From Yuukianura sp. NJ FZ-2021 (taxonomy: Eukaryota), in NCBI GenBank assembly GCA_046563655.1, contig CM102286.1, forward strand, positions 11,718,001 to 11,782,000: 64,000 nucleotides of DNA, read 5' to 3'. The position numbers were made by a program, and so were the translations under genes. Below, one piece after another: positions 1-64,000 of the stretch; the stretch's first letter is position 1; each line of letters begins with the position of its first letter. The notes under the pieces were generated by a model. That model was not told where the DNA came from and ran no database searches. It was given only the letters and a program-made list of their open reading frames with translations.

Positions 1-1279
1 TTTTAGTTTTGTGTCAAAGAGCGTCGTGAGTCCTGCGCCTTAGTTTTATCTTGATAAGGATAATTTGACAACTCCTGGACTAAAAAGTTTACTTTCACGG
101 TTTCAAAGTTTCTTGGCCTTTGGAGTTAATTAGAAAATGAGTCGTGGGTGTCAAGCTATTTACTACAAAAAGAGTAGTTAAGTCAAAAGCTTAACTCAGC
201 AAGAACTCAGTAAAAAGCTCAGCGAACACTTTGCCAAACATTTTAAATGAGGGTTTTTCTGACTGTAAAGCATTAAACTGTATCATTTCTTAAAAAAAAA
301 CAACAAAAATTCAGGTTCATGGAAACATGCAGGCAGAATTGCCGATCGAAATTTAAAAAATGTTTCATGATTTGTAAACGTACAGCAGAATTTAAATGCA
401 ACTGACTTACTTGTGACATTCTCCATGTCCACTGACATTATGAACGTCCGATTCTCCGCTACAGTGAATTTAAAATTCAAAAAGTTGATTAATTTCTGTT
501 GCAAATGAGAGTAGAGAAACAAAATGGCGGAATTTTTAAAACAATGTAACTAATAATTTATTCATAAATTTCAAAAAGGGAAAGTTATTAAGTTTTCTCG
601 TTGCACTTTGAGTTTCATCATGAGCTTGTTGAGAACCAACAAAAAATTTGCAATTTGGAACAAGAACACTACACTGAAAACACGTACGAGTTCTGTAGCA
701 TATGTTAACATGCTCTTTTGATGTAACTTTCACTTACCTTCACAAACTAACTTTGTGAAGTAATTAGATCTTGACGATTGCACTTACACAAAACTGAATT
801 TACAAACTCTTCCATTCGCGGCCCTTCAACGTGCCAATTTACTCACAAATTTATGGATATTTTAAAATATTTTTGATACAAAATGAAACTAAAAAAACCT
901 TTAGAAATTTTTTTTAGCAAAAAGGTTCTTAATTTTAGAAAAGAGTCTAAACAAAATACTTGAACGGCAATTCAAAAAAGTACCGACCTTAATACGAAAT
1001 AAAAAAAAACTTTTAACTTTTTTTTATTTTAAACACAAGATTCTTGAAAATACAATGTTTTTCACCACCACTTTGTCAGAAATTATAATTATGTTTAAAG
1101 TTCATGTAAAAAAAGAAGAAAGTGGATTGTTGCGAGATGATGCGAACATTTCACTTTTTAGTTTAGAATTTGAATTCATTTTGCCTGAAAAGCTTCTTGA
1201 ACTGACAGTTCATTTTTCTGAATTGCGAAATTTCTTTTGAAGTATTTGTTTTTTGAATGTAAGGAAATTGAAAACTTAC

Positions 1280-4200
1280 CAAGTCGTCTCTTGAGTTCGG
1301 TTTCGTATGAGTACCCTTTGAGTTCAGAATTTGGAACTCCTTCAAAGAAACAGAAAAACAATAAAGAGGTATGAGTACTTGAAAAGTTAGGAGAGCAAAG
1401 GGAATCGTAGACTCTCCATCGTAAATCTTCAAGGAATTCATAGAGATTTCTCCATCTTTCAGTCACTTTTCCACTTGAAACAACTGTGGTTTTCATCATC
1501 TCCGGTTCAAAATGATGACAAATGTCAGTTCATGTCTCTTCTTTTCAAGTGGCTACATTTTTGAAAAAAACTTACGTTGACCAACACATTCAGGACTGAG
1601 AGAGATGTCGTCCAGGGCTATGTCGCCACCATATCGACGCCCACGAGTAGCCACAAATTCAATATAGTACCTACATAAAATTGAAAATGAGTACATCCAA
1701 GCTAAGTTTTACAATATTTCTAATTCATTTTTCGAATACTTCATATTCTTAAAAATTTTGCAAAAGTGACTTACAGGTGATCCAATTTTGGAAGTGGAAT
1801 TGACACTCTGCGCCAAATGTTTCCTGCTCTGTCTTTGTCAATGGCTATGAGGCGAGTGGACTTTGGAAATTTTGGATTTGACTCAATGACGTCAACGTGT
1901 AGCGAACCAATGTGTGGACCAAACATGTGATAGAAAAATCGGAGCTAAAATTCAAAAACAAGCCACTTAGAATTCACTCAGGACAAAAATTAAGATTAAT
2001 TTTGAAAATTTTCATACATAGACTTTTATTTCTAAATTTCCTCTGCGTCATACCTGACAACTATTGTTGTAAATTGAACCAGGAGGGAAAAATGGCGGTG
2101 GTGCAAACAACGTACTGCGCAGCATCGCTTTATCCATTATAAGACTATTGTTCACGTTCATGTGAACATTTAGGTAGTAGCCTGGAAATTTCACGAATCA
2201 AACCAAAATTACCAAGGTTCCTTGACAACCGAATTGTGTTGCCTACAACAGGTTGTCCACTAACTTATGGTTTTCAAACGTCTTGCTTCAAACAACTTTT
2301 ATGACAATGTAGGACCAATCCTATTTAGATTACATGCAAAAAATTACTGTAGAACGGCAGATTTGTTACTTTCAAGCAAATCTTAAAACTTCAAGTTAAT
2401 GTACAGCCTGGTATAGAAAAAGTTTTATTTTTGTTTGCGAACCTTGAAACTTACGGTCAGAGGTCAAAGGGCAAAGTAAGTTTACCTGACATATTTCGAA
2501 GATGACTATAAGTATGGTCACCGTCGGCTGGTCCAGTGATCCTATACGGTGACATTCTGTTTGTCCGTTCCCATTTAATATTCCGCTCACTCACGTTCGT
2601 CCAGCCGCACCATCCGTCCTCAAAGTTACAGCTCGTGTTTTTTGGCATTTTGTCTATTTCAGAAGAGTCAAGTACAAAAATTGCGTTATTTTTCCATTGA
2701 AAAAGTGATCTTTTCCTGTTTGAAAGTGTATCATCATTTCCTCATTATTTGCTGAGGGAAAAACAAAAGTTACATTTTTGTTCTCCTTCATAAGTGCAAA
2801 AGTTCAAAACCAATTTAATTGACTTCATTTTGTTGTCTGTGTAACCCTAAATCACTTATAACACTCTTTGACTTTTTCTAAGAATTGATTCCCTCACGTT
2901 TTTAACATTCGCCCGCTTTCTCTATTCGCTTGGTGTCGCTCATGTTTTGATGTCTTTCCTAAATAAAGTTCTTAAGAAAAGAGGAAACTTTTTTTTAAAG
3001 TTAGAGATGCTTCCTACACTTACTAATGAGCTCCTACCAGAAGATTTATATTCTAACTCCATAACAAAGTTAGGCAAAAACTGAGAGAAGAAAGTAAAAA
3101 AAAGTCTTCTCGAAGTCGAAAGAATAAGAACATGGAAAACGGCTTCTGTGCTTTCTTCTACGAGATTTTTTATTTGAAGTTTTACAATGTCGTCTTTCTT
3201 TTCATCAAAGTTTCAAGCAAGATTTACGTCTGTTCAGATTTCGTTTAAGTTTGTAAAGGAGTCAATTTACTAATTTGATTTTCAATTCGTTTAAAATATT
3301 CAAAAAAAAAACCAACAGCAACAAAGTTAATTCAAACGAAACCAACAAAGTTACTTCTTCCGCAAACAAGATCAAAAGAAGAAGAAGATGCAAACGGTTT
3401 GTATTTCCCGGAATAAGAAAACGAAACCATAAAAGCACTACTCTAAAAATTCAAAATGCGTTTGTGATCTCCTTTCCTTTGTCAATTATGCGCCTTTTTA
3501 CCAAAATGACGCGCGTGCTTTTTCGTTCATTGACTTTTGAGTCGATAAGGCTTTCATAAAAGATTCACCGCTTCACCACCACCACTTTGAACCATAAATA
3601 TTAATTCAACAAGAGAACATCATTTCGCCCATCGTTGTGGTAGCCTTGTGTTCGTTTTTGAGTTTTTCTGCCTCATGGCCTCGAGCCTCCATTTTCAAAA
3701 AACGTAAAGGATTTTTGGCACACTGTAATGGCTGCTCTAAGATGGAAATCTTATTTCCTTCCGACTTTGAAAGGCGGAACAGCATCATATACTGCCAGCA
3801 TATACTGTAGCAATTCCTCTAGAGAATCTATTTTCTAGAAGAAAATCCTAAAATATAGCGTAGGTTGAACAGCATTTGCCCAGCATCACCCAAACTGCTA
3901 CCAAAAAACATTTGTCAGGAACTGACGCGTTGTTTTGCAAAATTATGAACTGAGCCGTGCTTTCACCACACTTCCGTCTCTTATTCTCAAGGAAGCGTGA
4001 AAAGAACTATTAAAGCCTAGTGTTACAGGAAACACTTTCTCTCTCCAGTAACCTAATATTATGTTGTTCCAAACATGTTTTTAATTTTCTAGAACAAAGT
4101 AGTAAGCCATTTACTACACGCATCCCTCAAGTCCGGAATTTTTATGGCCTGCAATTCCTTTTTTTTCTAACTTTCAAAACAAAATTGCTGCTTAACTTCA

Positions 4201-7200
4201 ACAAGAGCTTACAGCAATATTGATATCCCAATTTTGTCGACCTTTTAAAAATTTAAAAATAAGAGAGAAGGAAGTTTTCTGAAATGTCTCCTGACTTACC
4301 ACAATTTTCTTCATCTTCACCATGTAGGCAATCTTTACTGAAGTCGCAGATTTGAGAACGCTCAATACAAATATCATTTCGACAACGGAACTCTGTTTGC
4401 GAACATTCAGATTTGTGCACGAGTGGCTCTGAAAATAATGAGTTAAATAAATTAGGAACAAATTAAGTCCAACGTGAGTCAAATTATATTTAATTTAGCC
4501 AGGAAGCCAAATTAACTTCGGGGTAAGAATGGCATTTAGACTTGTTTAGTTCCCGTGTCAAAAGAGTATTAGCTTGAATTGTGAAATCTCGTTCTTAAAG
4601 TAACGCGTACAAAGTTAATTAGAGCAAAGGGTAAGGCTTCCTTTTCATCTTCAAACACAAAAGTTGCTGAGAAAGCTCAGATTGAAGTCATCTCAAAGAT
4701 TAGGAAAAAAGAAAAGTTTTCTTGATGTAATGAAATGAAGAGTAAAAGAGAGTACTACAACAAATTATCATCTAAAGTTTTTGAGTGGGAAAAATTCAGT
4801 TTTGGCTATGTAGTAGATTGCATAAAATTAAAAAAAAGTTTCAAGAAACTTTCTGCTGAAGAACAAAGTTTCAAAGCTTCTCATTTTGTATATTCGACAG
4901 GATGATAATTTGAAATTAAGTAAATGAAACGCAACAAACCTACTAATTTTGTTGTTGTACTAATTACCTTGTGCTGTTATATGCTTCCAAATTTTTTGAT
5001 TACATTTTTTTTAAAAAACACTTACGTGGAAAGCAATTGACGAGTCGAATGTTGTCCACAGCAATGTGGGAAGGAACTTTTGAGCTTGGGATTACTTCCA
5101 AACTAATTTGAAATGGCTGCGTTGTTTTTCCTACGTTGCTCTTCAGACGTTCCCACCTGAAATTTGATACAATTGGTTTTGAATCCGAAAAGTTCCAAAT
5201 CCAGTTGTTTTGTTATTGATCTTTTGATAGTTTTAGAGTTTTCAACTTAAACTCTTTATTTCAAACGTAATTTGTAAAGTTTTTGAAGCCAAACATTTGA
5301 AATAAATGCGTCTGACTATGAGCTGCGCTGCTGTTAATACCATTAGTCCGATCAAAAACTTGCAGAGTTTAAAATTCCCACGGGACGAGATGGCTTTTGC
5401 CGTACTTTTCTTTTGAGCAGTCATGCGTTGAGTCTCTATATCATCTCCAACCTGAAAGCTCCAAGTCCAAACAGTACACAAGATTTTCGAACTTTTGAAC
5501 AAATTTTGTCCTCAGTGGAATCCGTTTCAACTCTACTTTTTGAAAGACCAGACTTAGCTTTTCTCTATTTTATCATCCTCAAGCAGGACACGAGGGGTCA
5601 TGAGCCTAGGAGTACTGAATACCATTCTAGATGACTGAAATCATCATTTCTACCGAAGTAGCAGAAACTCCATAAAGAAATTCCAAGTTTTCAAAATGGA
5701 TTTATTTCTCAAAAAATCCTTAGTTGAATAGGATCTTCTGGACTTTTGAAAAAAAAAGGGAAAAAAGAAAAGTTTCTTCGAAAACTTTTGTGCTTTCTCC
5801 TTTAACCACAGAATTTACTACTTTCTAGCCTCACTTTTATCTTCTTGTTTTTTTTTACTACGTTGTAGTATCTTTCGAAAAAGTCATTCGGAATTACCAG
5901 ATTACACGAACAGGTTTGGATTTATGAAAATGCAACCATCAGAAACTTTGACAGCTCACGATACTACTCATTCGCGAAAAAGTAGAGTGAAAGTCAAAAA
6001 AAAACGGAAAAGTAGATACTACAAGCACTAACCGCCATATGCTCGGTTTTGATTTGAAAGCGCGGTTCCAGGTACGATTTGATTTATTTGTTATAAGCTA
6101 TACTGAGTGGTAAGGGAATGGCACTTTTTTCAAAATGGCCGCCGTCCTTATCAGCAATTGCATCTGCATAAGACGTTTTTTGCTCATGCGCAAAAACGTT
6201 TTTTGCGCATGACGTCATCAACCCCCCCCCCCACTTCCGCACCCCCCATACCCCCACTATATATCCCTCCCCCTATATCCTCCCCCCCCACGTGACCCCC
6301 AAGTCACGTGCCCCCCCTCCCCCAAACCACAAAATTGAAATTTATTTAGAAAAATATTTTTAAAAAAAAAACAATTTTTGAAAAAAATCAATTTTTGAAA
6401 AAACTCATTTTTTGAGAAAAAAAAATTCCTGAAATTTGAAATTTGGAAAATGTTTTGAAACTTGGAAATTGAAATCAAAAGTGAAGGTAAATTTCCCCAG
6501 ATTACCCCAACTTGAAATGTCAAGGTCACGCCAATTTTTTCAAGGTCATTCCAATTTTTTCAAGGTCATGCGCGCCCTTTGCATTGGCATATTAATTTGC
6601 GTCAGGTCATGCGCGCCCATTTGCAATTTCATGTAAATTCTTAAGGTCATTTCAATTTTTTTCAAGGTCAAGCAAGCATTTTGAAATTGAAATGTCCCGG
6701 GAGCCCTTTTCTGGGTTCCCGGGACCAAGAAGATCAAGTATGGTGCATGGGCAGTATATTCGGCTGGTCAGAGGATTAGTGGGGTGTTACTCGGCCACTG
6801 CTTAATGAAACCGCATACCACTTCCGGCTAGCCTGCCAAAACAAACCGCAAACCACTTCCGGTTAGCCTGCCAAAGCAAACCGCAAACCACTTCCGGTCA
6901 ACTTGCCCGCGCATATGCACGTACAAATCCATTTGAATTTTCACTTGGTTTGCAAAACAACATCAAGGTCAAAGGTCAAACCGAGTGACGCGTCAGTGCT
7001 ACACGCGTCACAATAGACTTGTCACTACGCTCGGGGGCGTGGCTAGCCGCCCGACTCTTTGCCCAATCAACGTTGAGCATTTCAAAAGTGGGCGTGGCTC
7101 GAGGAAATGGAGACATTTGATTGGCCGAGACTTGCCGCTACACTCGGGGGTGTGGCCAACTGGCCAATGTGCGTTTACCATTTCAAAAAGGGGCGTGGCC

Positions 7201-10200
7201 TCAGAAAATGGAGACATTTGATTGGTCGACAAAACTTGTCACACATTAGGCCCGCCCTCAAGCCATAGTGTTGTCATTTCCTGCTTAAACTCAGACAAGT
7301 CGCCCGGGCGGACTGGTCAGACACAAAAGGGCCATGTTTACCTGTCGGTGGTTACATTGCAACTGCCCCGTCTTCACCCCTTGCCACGCGACACCTGCAT
7401 TTTTTGCAGTTTTTTACGTCATCGGCTGTGCCTATATAAGGCCGTGACGTTGCCACAAGCGGCTCAGTGTTTCACTAACTTCTGCGTCGGTAACATTACC
7501 TTCTCCTACAAAAGTTTAAGTGAAAGTGTTAATTTGTTGTTGTTCAAATCGCCGTCAGCAATGGCCGTCGTTGCTAAACCCAGTTCGCGATACATTATCG
7601 TGGATAGTGCTTTAAACAGCAGGTTTTACCCAGAAAATAAACCAAACGAGTTTCGTGCCAATTTGGATCCTGTGCTTGATGGCTGGAAGCAACCACTGGA
7701 GGTTGCCATTTCTGGAATGCACTACACGGCAGCACCCAAACCCCAGCGTAATATTTTTGGCCACAGTGAGGGTGACAATGTCATAAACGTAACCGAGCAC
7801 TTGGAGGTGACGGTTACAATCCCAAAAATGGATGGAATTGTGAAGTTTTTCGGCCATGTCAACAAGGAATTGAAAAAATTTGACCGAAAAATTGTCATTT
7901 CATACACAAACAAGGTCTTTTCACTTACCAACGACGAAAAGGACCACGTGGTTACCATGACGGCCGAGTATGCTCGAGCCTTTGGCTTTGATACCAACAC
8001 GTTCCCAAATGGAGTGACGCATGGCCATGAATATTCTGAAGCTGTTTTTGACGCAATTGATCCAACAATTAACATGACGCTACACATTTTCCAAGACAAG
8101 GTCAACTTGGCAACCGTGGTAGAACCAAAAGAAAAGACAGTGGAAGGCCTGATTCAGGCCATGAACGCCGCCCTGGCTCCATTTCAAATTACATTCAAGT
8201 ACTCTGAGGACGAGGCTGTACTCAAATACACCCGAGAATCTACACCCAATTACATTACGACCCTCTCGCCACTTTTGGACAAAATATTTGGACTGCCACT
8301 TGGAGCTGCATTCAAAGGATTTAGCCAAACGAATCCAGCCAAGGCCGAAATTGATCTCGAAGTGACGTCGAAACATCTCCTTGTCGTGTGCGATCTTGCG
8401 GAATATACCCAGTTTGGAGACAAGGTGCTGCCTTTGATTGGAATATTCCCACAAGGCGATCAGGATGGCAAGTCAGTCGACTTGCAAGTCAATGTACCGC
8501 GTTATTTTGCGGTAAAAGGACAGTCGATGATCAATTCCATTTACGTTCAACTTTTGGACGAAAATCTGGCACCAATTCCTGAAGCACACAGCGCAACCCA
8601 ACTTGTTCTTCACGTCAGAAAATCCACCTAAATTGTCCAAAAACCAGTTATTAACGGCCACAAAAGACAAAATCTGTTCAGTTGACGTTTGACTTGCGAC
8701 CGAGCAACACGAAAACAGTGCAAAACAGTGTAAAATTTACAACAAAACCCTTAAAAACGTCGTCAGTATCAACTTTGTGCTCGTCGAAGCAACATCTAGT
8801 GCATTTTTTGTGTAAAAATGGAAGTTGACGAACCAGGAAACTCTGATTTTAGCAACAATAGTGACAGTTTGACGCCAAAAAATGGCGAAAACAAGTGCGA
8901 CAATGCAAGTTTAGCCACAAAAACGATATCATCGCCCGCTATTGTTCAAAAAATGTCCGCGGAATTGCCCAAAAAGAAGGTCAAAAAGCGATCGCGGCCC
9001 AAAAAAGTGTCAAATTTGAAGCAAAATTTAACCAAAAATGGGTCGAGCAGTACAGATTCAGACGAAAATCTTTGCAACAATTGCAGAAAAATGCAAATTT
9101 CTAAAGACAATAGCAGAAAACCAGAAAAATCTGCCAAAAGTGGGCGAAAAAGGCGTAAAATTGTTGCAAAATTGCAAAATTTGGCCCAAAAAGCTATAAA
9201 AGGGAGCCTATTCCACAACCATTAGTCAGTCTGCGTTTGCATTTCGACGAGTAAACACGTGTCTAGTGCTCAGTGCTACCCCGAAATTTACACCTTAACC
9301 CTTGAAAATAGTGCTCAGTCGTCATTTGGAAACCGTCAAAGCAACATCTCGTGCGTGTTTTTGTGCTAAAATGGAGGTTAATGTGCCAGTGAATTCGAAA
9401 TTGGTCACCACAAGTGCCAAATTTGACTTTTTTTCAAAACCAACCACGGATGTGTCGTTCATTTTGGGCAATTACCTAGTAGTGAAACCCTATTCACCAT
9501 CAACAGACACTAATCCAATCTACTTTCGAGTGGAACAACCAGCGCATGGTTACTTGGACCTGTCGGATTCTTTTTTAAAACTAGTGTTTTCAATTAGAAA
9601 AAGTGATGGGACGCCACTCAACGATGCAGACCAAATTGCGCCTGAAAATTTATTTTTTCATGCGTTCATTGAGGATTTCAAAGTGCATGTCAACAATTGC
9701 CAAATAATTGCCCAAGGATACCGAGCATACTCGTATGAAGCCTGGATGCTCACTCAACTGTTCAACGGCATTGGAACCAAATGCAGCACATTGTCAAAAG
9801 TGGGTTATTATGCCGGAGATGTCATGGACACCTACGACGACACAAACCCGAGTTACAAGGCGCGATTAAACTTGGCAAAAAATAGTCAATCATTTGAAAT
9901 GATTGGGCGCCCGTTTGTCGGCCTATTTACGACCAAAAAGTTATTCCCGCACAACACTCAATTCAGTTTTGAAATTAAAAAGAGCGATGCATCCTTTTGC
10001 TTGCGAGGACCGGCCACTACCACCAAATACAAAATTACAGTCGAATCGGCCGAGTATTATATTCGCCAAGTGAATCCCAGTGAAAAAATAGTGACTCAGA
10101 TCCGGCAAGGGTTTGCAAAAAACAAAGTGGCCAACTATTCATACGATCAGGCCCACATGCGTTTAGAATATGTGTCGAAAAATCTCAGTTCGGTTGATTT

Positions 10201-13200
10201 GACAAATGCCTACCACAGTACAATGCACCCAAAACTTCTTTTAGTTGGCATTTTGGAACTAGAAGTTTACGAAGGGAAAAAAGTTGAAAAGTCACCATTC
10301 AACTTTAAACCCCACGGTGTTAGCCGTCTGTTGCTAAAATTTGAGCAAAAGCCCTTGGTCTATCAAGAAATGATTTTCAAAGACAAAAATTACATGCTTG
10401 CCTATCACAATTTGTGCAAGTTGGTTTCTCGTCAGACTGAAGGAAATGACATTTCCTACGACAAGTTTGTAAACGGAAATGCAATCTTTGCATTTGACGT
10501 CCAGGATTTGTGGACTGACGGGTACAATGCGACCAGATCTGGACAATACGGATTGGAAATTGATTTTGAAACCCCGACGACAAAGGATTTGGTGGTTCTC
10601 ATCATCGGAATCGAAGACGAAACTTTACAAATTGATGGAAATAGAATTACTGGACTTGCATCCAGCAAAAAAATATTCTTTTAAAAATAACTTTATTGTT
10701 AATCTTCATTAGCCCTGTCTCAAGTCTTTTTTGTTGTAAACTTTTCAAAATTTGAAAAATAAACTAATCTCCTCACTGAAAAAAAAATATGGTGTCTTTT
10801 ATAAATAAAAGTAGAAAAAAATATAAAAAAACAGAAATTAAAAAAAAGGACAAAAAAGAAACCAAAAACTGCATTTATGTTTTTTGGTTTTCCATCAAGT
10901 TGTTGGTGTTGGCACAAATTGCCGATTATATTTTATACGGTTATTCAAAGTCAGGTTCATGCCGTACGTTTTTCTGATAAGACGTTTCCGTAATTTAGTT
11001 CAACATAGTTGTGTAAGCGTAAGCTTGCGGGCATACCAGTGACAAACGCCAAGCCTGCGTATATATTGTTCCGTAAACGCTTGAGCTACATAAAAATTAT
11101 TTGGAGGCAGAGTGAATCGAACTCACGGCCCCTACCTAAGATGTTATCGAAATGGACGCTCTGACCAGTCCGCCCGGGCGACTTGTCTGAGTTTAAGCAG
11201 GAAATGACAACACTATGGCTTGAGGGCGGGCCCAATGTGTGACAAGTTTTGTCGACCAATCAAATGTCTCCATTTTCTGAGGCCACGCCCCTTTTTGAAA
11301 TGGTAAACGCACATTGGCCAGTTGGCAACACCCCCGAGTGTAGCGGCAAGTCTCGACCAATCAAATGTCTCCATTTCCTCGAGCCACGCCCACTTTTGAA
11401 ATGCTCAACGTTGATTGGGCAAAGAGTCGGGCGGCTAGCCACACCCTTGAGCGTAGTGGCAAGTATATTGTGACGCGTTTAGCACTGACGCGTCACTCGG
11501 TTTGACCTTTGACCTTGATGTTGTTTTGCAAACCAAGTGAAAATTCAAATGGATTTGTACGTGCATGTGCACGGCAAGTTGGCCGGAAGTGCTTTGCGGT
11601 TTCTTTTGGCAGGCTAGCCGGAAGTGGTTTGCGGTTTCTTTTAGCCGCGGCCGAGTGGCACCCAACTATTCCTCTCACCAGCCCAAAATACTGCCCATGC
11701 ACCATACTTGGTCTTCTTGGTCCCGGGAACCCAGAAAAGGGCTCCCGGGACATTTCAATTTCAAAATGCTTGCTTGACCTTGAAAAAAATTGAAATGACC
11801 TTAAGAATTTACATGAAATTGCAAATGGGCGCGCATGACCTGACGCAAATTAATATGCCAATGCAAAGGGCGCGCATGACCTTGAAAAAAAATTGGAATG
11901 ACCTTGAAAAAATTGGCGTGACCTTGACATTTCAAGTTGGGGTAATCTGGGGAAATTTACCTTCACTTTTGATTTCAATTTCCAAGTTTCAAAACATTTT
12001 CCAAATTTCAAATTTCAGGAATTTTTTTTTCTCAAAAAATGAGTTTTTTCAAAAATTGATTTTTTTCAAAAATTGTTTTTTTTTAAAAATATTTTTCTAA
12101 ATAAATTTCAATTTTGTGGTTTGGGGGAGGGGGGGCACGTGACTTGGGGGTCACGTGGGGGGGGGAGGATATAGGGGGAGGGATATATAGTGGGGGTATG
12201 GGGGGTGCGGAAGTGGGGGGGGGGGGGTTGATGACGTCATGCGCAAAAAACGTTTTTGCGCATGAGCAAAAAACGTCTTATGCAGATGCAATTGCTGATA
12301 AGGACGGCGGCCATTTTGAAAAAAGTGCCATTCCCTTACCACTCAGTATAGCTGTTATATAGAAGTAAGGGGAGTTAGATTTCTTTGTGTTACCTGGCGA
12401 TTTTGGAATTGTCGATTTTAGGATTGTCGATTATAGCATTGTCGATTTTTGAAATTGTCGATTTTTGGAATTGTCGATTTTAGAATTGTCGGTTTAGGGA
12501 TTGTCGATTTTAGAAATTGTCGATTTTTGAAATTGTCGATTTTAGGATTGTCGATTAAAGCATTGTCGATTTTTGAAATTGTCGATTTTTGATTGTCGAT
12601 TATTGGATTGTCGATTATTGGATTGTCGGTTATGACCTGCTACGGAAAGCGATGCGGGAAATCAAGTGTTTACGATTAAGTCATCACAAAAGTGAGACGC
12701 AGTTTAGTGACATGCTACTGAACTCTAGCATGGAATTCAATATTTACATTTTATGCAAATACGACCATGAGCAGACCATAAATGACATGAATCGGTTTAT
12801 TTCCTTTTAAGCCATTTTCACATTATCGTGTAATGTCAGTACATGTAGAATTACTGGCAGAATTGTCATTCCGAAAGTTAATTCACTTTTGTGCTTGGTT
12901 TTCTAAAACAAAACTACACGCATGCTGTGATTGCATGAAATTCTGACGCAGCGTTTCACTTTATAGTGATTGCAAACGGTTTAGAACGCAGTAGTAATTT
13001 CAAGAGAAGTTAGTTTTTTTACACTTACATGTTGTTGTTGTTTCCCAATTTGGACAGTGGAACCCAGGCGGTATGATCCTTAGTGTGCATGAGGAACTTA
13101 AAAGTTCCATCATTCATATTGTTCATGTGGACAAGTGCTTCCAAGTGGCACTGCGCATCCGCAGCAGAGAACCAAGGACTTTTCAGATGATATACAGCCG

Positions 13201-16200
13201 ACTTGTTCACTGCCTCGGTGAAAGCCAGGAGCAGAAAGTGGCCTGAAATCACAGAAAAACGGTAGTGGTGTAAGTGTGAAAATTTTAAAAAGTAAAGTGG
13301 GAACGATGTCGCGCCGCATTTTGAAAGGAGCGAAAGTCAATGGTTGGTAATTGGACGTGGTGGTGGTGTGTGCTTGTGGCTTTTTCCCTTGTCGGAACCC
13401 TTGGCTTGAAATGATTTATGCCACAATTTCAATTTGAAAGCACTTCCCGCTCAGTCTTCCACTAGCAACGGTAGCGGTGAATGAGCATCCGCCACTTCAG
13501 AATAGTGTTGGATTTTGTTTGGGTAGGTGCAAATCTTGAGTTCAAAAGGCCCTTCTCCTACGGAGGATCGTGGGGGTTCCATTGAGAGAACTAAATCTTA
13601 AGAACTAAAGTGTGGCAGCGTTGGAATTGGTTGGCTTTTGGAGAAAGTAGTACAGAGAAGCCTGATACATGTTCTAATTTAGGCTTTCAGCCTAAGCCAT
13701 ACGCAGCACAAAAATTTCTTCCCCCGTCCAAACGCGTCACAACAACTTTCCAAAATTGTTATTCGTTGAAACTGTTCGCTACCTCACAGTCTCTCGTGGG
13801 ATGCTCAAAGCCTATTGCAAAAATTTAATAAAAGCTCCCAAAAAAATTAAATTAAAAAAAAATTCAAGCACTGAATAAAATAACTCTGCTCTCAATGTTT
13901 ACTTTATAATATCATAAAACATTCGGCCAAACTCGGTTTTTGTTGTTGGCTTTCCTTAACTTATTGTTAGCTTCGGGTCGATGTAATAGAAATTATAAAA
14001 TCTTTCAAATTTTTTCTAATGTAGTAGTTTCCATCGAAAAATTCGTCAAACTAAATACTTTCACTGGAGTCAAAGTGTTTGAGCCAAGAGTGTGTGCTCA
14101 TAATATTCACAGCTTTCTTTTTGAAAATATTGTACTTTCGGGTGTGATTTTTGAAAAATCAGCATCAAAAAAATATGAAAAAAAGTACAGTACGAAGATT
14201 GTTGTCTGTCTTTATGCACTCACTGCCTGGGAATGTCAATAAAATCCAAAAGATGTAAAAGCCATGTCTATGCAGCCGAAGAAGTGACTTTCTATGTTGA
14301 ATTCCGCTGCAGCATTTCATCTTACTGTGTAAGTCCTATGCTTTCTTCACTTTTTTTCTTATACAATATACCTAACGGATGAAATGAAACGAAAACTTTG
14401 TAGTATTTGGCTCAAGAGATTTCAAACTGGTTTTTCTCACTGCTTTCACCATTTTATAAAAATGACGGTCTGAACTGAATTCGAAGACGTAGAGAAGTAG
14501 GGGGCCGTTAGCCCTCTAAGGCCCAGGGAGGAAGGAGGAATACTTTCCCATGATATCGATCCTTGATTCCAGCAGTAGGAGGATATCCTAGGTTTCCTAA
14601 CTTTATGTTAGGCCGCTTTACTTACGTTAGGCACCCTAACTTTCTCCACTTTCTCTGGAGGACTCGCTCCAGCAGCTTCCTGGATCTTTGGCCCTGCTTC
14701 TGGAGTCTGAGTTTCTACTTAGCGGACTTGTGTGGGCTTATTAGACGTTTTAGCCCGTGCCTGTCAGACGGGATTGTTACAGCTACACCAAAGTTTTTTG
14801 ACATTCTACTCCTTTGGACGTAAAAGAATAAAATGGTTCGCTGCTTTCTTCATCATGTTATGGCACAGCGTCACATTTTGTTATGATCTAGTCGGAAAGT
14901 AGGCACTTGAGAAAGATAGATTTTCGTTTCATATAGACACTTCAGTTGTTGTCTAATGCTTTAACACGCACTTGAACTTCTGTTGTTGTCGAGTGCTTAA
15001 GGCCTCATTTAAAAAATATCATCCAGAAGACACTTATTCTAAAGAGCAAAAATGAACTGCCAAGCATTCTAACATTATTGACATCCTTACTTTTATCCTT
15101 TGTAGACAAAACTTGCAATTAATCAACCGAAACATAGAACTAACAAGCTCTCTGTAACAATGTGTAGGTGTTTCAGTACTAATGAAGATTTTTGAAATGA
15201 AGGAAAGTAGTGTTACACAGAGCCCAGGTAAACAACAAAAAGGCCCCAAATAACCATCCAGTTAACGAACTGTTTGATTAAATGACGCTTAATTAGCTTT
15301 TCTCTTTTTTTTGGAGATCGAAAAGGCTAGCTAGTGCTTTTTTGTTTGAAACAGCAGAAACAACAAAAACCTCATTTAAAAAAACCCGAAAACTTTTTTT
15401 TAAAATATAAATTTGCATTGTACAACCTTGAAAATTCATTTGACTTAGTATATGCCTCAATGGTTATGACAATGACCTTAAATTCAGGCAATAACCTTGT
15501 CACCTCAAATTTCACAGTGGAGTGGCTCCCGAGTAGGGGTGTAAATCCAGCATTGCTTTTTAGAAATCCGGATTTTGGATTTTGATTCAAAAATTCGGAT
15601 CAAAAACCGGATTTGAGAATACATAAGATTTACCATAAAAAACTATTTAGTTTTTTCAAAATTATGAACAACGTTGGTTTTAAACTCCAAGAACAAAAAA
15701 AAAAAGAAACAACTGGTTTCAAAAATGTACCTTTTTAATTGACTTGAATTAAGGTAATACTTTTTACTTATACTTAATTTTTCGATTTTCGACATTAATT
15801 TTCCAATTCTCCATACCACAAAATGGAACAAAAAAAAATACGACAAATCCGGATTTCGTGTTTTTGAAATCCGGCTTTGGAAGAATCCGAATCCATCAAA
15901 ATCCGGATTTGTATTCGGAACAAAAATGTGGATTTATACCCTTACTGCTGAGTGAGAAGTCCAGATGAAGCAGTTGGACAGAGTGACAGTTTAGTTACTG
16001 CGGGCGAAGTTTTGGAAGGAACATTAATAAACGTAATACGATATGTATTAGAATACATAACGTTATAAAACAGCTTACGTGGACTTAATTTCGAGTCGTT
16101 TTTCAGAAAGTTTGTGAGACAATTTACTAGAAAGTAAACTGTTAGTTAAACTTGTAAGACTTACTAAAACCTAGCGTCATTTTATTATACGTCGTAAGTC

Positions 16201-19200
16201 CTAATCCGATTTCTCTAAAATTTCAATATAAACTCTCCCTAATAGCTTGCGGTTACATAGCACTTAATTCTTTTGTCGGAATGAAACCGTTTTGCAATTA
16301 ACCTTGGTGTGTGCATCTTCAAAACTTTTTTAAATCCTTTAAAGTAGTTGAAGTTTTGCATCAAATGAAACGGAACATGAAATAGGACGAGACTCAAAAA
16401 GTTTAAAAGTTGTAGTTAGGAAAACTAAAAACGAGATCTCTGTTAGTTTCGTGAAATACTTTTTCTTTTCAAGTTTGGATTTTTTCGGCGTTGGAAAAAT
16501 TGTTTTCCAAAGTATTCTCATTAAAAGTCAAAACTTAGTAAAGTGTAGAGTAAGCTGCTTGTAAAGTTTTAGAAGAAAGGTCAAAGATTTTGGAAAGTTT
16601 TACCGTCATTGTGGTCCTTTGCGCCAACCATGCTTTTGGAAAAGGGGGTTAAAATTGTGACAACAGAAGCATTTTATTACGTTTTTTCTTTGGACTGACT
16701 TCTTCTGCAAAATAGTGAAATGTAAATTATGTAATTTATACGTTTACACTATTTTATTTCAACAGCAATTAGATCGACTAAGTTATGAACCAAATTCAAA
16801 TTCAAAACCTAGCACTACCAAAAACGAGAAAAAGCTTCTAGCTTTCTCTCAAAAGGAAATCTTCTTCATTACACTTTTCATTTTTCATTTTTTTTTTCAT
16901 TTTTGATTTTTTTAGAACAATAATTTACAAAAAATTATAATTCATTGAAATAAATTTAATTTATTAGTAACAAGCAACAATTCAATTTATAAAAACAAAA
17001 TGCTGAATTCATCTACCTGTGAACTTTATTCGACCATTGAATTATGTTTACATTGAAGAGGCGTTATACGGAGAAAGTTTTTGAGAATTTCTTCCATAAG
17101 GTCGGTGCGCATTCTGCGCAGAAAATTTTACCGGAGGAAATCCTTAGATTGAATTTTAGTTTAATCAAGACAACACGGCTTAAGTCTGTTTAGAAGCAGA
17201 AACTTTGCAGTGTTAAATTAAATATTGAAATTACCTACACTCTATTAATCAGAATCTCGATGTTGTCTGGTCCCGTTTCATAGAGAAGATGTTTTAGCTT
17301 AAGTGTCCTCAGCACGGGTAGTGGAGCTTGCTTTGATTGAATCTACTAGTGCTAGCACCTTACGTCTCGTGGGTTCTGATTCTGAAGTTAATTGTTCCCA
17401 ACTAATCCATTAGCTTCTTCGTTTAGTTTTACTTGCCTCGAGAAGTGTTTTCACTTTTCATTTACAGCTACAACTTCCTACCCACTTCCCTAAATTGGAT
17501 ATTATTCCCCACTGCCAAAAATAAATCCCACCAGAATCTTGTTCTAGAAAATCTAGTAAGCGTAAATAGTAGTCCTACGAACATTTTTTTTTGAACATTT
17601 TTTTTCAACACTGAAATGAACACAATTGGAACCACTCCAAAAAAAAACTGTCTTCAGCCTTAGCCATTTTCAAAAAAAAATATTTAAATCAACGAATAAA
17701 AAATAGAATTCTATTTTGGTAGTGTAAAATGTTCAAAATGATTTTCTTGATTCCCAAAACTTAGAATTTTTACAAAAATATTTTCATTGCAAATTTGCCA
17801 AAACGGTAAGATTGACAGAAGTATTAGATTAGAAAAAAATTGTAAAAATCTTTCAAAGTTTGATAATGCGATACTAAGATTCCTTTTAAGCCGTATGTAA
17901 TGTGTACCTCTACATAGAAAATTCTAAATTCTGACAAATTCAAATCTGTCTAAACTTTTCCAAAGTACGTTCTTCAACATCAACTTTTTGTCGTTGTGGT
18001 AAAAGGTCGGGCGGGGAGGGATATTAGAGCTTCACAGACAGAAAAAAAAAGTTTGTTCGTAGTTTTGAAAGCTCGAAGCCAAAAGGCGCCTTTTATTGCA
18101 ATTTTACTGGGAAAAGGGAAGAGGCAACGCGCACTTTCGAAACCGTCATATAAAAATGTCGTAGTTATTACTCCGAACAGTACGAAGGACAATGGGAAGC
18201 CAAGGACAAAAGTTCCAATTTCTCATCTACATTTTAATACAACGCTCGCTCGTGTCAACTTGACATCGAAGATTCTGACATCAAATGCATTTTCATCCAA
18301 TTTCAATTTACCGGAAAAATTATTTAATGTTTTTCTTCAAAATTTAATTTTGCCAAGCCATACATTACCAGAAGTCTAAAAGTTTCAAAAACACAAATTA
18401 AGCTATAAAATTAAATTTTCAAAATTTGTAAATTCTGGAAAATTTATAAAAATGGGCGCAATATGGACACAAATTAGACTGACTGCTCCTCATTCTTCCT
18501 TGCTTCCTCTCTTTTTCCTTTGCCTAGGTTTTAAGTAGAAAGTAGGTCTTCGACTTCATGCTTGAGACTTTCTGGAAGTGAAAGTGCTTAAGTGATGTGA
18601 ATAATAAAATAGGAGGATGAAAGGACACAAAGCCTAAGGTAAGAAGAAAGACGCCATGCAGTTGCTAAGGAGGTTGATGGAACGGAATTAATGCTCCTCC
18701 TTAACATTTCATTTTCATCAGTAAGCTTGTTGCTAAAATAGAAAATAGCTTTAACAGCGTATCTTGTGCCTTCCATCATCTTATTTCCTTTCACGTGACA
18801 TTCCTAATCACCAGACATGTTTTTGCACAAATTTTAGTCCCCAAGTAAAATGCAAATTTCATATAAAAAATAAAATTTGTTTTACAATATCCAGCACTTC
18901 TTTCTAACTATAGGTTAGCCAATGTTGTTTAAATCGAAATTTTGTTTGCTTTCTTAACAGGTTATACCATAATTTTGTTTTTTAAATTTTTTGAAACGCA
19001 CATCTGACGCGGCTCTGTTGCGTTACCAATTCGAAATCAAAACTAAGGCTCAGCAACGTGAAAATTAAAAAAATTTCAAAGATTATTGTGAAAATAAACA
19101 ATATTGGTCCAAAAGTTGTTTTTTTTCGTGTTTTTTTTTAAAGCAAGATTGGAGTTATGGCATAACCTGTTAGCACAATTGTATAAATGGGCGCTATAGC

Positions 19201-21945
19201 AACCTTACAGTTAGCTTAGGCTTTCCAGATCGTCGCCGTAACTACGCGGCGTTTTCATCTTGTAAGCGAAGCCTTATCTTTCTAACGAGCCAAAATTTTG
19301 ATAAAAAGCCTCCAGCAACAAAATGGTGAGTACTTTCACTCTGTGAATCCCTTAGTAACGTTATGAACAGTAAAGACTTGCAATTCCAGACATAAAGTCC
19401 TCTGATTGGCCAATTAAATGCGCTTGAACGAAAACCAATTTCCGTCGCTTTGGGTCAAGATCTGATTTGAGCTTCCTGTGCTTGTACTTCCGCTTCAAAG
19501 AACAAATGAAACAAGGGCTTACGAAGGGTATGTGCCAAATGTGCCATGGTTTTTAAGGACCCCTAGCAAATAGCTTCGGAATCGCTGCAAGCTGTCGTGC
19601 TGCCATTAGTGTACGCGTACGATTTACAAAAAAAAAACTAGGTTTTGGTATAGGAGTGTTTAAGGTTTCGTCATAACTTTAGTATAAAGTGCTTGGCGTT
19701 TTTAGTACTTGTTTGTACTTTTCTAAATTCACTGGGATTTTGAATTTTCAGTTTCATTCTGATTTTCAACCAAAGAGTATACGGAACAGAATATTTTGGA
19801 TACGCTACTGCCTCATTAGGGAGACACTATCAAGTTTCAATGGAAATCATATTTTGATGTTTGAGTTTAAGCTTATGTTTAATTAAAAGTTTATTTTGGA
19901 GTGTATTTGTTTTATGTCACGGATTGTATTTTCATTCGAAATTTTCTCCAAACTCTGTGCTGCAAGTGAGACTTGTTACGAAGGAGTTTATTTTTGGCTT
20001 GCCACATTTAATTTTACAACGCATCCACATGCTGACCGCCGATGTCGTCGCCAAGCTCGTGACTCTTAGCTACTTTTTGAGTTGACTTTAACCCATGTGT
20101 TTTTGTGCCAAAAGTGCTTCTACACAGTAGGCGCATGAACACACGGTATGCAGCCTTCGTTGACCATTTAAGAATTCCAGCTGTTACTCAGCCACCATAC
20201 AATTTCAGCATGTAAAGTAGTGCAATGCTGTGAAAACTGGAAGTTTTCAACGCGAACAAGAACGACAAACTGAGCCTACGTATTCAAAATTTGCGGTTTT
20301 CGAAACACAATTTTACTGGCAGGAATACATCAAATGCAGACAAAATCAAATATTCGAGATTATGATCATGTTGGTGTCGATAGAGAGTTAGATTAAGTTA
20401 GGGTTAAAAAATTTCAATAACTTTTTATTAGCTACACCGTCTGCTCATTCAACCTTAATTAGCAGGGTTGTCAAAAATATGTGCTAAAAACCCCAGGCAT
20501 ATGCACAAGAAATATGTTTTTTAAAAATTGCCCACATATTTACTTATTTAACATTACGGGCACGGGCAAATAAATAAATATTTAGCAAGAAAAACCCCCC
20601 AAATAATTTTTGTTAACATTACGGGCATGGAGACTAAATATGTTTGACATCCCTGTTAATTAGGCTTCTTGTAATGATCTACAGCCATCCAAGCACTGGA
20701 ATGCTATTGACCAGTAGTACATCGTTCAGAATTTCCAATATTTCATTTATTGCGTTCCTAAGCTAACTTTAATTTACGGACTCTGTAACCTCAAATGTCA
20801 ATTTCCGTCCGGTCCAATAAACTATCTCTCTGCTCATCCCGAATCTTATAGACCAGAGAAAGTTAATTGCACTCTACGGATCAAGTTAAGGATTGGTTTC
20901 AGGAACATCTAAGGAGAGCTATGGACAGCAGCACGAGATTGGCTATTCTAGTATCATGTCTTCAAGACTACAAGGTTAGTTTGTGATAGCGTAACTATGA
21001 AACAAGGAAGTGCTCAAATGAGTCCCTCACTGAGCATGGCAGTTTGCAACTAGGAAACAAAATGGTTATTAGAAACCATTCTCTCAAATAAAGACTTTCT
21101 CCGCCTAAACTTTTTCCTTTTCCCTCGCTACTTCCTTTGCAGCCTACTGTTTGTTTTGTTTACTTGCAAAATTGTCCATATGGGATGAAAGTTCTGTGCA
21201 ATTTTGGATTTTAGTAAATTTTCAGACAAAAACATTTTATTATTGCTACTTCGCAGTTCTGCAATCCTCAGAGTTTTGTCCGAATAACATACAATTTCCT
21301 ATCGCATCTGCGCCACTCTCAGTAATTTTCGGGAAAATTGCATTTTTCTAGATTTCTGAATTTAGGTTTTTCAGAAATGCTACCGGGTTTTTCCACCAAT
21401 TTTCCAAAAAATGGTAATAAAGATGATTTAGAGTTTAAAAGAAAGCTATAACAACTACAACTCAACAATAATGACTAGATGGCGAATCTTTTTTTTGCAG
21501 AAAAACTTAGGACCTGAATATTGTTCGTCCAACCTTTACATTTTTTATGATTCGCAACTCTGTAAAAATCTGCAAGCTTTCTTTCTGTTACAGTTTTGGA
21601 ATTATTTAAGGACTCACCTTCTGTGTCGTTTTGGGCATCAGTTTGAGGTCCGGAGTACTCGAAGCCTTGTTCGTCAATTTGCTTCTGAAAGTCAATCACA
21701 TCTTTGCCAGAGGTCAACTGGAATCCCGTGACCCCTGACCCGATATCTCCTTCATCCCATCTCCACTCACACGGTTCTTCAAAGTCACACGAAATGCCTG
21801 AAATTGTATTCGAATTGAGTTTACTTGGACTGGGTAGTGTAATGGGTTTTCGAATTTGGCGGGCAGAGGATACATGGATTCCCGGAATGAGCACAACACT
21901 AATCACAACAATGAGAGTCAGAAAGTTGGAGGCGGTGAAAGCCAT
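1280..21945 (-). CDS. Alk: Anaplastic lymphoma kinase-like receptor tyrosine kinase, 5' part (signal peptide, MAM1, LDLa, MAM2); gene continues beyond the left edge
   Basis: In-phase GT-AG exons read by hand: 21618-21945 (MAFTASNFLTLIVV...CDFEEPCEWRW), 13029-13242, 5026-5156 (HIAVDNIRLVNC), 4300-4428 (LDLa [35 protein letters not shown]), 2486-2653 (CNFEDGWCGW...TGPADGDHT), 2054-2181, 1775-1944, 1576-1670 (DIALDDISLSPEC), ~1280-1339. MAM-LDLa-MAM order and motifs match arthropod Alk. The kinase domain is not in the window. Confidence 0.88.
6096..7321 (+). repeat. Left terminal inverted repeat (~1,226 bp)
   Basis: Reverse complement of 11160-12353. The match ends after ...GGGCGGACTGGTCAGA. 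Confidence 0.95.
7433..7468 (+). promoter_or_regulatory. TATA box plus arthropod initiator upstream of the penton gene
   Basis: TATATAAG at 7433-7440 and TCAGT at 7464-7468 (~30-bp spacing). ATG at 7561. Confidence 0.6.
7561..8631 (+). CDS. Polinton/adintovirus minor capsid protein (penton, single jelly-roll), 356 aa
   Basis: The N-terminus YIIVDSALNSRFYPENKPNEFRANL...PLEVAISGMHY resembles the Polinton penton pattern S...YP.N..S.F...L...EVAL..I.Y. The C-terminus VVCDLAEYTQFGDKVLPLIGIFP...PRYFAV...SIYVQLLDEN...LVLHVRK resembles DI...Q.VGD...PLL.I.P...Y..V...I.I.L.D...LHFR. First ATG after the TATA/Inr is 7561; the track's 7222 start is a non-ATG codon in the TIR. Confidence 0.85.
   Translation: MAVVAKPSSRYIIVDSALNSRFYPENKPNEFRANLDPVLDGWKQPLEVAISGMHYTAAPKPQRNIFGHSEGDNVINVTEHLEVTVTIPKMDGIVKFFGHVNKELKKFDRKIVISYTNKVFSLTNDEKDHVVTMTAEYARAFGFDTNTFPNGVTHGHEYSEAVFDAIDPTINMTLHIFQDKVNLATVVEPKEKTVEGLIQAMNAALAPFQITFKYSEDEAVLKYTRESTPNYITTLSPLLDKIFGLPLGAAFKGFSQTNPAKAEIDLEVTSKHLLVVCDLAEYTQFGDKVLPLIGIFPQGDQDGKSVDLQVNVPRYFAVKGQSMINSIYVQLLDENLAPIPEAHSATQLVLHVRKST
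8818..9225 (+). CDS. Small K/R-rich protein, 135 aa, unknown function (candidate DNA-binding/core protein)
   Basis: Open ORF between the two capsid genes. Basic clusters PKKKVKKRSRPKK and GRKRRK, one CNNC motif. The start context is nearly identical to that of the major capsid gene. Confidence 0.55.
   Translation: MEVDEPGNSDFSNNSDSLTPKNGENKCDNASLATKTISSPAIVQKMSAELPKKKVKKRSRPKKVSNLKQNLTKNGSSSTDSDENLCNNCRKMQISKDNSRKPEKSAKSGRKRRKIVAKLQNLAQKAIKGSLFHNH
9195..9230 (+). promoter_or_regulatory. TATA box plus initiator upstream of the major capsid gene
   Basis: TATAAAA at 9195-9201 and TTAGTCAGT at 9222-9230. Lies at the 3' end of ORF 8818-9225. Confidence 0.55.
9371..10684 (+). CDS. Polinton/adintovirus major capsid protein (double jelly-roll, hexon-like), 437 aa
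   Basis: Motifs FDFFSKPTTDVS, PIYFRV, GYLDLSDSFLKLVFSIRKSDGTPL, APENLFFHAFI...VHVNN, YSYEAWMLTQL, SPFNFK and GNAIFAFDV match the Polinton MCP pattern (LDLF..P.TQ.S, PIEF, YIDL..T.L.V...I.K.DG, PVN.FLHSLF, YPY.AY, NPFNF, G.TLFAFDL). Length is typical. ATG at 9371; AATAAA at 10758-10763. Confidence 0.9.
   Translation: MEVNVPVNSKLVTTSAKFDFFSKPTTDVSFILGNYLVVKPYSPSTDTNPIYFRVEQPAHGYLDLSDSFLKLVFSIRKSDGTPLNDADQIAPENLFFHAFIEDFKVHVNNCQIIAQGYRAYSYEAWMLTQLFNGIGTKCSTLSKVGYYAGDVMDTYDDTNPSYKARLNLAKNSQSFEMIGRPFVGLFTTKKLFPHNTQFSFEIKKSDASFCLRGPATTTKYKITVESAEYYIRQVNPSEKIVTQIRQGFAKNKVANYSYDQAHMRLEYVSKNLSSVDLTNAYHSTMHPKLLLVGILELEVYEGKKVEKSPFNFKPHGVSRLLLKFEQKPLVYQEMIFKDKNYMLAYHNLCKLVSRQTEGNDISYDKFVNGNAIFAFDVQDLWTDGYNATRSGQYGLEIDFETPTTKDLVVLIIGIEDETLQIDGNRITGLASSKKIFF
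11102..11175 (-). ncRNA. tRNA-like, putative Pol III small RNA (74 nt), not a canonical tRNA
   Basis: Minus strand GGGCGGA-CTGGTCAGAGCGTCC-...-GTGAG-TTCGA-TTCAC-TCTGCCT-CCA. 7-bp acceptor-like stem (2 G-U), A-box-like TGGTCAGAGCG, B-box-like GAGTTCGATTC, ends in CCA, T5 run at 11092-11096. The anticodon arm does not fold well. Confidence 0.45.
11160..12353 (-). repeat. Right terminal inverted repeat (~1,194 bp)
   Basis: Reverse complement of 6096-7321. Shorter mainly because it has 2 rather than 3 copies of a ~35-bp AAACCGCAAACCACTTCCGG unit. Confidence 0.95.
12398..12633. repeat. Tandem repeat, ~19-21-bp unit built on ATTGTCGATT
   Basis: About 11 consecutive ...GA(A)TTGTCGATT(T)... units starting ~40 bp right of the right TSD. 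Confidence 0.85.
15534..15944. mobile_element. hAT-like MITE (old)
   Basis: Imperfect TIRs TAGGGGTGTAAATCC / GGATTTATACCCTTA. Degenerate 8-bp flanks CTCCCGAG / CTGCTGAG. Subterminal AATCCGGATT repeats. Confidence 0.6.
18957..19170. mobile_element. Tc1/mariner-type MITE
   Basis: TIRs ACAGGTTATACCATAA / TTATGGCATAACCTGT (15/16 match), flanked by TA on both sides. Confidence 0.5.
20463..20655. mobile_element. hAT-type MITE, 193 bp
   Basis: TIRs CAGGGTTGTCAAA / TTTGACATCCCTG. Perfect 8-bp TSD TTAATTAG (20455-20462, 20656-20663). Confidence 0.8.
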
Positions 21946-24900
21946 GTTAAAACTGACTAGATCCGGAGAGGTCACACGAGGCCAATGACTAGAATCCTCT
22001 ACTAATGTATGTTGTTAATAGGTTGTTAAGGGGCGTATCTAAAATTAAGTGCCCTTTTCAACTTCTAATTTGTAACATGTCAACTTGTGATTAAAGTACG
22101 CACGGAGCATGGAGTGTTTCAGGAAAACAGACAAGACAGGAGGAGAGTCCTTTCCCGGTTTAATTCCAATGTGTTACTGCAGGCTGCCGTGGAAGATCGG
22201 AGCCTGGGAAAAGGAAAGATGCTCGAGTTTTTTATGCGAGAGGGGAATGCGGGAGAAAATCCCGATTCGGTCCTTGGGTTCTCCATCGCATGGCAAGAAG
22301 ACTCCGAATTCGGATTTAAGCATAAGGAAGGAAGAGAGAGTAGCGCATTTCAATGCTGTCCTCACTCAGACGCTTCCTTCACTTGCCTTCCTTCTAAGGT
22401 TAAGTTAGGATCTTAAGAGTCAAGCCAAGAAACACTTTCTTTTGGCAATATTAAAAGGAACGGCTCAGGAAAATCCTCTTTTCTTAATTACTAATCTGTC
22501 TTTAGCCAAGAGAAAGTCAAACAGTTCAGGCTCTCCCTGTACAACGGATATCCAGAAAGATTTGTTCAAATAAGAAATTTAATTTTCTGGAAATTTCAAT
22601 TTCTAGTCACACTTTCGAAATGAATTTTAAATCAATCAGGTCTAATTTTGATTTAAACAAACCTAAAGCTGGAATAAATTAGTCATTAAGAACTGAAACA
22701 TGTTTTCCGGAAATTCGATTTTACGCGGGAAAGTTTCTTCTAACAAAAACGGACCAAATTTTCAGCTTTCTCCTAACCTGATTTGCTCTTTCAATTACTT
22801 CAAGGTTTCAAAATTTACTCTTTTGAAAATCTTGAATTTTTTGTTCGCAACTTTTGACAATCTCCCGCGAGAAGCATCTTGAGGCAGTTAGATTATATCT
22901 AGCCTAATTTTTCGCTTTTTTAAAGTTTCGAGTGGTTTATTTTTTCAAAATTTTGAATTCTTTGCTACTCAACATTTTTACTTTTTGAGAACTAATATGG
23001 ATATTCTATGGATGAATTCTGTTTGGTCACACTACATAAACAAAACCTTACAAGTAAAACCTTACACGTTGCTAATGTTTCTAATCAGATAATCAGAGAG
23101 TCCAAGGTTACGAAAAAAAAAAGTTTTGAGAATCGCTGGAATCTGAAAAATTTAGAACTTAAAATCGAAATCAACATAACATTTATGTAATTACATAATT
23201 CTAGAAGAAAAACGACGCTGGTGGAGGCGTCTGATGTCAGAAAAGCAACAGGAGATGAACGGTTTATAACGAAGCCCACGCAACTTTCAGATTGAGTGAA
23301 CAAAAAGCGTTGCGTTTTCCATTCACTCTTGGCGCTTCACTTATTTCAGGACATACGGTACGGAGACCGTACTACACTAACTACCAAAGCGCTGCGCTGC
23401 TTTTCATTGGAACTTGACAGAGGTTACAGTTTGCGTGGGATGACTTTTGTATCACACGGAAGTTTCCTTTCGAGACATCGAACCAAGCTCATTCAAACAA
23501 AAACCGAATCTTGTGATTAGCATCATTTCGACACTTATACTTTCTACTTTCTATGAAACCGCAGGACCGGAAACAAACTTTTATTAATGTCAAAACCAAC
23601 GCTTTAGTTGAAGTTAAACGCTGAATAAAGGTTAAACGGCGTCAGAGCGCGGGGAAACTAAATTTAGAAGTATCATAGTACGCCATTTTTAGTTTTCCTT
23701 GCATACGGACGCAAATTTGGTTTCGAATTATCCCGCTTGTCCTGAACAGAAAGTTGGCAAAGCTTCAATTTTGCAGTGTGTCCTGAATATATTATTTTGC
23801 AGCACGAAGTGCATCTTTGGCACCAACAAAACTCTCAAAGACCAAAGGTTCATGACCAAAGTCCTTGGAAATCTGAAGCGTCACAAACTTTAAGGCTTCT
23901 TGCTTAAGTAAGTAGTCACTTCTACGCTTACAAAATTTGAAGAATCAAAAATCATAACGGTTCACTGTTGCCAAGTTTTCTTAAATTTTCCGTTAAAATT
24001 AAAACTTAGTTTTGAGTGTAAGTTGAACTTTAGGGTGTTAGACTTTAAGGTGTTACAGTTAATAATAATATTTCCTCCTCCAACTTTTCCGTTGCGGTGA
24101 AAGCTTTTTTTTTGCATAACACAAGGCAAGCTTGTACAATGGTATAATTTTGTTTCGTTTAGTCTCATCTCGTATGCAAAATTTGGAAAGTCATTTTTAC
24201 GCCACAACGGAGAGAAGATTTTTTAGTATAAGAGCACACTACATTTTTTGGAATAAAAATATATTTTGTCAAAATGTTTACAGGCCACCCAGCCTAAATT
24301 GCTCACAAATATATTTGCTTGGTTAAGTTTTAAGGTAACCAAGCTATAGTCCTATCACATTGTTGGTAACTCTGGAATACAGTAACTTACATTAGGTTGT
24401 AGATACACACTAGACTCATTTGACATTTTCCAATCTGTGCTTTCTTGATTTCCCTGTAGAAATTAATTTCCAAAATCTAATTTAAATCTTGATGTTTTCC
24501 AGGGGGTAAAACCCTTATTTTAGGCATTCCAGCATAACGCCACAATTTGGTTAACAAATCCACACGGTTGAAGTGAAAGTCTACTCTTAATCTTTTGTTT
24601 ACTGTGTAGTAAACAGACTCATATGCCACAGATTTCCATTGTTTACGATTTTGGTTTACAGAAAGTTATTACATTTTTGTACACATAAATTCCAATTCTC
24701 CAAAAAATCAAGTTGATCAAACACTAATCTCCTAGGATCCAGACGAGAGTGATATATTGGAAACGACATAGTGAAACAAAGTGATTGATGATCATGTACA
24801 ATATACCATAGAAATTCATTTCTTCCAATAAATCACTTTAGAACACTAATACAACTTTAGACAGGTCAATTTTAGCAGACGAATCAAAACCGCCTGACTG

Positions 24901-27900
24901 TATGTCGCACATGTTGAAAAGCTACGACGGTTATGAGACACGCTATGTCATAAAAAAAGAATCCACGATTAAGCTAGCAACAAAAATAAAGTCATTTATG
25001 TCCCAGATACGATACTATAAGAAAAATTTTGAAAAAAATTCTTGTCAATCTTTTAATTTAAAAAAATGTGGTAAAATTTTCAGTTTAATGTGGAGCTAAA
25101 AAATATTGCGATCAAGATTGAGAAAAATAGGACAAGGAAAGATTTTGTAACTTTTTTTTTGTCAAATTCACTAAAAGTTTGTTTTGGTTTTTATAAAATA
25201 AATTTTTTCTTTAATAAACAACGTAAAATTAAAGTATTGCTCAGCATTTAATAAAATTGGAGATTGCAAATTCTTTTCTTGTATGCTTCAAACTTTGTGC
25301 TTGTTGTTTTTTAAAGACTGTTTTGTCTATTAACGTGACACTGCGCGAAAAATGTAATGAAGTGTCTCGCGAAGAAATTGGCACTTCAAAAACTTGATCG
25401 CAATCAGGTATTTTAATATTTGAAACGGAATGGTTTGGAAATTGACTTGCATAAAGAATAGAAATGAGTTTTGTCCAAAGACGGATTGCAGACATCATAA
25501 TTTGAAATTTCGTGAAGTGAATGCAGAGACATTCTACGAACTGTTTGTATTCTTCATGAACGATGAGAACGAGACACAGAAAGCATTTCCAGAATCCCAT
25601 TCTACTTCTTACTTGTTTGAATTTCCAAGCACATCCTACTATACTGCCGTTATTCCACTGCCCAAAAGAAAGTCCAACACCAAGTCGTGCTTCTGGAGCT
25701 TCGAGAAAGTTATCTGCTGGAACTCGGCAACTTTGGACTTTGGAATTCTGGATTTCTAGTATAACTATTCTCTAGGCTCAGTTGGGAGATTATGTACATC
25801 GTCAGTCAATCCCTGGACTTTACACGGCCCTTACACTCACCACTCTACAGAACTATCCGAAGAAAGATCGATCGGAGCCGGAAGATGAGCCTCTTACTGC
25901 TCACTTTGCGACGACTTCTGCTGTAATATTGCGAAAACTGTCTTACAAATAATGGTCAGGGTCAGAGACCTTGGTTCTTCCTGTTTAACATTCTGAGCAA
26001 AGGATGTTTGCAAACGACAACTATGGACATTATTTGGAGTTGCTTGGAGTGGCATTCCCTTGAACTGTAAAGGAGGCATTATGTGGGCCAACATCTTCTA
26101 GACACAAAAGTTACTTAACAACTTATTTTACTTAACAACAACCGTTTCAGTAGACTTCAACTGTACTGGAAAATGCTGTTGCTGACTGCCATCTGATAAA
26201 TGTCACAAAACTACTAGTGCACTAGATTTTTGTCCTAAATCTTCTTAGTAGCACGCATATAAAAAAGCGTTTTGAGCAGGGTATGCCAATACCAGCCGGT
26301 CTATATCAGGGCACTTGGTTGGTAGTTTTTACTTCTAACTTGCTCAGTAAAATTTTGAAAAATTCACATTTACGCTTAGTTTCGGAGGAATTGGGATTTT
26401 GAAAAATTCAGCTGAAATTCAAGTTTTTGATGTATTCGACTGGCAGAAAATTTACGCGTACATTCAGAAAACAGAATTTCTAAAAACTACTGTGATTTAA
26501 AAGGTGTAATACCACAGCGAAATCCGAGCGTAAGCCTCAATATTGGTCTTAAACAATGGTTAGTGGACATCAACTGAGAAACGTAATGAACTATATGGGA
26601 TATTGCAATTAAAAAAAAAATTACAAGATTTAGTGCAGTTTTTCTAAAACTAAACACAGAAGTTGAGTTGAAATGTACAAGACCAAGACATTTTAGTTTC
26701 ATGTAAGTTTGACTAAGAATTGGAATGATCAAAAGTGACTACACCTGATACGGAAATTTTAGTCGACATTACTAAAAGGTGGACGTTGGTTACCAAAAAA
26801 TTCTGGTTTGGCTGTGAAAGAAAAAAAAAATTAATGTTCGTTTAGTCTTTCAAGGTTTCGTGTGGGAACTGGTGAACCCTGGATTGAATTGAAAGTTTAT
26901 TCAACAATTTCTTCTTTTTCTCTCTAGTCGGGCGAAATGATCAGAGAAAGCAAGCCATAACTTGCCTCCTACAAAAGTTACTACATGGAAACTACGGAAT
27001 TAAAAGTCCATGCCAACTCCAGAATCGTTCTTCAGCATCAGTCCTTAAGTCTCCAGAATAGGGCCCTTAAAATTTCACTTTTTAAAATAAACATGTCTCC
27101 TCTGTTCCTGCTGCCTCTGAAGTGCCCACCACCTCAAACCTCTTTCACTTTCTTTTCTCCAAATAAATTGTTAATTTCAAATCGAGTGGAATAAAATGGA
27201 AGGCTCTTCCTCAGCCTATCTCAGACACAATCACGGAAATGCTGCCAAGCTCTTTTTCTTTCATTTTTCAGCGAAAAGAAAATGACATTACACGTGTGGT
27301 TCTCACAGTTACATAACAAAAATACTGTAAAGCTTGTCTTGCTATGATACTTCCTTCAAGGAGTTAGAAAATCATGTTCCCTTTCTCCTACAAAAGTCAT
27401 ACATGATTCCCATACAATGTCCTTACCAATCTCAAATATAAATCTCAATGCCACTGTATAGAAAAAAAACATAACGCAACAAAATTATAGAGGAAACAAG
27501 ATATAGATTGTTCTGCGTTTTTTTAAATGTGGAGGAAATTGAAAAGTAACTGCTGTCAAGTTCATGTATTGAAAAATCCCGTGATTCTCAGCAAATTGAA
27601 AATATAAGTTTCTTTTCTTTAAAATGAAAGTTAAGGAACACTTTAGCTGTGCAAAAAGTTGAATGGATGCTGAGAGAATCAATGGGCGTGGGTAGTTAAG
27701 CTTCGAAACAACAAAGCAAACATGAAGCTCCTTTGAAATATCGCTTAACTTGTTCTACTTTATTTGTTTCTGTCTGTGACTTGTTGAGTATTAGAAAGTT
27801 CATTCTTAGCAAAATGTCAAAGTTCAAAGTAGAATCTCTTTATACTAGGTTAGGTTAGAGAACTCGTTCGGAGCGAGTTGGTCTAACACGGCATCTTGGG

Positions 27901-30900
27901 AAAATTCAAGTGAAAGGAGGTTCTAATCTTCAATCTTGAGCTTTCCATAGCTACCAACAATTGATCAAATGATCCCTATTAATAGAGAAGCCGTGTCAAA
28001 ATTACGACATTACACATTACGTGGAAAAAGTGAGACCTTTTGATTTTGAAAAGAGCCTTGACCTCAATAGAGTTTAGCTTTTTCGTTTCATATTAATAAA
28101 GTTCTAAAAGACGCTACTACGACTTATTAAAATTTTTTGAATACATTTGCAATGAATAGAACTGAAATGGAAAACGTAAGTTCTGGCCTCAGGGCGGTTA
28201 ATAACAATTTTAATTCCATCTTCCCTGAGAACTTTATTTGTGTTTTCTTTAGCATAGTTTTAGTCGAGCCGAAAACTTTCCAATTGTAACCTGTTTTGAA
28301 AAACAACTCCATTCATTACTAAAGTTGATGTTCAAAAACATGTTGTTTTTCTTTTTACTTTTTCAAAACAAGTTTCTTCAAAGCAAGGGATTATTTTACA
28401 ATGAAAACAGCATAATTAGGAAATACTGAAACTCGCAAAAAGCGGGATGAAAGTTTTGAACAAACTGGATCTTGAGAAGGACGCTTATGAATATTTAGTG
28501 TTGGTGATGACAACAAATGTATTTGATTTGACATGAGTTATTTGAAGAAAATGCTTATGAAGAAGGGGGAAGACAAGAAAGGAAATGGGCGGAGAAAGTG
28601 CTTTCTCCTACTCTAACTGCTCCAAAACGAGTAATGACTGGCTGGGTTGCATAATGGACAAAGTTCTTCAACTACCAAAGTTATTAAAAGCGTTTTAAGT
28701 TCTTGTTCTAAAAGGATATTTGAACAGAACTCACAACAACCTTGGCTCTTTATTCAAATAGGGAAATGAGGGTTTAAAGATCTCCTTTGTTTCTAAAGAA
28801 AGATTTTGCAGAGGATGTACAAGGCTTAAGGCTAAAGACGTCATCGTGACCTCATGCATGAAGCGTGACCTTTTGCTCTCCTGGAGAAACAGAATATTCA
28901 ACGGTTTTGGATTAATGTTTATACAACTTTGTTGTTTTAAATTGTTTGTTTTAACATAGAATAAATTTGAAACTCCTCCCACAAAGTTATGCTAAACGTA
29001 CAAGATGCAGCGGTATTTTTTGGAAAGAGGATAAGGTGGTGGAAACATTTTTAAAAAATTGGTTTACATTCTACTTACCGCAAGCATTTGTTGGACAATA
29101 TTTTCTAAAGTTGCAAACTTTAACCTTGTTAACACCATCTTCCACGGCATGTTCGGCATCTGAATGATGATCCATCACTTCCTCCGTAAAACATCGTCCT
29201 AAAAGGTTATAAATAATATTTTATTCCTTACATCGTGTTTCAACACAGCGTGCGCCGAAATTATTTTTCACAACTCAAGTTTTCAGCATCAGTTTTGAGA
29301 ATTAAATTAAAGATAAAATTAATTAAACTTAGACTTAAGTTGTAGATTTGCATTTTGCATTTGTGAACACCACCAGGGTACACACAAGCACCACCTACAG
29401 TAGAACAAGAAAACTTTGGTGAAGAAATTCAGTGCGAAATTTGGAACGCTTCCGGCGCCTGCCGGTGAGCCTACTGTTTCCGAACTTTCTTTTGGATCGA
29501 GTGTTTTTCCGCCAGATGATACTGGATGCGTTTATGTTTTCACCAAGTACTTACGTTTACGTAGATGGGTGATTTCAGGCAACATAGCAACTTTCAGGTG
29601 CACGGGTGGGTAGAGTAGAGTTTGGCTTTTACAATTTCCAAAAAGCTTTTGAAAAACTTTTGAATTTGAAGCTCCACAACCTCATTTGTTCTGAAGTAAG
29701 CATACGGCTTTACTTTCTCTTCTGTTCTATTCCAAACGTCAAAGTTCAAACCCCCGCAAGTGACAATTTTGGAAGTGTTTAAACATGTCACTTCCACTCA
29801 GAATTTCAGAAAAAGTTTTGTTATCTCCTGCTATGTTTGAGTAGGAATCTTTAGGTCCGAATTTTTAGGTTAAAATTTGAAAGTGTAAGGTGAAAGTAAT
29901 CCTGAATGTCAAGAATGAGGAAAACACAATTTACGTTTTGATTCAAACGCCTACTCTTTGCTTGGAATTTAAAGTGCCATTTAAGTGGTTTAAGTAATTT
30001 AAGTAAAAAGAAATGAAACGGCAATAAGGATTTTCACTTTTACTTCCCGGCTTAACCAGAAGTTGAAAGTTGGCGATGGAAAAGTTGAGAAAGTTTTTGT
30101 TTTTGTTTACTTTAAATTATTTTCATCCAAAAATTTTCTCCGTTAAAATCAAGTTCAAGGCGCTACTTTCACTAGGCAAAACTTGTTGCAGTCAGGGTTA
30201 TAATGTGTTGCAGTGTTGTTTTTTCATCACCTTGCTACAAATGCAATAAAAATTATTTATAGAAATATAAAATATTGAACTCACATAAAAAAAATCGAAA
30301 TTCAATTTACCAGTATATCTAGAACACAGCATGTCACCGGATTGAAGTTTTAGTCAGCTCACCAAAGGTTTCACACCGTTAACAAAATTTGATTATTTCT
30401 AACTCTGATTTAACGCACAAGTCCGTCCAAATGTCACTTTCAATTCGAGAAATAAAAATCAATAAATTTTTAGTAAAAAAATCGAGTGCACACCCCGACT
30501 TGACTTAGATTCTGATAAGTACAGGTTAAATTCAATTAGTTCATGTCGAATTCAATTGTCAATTTCACTTTTATCTGCACTCAAAGTGGTCTTAGTACTT
30601 CTCAATTGACGCGTTTCGCAGTTCGGCTTCAGATTCTTTTTTCAACAAGGTTAAATCCGATTTCAATTGAATCCTTTCAACGACAAATATGGATCGATTA
30701 AGTTTCAAAAAAAAAGTACATATCCAAAGGTATCCGATCATCAAAGAGTTAGTTTTTTTTCTGTAGTTTCATCAGTAGTTCGATTTGAGTTCAATCGGAA
30801 ATGAAAAGAACGTGTACTGGCGTGGGCTTACCTTTCGTAACCCTAGTAACTGTAGCGGTGAAAGTGTTGTAGTAGCCACTACAGACTACAACCTTCCTAC

Positions 30901-31357
30901 TCTTCCGAATGTAAAGATAGATTAAACATGACATCACGACATTTTTGGAATTTATGGCACTTAAAAATAGTCCAAAGGCATTCTTAAGCCGTCATGAGAA
31001 ATGTACTGCATTGTTATGTACACAAGACCTAGTAATCGATTCCCGAAACTTACTTAAAAAATATGAAACACCGTGAACACGTCTACATAGAGAATACGCG
31101 AAGCTAATGTCACAATTGGCGAAATCAATTGTTGCTAAAGATGATGCTCCCTTTTTAGGTCATCTTATTTTTCATAATGAAATTCTGAAGAAAATGGAGT
31201 AATCAAATAAATAAATCTCAAACTTCCCGCCTCTAACAACAAAGAATTTAACCGATTCTTTGGAATGTGTCGGTGTTTCGCTAGTTTTCGAAGAAAATTA
31301 AAACAAAAAGTACACACTTCTTCAAAACGAAAAAAAAAGAGGTGGGATAAACTTTTA

Positions 31358-31743
31358 AGCCCAAGACACACAGGGAGCGAAACTGCAAACTGCAACTACG
31401 CTGTTGCTGCTTGCAGTTGCTGCTTTGTTTCCAACCTACACCAACCCACACTGAAACTACAAACTGCAGTTGCAGTGAGAAAGCAAAACTGCAGAAAGAG
31501 TGAAGTTGAGCCGAGCCAACTTCACTTTTTCTGCCGTCGCAGCAAGAACAGCGGAATTGCAGTTGCAGTGTGGCTTGGAAACTGCAACTGCAAGTTGTAG
31601 TTGGTGAAAGTCGGAGTTGTAGCTAGCTACAGCTGCTCCGACCTGCAGCGCTGCATGTAGGTGTAGTGTGGCTTGGAAACTGCAAGCCGCAACTGTGTAG
31701 TTGCTGTTTGCAGTTGCAGTTTCGGCCCTGTGTGTCTTGGGCT
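31358..31743. mobile_element. PIF/Harbinger (Tourist-like) MITE
   Basis: TIRs AGCCCAAGACACACAGGG / CCCTGTGTGTCTTGGGCT, TTA TSD, internal AACTGC/GCAGTT repeats. Confidence 0.8.
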
Positions 31744-33255
31744 TTAGAGCAATCTCTTCAATCTGTCAAAGCCGCAATTTGCGAAGATGCCATTCTGACA
31801 ACCATTGACTATTCAAAACACAGATCATGTGAGGGTTCTACCACTGGTTTAGGTGCAGCTCGTGTTCAAGAACACAAAGGAAAAGAAAAACCAATTGTTC
31901 GTCAGTAAGATTTTGAAAAAGTATGGAAGAAGGGCCAATTTATGTGACAAGGAGCTTTACCCAATTATTTTTGTTTGCGCAAGTTCCGGGAATTCTTAAT
32001 ATCATATTGCTTTCTCGTAGAAACTGATACTCACACATGCCAAAAATATTGACTAAAAACCAGCGAAATATTTAAATAAGTACAATATTTACTTAAAGAG
32101 CTCAAATTCGTTAAATTCGTTAAAAAAATGTTAAATTTGTAGAAATTCACTTCACTACCTATTTAGGAAACCTGGCCAAAAAAAGTAAATTTTTAACTTT
32201 AAACTTTACATTTTCCCTCTATTCATGTATTTTCGAGAATTTTGGGGTGCGTCTTATACGCGAGAGCGTCTTATCTGCGAGAAAATAGTAGATCGTTTTT
32301 TCAATCTCATTTCACATTGTCGTTTGCGATATTTATAATACTTACAGCATTTCTTTTTAAAATGGACGAAAATGCCTTCATTCAAAACTTACGCTTGTAC
32401 TTAGACTGCTAAAATGATCTGGGTAACTGAAGTTTGAATATTCCATAAAAGTAAATGGGAAAAGATCACCGAGGGGAATGAAAAAAGGAAACCACAAACT
32501 AGAAACTCAACGAAGCCAAAAAAATAATCCTGAAACTCTAACAGCAGAAAGTTTTCATTGTGGTGAAAGCATGAAGCAAGGAGAGAAAAAATTCTCTCGC
32601 CAAAATTCTTTTCTTCAATTGAATTTTATCCGTTTTCGTCACGGACGACGGGGGAAGCACAATAACTGAGTAATTTCTCATTGTCACAAAACTTAAGTTT
32701 ATAAACGTCTGTAGCTCTAATTTTTTTAGCCGTAAATTACTCCGTGGTGGATGAGCTTATTAGAAGTACTAATAAAACTCCATTTTGGAAACAATTTTGA
32801 AACAGCACGATACTTTTTCCAAAATTAAGAAAAAAGTTAATAATATAGTTCCTGCATTTCAAGTTTATTATATTTTTTTTGGAAAGCCCTAGAAATTCCA
32901 CTTCAACTTGGAGAGCATAGGTTGCAAAATTGATTTTCAAACCTTCACTTTCCGAATGGAGAAAACGTGAAGCAAGAGCGTTCTCTAGTTTTAGAAAAAT
33001 AGTTTCATTTTGGAAAACAAAATTTTGGTGAAACTGCAGCCTGAAACGTAAGCATCGGCACAAGACATTCACAATTTACAAACGTGCGAAACGTTTTGTA
33101 CGTGAATCTTTCAAGTAATTTTTGGAGTGACATTTTGGCTGTGTTCCTATTAACAAAACAGGAGCTTTGTTATTATTAGGAACCAGATCACACACATTTT
33201 GAAACAAAGGAATCCATTATCCTGTCTCCATCCGGATCATCATCTTCCGCTTGAG

Positions 33256-35581
33256 TCATAAACTATGTATGACTGGTTTCTTGTAGCCACAGCCACACAA
33301 TTCCTCATCTGTGATGGATGAACAGAACAACATATAGTGATCATTGTTTATTTAACATAACCCGCAATACTCGATTACGTTTACACAACGTGGTGTTGAG
33401 CATCACCCTTCGGCAAACTAACAGAAAGTTCGGAAAAGCTTTTTCAAAAATTGCCTTCTGTACCATAATTTTGGCACCGCAATTTTTGGACAATGTTAAA
33501 ACATGCCGCCCTGCTGTCATGGTTTGTAAAAGTTCCTGGAGGCAAGTCGACGAAATTGGCAACCAAGGTTTGTTGAATTTGATCTTCTTTAACAGGTTGG
33601 GTAATACCTCACGTTTTTTTTTTGAATTTGAAAAAAAGTGTTCTTTCAATTCAGGGCATCGTAGTAAAAACAATACAGCCAAACTTTTAAAACTTTGCAT
33701 ACGCATCGGTAGCAATTTTTCGGGTTGGTACTAACATTGATACCAATTTTTGTTTTTGTTTTTCTTTATTTTTCTGTCAACAAGCGAGGTAGTACTCAAC
33801 CTGTTAAAGAAAATCTTTTCGATGCCAAAGAACTTTGTTGGCAACAGTTAAATATTTATTTCACCAAAATGTTATGTTTGGAAACACAACCCAGCCGTGG
33901 TCAACGCATCAACGACTTAAAATGATTTAGGGTAAAAAATATTTTTAGTATTCGTAACCAGGCATTAACGGACGGTCACTAACGGCCCGGTATACTAACG
34001 GACGGTCACGAACGGACGGTCACTAACGGACGTTCACTAACGGACAGTCACAAACGGACGGTCACTAACGGACGGTCACCAATGGACGTTCACCAACGGA
34101 CGGGCACTAACGGACGGTCACTACCGGACGGTCACCAATGGACACGTACTCTAACGGACACTTGCTCTAATGGACGGTCACTAATGGACATTCGCACCTT
34201 GGTTCAGACAATGAAAATTTTCAGATTCTTGAAGCACAGTAACAATGAAATCAGCACTGAAATCGAGTTGACAACATTATTTACTGATTAATTCAGTAAA
34301 TATGGTTTTAGTTTCCCGCGCCGAAGGCGCGGTGTTAGGTTATTTAAATCGGCAATAGTGATTAGGTTATAGGTTAGGTTGATTATAGGTTAGGTTATTG
34401 CTGCCAGGTTAGGTTAGGTTCAAAAATCAGTTAATTTTCAGTGCTTGAAGCAACCACCCTAACCCTGTGCCAATGTCCATTAGTGACCGTCCATTAGAGT
34501 AAGTTTCCGTTAGAGTACGTGTCCATTGGTGACCGTCCGGTAGTGAACGTCCGTTAGTGCCCGTCCGTTGGTGAACGTCCATTGGTGACCGTCCGTTAGT
34601 GACCGTCCGTTGGTGAACGTCCATTGGTGACCGTCCGTTAGTGACCGTCCGTTTGTGACCGTCCGTTAGTGAACGTCCATTGGTGACCGTCCGATAGTGA
34701 CCGTCCGTTAGTATATCGGGCCGTTAGTAACCGTCCGTTCGAGTCCGGGAATCTTAGTATTTAGCAACAAAAATAATGCTATTGGAGTATATCTTACTTT
34801 CAAGTGTGTAGCCCATAGTCAAGATGAAGTTGCTCGGTCTCTGTGATGTTTCAATTGGAGTTGACCTGTGACCTCTGACACCGCGGGTGACATTCGACTG
34901 AATCAAAAGTTCATCAATCACCAGTGAGAAAAGCAGAGACCTTGCTTCCGGTTTATAGAAGTTCTCAACAACAGACTCGGTAGAGTACCATTGCATCAGA
35001 ACTGGTAGTACATCTACTTGGATACTCCGGTGACCTCCATTTTGACATTTGTATTTCAGTGGAATGATTTCCGGATTGAGCGGAATCAACTGTTCGGTGG
35101 TTATGCCTTCACAAGACATAGACATCATTGATTTGCACTGTCGTTTTGATCGTTTCTCCTTGAGTGATTTGGTAGTGGTTGAAGTCAATTTGTGATGACG
35201 CAAATTTTGAAACATTGTGTTCCACATGGGGCCCATTACATTTGAATTAATTAAACTGGAATTGTGATTCATTTCCTCTGAAGCGGCACAACGGAACTCA
35301 GAGTGCTCGTCAAAGTCTAGCGTCAAATTTGCATAAATGAGGTGGTTGTCGGGGTGAAAGTAGAGGAACGCATCATCGACTCTGAGCACCATGGCGACCG
35401 ACCTCTTCTGATTATCGTAAGTGTCCACTTCTGATTCGAAGAATAGATGAACAGATAGATTAACTTTACGTATCTGATGTGAAGTGGTTGATTCAACAGG
35501 TTTCTGGGGTGAAACAAATTGAAGAGAAAGCAACAGGTAGAGCAAAAAGAAATTCTTTACAAAAAGCTTTCTGTTAATCAT
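33256..35581 (-). CDS. Orphan secreted protein with weak TGF-beta-prodomain-like motifs; exon 34798-35581 plus a possible short last exon 33256-33308 (unspliced ORF stops at 34754)
   Basis: A ~0.8-kb ORF in AT-rich DNA with a hydrophobic signal peptide (FFLLYLLLSLQFVSP). A GTAAG donor at 34797 is in phase with an acceptor at 33309, giving ...TLE-NEELCGCGYKKPVIHSL*. Confidence 0.45.
33953..34753. mobile_element. Foldback-type non-autonomous DNA element with inverted arrays of a 15-bp unit
   Basis: Tandem AACGGACGGTCACT(A) at ~33965-34190 and its reverse complement at ~34470-34740. Central CCGCGCCGAAGGCGCGG hairpin and (TTAGG)n. Flanking direct repeat TTAGTATT at 33945-33952 and 34754-34761. 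Confidence 0.7.
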
Positions 35582-37992
35582 TTTTATAACAGTATAATAC
35601 AAGTTTCAAACAAATATTGTGCAAATTCTAGCCTAAAAGTTTCCAAGAAGTTAAAAAACTTGTCAAAGAATTAAAATTTTAAAAGTTTTCATTCAAAAAG
35701 AGTTTCAGGTTTCCAAAAGATGAACCACTTTCACTAAATGTTGCACTTAAGTAAGTAAGTGCTATAAGTACTCAACTTTTGTTGAAATTAATTGGGACGA
35801 TGTTGAATTATTCACGAAAATTTGAAATATAGAAAATCACAAATTACAATTCTAGAAAACAGTCATTCCAGAAACAGGTTTTCACTAAAACCACAAAACT
35901 TTTTGAAAATGATGATGATGATGATATCAAGCCGAAGTGCTTGAAACCAAAACTTTCCTTGGTTTCCACTTTCACTTTTTGAAAATTTTGAGAGCCCTTA
36001 AGGGCTTCCTCTATGGATCCCTGACAACTAAAAGTTAATTTTGTTTAACTTTGCAGAAAACCAAAGTCAACACACCTTGGTTTCAACTCTTTATGTCTTT
36101 GTAAAACTCCAATTGCCTTCCAACAATCTGCTTTCTCTTCTTTCCTCAACAATGAAATTTAATTTAAATTGAAAGTGTAATCGAGATTCTTCTGCTTCTA
36201 CTGTCCTTGGTCGGCCGGTTTACTTGAGAGACAAGTCGAGAATGAAATGAATTTAAACCTGACTTTCACCACACGCTTTTCCACATCATCCGAACAACCG
36301 CCTTGGAAGCCTCCTTTTTACACTTTCGGAAGCACTGAAACCATGCTTCCATGGTTTGATTCCTACACAAAGCAGAGAGCATAGGGTTCAGATCACGGTT
36401 TTCTTGAAGCGACGGCGGCGGGGTGTAGAAAGCGGCTACACGTTTCTTTTGGCATGGCGCAAGAAACTGGGACGTGATGTCTAGATGAACTTTTCCTGTA
36501 AGGTTTATAACATTAATACAACTTGACAGAGCTGAAATTGCAGAAGGAATGGAAGCGTTTCTTTTAAGTCCAATCAAACGGACTCTATTTTGTATAGCTA
36601 TAACGACGATTTCTGTTCAAATCCTTCAGCAACCTACATAATACGTCATCTCCAAGATACAATTACACACATTTTATAGAATTGTAATTCAATACACAGT
36701 CACAAGCGTCATACAGTTCCTTGTTGAAATTCAAAACAAGCGTAGGTAAAGTCAATAGCTCCAATGATCGACATTGCTATTTACTATTTGAAAAGTCGGT
36801 GAAAGGTGGCAAAACTGATTGGAAAACATTTTTTTACACTTGATTCATTCCTAGCACGGGTAACTTACGACTTCAAAACTTGAAAAACGTAGGAAGTTCG
36901 AAAATTGCCGAATTCTCGCCATATTTCTGAACGCCATAAATTTGTACAGTCGACAGTGCGGACGTTTTACTGAAGCTAAAATTTTGTTCAGTTTTCCCAG
37001 TTTTTAAGCTTAAAACATTCTAAAAGAAAAATGCTTCATGTAATGATAAAAATCAAATCAAAATTTAAAACGAAACTTAAAAAAAAACTCCACAAGACTA
37101 TACGTATGTTGGCTTCTGTTTTTCTTTTACTCCCACCGACTTGAGCTGCAAAACAAAGAAAGATTTTTTAAAAATGGTCCACTGAGAGCTACTCATTTGA
37201 AACGTTTTATGGGAGAAAGGAGGAAAAAATACTTCATTTCCCAGGAGCGGCTTTACAGTAGTGAGGACTTAGCACTTAAAAACGCTTCTAGACACGATAC
37301 GAGTTATTGCACAACATCAAAGGAAACAAAGTGAAAATTAATCCCATCATTCACGCATAGGACGCACTCAAACTGTAGAAGTAGGCGTTTATGCGCATGA
37401 ACGCCGACATTTAAGCATAAATATAAATGCAATCGCTAAATTATAAGTTGTTCAGCATGGGCTCGGAAAATTTAATTTTCTAAATATTTTTTTACTTACA
37501 ACTTTTAATTTATAGTTAATACAAAAATTGTGATTTGAATGGAAAACGAATGGATATTTTTCTACGGCGGGAGTCAATCCCACAGGTATAAATAAAAATT
37601 TTAAAATTAACAAAACATGATTTACATGATAAAAAGTGAAAAGGCCAACGACATGCCCCAAACTTGAACTTTGGCACATTTCATCTGCTATGGAAATGTA
37701 ACCATCGTCATTGGTTTTAACCTTGTCATCAAAGTTCATTTATAATCCCAACTTTCTTCTGTAGATCAAGGCTGAATTCCTGTCCGTGGGTGGTAAAACA
37801 CAAGAGACAGGGAAAGTTATAAAACTTTCCTTTGTCTTATTAACATTCTCGTGCTACAGTGGATCAAAAGTGTGTCACAAAATATTAATTACTTTTTTGT
37901 AACTTTAATACCAAGAGAATACAGAAGTAACTTTTCACTAATTAAGCTTTATAAATAGAAAAAAACTAAAACTATTGGGAGTGTTTTGGATT

Positions 37993-40900
37993 TCAACGGC
38001 TTCGGCTCCGACTTCGACGTCTACGACTCTTTTCCTTTTCCCGCCTTCGTGAAACTGGAGGACTTCCAGGTTTCGGCAATGGTGACACACGTCGACGGCG
38101 CTTAGATTCCTCCTCTCCCCTTTGCGGAGTTGGAGGACTTCCGGATCTGCGTAGTGATGATGAACGCCGTCGACGACTCTTCGTTTCCTCTCCAAGCCTC
38201 CGTGGAGGACTTTCAGATTTGCGAATGGATGGTGAGGGTGACCTGCGTCGACGACTCTTTGATGCCTCAGGATTTCTTCGTGGAGGAGTTTGGGATTTTT
38301 GCAGCGATGGAGATCGGCGGCGACGACTCTCCGTTTTCTCCGTATCTCTTCTTGGAGGACTTTCTGATTTACGAGGTGACGGTGATTGGCGTCGACGACT
38401 CTTCGTTTTCTCCATATCTCTTCTTGGAGGACTTTCCAATTGACGTGGTGACGGTGATCGGCGTCGACGACGCTTCGGTTCCTCCACATTCCTTTGCTGA
38501 GGACTTTGAGATTTCGGTGGTGATGGTGAAAGACGTCGACGACGACTCCTCTCCGCCTCCCTTCCTGGAGGAGTTTCAGGTTTGGGCAATGATGGAGATC
38601 GGCGTCGACGACTCTTCGTTTCCTCCGTAACCCTTCTCGGAGGACTTTGCGATTTCGCTGGAGATGGCGACCGGTGACGACGACGACTCTTTTCCTCCAT
38701 ATCCCTTCTTGGAGGACTTTCCGATTTCGCTGGAGATGGTGACCGGTGACGACGACGATTCCTTTGCTCCATATCCCTTCTTGGAGGACTTTCCGATTTC
38801 GCTGGAGATGGTGACCGGTGACGACGACGACTCCTTTCCTCCATATCCCTTCTTAGAGGACTTTCGGATTTACGAATGGATGGTGATGGTGAACGGCGTC
38901 TCCTTTCCTCTCGCAATGCTGTAGGACTTTCCGCTTTTGGCAATGATGGTGACCGGCGTCGACGTTTCGTTTCCTCATGTTGCCTTTGCTGTGCCGTCTC
39001 GAAGTCTGCTGAATGTTGCCGATTTCTTCGGCGTCGCCGTTCTTGTACGTCCCGAAAGGGTTGCGTGGCTAGCCTACGATAAGAAATAATATTATCCACT
39101 ACAGGGTGCAAAAAAAGTTTGGGAGACTGACAAATAAGTTGGCAAAGAAAATTAAAGACTATTGTGGACAGGAACCTGTTAGACAGGTCTTTCCTTGTTA
39201 GAAATTCTTAATTTAAAAAAGTTTTTAAACTTTTAATTATTCAACTATTTGTTAACACAGAACTAAACTTTTTCGAACCTGCTAAGCCTTTCTCCGATTT
39301 CGCCTTCTTCACTTGGTTCGCGTCTTTCTCGCTTCACTTTGACAGCTTTCTTTTTACCGGCAGCTTTTTTGACTCGTTTAGAACTTTTCTTCTTCTTGCG
39401 AGGCGGACTGTCTGCACTGCTTGAAGAATCAGAAGAGTCAGATGACGAAGAAGAATCCGACGAGGACGATGAACTCGAACTAGAACTGGAACTACTAGAA
39501 CTTGATTCTGAAGATTCCGTTTCCGCATTGCCCGGTGTAGTTTGCGGAGCAATCATGGCCATTGGTTTTGGATGACGTTTCAAATGCTCCCGAAGCTCGT
39601 CACTGAAAAAATTAAGCCGTTATAATACTTCCTAAATTCGTGGTCCTTTCCTATACTTTTAAATAAAACTTACGTGAGTCCTCCCAAACCAATAGAGGTG
39701 AAGAAATTAATAGCAAAACGAGTATTCTTTGGATGATCTCTCGGGAACAGTCCTTCGAAACAGTGTACTAAAGTTGAATCGTTGAGACGATTATTCAGTT
39801 TTTGCAACCCCATGTATTCCGAGAGTTCCTAAAGTTAGATAAGGTCTCAGTAGCATCTCAAAGTGTCATGTTAAAGCCTTTTAACATTTCTTTAATGTCG
39901 TGAAATTTTTTAATGTCTGTTACCTGGAACAATATTTTGATGAAAATACGACTGGAACTTGTTGTATCCTCTTCTGTAAGGCGTAAAGTTGTTAACACCG
40001 TCCAGGAAATCGAGTCAGTAAAAAGAAGATGTGCGAAAAACTTTGAGACATTTCTCAACTTGTTCGTATCCAACCGATGAACTACACAAAAAATGTGTCA
40101 TTTATGACAGTGTACCAAACAATCAGTGAAGTCTGATAGATTGTCCTACCTGTTTCGTAAGTTTCTTTGAAAATTGTTTCAAATGGTGTAACGTAGATTC
40201 GATTGATAGCACAAAATCGACCAGCCATCAACCCGAAGAATTTCTCATAGGTACGTTGTTGTGCACAGCAGTCAAGGATCATGTGACACAGCTCCACTTC
40301 TTGCCCCTCCTTCATGTTCATTTTGAGTAACTTGTGGCAACACTCCTCGTAGTCCAATGACGATTGAATTGTCAAATAAATAGTTCGCCTCAACGCAACC
40401 TACAAGTAAATCAAATGAAAACAAATTAGTCATCTATCAAAAGAAAGTCTCAACTGATGATACCAGTAGTAGTCAAGTACCAAGTTAGTTTCAGTTTTGT
40501 CGATGATTTGCGAGTTTTCTTGGCCTCCTTCCTCATTTTCGTCCTCGTCTTCGGCTTCTTCTTCATCCTCATCCTCATCCGCATCATCCCCTTCGTCTTC
40601 TGATTCGTCTAAAATTTCCTTTCTCAAGGCTGCATACTTCTCCTCACTAGCGAGATAATCCGGATCCGACTTGAAAACATCTAGAAAAATTCAGAACGCA
40701 AGTTGTATTTTCATTAGTGCCAATGCCAAAAGACGAATTTATTTAAAAAAAATTCACTTACTGAGTATCTCTTGAGCTTCTGTAGCATCATCTAGTGTTA
40801 CCAGATGAGTAAATTGGTCTGTCTCTTCTACCAGATCACAGCCTTCAGCAAGAGATGGAAAATCTTTGAATTTGTCCTTCCTCACCTGACGAAATAAAAG

Positions 40901-41704
40901 AATTATTTTAGTATAGTTTAGTTATAGTTAACGTAGACAAGATTGACATCCGGCAGCATACCTGAAACATAACTTCAATCATGTACTGAACACGTTTGTC
41001 CAGGTGAGCCTCATGAAGAACGTGGCGAAGTCTTTCAAAAATAGCATGAGCTCCTTTCGGTGACACATCTTCCAGCCGGGCTCCGACTTCTTTCAAGAAT
41101 CCTATTGCAACTTCTACTGAATCTTCAGTGGGATGCTCCAAGAGCAAGGTAAGGATTTCCAGTGCTAAAACTTCGTGTGCTACTTGCTGATTGACAAGGT
41201 GAGCAATAAACTTTGCTGCGGCCATGCAAGAAGGCTTGTCATTTCGTTTGTACCCTCTGCGAAATTGAATAATAAGCCTCTTCAACAACAGTTCGCCAAT
41301 ATTCGGAAACTTCGTGTTCACAACTGAAATCAGAGCAGCATAAACGCTCGTGAAGGTTGGCGATACGGACTGCGCAGTCATAAGCGAACGACAGAGTAAC
41401 CCCGACCTCTGACCAAGTTGTGCTTGAATAGTTGACGCACTATAGTCTGTAAAACAGAATTTATTAAGTCAAAAAATCATCAGCAATAATAAGGAAGTTA
41501 TTAATTGGCCGAAATTTGTTTACTTACTGTAATATTGGAAGTATTTATCTTGTTGATGAGACCGTTGATAGATTTCTTCAAAGCCTCCCATGCAAGACGC
41601 TGATATGCCGTGCTTGATTTACCTTCAATTCCTTGCTGGAGCATACGCAGCTTTGCTGGCGGAATATAAGCCCCACCAGTCTTTGTATTTAGTGAGTCCC
41701 CCAT
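37993..41704 (-). CDS. CWC22: Pre-mRNA splicing factor CWC22 (MIF4G + MA3) with a long RS-repeat C-terminus; apparent 1-nt frameshift at ~41400
   Basis: [93 protein letters not shown] and [14 protein letters not shown] are CWC22/nucampholin motifs. Multi-exon. Confidence 0.93.
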
Positions 41705-43098
41705 TGTAGACTCGTACAGTACAACTTATGCCAACTAGGAAACCAAAAGACAATGTAAACAAATTACCCAATAACTCAATTACCCACTGAAGACTGAAGT
41801 ACGTCTAAGTAGAGTAAATCGTTACCTTATTGAATATACACTAAATACTTCGCCACAACAAATGACAATAATGACGATTCACGAAATGAATCCAAGTTTA
41901 ACAATCGAAGTAAGAACTATCCGGACGAAAACGTTACCGAATTTGATGACAATTTTAGTTTCAGCAGCTGAACTTAAAAAGAACGAATGAATTGGATTGA
42001 GGCGAAGAAGCTATCCTGGGTGCAGTAAACGTAACCTTCATCCATTGTAACCGCATTGTATAACAACTGACGCTATTTTTGTGCAGAGTCAGTAGTCACA
42101 ACGGATAGTTACTATCCACTTTAGTTATCCACTTTATAGTAGCCTTTGCTTTTTTCAAGTTATGTATTTACTGATTGTAACGACCCGGATTAAATACACG
42201 GTAGTTACAGAAAGGGCACAGTGGTTACACTCTGTGATTACAGTGACCAAATTTCGTAAATTTCGTATGAAATCCGTCAAGGAGATCCCCAATCCCATTA
42301 TTTTACCAAAACGCATCTGGGCAACCTAACATATTTTTTCAAAATTACTGCAGCTAAATAATTAGCTGCTAATACAATGTACTGTGTTAGCATATATTTT
42401 TGAACAATAAAACCGTTAAAAGCATAAACTTTAAGTTTTCTTACATGTAAGTTAACTTATTCAAAGATTGTCAGATTCGTAATAATTCATTTGACTTTCA
42501 GTGTATACTGCCCTTTCCTGGACGAAATTCAAAACAGAATTTAAAATAACATTAGTCCATGTGGATTTAAAAACGCCTAATATCCTGATTAATCAGATGA
42601 CGGCAACACAAACGCATCACCTAACGTCAAATCAATTAATTCTCCATTTTTAGCCTGTCGTGTTTTGGTTTCACTAAATTTTTATAAAAATCATTCACGT
42701 TCAATTGAGTGAGGTATGAGGTAATGCTCGTTCATAAAGTGTAGGAAATAAAGTGTAGGAGGTCGGCTTGCGTTGGGCTGCGTCCGCATCAACTCTCCGG
42801 GATATCATTTAAATTTCGGGTCTGCCGTTCTAGGGATTAGGCAAGAGTCTAAGTTTACTCCTTTATGCATTTTGTGAATCCTCTGTTTATGTGTTTCTGA
42901 TTTACGGACGCTTAATTCCCTTTTCCGCCGACTTGACCCGAGGTTGACCTTTGTCCGTGCGTTCTCTACTTCAGTACAAGTGGTTTGGTATCCGGTGCTG
43001 TTTGATCCAAATCCGTGTTGTATACGTAAGGTAAGGAAAGGGCGGAATAAGTTGAACCTAACCTGCCCCTTTTCTGTTATTCGAATTGTTCATGAATC

Positions 43099-46000
43099 AT
43101 GATCAAAAGCACAAAACCACAAAGGCTGGCAGTGGCACCAGCGTTTGCTAAAGATAAGAAACCAAGGGCATCATTCAAATCCAACGAAGGAAAGGTCCAG
43201 GAAAACTCTTCAAGAGTTTTGGTTAAAACTGAAGGGAAATGGTACGACGGCATTGCTGGATCGGAGGCAGATGCTCTTGTCCGGGTTAGTCGAAGTCAAC
43301 CAACTAGTAACTAGTCAGAATGAAAATTGATTGGAAACATTTCATCAATGAATTTGTATTGGCAGGAAATACAAGCTGGAGAAGGCGCGCCACTTACCAG
43401 AGATGAACTGTCATCGCTCATTGCCAAGGCAGAAAAGCTGCTGAATAATGATGTGGGAGCGTACAAAGCAGGTCAGACAAGTTACGAAATAATTTTAATT
43501 TCGTAGAAAGTATTTGTACTGATCATGTGTTCCCGATTTGGTATTTCCAGTAAGCATGAGAGGAGACAAACGTGGCGATTTTCTATGGATGGAAAAGATA
43601 ATGAAGACTGGTACACTTTCTGACAGAATGGCTGCATTCGCTGTTAAAATTCAAGATTCGCCTGTCCACAATCTAAACTGCTTGCAGCAACTGATTGGAA
43701 TGGTGAAGACCCATGGAAAGCAACAGTGCCTCACTAGCGCAGGTAACCGCTGTACGGTTAACGCATAAAATCCGTTTACATTTCTACAATTTACATCTTT
43801 TGCGTTTGATGCTAGATACGGCCAGAGACTTGTTTCTAGAAGATCTTTTGCCACCGAACAGGAAGCTGATTCCGTTTGAGCAAAGAGGAACGCTCCTTCG
43901 GTCTGCTGGAAATAAGCAACTTGTCATGTGGCTTTTCGAAGACAAGCTAAAGGGCCATTACCGTGATTTTATTGAAGCCCTACGACGGATGTCGTCAGAT
44001 ACAATTGACAAAATCAGAGGAAAGGGAATCTCTGTGATATACCAATTGCTTGAAGCTCATCCTGAACAGGAACATGTCAGTTTGTACTTTGCATTTTATC
44101 CAAATACGAAAATTGGTAAACATTTCCAATATTTTACTTTACAGATTCTGCTGCCGTTGATTGTAAACAAGTTGGGAGATCCTGTGAAGAAGGTGGCTTC
44201 TGGAGCTTTATTTCATTTGAACAAATTACTAGACAAGCATCCTCAGATGAAGGTCATTGTCGTCGATGAAGTGGAAAGGCTTCTGTTTAGGAATAACATT
44301 GGCAAACGAGCCCAATATTATGGCATTTGCTTCCTGAACAGCATTCGTGTTCTTGGGGATGAATCATCTGTTGCCAGCAAGTTGGTCAAAGTTTACTTGG
44401 CATTTTTCAAAGCATGCATCAAAACGGTGAGTTCATCGAAACTTCCGTTATAATTTTATGTTCAATTCTGTATAATTTTAAATAGGGTGAAATCGACAGT
44501 AAGATGATGAGTGGACTATTGAATGGAGTCAACAAGGCATTTTCGGTGGCAAGAGTAGTTGGATACGAATTCGGCGAAAGTGTGGATACACTCTACAACA
44601 TTATCCAGCTATCGCATTTCAACATTGGAGTGCAGGCTCTCGGACTCTTATTTCAAATTACTGAAGGAGACAAGAATGTAAACCAGGACAGGTGAGTATA
44701 AGTTGTCAATTGGCACTTGTATGTCGTTCGCATGTCTACTACTGTCAGCTTACCAGTTTTACATACTTTGATAACTTTTTTGTATCAGGTTTTATCGAGT
44801 CCTTTACCGACATCTTATGAGTCCAGAAGTGGCTACCACTTCCCATGCCATGCAGTTTCTCAACATTGTGTTCAAATCAATGAAACGAGATACCGTAACT
44901 AATCGTGTGATTGGTTTCACCAAAAGACTGTTACAGGTAATGTACATTACCTTTGCAATCAACTATATGTGCATATCAGTTCTATTGAGTAACTTTGGAA
45001 CGATTTTGTCTGTAGTTGTGCAACCATTTGCCACCAAACTTGGCTTGTGCTATCCTGTTCCTAATTTCCGAAGTTTCCAAGTCCCACAAAGGAATCATTA
45101 TTACCGGAGCTTCAATAAGTTCAGATGAAAATTCAGCGGAAAATTCCTATGAAGATCCCGAGGAAGAAGAACGACAAAAGCGTAACAAGAAAAAGTACTT
45201 GGCAAGTGTCGAGAAGCTAGCAAAAACGACCAACATCAAGTTTGATATCCAAGCTGTTGAGCCGGCCACTTTAGAAGTACCGGCAAGCAGTACCTGTGAT
45301 GATGAAGAGAAGAACACTGAACCAAAGGATGAAGAATCAGAAGAAGTTAAGGAAATTAAAGAAGAGAAGTATAAAGTTCTGAGTGACTATGACCCTATGG
45401 CTAGAAATCCAGCTTACTGTGGAGCCGAACTAACACTTGCCTATGAATTGACCATCTTAACTCAACACTTTCATCCGAGTGTCGCTCTCTTCAGTCAGTC
45501 ACTTCTTGACAGGCGGTATATAACCTACGATGGAAATCCTTTGAAGGATTTCACTGTTGGCAGATTTCTGGAAAGATTTGTATACCGGAACGCCAAGCAA
45601 AGGAAGGTAAGCAGCACATGACTTAAATTGTAAGTTTCGACCATGAAGCGCAGAAAAATCATGTTAACTTTGTATCTATTTTAGCATCCAGAATATCAAC
45701 CGCAAGGATTACGCAATGTTCCAGTGAATTCCAATGAGTATTTGGATACCGAGGAGAATAAAATTCCAATTGAAGAAAAATTCTTTTACAAGTAACCAGT
45801 TTTTGATTGTTATTCGGTGTATCAGTACATGCTGAATTTAACATTTGTTGATCTAGATTCTTCAAGGACAGGATAGCTGAAAAGAAGAAAAGCAGAACAA
45901 AGAAAAAGGATGACGAGGAAGTTCCCAGCGATGTCGAGAGCGTGGATGACGACGAATTTGATGAATTTATGGATAACTACTTCAAATCGAATAAAGAAAC

Positions 46001-46760
46001 TGGAAGTGATGGAGAAGATGATGGAGAGTTGGACTTCGCTGCTGAAGTGAAAACAAAGAAGAAAGGGAAACGAAAGGCGCAGGAAGAAGAAGAAGATGCA
46101 TCTGAAGATGATGATGACGATGAAGAAGCTATTGACTTTGATGGAGATGATGATGCGGATGAATTAATTGACCTTGACGAAGGGAATGACGAAATAGAAA
46201 TGGATCTGGAAGACGGTAGTGATGATGATGATTTCGAAGAGTTTGGAGGAAAGGCGTTCAAGGAGAAACTTCAGGTTGGTGAATTCACAGTACTTTGCAG
46301 ACGCAAATATTCGATATTTTGTTTCGTTGTTATTGATTAATTGAAACAATTGTTTTCTTTTAACAGCTGAAGACTAAGAAATTCAAAGGAAGCAAAGGAA
46401 CTGCCATGTTTGCCAACGCTGATGACTTTTCGGAAATGCTGGAAGCCAATGCCGACGTTGCTTTTAGTGGTTCGAATACTTTGATCAACAAGGACAATTC
46501 ACGTGAGTTGAATAATTTACTGTGTTTATTAGTTAGTGAATTTCTTTAGTGTGCTATTATTTCTTGAAACAGTGCACATGAGTTTAACTTGCTAAAGTTA
46601 GTAAACTACTCTTTAATGCTAATAGTTCTAATACTGTGAACATTTCTAATTTACAGATGTGAAGCAGCTCAAGTGGGAAACGCAGAGAGATCGGTGGGTC
46701 AAAGGTTACAAGAATAAATCTAAAGACAAATTCAGTAAGAAACGCAAGTTCAAAAAGTGA
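43099..46760 (+). CDS. CEBPZ: CCAAT/enhancer-binding protein zeta (CBF/Mak21/Noc1 ribosome biogenesis factor)
   Basis: GTLSDRMAA, HPEQE, LIVNKLGDP, RAQYYGICFLN, YDPMARNPAYCGA, HFHPSVALF, YDGNPLKDFTVGRFLERFVYRNAK, acidic tail and KQLKWE. Multi-exon; TGA at 46758-46760. Divergent from CWC22. Confidence 0.92.
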
Positions 46761-47595
46761 ACACAGCGGAATAAATCTCTTACAAAAACTAAGGTAAAGT
46801 GATTAAATCGAAATCAGCAATAAGGAGTATTAGGATCATGAACATAATACTAAAATAGAAGATTTCAGAATCTTTGTAAAAAAGAAGAAGTGTCTTATAT
46901 CGATAACTTGTTTTTAAATCTGTACTTCAAATGTTACACAACGTAACAAAATTCCTAGAAAAATCAAGAATAGTTTTCAGTCCGGACAGATTATTACCAA
47001 ATAAATATTTTTGAATTTAACTACAGCTCTAGAAGTGAGTTAAACTTATAAGAATAAAATATATAATCTTTATAGTGTTTCGGCGATTATTAGCATTGTT
47101 AGGTCACTGTTATAGTCTTTTATAGTATTTCTGTTTCATTCTAAAAAGTTCACTACTATAACGTGTTGCTGCGTTCCAAAATATAGGATCACAGTAATTG
47201 AATTTTACACTAACATGCTAACCAGTTCTTTAGATTTTAGATTCACAGAGTCCAGTGTATCACAAAGCAAGCGATGTTGCTGGATTTAACTAACAGAAAA
47301 GCAAGACTTAAAAATTGGAAATGAGGAATTTTATAAATTCTAAAGTATTTCCTGTAAAAGAGGAAATGATACAAGGCAGGAATAGGAAACTTTCCGGTAT
47401 TCTTTTCTTATTTCTAAACACTGGCAAGAATTGCAAAGAACTAAAAGAGCGACCAACCGTAGCAGGCCATATCTAATATTATAATACTAAGAAATCGGAC
47501 TTTTCCTGCGCACAATAATTCAATTACTCGTTTTCGTTTTCTTCTGGTGGTAGGGCATACAGATGATAGACGAAGGAGATGAGATGTCGCCATGT

Positions 47596-49845
47596 TTACG
47601 TCCTTCTACGCCTTTTGGTTCCTGTTTCAGTGTCGGTCGGCAATTCGTCCAACGATGACTTGTTCTTGACACCACGGCTACTCCGTCCACCAACCTTATG
47701 AGAACCATTTTCGTTCGACTCGGTACTATTCCATCCAAAAGTCTGCTGAGCCGTAATTTCAAGTATTATATTTGCTGGAATGATTTTCTCTTTCTGGAGC
47801 AATGCCGTTACTTTCTTCATCTTCGAACTGCGAAAGTAGACACAGACGATACGGTTTCCATCTTCGTCCACAAGAGCATCACTCCCTGGTCCTTTACTGT
47901 TTCCATTCATATCCGTAAATCCTGAGGTACTTTGTCCATTAGTAGGCTGGGATGTATCCGTATCACAGACCGTAGATGTACCACCATTAGACTCGGGGTC
48001 TCCATTTTCCCCAAATATCTTCACGCCCTTGCGAGCAGTCCACTCAAACTTCGTCAAGGAATTCATCCAACACTGGGCCCACGTAATGTGCAGTACTGGG
48101 ATTGTCCCTTGTTCTTCCCAGAAGCAAATTCCGTCAAAATAGCGCAGCAAGGAGGCGTAGCACTCGGGATCCCGTGTCGGAGAATTTGCACTGAATCCAG
48201 CACTACATTTTCTCATCATCGAGGTCAAGTGCTCCTTGCTGATTTCGATAAACTCTTTGTAGATGTCTTCGTCCAATTTTGAGTATCGGTATCTAATAAC
48301 ACGAAATGATGCAAGTTATGTCAAGTAGCATAATTCAGAAATTGTCATTTCGATATTAATGCTTTGGTTAAACTTACCGGCTAACAATTTGTGCTGCCTC
48401 TGCCCAACATCGCAGTGCTCCTTTGAAGTCTTCATGTCTGTATAGATATCCAGCGTAGTAGAGATGAGGGTAGATGTGCATGTTATTGTAATGAATCCGG
48501 CTAATTGAAATAGCCTCTTCGAAGAGATCTGTGCAAGATTTGACGGGCTCAACGGTTGGCTCTGACATCTCCTTGAGATCAGCTAAGTGACCGATAGCCT
48601 GAAATATGAAATGGGAGTTAGTCATTAAGTCGTGTTATTCTTGACTGGGGCAACTAACCATAGGAAAGCGCTCAAGTAACTTCAGATCATGGAGCTTCTG
48701 AAGAAGTTGACGTTGGATGCTGGACATCTCTCGGGAATAAGAGAGAATACTGATGGAAGGATTAATTGCCGAAACAATTGCCGCCATTTCCATCCATCGA
48801 GTACAAGTAATGGCCCAGCCCTTCTGATATAGCCAGGACGGGCTATCCTCAACTGGCCGTCCACGTTTATCTTCGCCTGTTCTGCCTGCGAATGAATATC
48901 GAACATCAGATACAAAGCCACCACTCAATAGTTATCCTCAAAAGTTTTTCAAATAAATAGTACTACTCACCATGCCAAGTGACTTCAGCAGTGCTGTTAG
49001 CTTGCTCTCCTCTTCCAAATGTTACCCAAGAATGATCCTCAGACAAAACCAAATGCACATCCTGGAGACCAAGGATTTGTGCACTGGCGACAACCGCAAG
49101 AGACAATCCAAAACTGTCCAACTTATATCCTGTAAACCATCAGAATTAGGATTTTTAGTTAACCAAACTACAATGTGAAATCAACGGAATAATTGAAATC
49201 CTTTGTTACCAGTGACAAAGCTGTAGAGAGTTTGAAAGTGTGGTTTATCCAGTAGGCAATTCCTGGACAAGCTATTCCAGAAAAGATCCGAAATGCTTGT
49301 GATGAGTTCTCTGGATGTACCAAGGGGACTATTCTTGTCATGCAAGATGAGGTCAGTATTCAGTGATGAGAACAGCTTTGCTTTAAAGTTGTCGTAAAGT
49401 GCCAAGACAAGGTCATACTCCAGTGGCGGGAATTCATTCTCATGGCTGCCATGATTCTTCCCGTTATCGGCAACACCTTCCGGTTCAATGCCTTAAAAAC
49501 AACATCACAGTTATTTTCATTGTCATAGATCGAATTAATGTAAACCAACAGCAACTTACCAGTATTTGCTTCAGGAATATTTGCTTGTACCAATGTTCTA
49601 GCATGTCTTTGGATTTTCGATTTTTTGGAAAAAGTACCGGCAGCCTGACTCGTAGTTGTTAATGACTTTTCAATCCTTCCCAAGACAATTGACAGTAATG
49701 CAAGATTCGGTTCTTGTTGCAGCGCTTGGTCTTCGTTATCTGCTTGTAGCTTTTTGAAAAACTCGTTCTCAACAAACGTAACGAAATCCTTAGTAGTAGC
49801 AATCGGAAAGAGGCCTCTTGACTCGTCACTGATGAGTTTCATCAT
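47596..49845 (-). CDS. MEN1: Menin
   Basis: [11 protein letters not shown]...[79 protein letters not shown] and FRSSKMK...ITAQ match menin. Multi-exon. Confidence 0.93.
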
Positions 49846-52039
49846 TATGATGATGTTTTCTCAAATCTTCGTCTGCTTTCACTTCCTCTCAATGTTCTTC
49901 TGTCTCTATTAAAGTTAACAAGCAATGAACAATGCAATGCTATAAAATATACATAAAACAGATTGTAATATACGTTACGTGAAGGAGTAGGTGCCAATGA
50001 ATAATTTACCAGTTTTTGATGATGTGGATTCGGGAAGTCAGTGTCCTGGAAGGAGAACGACGAAAATAGTTGGAGTTGGGGGTAATGAATTAAATATGAA
50101 AGTACTGAAATGACAGGCAAGAATTTTCTGACTTACCTTTACTACGGATACGGATTCACGGATTCATCCTATTTAAATCGAACAGGAGGATGACAGACTG
50201 TGGGTGATTCAGATTACCGATCTGCGGGAGCTGGATAAAATTCAATTCGTCGTTGTTATTGAAAACTTCAAACAAAAATACTAAAACTCATTTGTTTGTC
50301 CATATGACTCATGACTCACAGGGTTGAATCCGGGCATTCGGAATTCTTGCGGGATTTTGGGAAATGAGACTTTTACCTTCTCTCGTTCTTTCTGGATATT
50401 TCTCTCCGATTTGTGAAACTTTTTCATGCGAAAGTTTGGTTTATTGCGTCGTAATTTTTCCGACATAAATTTGGTAAACTTAAATTATAAGATTTGCTTA
50501 ACGGCATTTAAAAATGAACAAAATTTAACTTATTGCTAATCAAACTTTGAATTTATTTAAAAATATAATTCTGAAGTAACGCTACTGTTCCAGACATAGT
50601 ACACGTTGGTAGGCGCCATTGCATTCGCGTCCTAAATTAGCCTAGCATGGCTTTTAATGGAAAAGTGTAAAGTTATCAAAAGTCAAAAAAAAATTGTACA
50701 CATAAATTTGGTGGTCCAGGATGCTAACGTTAGTGTTTTAACAGTAGTTAACTACTTATGTATTAACAAAACAATGATTAACTGCTAAAATTATCGCTTG
50801 CAGCAAAATTTGCCAGTTTTCGAAATTAATGAGCACTGTTCATGTTTTTATATTCGTAATGAAGTGCCTGAAATACCTTTGAAAACAAAGTAAATTGGCT
50901 TTATTCGTGTGTGTCTAGAAATAAAGCAAATTTCTATGAAACCAATTTGTTGCTGAAAGTTTCAAATTTACACGCAAAGTATGTCATAAGCATTCGGAAT
51001 CAAATGATTGTTGGAGTGTTGAGGTCAAGTGACCTCGTTGGAAAATACCACAGAAATTCCACTTCGAAGAGTCGAATTTTCTCCAAAAACTTTCTTCACC
51101 ATCCTTGTAACTTTCGTTCTTTTTTGATTGAATTTGGATGTAGGTCGTGAAAGTGAATGGAATTTCAAGTAGTTTCTTCAGTTTTGGAAACAGAAGATGT
51201 AAACTCTTGTCTTAACAATGGAAAATGTTAGATTCGACAAATTAGTTAATTAAAGTTGTCGACCTAATTAATTTAAAAATTAATCAATTTGACAAAGGTC
51301 AAATAAAGAACAGTAGTATTGTCAAAAATCTGCGGCAAACTTATGAGCTGCAATTACGATGCAGGAGGTTTTATGTACATTATATATAAACTAAAAAAAT
51401 ATAAAATATCACCGCGTGCTACGATACAGTTTGTAGCGGAAATTGGAACTTCAATCATAGATCAAGATCACATAATCACTTGGCGTATTTTGACGTTCTG
51501 TACGGAAATCACGAAATGCCCGGCCTTTTGTAATTATTTTTTTCAAATAAAAGCACGGTGCTCACTGAATTCTGACTAGCTTTTCAAGTATCATTTTTTG
51601 AAAAGCTGTTTCAAATTATATGTTCCAGCATCTTTAAAGCTTCACAATTTCCAGCGGGATTGCAAATGAGTTTCTATATTTTCTTTTAAAATTTTTTTAA
51701 GCAATACAACGCTGAAAGCAAGATTTTTATCCGAAGATTAAAAAACGTTAGTTTGAATTGAACAGAGCGAAGTTGGACAACGTTGTGCAAAGATGTTCTG
51801 AAAAGCTCCAGCAGGATATCAGATCAGAGCATTTGTCAAATTTGTTTTAGTAGAGAAGAAGATTCTGAAGGAATCACATCTACTTGATTTATTTGCTGAT
51901 TTTTATAGTCCTCTGTTTTTCGTTTTCACCAAAGTTCACTCAACTTTTACATTTGTAAAATTTTATTTGGAAAATCAAAAATTCAAGTTTTCTGGGAAAT
52001 GATTTCAAAAATAGCTTCAACCTTTTAAACCAAAAAAAC

Positions 52040-55000
52040 ATGAAGTGTACCGTTAGTTTCGTGAGTGTCGTTGCTGTCATTCTTGTCATTGGAACTTTAG
52101 CAATCATAATTCTCATCACGATTCCTGGTAAGGACGCCATTTTTCACTGGATTAAAAATCTATGGCAAAAAATCAATCGATATTTATACTTTCCAGAATC
52201 ATGTCCAGGAACTTCATTCAAGTGTGACGAAGATGACCAATGTTTCGCTATTAAATTTAAGTGTGATGGAAAACAGGTAAAATCGGAAATTCATATTTTA
52301 TGCTATTTTTCAGTCGAACTGACGCGTTTAAAAAAATTCAAAAGTTCAAAACCAGAAGGTTTGTGCTACTGGCATTTTTTTTCTGAATATTTTTGGAAAG
52401 TTTCACTGGTGCAAATAATGACGTTATTAGGATTATGGCTTCCAATTTTGTTCGAGTGAAATTAGAGTAATAAAATTTTAGAATCTGAAAAAATTGAAAA
52501 GTGTGTAAATTCTTGCTATTTCTGAGAAAAAATTCTGACAGTTGCATATTCGACTGCATTTTTCAATATTTCAGCACTGTTCAAATGGAAGTGACGAGTT
52601 ACCGCATAGATGTGGTAAGTTCTTGAACAAATATTTTTTTCGGTGTTGAAAAAGTTTTTTAAACAAATAACACTTATTCTTTTTGATTTCTTTTTTCATA
52701 GCTGACCTAATAAATCTGTCCCACTCAATTCGACAAACTTTTAGTCATTTGAATGCCACAAGAATTTCAACAACTCCACGTCCAAAGATTGATGAAAATT
52801 TATGCAGTAAGTCAAATTAAAACGGGAATTTTTTTTTAAAGAATTTTTATTAGTTTTTGTTAGGATTTTGAAAAAGTTTCTACTTGAATTTTATTGTAAT
52901 TTGTTTGAAGACGTTCAACATCCGCCAGATTGCTCTTGTCGTGGAGGTTACAAAGTATATTGTCAGGATTTGGCGTGGACCGCCATTGATTGGACATTGT
53001 TTGACAACGCAACAGTTCGATTGTAAGCTAACAATTAGCATAACTTTAATTAACTTTTACAAAAAATGCTCACTTAACTTAGAATTTTTAACTAAAGAAT
53101 GCTAGTTTTAGTTTGTGATTTTACATTTTATTTTTAGGCTACTCAAAAACGTATTGGTTGAAGATTGGCAAGAATGCGGCGCTGTGGATTTTAGCAACCT
53201 CAAAGTGTTGTAAGTTTTTTTTTGTTTTGAGCTAAAAGTAATTAGCATTTGGTAATTATTCGCGTGGCAAAGTAAATTGATGAACTCTGTAAATATTCAT
53301 CACTGCAGTTCCAATTCCAGCCTTTCATCTCTAGCATATTTCTTTTTGTTGTCATTGAACAACGTAATTAGACTTTTCATATATTTGTCATGGAGGGAAT
53401 CAATTTCTTCCTGTGACGGATTTTGAATTTTCGGAACATCAATTGGTTTTCCCACAATTGTGTGAATTGGCGTTCGAAATGGTAGTAGGCCCATCGAGTA
53501 TTGAAAAATCCCGCGTCCATGAAACAGTGGCAGAGTAAATTTAAACAAACGTTTGACTTGATTTTGAATTTTGCGCATTTTTGACTTGTCTCCAATCGGC
53601 GACTGGTAGAAAACTTCATTTTCACCGAAAGAGATGACCGGGACTAACGGAGCTCTAAGAATCAAAATTCTGCATTTAGACACACGTTTTGCCAAAATTT
53701 TCAAAACTTTCTGTTCATTTTGCATTATTTCAAAATCTTACCCATGCTGCAAAGCCAGTTTGACGAATCCCTTCCGTGACTTGATCGTAAGCTTCATAGT
53801 GTCAGGTACAGCGTCGATGGCTTCAGCAGCGCCCCCTACGACAATAACAATGGCATTTCCAGTTCCCGCCTTTGTGAGCATGTACTCAATGCTCTCTTTG
53901 TCGGCACTGATGTGTCCACGGAACAGTGACAATTCACGGTGCAATGGAAACCAAAAGTTGACATGAAGCGTGACTAAGCGCGGCATTATTCCGGGAAACA
54001 GTTTGCTAAAACCCGTTCCGTCGGTGGCGAAATTCCCAAAGGCTCCGGTTGCCAAAATCCCATGCGGGTGGTAACCAAAGATGTAGTTTTTGGTGGGGTC
54101 AAGGTCAGCACACTTCTCAAGTGTAATTGGAAAGTATTTGGCGAAGGACTTGTACAGAGTCAACTGCCGAAACCACGGAACCAGTCTCCCACCTACAAAA
54201 AAAAATTCAAAAAAAAAAATACAAAAAAAAGTTCTTAAAAACTCTGTTTTTTTTTGTGCTTTCTTGTTTTTCAAACTTCGAAATGCCTATCTCCGTATAG
54301 CCTTTGACTTTTAAATTTTTTCAAGAAAGCTTCCAGGTCGCGGATGCGGATGCGGTGATAAAAATTATCAAAAAAATTAATAAATTACTTAAAATTCTGA
54401 ATTTCAATTACGCTATTGTTTATTTTGAGCAAACATAAATTGCTTACCTCTTCGGCAAGTATTGCGGTCATAGTAGACCCAGGCGATGTAGCAAACTGAA
54501 ACATAATAGTATTCAGTGAACAAAAGAATTGCCAAGATGAAGCATGAGTAAACGCCCGTTAGAAATTCAAACAGCGCCAAGAGCACTGCCAGAGTCTGAA
54601 GTCTTCTTTCCAGTGGCACATTCAGCGGTGCAAATTCAATGCCCAAGGCTCTCATTGTTCTAAAAACTTTCTTTTAAAAAGCTTTTCGTCTGTGGTCAAG
54701 AACTCAAGGACAAGCAAAATATGTCGCCTTTAGCTTTTTGTCCTTCCTGCTTTAAGTCTAAAACTGTCACTGGACTCAATTGTGGTCAATGTGGGGGTGT
54801 TTTGGTTCTTGGGATTTTTACATGGCTTGGTCTTCGTGATTTTGATAGTGTCTTTTGACACGTTGTTTCAACATACTACTATCTGAAACTTAATAGGAAC
54901 TTAAGGTTACGAGTTAATAAGGTTATGAATATGAGACTAAAAGTTCTGGTTTGGACATTTTAACATTACTATGCATATGCATCATGTCTTTTCTATAGTA

Positions 55001-58000
55001 ACTAAGAAGCGTCTGTCCAAAGAGTACTAAAATTATATCGGTTACGAAAAGACCATGACCCTGAGAATATCCTGACAAAGCGTCTTTCCATGATATGAAA
55101 AACTCTACACCGAGTTTTCACACTTTGAACGATTTTGAAGTTTTTTTTAGCCACTTTACAATTGTTTACTTTCAGTTGAACAATTGAAACCTAACCTAAA
55201 CCAATAAAAGAACAATGGTTTTTGAAGTAGAAGTTGAAATTTGAAAGAGCATTTTGAGTATTTGTTGTAAAACCAAATGATAAGTTGAGCAAGATTTTTT
55301 TTTGGATGAGATTTTAAAAAGTCGTTTCAAATGCAACTACTGAGGCGATGAACTACACGTCTCAAAGGTCAAGGAGAAATGGAACTTTTTCTTCGCTTTT
55401 TTGAAAGTGGCCATAAATTATACAGTAAGATGCAGTTTTGAAAGTGTTGCAAGTGCGAAAATGACAAATTTTTACTTGCTAGTGCCGGTTGGGAACAGCT
55501 TATCATAAGTTCTAATGTGAACGTCACAGTTTTGCGTCAAAATTTGGAAATGAAATGATTTTTTTTAAATTGCGCTGTTGACGAAATTGATGTGCAAATG
55601 ATTCAGATTTGTCGAAGAAATGGAGTGTGCTATACGTTCAGTTTTAGAAAAATGAACCAAAACTGTCCGTAGTAAATCCTTGAACCATGTTAATTGAATT
55701 TCAAATTGAAATTTTTGAATTTATTTTTGCGTTTTAGACAAATCGAAGATAATCCAAAGATGCGGACTTTCCCTGCTGAATTTCTTAAGGACAAGACGAA
55801 TGTCAACTTTTTGTAAAACATGGAACAAATTTAATCAAATTTTAAAAAAAAAACTTGACATCTCACATTTCTTTTGTTGTTTACTTTTAGGTTTTTGGAA
55901 AATAATATTTTTGAAAGTTTGAATTCAAAAAGTTTTGAGAAGATGTCAAAACTGGAGAATCTTTTGCTCAGTAAAAATTTGATCAGAGAACTTCATCCCA
56001 ACGCGTTCTACGGACTCGACTCTTTAATTTTTCTGTAAGACAGTTATTCTCACTGACTTTAACAATTTTAACAGTTTCAGTATTCTTTTTGACTTAATTT
56101 TTTATTTTAGAGATTTGTCTTCTAATCAAATCCAATTTGACTGGACGTACCAGTTTCAGGGAATGCCAAGACTTGACAGATTGTAAGCACCATTTAAAAA
56201 TTTGAAAATGAGACTTACAAAAAAACTTCATTTAAGGATAAGTTTTGCCCAGCTAACTGGTCTAATTATTTGTAATTGTTTTGTATTTTACAAAATAAAT
56301 TCACACTTTTCAGGAATTTACAAAATAACCAAATTGAAAACATCGGAAGTCCAGCATTTCGCAGTTTGACAAAATTGACTCAGTTGTAAGTTAAAAATTC
56401 CTCAAATGCTTTGCATTTACTAAAATAATTACATTAATTACACTTATTTACTAAAATAATTGCATTAAGTACACTTTTGATATTTAATTTAAAATTTTGT
56501 GTTTTCAGAAATTTGAACCACAACAAAATCCAAGTAATCCATGCTCGAGCTTTCCGGTACAACGAGATGCTTCGAGAACTGTAAGGCCACTTAAGCACTT
56601 TATAATCATATTGTTAATTAATTACTTTCACTGGCCAATTACTTTTCGAATTACATTTTAAGCCACTTAACTTATCCGAAACCACTTTTATCCAGTCACA
56701 TTTCAGGAAACAACATTCATTCATTGGATTCAAGCACATTCAGTGGTCTTCCAAATCTCATTAAACTGTAAGAACAAAAACAGAAATTCAATTGTTAATT
56801 TTCTTTTCTGGACTCTCCATTACTCCCACGGGAGAAAATTAAGTAGTAAATTAATTTATCAAAGTAATTGACTTTCTCTGTTTACTACAATATAGGCAGC
56901 TTGCTGAAAATCCAATTCATAGACTTTCTCCATCTCTCTTTTCGTCAACAACAAATCTCCAATCTCTGTAAAGTGATTTACTTTGACCTCGCCATTTCCC
57001 TTACCTTTGTTCCATTTTAATTCAAAAATGACTTTGATGTGTCACAGAGACTTGACTGGACTGGACTTGGAAAACATTGACCTTCAGATTTTCTCATTAC
57101 TTACAAACCTCAGTTTCGTGTGAGTCGTAATAAAGTGGCCTTGTTTAAATGTGAAGTTGAGGATTGAATTTCAATTAATTCTGGCTCATGTCAATTGATA
57201 TCTGTTTTTTGTAGACATTTTAAGAAATTTGAGTACTGTCAATATGTACCACGAGTACCGAATTGTCGTCCTACCACTGATGGTAAGAATGTAGATTGAA
57301 TTACCTCATTGCATCGATTTAAAATTCAATCACAGAATTTTTTAAAAGTGTGATTTAAATTTCAAATTTGACAATTGGACTGGACTTGGCGTATATTTTT
57401 GAATTTGGTACAGGGATTTCATCAATCCAGAACCTACTTAATGGAAAGGAACTCCGTGCTGTGGTGTGGGTCATTACACTGTTCACTGTCATTGGGAATG
57501 TCCTTGTCATTAGCACGAGATGGAAAAGTAACAAGGACAGGAAAATTCAGGACGTTTTTATGAAAAATTTGGCAGGTACAATTTTTTTTTTTTTTGAATT
57601 TTTTAGACTAAACTTTTTTGACACTTTTTTAAATTTTAGCTGCTGATTTGTTGATGGGTGTTTACCTCGGGATAATCGGTATCAAAGACTACCAGTACCG
57701 CGGTATCTTCAATACGCAGGCGTACTCTTGGTACAACTCCTGGGAATGTATTTTCATTGGAGTTTTGGCAATGGTTTCATGTGAGGTACACGGCGCTAAA
57801 ATCCAAAAACCTAAGAAATCTTAGTTTTTTTTTAAACAAAATTGTTTCAAAAACGTAAACGTCTAAAAGTTGTTTTTGTACCAAAATCGGAAAGTGAAAA
57901 TTGTTTTAGGTTTCGCTGCTTATTTTGACTGTGATGTCGCTGGAGCGATACTTGGTCATTAGTGGACCGCCGTCATACAGGAAGTTGACGAAGAATTGGG

Positions 58001-59065
58001 CCATGGCGTCCATGGCTCTGCTTTGGGCATTCATCATTGCGCTGGCTGTGACACCAGGTAACTTTATACGTAAACTCAGAATTGATTGGTGAAAATTCTA
58101 ATTTGGAATAAAGTTACAATTTAATTTTAATGATAGCATTTATGTGGAAATCTTCTTACTTTGGAAGTTCCGGACTCTGTTTTACGTTACACCTTCATGA
58201 CGCCTTTGCAGTGGGCTGGGAATATAATGCTTTTGTTTTCATTGGGATCAATTCTATGTGGTAAATTTTTACAACAAAAAAATTAAACCAAATTTTAAAA
58301 AAAAATGTTTGGAAATATAACTTTTCAAGCTTGATTTGCATCGCAATTTTCTATGGACGCTTGTTCTGGGTCGTGAGAGAAACGAGTTCATCCACCCCTC
58401 TCGTGGTCAAAGACGTTGAAATGGCAATTCGGTTTTTCCTAATGGTTTTGACGGACTTCTTTTGCTGGGCACCGATCATTCTGTTGAAATTTTCTGCTCT
58501 CAAAGGCTACAGAGTACCAGGTAATACATATTTAAAGTTATATTTTTCATTTTTTTAAACTATTTATTGTATGTTTGAAAAAATTCAGATTCTGTTCTGG
58601 CATGGACAACAATTTTCATAATGCCCCTCAACTCTGCCATCAACCCCATGCTCTATACTTTCTCCACAAGAAAAATCAGAATCAAACTGTTTGCTAAATT
58701 ATTTGCAACACACACAAGCGACACGCGGAACCTCCGTCAAAATATAGAGTCTGTTGGTAAGGAACTTTGTGACATGTAATTTAATACTTTTTATTACGTT
58801 ACTTGTTATATTAATTTAACCAAAATAGTGCGTAAATTTACTGATATATGTTTGGTACTACGTAGAAGGTCGATTGATGACTCCCGATGCCACTGACGAT
58901 TCCAAGATCAATTCATCTCAGGATTGGCGTCAAAAGCTCTCCACAGTCTCTTCGGATCATTCTGAAGCTTTCTCCCTTGTTGGATCTGCAAGATCCAAGA
59001 GAGAAAATAGTGGAACCAGCAATGCTTCTGATCCGACGTCTGGTTCTGCTGTTAATCCGTGCTAA
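52040..59065 (+). CDS. Relaxin-family LRR-GPCR (LDLa + LRRs + 7TM; LGR3/LGR4/RXFP-like)
   Basis: N-terminal hydrophobic segment and LDLa (CPGTSFKCDEDDQCFAIKFKCDGKQ-HCSNGSDE). Many ~72-nt LRR exons at 55.7-57.1 kb. Then [81 protein letters not shown] and PLNSAINPMLYTFST. Confidence 0.88.
53300..54655 (-). CDS. DGAT2/MOGAT-family acyltransferase nested in an intron of the LGR gene
   Basis: Exons ~54448-54655, ~53740-54192 and ~53300-53655. Motifs FAPLNVPLERRLQT, YFP, YHPHG, GGAAE, RKGFVKLALQHG, LVPVISFGENE and VGKPI. Confidence 0.92.
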
Positions 59066-59470
59066 ACAGAATTAAATTGTTGTATTTATCAGAATTATTT
59101 GAATATTTACTGCCTAAGTCAAACATTGATCTCGTTCTTTGTTACTCTTACTGTACATTTCTTGAAAAATTGTTTGAATATGTTTGTGCAAACCTTCATT
59201 TTATGAATTTTAATGTGGTAGTACACCATTTTATGGAATTAAAAATTTTAGCATTGTTGTGGTTCAGATTATCTTGAGAGTAAATTATATTTAAAAAAAT
59301 CTTGAATAATCTTTCGCTTTGGAGAAATCTCTGATCAACTAAAGAAATCAAAAGGTACGGGATGACATTAAATGAATTTGTCTCGTTTGACTTTCGGACG
59401 TCGTTCGTTACCGTAGTAGTGCTTTTTCAAGACTGTTTTATGACTTTCAAATATCAAGTAATACAACGTC

Positions 59471-60247
59471 ATGTCACGAAAACGTTTTTCTTTTTCAATT
59501 CTGCCAGTTCGTTCTGATGATCACGCAAAGTACCGGGCAGTGAAACAATCAACTAAAATCATGGAGAAAAGCTGGGAGGATAGAATTTGTTCTAGTCTTT
59601 GGACTTTCTTTTCTGTGCTGTTGAAAATCTGTGGATTCGTAGTCTTCAAAATGATAAGTGTAATGGTTGCAGTAAGTCAGAATTCAATTTAATAAATAAT
59701 CAACTTACTTAAATATCAAGTACTTGAGACAAATTTGTATAATGGTTTTGTGTATTCACACTTCTTGTCTCCTTATGTTTAGAAATACATCTATAACTTC
59801 TACCTCCGCATACTTGGCAAGGACAGCAAACAAAAAGCATTGAACAAACAAGATTGTTCTCCAGCCTTCAATCAGCTTCATGAAATTGAAACTGCAAAAG
59901 CCAAACGGAAACGCAGGAGAAAAGCATTCGAGTTAAATAGAGAGGGAATGAGCCAAGAGAAAGCAGAGGACAACCAGTTTGTTCATTCCGTCAATCAATT
60001 CCTGGATCAGATCAGTAAGTGTTTTAATTAAACAGTAAGTAAGCAAGGAGTAAGTAATTAATAGAAAGTAATTAAGGATTGTCAGTAGTTAAAATTACGA
60101 AGCAATTGAAAGGGTAGTGGTTTACATTGCTTGTTACTTTCTCCAGAGTCGAGGAAGGAAGAGAGGAACAAGCACTTGGAGAAAGTCAAAGCGGCGCTAC
60201 TGGAACGTTTGAAACAAAAGGATGACGATGGACCACATCAAGAGTAA
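59471..60247 (+). CDS. Hypothetical protein (~177 aa, 3 exons, one hydrophobic segment, basic/coiled-coil tail)
   Basis: In-phase exons 59471-59671, 59783-~60013 and 60147-60247 with GTAAGT donors and pyrimidine-rich AG acceptors. No recognised motif. Confidence 0.55.
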
Positions 60248-60461
60248 CGTATTGAAAAAAATATTGTTTGCTGAAAAAATGAGGAACGAGAATTTTGAAA
60301 TGAGTTAATTTATTGAATAAGTTCAAAGATTATTTAAACAAATTGCACTAATGTTTAAAAGTTCGTTACATGAACTACTGGTGAGATTGTTATAGGCTTT
60401 CACGCGGGAAAACAATTACTGAAAAATCGCATTAACACAACACATAACAAAGTGCAACTTA

Positions 60462-61994
60462 AGCCCGGTTTACAGCACAGAGTTTTGCCTAGGCAATACA
60501 CGCATGCTAGCAAAATCGGTCATTTTGCCATGCGCGTGTTTGAGATTTTGCCACGCAGTTTACACGTTACACGCTTTTGCTAGCCAAAACCTTTGCCTAC
60601 GCAAAAAAACACTTCTTTTTGCTAGCAAAATCGAGAAACTACCCGGACATTATTTTTGGCTAGGCAAAGCAAAATCACCCCGCAAAATTTGTAAATTTTA
60701 CAATTGAGCCAGTAATTAAAGTATTGTTTGTGTCTGTTATTAGAAGTGAACTAGTAGTTTAGCCAGTATTATCCTTTCATAATACTGTGTACTGGGTTCT
60801 AACCAATTATTAACACGGGGAAATAAGAAAGGCGATTAACCGAATAACTTATTAGCTCAAACAGCTGCTTTGGAATCAATGGCAAGAACATTACCCGAAT
60901 CCGGTAAGTGTAATAGAGGTAACTGTAGTTTTACATACAGCATAAGTTAAATGCAGCATAGGTTAGTACTTATTTGTCACCGACTATTTCAAGTGGTATT
61001 CCTAGCTATAATACCGAAATCTCTTTTGGCTTATTTATGCTATATTGTTTTATTATTTTCTAACCTATGTTTTACAGAGTCAGACTGCAAGCAGGTATGG
61101 ACGTCTATACGTCAATGCCTGTGATATCGGAGCAAGTCCAAAAAGAAGAAGAAATCCGGTGAACCGGCTTAACTGGAAGACGGACCTAAGCAACGAATGG
61201 CATTGACGATACTACTTCAATCGAATTGAACAATGATTGGTAGTTATGGGAGGAACTGAAGCTCCTTCTTGAATCTAAACCTGCTCGAAGGTTAGCCTAA
61301 CGTACCTAAACCTAACCTATTGACCAAGTGCCACTGTCTACTAACTAATCGTGATGTATATCCCATTTTTATTAATAGGACACTTGATTCCGTGGTTACT
61401 GAATACTCTCCTCCCATCACCCCTGAGGAATTTGGCCTAGTCGACGTAGAGCAAGAACTTTTCCAGATTTTTTACAAACTTTGGCATTTCCATCTGATCC
61501 TGGACTATCCACACAACAGAACGCTCCGATTCTACTTCTACTCCAGTTTACGTTTTTGTTTACGTATTTTAAGTGAACACAGCGTTCTAGAATTACATAG
61601 GTTAGATAATTAAAGTTGTTTATAACTTTAACCAGCATCAATGTAATCTAAATTCTTTTTTTGGTAAACAATCTAACCTACACTTAATCTAAATACGTAC
61701 TTAATAAAAGTAATTAAATTATTATGATTCTTCACTCAGCATTATGTTCTTTTGGTACTTTTTAACTAATTTCGGTTATTTCTCGTAAGAATTTAATTAT
61801 ACTTTCACAATCTCATTTTGCCATCCAGAATCATATGTTGGCAAACTCCTGTAAACTGGGTAGCAAAGACCCTGGCAAAATGGGCTAGCATTTTCGGTTT
61901 TGCACACCGTTTTGCCAGCGTGTGTTTGGCTAGGCAAAATGAAATTTTTTTTGCCAGGTCATTTTTTTTGCCAGGCTGTCCTGTAACCGGGGCT
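60462..61994 (+). mobile_element. Decayed PIF/Harbinger element with a MADF/Myb-SANT-like pseudogene fragment
   Basis: TIRs AGCCCGGTTTACAG / CTGTAACCGGGGCT, TTA TSD, subterminal TTTTGC(C/T)A repeats. ~61078-61270 reads DCKQVWTSIRQCL*YRSKSKKKKKSG...W*LWEELKLL, with stops. Confidence 0.7.
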
Positions 61995-62379
61995 TTAATA
62001 AATTAAGCTAACAATTTAATAAAAAAATCATTTAATTTAGGTTTAACAAGTAACTAATAACAGTACAGTCAATTAGGAGAAAGGAACCGCATAGTGTAAC
62101 CGAATAGAACGATTAATCTTGGCGTTAATTAGCAAACAGGTGACGGGCTGGGTTAGTATTCGAGGAGTTCCAGAATCCTAACGGGAAAGTCTGAGAATAA
62201 CGTAAGTTTAACGTTAGATCAATGGTAAATCGATCTAACGGTTCTGTTTCATGTCCGTAACTGTATCGTCGACTACAGTGTGTGTGTTAGTTATATTAAA
62301 TTGACTTTATGTATCATGTAATAGGTTTCGGTAAACGCCTGGACAGCTCAGAGAACGGGACACCACACCGGACTGCACA

Positions 62380-63596
62380 ATGGACATGAATTTCTTGGAC
62401 TTTGGATTGGATTCTGAATCGGAGGGCGAGGACTCTAAAATGGACTGCATGGACAGGTACTGTGAAGCAATTGTGGAATTGAATTGTTCAAGACAGTTAT
62501 ACAGTATAACTGTCTTGAACAATTCAATTAACTTATACTTACGATTAGTTGAACGACTGGTTCCCATGCATTTTTCAGTGACGAAGAAGACGAAATCGAG
62601 GCAGCGACGTTGCTGAAAATGATGACCAGTAAAATTCCAATGCCACATTCAAAAACCAAAAAGGAGCAGGACCTTGAAAACTTTCAGGCTGAAATGGAAA
62701 TGGAACTAAACCGACGAGCACAAGCAGTGGAAACTGAGGGCGGCGTTGAACATCAAAAATCTCTGAGCCGGTCATCATCCACATCATCTCTAAATACTAC
62801 ACCTTCGGCTGTCGCTTCCACTTCTAGCATGTTCGGTGACAACGTCGCTGCTGCAACGAAGGCGATGTCGCGAAAATCCAGTATAAAAAAGAAATCAGGC
62901 AAAAATGAGACCGAGACCCAAGAAGCAACAGCGAAACAGAGAAGCGTACGTTTTACGGATGATCCAGCAACTGTGACGTCGGAAAAAGTTGTCAGAGACA
63001 AAGCCAAGGAAATGTATGATGAAATTTACTTCGATTCTGACGAGGACCAAGAGGAAGATTCTGAAAGCAAAGAAAAACGCAAGAGTGGCCGTAAATTCCT
63101 TACTAACGATGAGTTATTTTACGACCCAGCAGCGGACGACAAGGATCAGGATTGGGTTGACAATCAACGCACTTCATATTTTTCACCACCACAATCCAAA
63201 CCCAAAGCTGCCGGCGGTAAATCAAAATCTGCTAAACCCGAAATCAAGCCACTACCAAACTCCGATGCTGTTTTAAACTGCGCTGCGTGTTTCACAGTGC
63301 TTTGTCTTGATTGTCAGAAACACGAATTCTACGAAGGCCAGTATCGTGCCATGTTTGTTCGTAACTGTGTTACGAATAAGACTGAAAATAGATACGTTCC
63401 ATCGAAATCTGAACGATTCAAGAACCGGAAACGAAAAGTGAACGGTGAACTACCTGCTGGGAGTGTATCAATGTCAGAACCTGAACCAGCTGACATTTTC
63501 AACCCCGTGAACTGTAAAGTTTGCAATACAGAAGTTGCTGTCATTGACCGTGACGAAGTCTATCACTTCTTCAATGTCCTCTCATCGCATTCCTAG
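62380..63596 (+). CDS. EAPP: E2F-associated phosphoprotein
   Basis: Exon 1 from 62380, exon 2 from ~62579. Motifs YDEIYFDSD, NDELFYDPAADDKDQDWV, SDAVLNCAACFTVLCLDCQKHE...QYRAMFVRNC and PVNCKVCNTEVAVIDRDEVYHFFNVLSS (Eapp_C). Confidence 0.92.
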
Positions 63597-64000
63597 GTAA
63601 CTTCACAACGTTTTTTAAATAATACTTTAGCTGTTTCTCTTCTAAACATCAATTAAAAGTAAAATAATTGCTGTAAAGCTCTTCATATTCATTCCGTTTT
63701 TACATTACTGCAAGCATTTTATTGAATTTCAACACTCGCACGGAAACGTAGTTTAGATTCTAAATTTTAGAAAACTGTAAAATCTTCAGGCTAGCTGTAG
63801 AAACACTATTAGGTGATGACACTCAAGTGACAGATAGTAGTGACACAATAACGCATATTTGACATACGCAAACATGAACCAGCTGATGCTACTATTATAA
63901 TTACCGTTAACCGATGTAATGTTAACTCTTGGTGTTGACTTAGCCTGTTAGTGTTACTAACTGTTGGGCTAGTCCTCATGTTCGTAAATCTTTCTTCCTG

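Follow-up and report, generated by a model that had tools for sequence, protein, structure and literature searches.

The DNA analysed here is a stretch of 64,000 nt from Yuukianura sp. NJ FZ-2021 (GCA_046563655.1, CM102286.1), which we call the window, and all coordinates are positions in it. From 6096 to 12353 lies a 6,258-bp element that is bounded by long terminal inverted repeats and carries three intact, co-oriented open reading frames (ORFs) in its core, all on the plus strand. Its features are, from left to right:

6090..6095, target-site duplication, left copy, GTTATA, directly abutting the element
6096..7321, plus strand, left terminal inverted repeat, 1,226 nt, beginning 5'-AGCTATACTGAG
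6520..6978, plus strand, array of the motif TCAAGGTCA (five per arm) with one AGGTCAAAGGTCA, within the left repeat
6798..6907, plus strand, 35-36-nt tandem units with CACTTCCGG, three copies in the left arm and two in the right
7060..7229, plus strand, GGGCGTGG and CCAAT motifs in tandem units of about 101 nt, within the repeat's inner part
7433..7468, plus strand, TATATAA box (7433) and TCAGT initiator-like motif (7464), 5' of the first ORF, by motif only
7561..8631, plus strand, penton-like ORF (putative minor capsid protein, PX-type), 356 aa, by position and pairwise similarity
8733..8767, plus strand, AAATTTACA ... TCAGT promoter-like module, preceding the basic ORF
8818..9225, plus strand, basic ORF, 135 aa, pI 10.1
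9283..9319, plus strand, second copy of the AAATTTACA ... TCAGT module, preceding the capsid gene
9371..10684, plus strand, major capsid protein with a double jelly-roll, Polinton/adintovirus type, 437 aa, by profile search and fold model
10685..11159, unique non-coding stretch, 475 nt, from the capsid gene to the right repeat
10758..10763, plus strand, first AATAAA 3' of the capsid gene stop codon, motif match
11160..12353, minus strand, right terminal inverted repeat, 1,194 nt
12354..12359, target-site duplication, right copy, GTTATA, directly abutting the element

When aligned with each other the two arms are 97.5% identical, with 30 mismatches and 5 gap events over 1,189 shared columns. 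The outer 638 nt of the arms contain no substitutions, and the inner 588 nt hold all 30. Together the arms account for 2,420 of the 6,258 bp, or about 39% of the element, which is the share that the initial annotation had given for them. The element starts with AGCT and also ends with AGCT, that is, it has the AG...CT ends that are a hallmark of Polintons. Further, the two copies of GTTATA agree in six of six letters at positions set by the repeat ends, for which the probability by chance is about 1 in 4,096. In contigs of two sequencing runs (X1 and X2) an empty paralogous site is found, in which position 6091 is joined to 12370 with 13 letters between them; compared with the window, it reads GTCAAA where a single GTTATA would stand. 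This site confirms the edges of the element independently, in agreement with the ends and the perfect 6-bp duplication that had been proposed earlier.

The predicted fold of the 437-aa protein is that of a Polinton-type capsid protein with a double jelly-roll. A profile search returned 12,317 proteins at E<=1e-3, and 2 of 50 members of the family match the Pfam domain DJR-like_dom. The model of the protein has a pLDDT of 88.8 and a pTM of 0.87. When it was searched with Foldseek, Sputnik 3j26_A was matched at E 7e-16, and capsid proteins of mavirus, SGIV and PBCV-1 were found as well, while in BFVD the top match is a bracovirus protein (E 2e-23) and entries of MELD virus and adintoviruses come next. 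Both the model and the Foldseek matches thus bear out the double jelly-roll that had been expected for this protein.

The 356-aa ORF is referred to as penton-like, a label limited to position and weak pairwise similarity because the fold model of this protein failed (pLDDT 37.9, unusable for fold assignment). Its C-terminal 115-128 aa are similar to ORFs located 5' of the capsid gene in three related loci: L004 (E 2e-8), L002 (tblastn, 1.7e-9) and L006 (2e-4). Its location, one gene away from the capsid gene, matches that of the PX gene as described in PMC4028283. Database searches gave no homologues of it, and no PDB match. The earlier name, penton, is corrected accordingly to penton-like, on grounds of position and weak similarity and not of a fold. 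The 135-aa protein has an acidic N-terminus and a basic C-terminus ending in ...KGSLFHNH. A basic ORF is present at the equivalent position in L001, L002, L004 and L006, and the protein has the C-terminal motif LKGSxF in common with those of L001 and L002. That the core would hold three uninterrupted ORFs in one orientation was correctly read at the outset (356, 135 and 437 aa), and its longest open frame has 461 codons, compared with a mean of 107 and a maximum of 209 in 500 mononucleotide shuffles.

At the level of motifs, the repeats are dense in enhancer-like elements, and a TATA/Inr-like module is located in front of each of the three ORFs. Ten of the 12 matches to TCAAGGTCA in the window fall within the two arms, when 0.59 would be expected for the whole window, and AGGTCAAAGGTCA has 2 matches, with 0 expected. 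We take this array to be a set of candidate nuclear-receptor sites, and CACTTCCGG is presumably a candidate ETS site; at the tandem units that contain the latter the arms differ by a 36-nt indel. About 100 nt in front of the basic ORF resemble the module in front of the capsid gene. One poly(A) signal (the AATAAA at 10758) lies 3' of the last ORF, and there is no AATAAA between the other two stop codons and the ORFs that follow them. Judged from these motifs the three genes can probably be expressed, and the description "promoter-equipped" holds to the extent that each ORF is preceded by such a module, as a matter of motifs only. In the non-coding stretch downstream of the capsid gene the minus strand has TATATAC (11066) and TCACTG (11041), which no ORF follows, and neither a tRNA nor an Rfam match was found there.

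Stop-to-stop frames of 40 aa or more, 94 in all from the two strands, were searched for enzymes. At E<=0.1 none of them hits a family of polymerases, integrases, ATPases or proteases, in line with the earlier statement that no remnant of these genes is left; the matches to other families, 10 in 9 frames, are all below the family cut-offs. Polinton enzymes are also absent from the 13 other long frames of the window, and within these 64 kb there is no helper with matching ends. The element thus lacks the polymerase, the rve integrase, the packaging ATPase and the adenain-type protease of an autonomous Polinton/Maverick. In terms of descent it has features of a Polinton, namely the double jelly-roll capsid protein, the long inverted repeats, the 6-bp duplication and the AG...CT ends. 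As in a satellite virus, the predicted capsid protein is its own and the ORF is intact; as in a non-autonomous DNA transposon, the ends are intact, the enzyme is absent and there are, at the contig level, several copies. Transpovirons have a helicase fused to an inactivated polymerase but lack virion genes; no helicase is found in this element, which has virion genes instead.

Diverged pieces of the element, covering all its parts, are numerous in four sequencing runs under two organism labels. The runs X1, X2, X3 and X4 contain 835, 589, 302 and 103 contig pieces, respectively, counting all classes of likeness and including the flanks. A single position in the 3' end of the capsid gene is covered by as many as 10 different contigs, and one in the penton-like ORF by 7. 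With so many diverged variants over all parts in four runs, the element belongs to a multi-copy family under two organism labels, and not to the single-copy situation that had been named beforehand as speaking against the initial annotation. The junction between the left repeat and the unique region recurs in a contig of another run (X4 record 25, 6833-7367), and diverged copies retain the junction between the non-coding stretch and the right repeat (X3 record 22, 10841-11205).

Among the pieces listed, 12 of 15 coding ones are free of gaps, compared with 0 of 12 non-coding ones (Fisher p = 4e-5). Of the single changes in the two large ORFs, the 15 with the best support comprise 7 synonymous and 8 other ones, a rough ratio of 0.32. 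These counts come from 32 of 1,917 contig pieces and 40 of 1,070 variants, chosen by the tool, and are biased accordingly. Further, the signs of coding constraint may stem from autonomous relatives, because the diverged pieces are not assignable to short or full-length copies.

A second repeat-bounded element is found in L001, a metagenome contig of 3.9 kb, with only the basic ORF and the capsid gene inside. Its arms (3-454 and 3365-3795) are 83% identical, and the contig does not show the true ends or a target-site duplication. In a quick tree of capsid proteins the window and L001 fall within a clade of six rows with a stem length of 1.1 and an SH-aLRT of 100; the other four members are on contigs of 2.6-6.0 kb. 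In the window and L001, the two members with visible downstream DNA, the capsid gene is the last one before the right repeat. The more distant L004 and L006 have a protease-like ORF after the capsid gene, where the window has 475 nt of non-coding DNA: the gene row of L004, which is of Polinton type, is penton-like, basic, capsid and adenain-like, and in L006 a weak Peptidase_C5 match lies directly 3' of the capsid gene.

We consider it likely that the element, integrated in an animal chromosome, is a non-autonomous derivative of a Polinton/Maverick (adintovirus-like) that has kept the capsid module only and is mobilised in trans. A non-autonomous family derived by deletion accounts for all the observations, and the short form most likely arose from a full-length element through loss of the enzyme genes. 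It would have retained ends recognised by a helper, i.e. the 1.2-kb inverted repeats with AG...CT, as well as a self-contained structural module of penton-like, basic core-like and double jelly-roll capsid proteins, and it was inserted as one unit of 6,258 bp, forming the 6-bp duplication. Since the element is without enzymes, those for copying and inserting it would be borrowed from a larger relative. Such an autonomous relative would supply the rve-type integrase behind the 6-bp duplication and a protein-primed polymerase that copies the element from its ends. The earlier proposal that the short form was integrated as is, by enzymes supplied in trans, finds support in the duplication, the empty paralogous site, the absence of enzymes and the intact capsid ORFs with their promoter-like modules.

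Whether the capsid genes are kept through use, as in a satellite, or only because this copy is young is about evenly balanced. In a persistent lineage of satellite viruses, selection would keep capsid-only elements that make or contribute their own coat and rely on an autonomous polintovirus for polymerase, integrase, packaging ATPase and protease. We regard this as plausible, though less likely than not. The existence of L001 as a second enzyme-free element, its place beside the window in one long-stemmed clade, the shared terminal position of the capsid gene where L004 and L006 continue with a protease, and the small contigs of the other clade members all point this way, as do the promoter-like modules per gene and the coding pieces of diverged copies, which are mostly in frame. 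However, there are just two architectures (penton-like, basic and capsid in the window; basic and capsid in L001), the second of them without visible ends or duplication, short contigs are the rule in metagenomes anyway, and the constraint may mirror full-length relatives. A coat without a packaging ATPase and protease of its own has no described precedent in the group, and near the right end an inward-facing, possibly orphaned promoter gives a hint that a block of genes has been lost, as in an origin by deletion. The wider claim that capsid-only mini-Polintons form a persistent satellite lineage of animal polintoviruses, with their own capsid clade on a long stem, at least two architectures, repeat-borne enhancers and their own coat, and with an autonomous relative providing for replication, integration, packaging and maturation, we rate as rather unlikely.

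The sharp division of functions together with the intact ends, and nothing else in these data, would fit one structural segment of a multipartite polintovirus, with the enzymes on one or more further segments that share the same inverted repeats; bidnaviruses provide a bipartite, Polinton-related precedent (for the polymerase, PMC11161782). However, neither the 64-kb window nor IMG/VR nor any of the related loci shows a partner with the same repeats, and L001, lacking the penton-like gene, is more readily explained by genes lost step by step than by tasks permanently shared out between segments. We consider such a genome very improbable. It is just as hard to see the element as beneficial to its host, with capsid expression or convergent transcription from promoter regions in the repeats hampering related viruses. 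The enhancer-like arrays do point inward from both ends, and the minus-strand TATA/Inr-like pair near the right end, behind which no ORF lies, would yield antisense RNA over the capsid gene, but this is a reading of motifs alone, and a young, repeat-bounded element in many copies appears selfish rather than domesticated. Least probable of all is an assembly artefact in which the two ends of a full-length Polinton were collapsed or joined as a chimera: collapse is a common hazard with long inverted repeats and with families of many copies, and none of the listed contigs spans the whole element, but both unique/repeat junctions recur in other runs, the core is unbroken, continuous coding sequence and the flanks match the empty paralogous site exactly.

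The preferred reading, a deletion derivative mobilised in trans, can be set against known systems. With Polintons/Mavericks (polintoviruses, animal adintoviruses) the element shares the 6-bp duplication, the long inverted repeats and the double jelly-roll capsid protein, and the penton-like gene one gene from the capsid gene would be a further likeness (PMC4028283). A 6-bp target duplication and long terminal inverted repeats are likewise given for a 17.5-kb lizard Polinton in PMC3014272. In contrast to Polintons, which are typically about 15-20 kb long, it measures 6.3 kb, 39% of it repeats, and it has no polymerase, integrase, ATPase or protease, whereas a protein-primed polymerase and an integrase define a Polinton (PMC5499653). 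Non-autonomous, internally deleted DNA transposons are similar in their intact ends and duplication, their lack of enzymes, their copy number and their mobilisation in trans; however, they have random or no coding sequence, whereas this element has a complete, apparently expression-ready virion module. The lizard study speaks of an "apparent absence of nonautonomous copies" (PMC3014272), and in the literature searched we found no description of a capsid-only Polinton form.

Satellite viruses and virophages have their own capsid genes and replicate by means of another virus, as the element would if its genes are used. Virophages bring an ATPase, a protease and replication genes of their own and rely on giant viruses, whereas the element would need a sibling polintovirus for everything but the coat. 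Helper-dependent or defective adenovirus genomes retain terminal repeats and the signals needed in cis, and a helper replicates and packages them. They are without coat genes, whereas the element keeps coat genes only and is integrated in the germline. Bidnaviruses are a precedent in the wider group for a segmented genome with terminal repeats, but they have single-stranded DNA, parvovirus-type capsids and a polymerase. Transpovirons are linear elements of about 7 kb with inverted terminal repeats that arose by gene loss from a Polinton-like world (PMC5499653). They are a mirror image: their morphogenetic module is gone and a helicase/polymerase-derived gene has been retained, the reverse of what is found here.

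Most scenarios for how the double-stranded DNA viruses of eukaryotes arose have Polintons at their root, yet the virions and life cycle of Polintons have barely been observed so far. A family without any enzyme but with an intact, separately promoted coat module would demonstrate mobilisation in trans in the Polinton group, and therefore the presence of an active helper in that animal. Should the coat genes of the short form be under selection, a polintovirus would for the first time have a satellite-type parasite, transpovirons in reverse. If it is simply a young deletion copy, the element still marks recent Polinton activity cleanly.

The element, a 6,258-bp mini-Polinton coding for capsid functions, starts with AGCT at position 6096 of the window and ends with AGCT at 12353, with GTTATA immediately outside each end. 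Contigs from two public sequencing runs (X1 and X2) connect 6091 to 12370 via 13 other letters. Read against the window, this joint is an uninterrupted paralogous site: GTCAAA replaces the GTTATA-element-GTTATA of the window, and a nearby G run is shorter by one G. It follows that the edges are exact, that the flanking 6-mer is truly a duplication and that the element is lodged within another repeat. The AG...CT ends and 6-bp GTTATA duplication described in the initial annotation are thereby confirmed. The surrounding repeat occupies the flanks 5600-6095 and 12354-12900, and a joint between 6063 and 12653 is seen in contigs of all four runs compared. No other copy of the element was found within the window. 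Its features are the following.

Features of the element (window positions)
6096-7321, left inverted repeat arm, from repeat pairing
7433 and 7464, plus strand, candidate TATATAA box and TCAGT, upstream of the first ORF
7561-8631, plus strand, penton-like ORF, 356 aa, from position and pairwise similarity
8818-9225, plus strand, basic ORF, 135 aa, pI 10.1 overall
9371-10684, plus strand, capsid ORF, 437 aa, predicted double jelly-roll
11160-12353, right inverted repeat arm, from repeat pairing

The two arms align at 97.5% identity, with 30 mismatches in 1,189 shared columns and five gap events, of which four reflect homopolymer length and one an extra 36-nt tandem unit in the left arm. The mismatches are unevenly placed: none falls in the outer 638 nt (6096-6733 against 11720-12353) and all 30 fall in the inner 588 nt, so that arm divergence is no simple clock. 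Either the arm ends have been homogenised or are very young, or the inner halves may come from different parents. Each repeat also holds an outward-facing 69-aa ORF (7008-7217 and 11264-11473), open across 101-nt tandem units; these have no family match and were not taken as genes.

The host is an animal, as indicated by exons at 40908-63596 encoding a MIF4G protein, CBF/Mak21, Menin (two exons), a DGAT-type acyltransferase and Eapp. Elsewhere in the stretch, a 14-nt unit (GTCCGTTAGTGACC-like) is arrayed in inverted orientation on either side of a spacer of about 270 nt at 33967-34739, and at 38161-38958 a repeat with a 72-nt period lies in GC-rich sequence (53%), where long frames are open on either strand and Pfam gives no match.

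Five public runs, none recorded as RNA, contain parts of the stretch. We compared four of them, three from one sample (organism A) and one from another study (organism B); both the element family and its flanking repeat are present under both organism labels. With the repeated flanks included, runs X1 to X4 yielded 835, 589, 302 and 103 contig pieces, respectively, covering 30 of 30 bins in each run and representing all likeness classes, which run from at least 99% down to below 90%. At one position in the 3' end of the capsid gene as many as 10 different contigs overlap, and at one in the penton-like ORF 7 do. Such a number of diverged pieces over all bins indicates that the element belongs to a multi-copy, diverged family. 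A single copy, which the initial annotation would have held against its reading, is thus not what the four runs contain. Diverged pieces also bridge the junctions between unique DNA and repeat (X4 record 25 at 6833-7367; X3 record 22 at 10841-11205, about 89% identical). Summed contig depth is by far the highest in the right flank, at 12432-12675; run depths are sums over contigs and give neither a copy number nor a comparison of repeat with core. Weak contig joints at 8649->10737 (side 21) and 8457<->10545 hint at rearranged copies.

The pieces carry some signs of constraint. Among the 27 listed within the element, 12 of 15 coding pieces are free of gaps, against 0 of 12 non-coding ones (Fisher p = 4e-5). 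In the two large ORFs, synonymous changes make up 7 of the 15 single changes with the best support (rough ratio 0.32, one-sided p 0.03). Both samples are small and were selected by the tool, the pieces being 32 out of 1,917 and the variants 40 out of 1,070. Short and full-length copies are indistinguishable among the pieces, so what these counts show is constraint on the family, not on the short form.

Between the arms lies a core of 3,838 bp with three plus-strand ORFs, 2,793 coding bases altogether. The best characterised product is the 437-aa protein. A word-index search found five relatives at 21-44% identity. A profile built from these and the window protein, six sequences in all, was run against a library of 1.84 billion representative proteins; it retrieved 12,317 at E<=1e-3, of which 3,263 reached E<=1e-30. 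The window protein itself has no Pfam match, and 2 of 50 aligned family members match PF21738, a double jelly-roll-like domain. By sequence there is nothing significant in the PDB, where a hexon was reached only at E 0.37. The AlphaFold2 model, built from a 50-row alignment, has a mean pLDDT of 88.8 and a pTM of 0.87, and Foldseek returns 255 PDB matches at E<=0.001. They are led by the Sputnik virophage capsid protein (3j26_A, E 7e-16, TM 0.64), with the capsid proteins of Singapore grouper iridovirus and mavirus and PBCV-1 Vp54 also among the leading matches. Model and matches agree with the double jelly-roll that had been expected of this protein.

The best BFVD match, at E 2e-23, 20% identity and a TMq of only 0.38, comes from Cotesia sesamiae Mombasa bracovirus and is uncharacterised; bracoviruses carry Maverick insertions. 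The top 20 matches include MELD virus and adintovirus entries. For the homologue P0001, the nearest ESM Atlas clusters are eukaryotic (arthropod, nematode), and 15-24% of their members carry PF21738; one cluster of the capsid family is gastropod. Neither IMG/VR, queried with the 29-nt terminus as well as the capsid alignment, nor a prokaryote genome collection gave a match. Judged by its modelled fold, the 437-aa protein is a double jelly-roll capsid protein of the Polinton/adintovirus type.

The first ORF is harder to place. Its 356-aa product has no homologue among 1,476 near-length database candidates or 97 shorter ones, no match in Pfam or PHROGs, and a single, non-significant profile match in the PDB (E 1.5). 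Its last 115-128 residues do resemble ORFs directly upstream of capsid genes at three metagenome loci (L004, E 2e-8; L002, tblastn 1.7e-9; L006, E 2e-4), and its N-terminus is weakly like that of a 141-aa L006 ORF (E 0.32). About 180 additional residues, midway along the protein, may represent an inserted domain. In the available text of Krupovic and co-workers, the Polinton penton PX is placed one gene from the capsid gene (PMC4028283). The fold model derives from a 4-row alignment and reaches a pLDDT of 37.9, and we therefore label the ORF only as penton-like.

The 135-aa protein is acidic in its N-terminal third and very basic in the remainder. A basic ORF fills the same position in the metagenome loci L001, L002, L004 and L006, and those of L001 and L002 share with it a C-terminal LKGSxF motif. 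It is likely a DNA-condensing core protein. In L002, a member of the capsid clade described below, the penton-like and basic ORFs are separated by tandem units of about 125 nt (210-470) that terminate in motifs with TCAGT, which gives the look of multiplied promoter modules.

No enzyme gene accompanies these three. Of 94 stop-to-stop frames (both strands, minimum 40 aa), not one matches a family of polymerases, integrases, ATPases or proteases at E<=0.1; other families gave 10 matches in 9 of the frames, every one under its cut-off. The 475 nt that separate the capsid stop codon from the right repeat hold no ORF. L004 and L006, which are more distant relatives, have an adenain-like ORF immediately after the capsid gene, that of L006 matching Peptidase_C5 at E 0.0016, under the cut-off. 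A tRNA-like look of 11090-11140 was ruled out, as neither ARAGORN nor Rfam gave a match. L006, a Polinton-type metagenome contig, also encodes a TATA-binding-protein homologue upstream of its capsid module (1228-1746; Pfam TBP, E 3e-24), adjoining an ORF that we read by eye as an integrase fragment and that has no Pfam match.

The expression signals are read from motifs, and the promoter-type and receptor-type labels given to them are putative. The basic ORF and the capsid gene each stand behind a module AAATTTACA ... TCAGT ... ATGGA(A/G)GTT, and the two modules are alike over about 100 nt. The sole AATAAA between a stop codon and the next ORF is at 10758, which would yield three 3'-coterminal transcripts. 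Their predicted starts would fall near 7466, 8765 and 9317. Each arm contains five exact TCAAGGTCA motifs (6520-6978 and 11503-11927), together 10 of the 12 matches in the window, where 0.59 are expected, as well as one AGGTCAAAGGTCA. Further, the arms have tandem units bearing CACTTCCGG and units of about 101 nt bearing GGGCGTGG and CCAAT. The TCAAGGTCA and AGGTCAAAGGTCA motifs look like nuclear-receptor response elements, and might give tissue-specific, perhaps gonadal, expression. A scan for bacterial promoters and terminators was set aside, the host being an animal.

One further signal bears on the origin of the short form. Just inside the right repeat, on the minus strand at 11039-11066, TATATAC (11066) and TCACTG (11041) stand about 27 nt apart. 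The former lies about as far from its repeat as the left TATA box, and no ORF follows it. The pair may once have served as promoter to a leftward gene block, since lost, and would then speak for an origin by deletion. A single deletion breakpoint, if there was one, would most likely fall between 10685 and 11040.

A second example is L001, a metagenome contig of 3,944 nt with inverted arms at 3-454 and 3365-3795 (83% identical over 456 columns) and more repeat units extending to its right end. Between the arms are about 730 nt that include tandem repeats and have no frame over 77 codons, a 132-aa basic ORF downstream of a TATAAAAAG box, and a 436-aa capsid gene with 45% identity to that of the window. 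The penton-like ORF has no match in L001 at E<=10. The true ends are cut off by the contig, so any target duplication lies outside the visible sequence. The element and the metagenome loci showed no similarity in non-coding DNA. A quick maximum-likelihood tree of 52 rows groups the window, L001 and the homologues P0001, P0002, P0003 and P0006 in a clade of six (SH-aLRT 100, stem length 1.1) nested among ordinary family members; the contigs of the four homologues are 2.6-6.0 kb long (P0002, 5,991 nt) and that of L001 is 3.9 kb. The clade, with L001 as a second enzyme-less example, is suggestive and comprises no more than two architectures.

In general, a short enzyme-less element with intact ends, one of a multi-copy family, has been inserted as a unit, and the duplication has the usual length for Polintons. 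The initial annotation had suggested, as one of two options, a segment of a multipartite polintovirus, for which the clean split of functions speaks; nothing else was found in its favour, and we consider it highly improbable. The reading we prefer, and hold to be probable, is a non-autonomous Polinton derivative reduced to the capsid module and mobilised in trans. The short form would have arisen by loss of the enzyme genes, an autonomous relative would supply the integrase and probably the protein-primed polymerase, and the three genes that are left would be capable of expression.

In the accessible text of the literature a Polinton is defined as encoding polymerase and integrase (PMC5499653), so the element is a derivative and not a strict member. 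The Polinton described by a lizard survey, in the text available, is 17.5 kb long, has repeats of 584 bp and is flanked by a 6-bp duplication; the survey gives non-autonomous copies as apparently absent (PMC3014272). The vertebrate Maverick survey, in the sections accessible, reports 96% of loci as degraded and describes no short repeat-bounded form (PMC8097293). A full-text literature search, with subscription journals, founding papers, Repbase and supplements largely outside it, returned no description of a capsid-only Polinton. The mirror case is that of the transpovirons, in which, in the accessible part of the source, a replication-derived gene survives and the morphogenetic module is lost (PMC5499653). 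If the element is indeed a derivative mobilised in trans, it may, as a more tentative possibility, represent a satellite-like lineage that is maintained in its own right.
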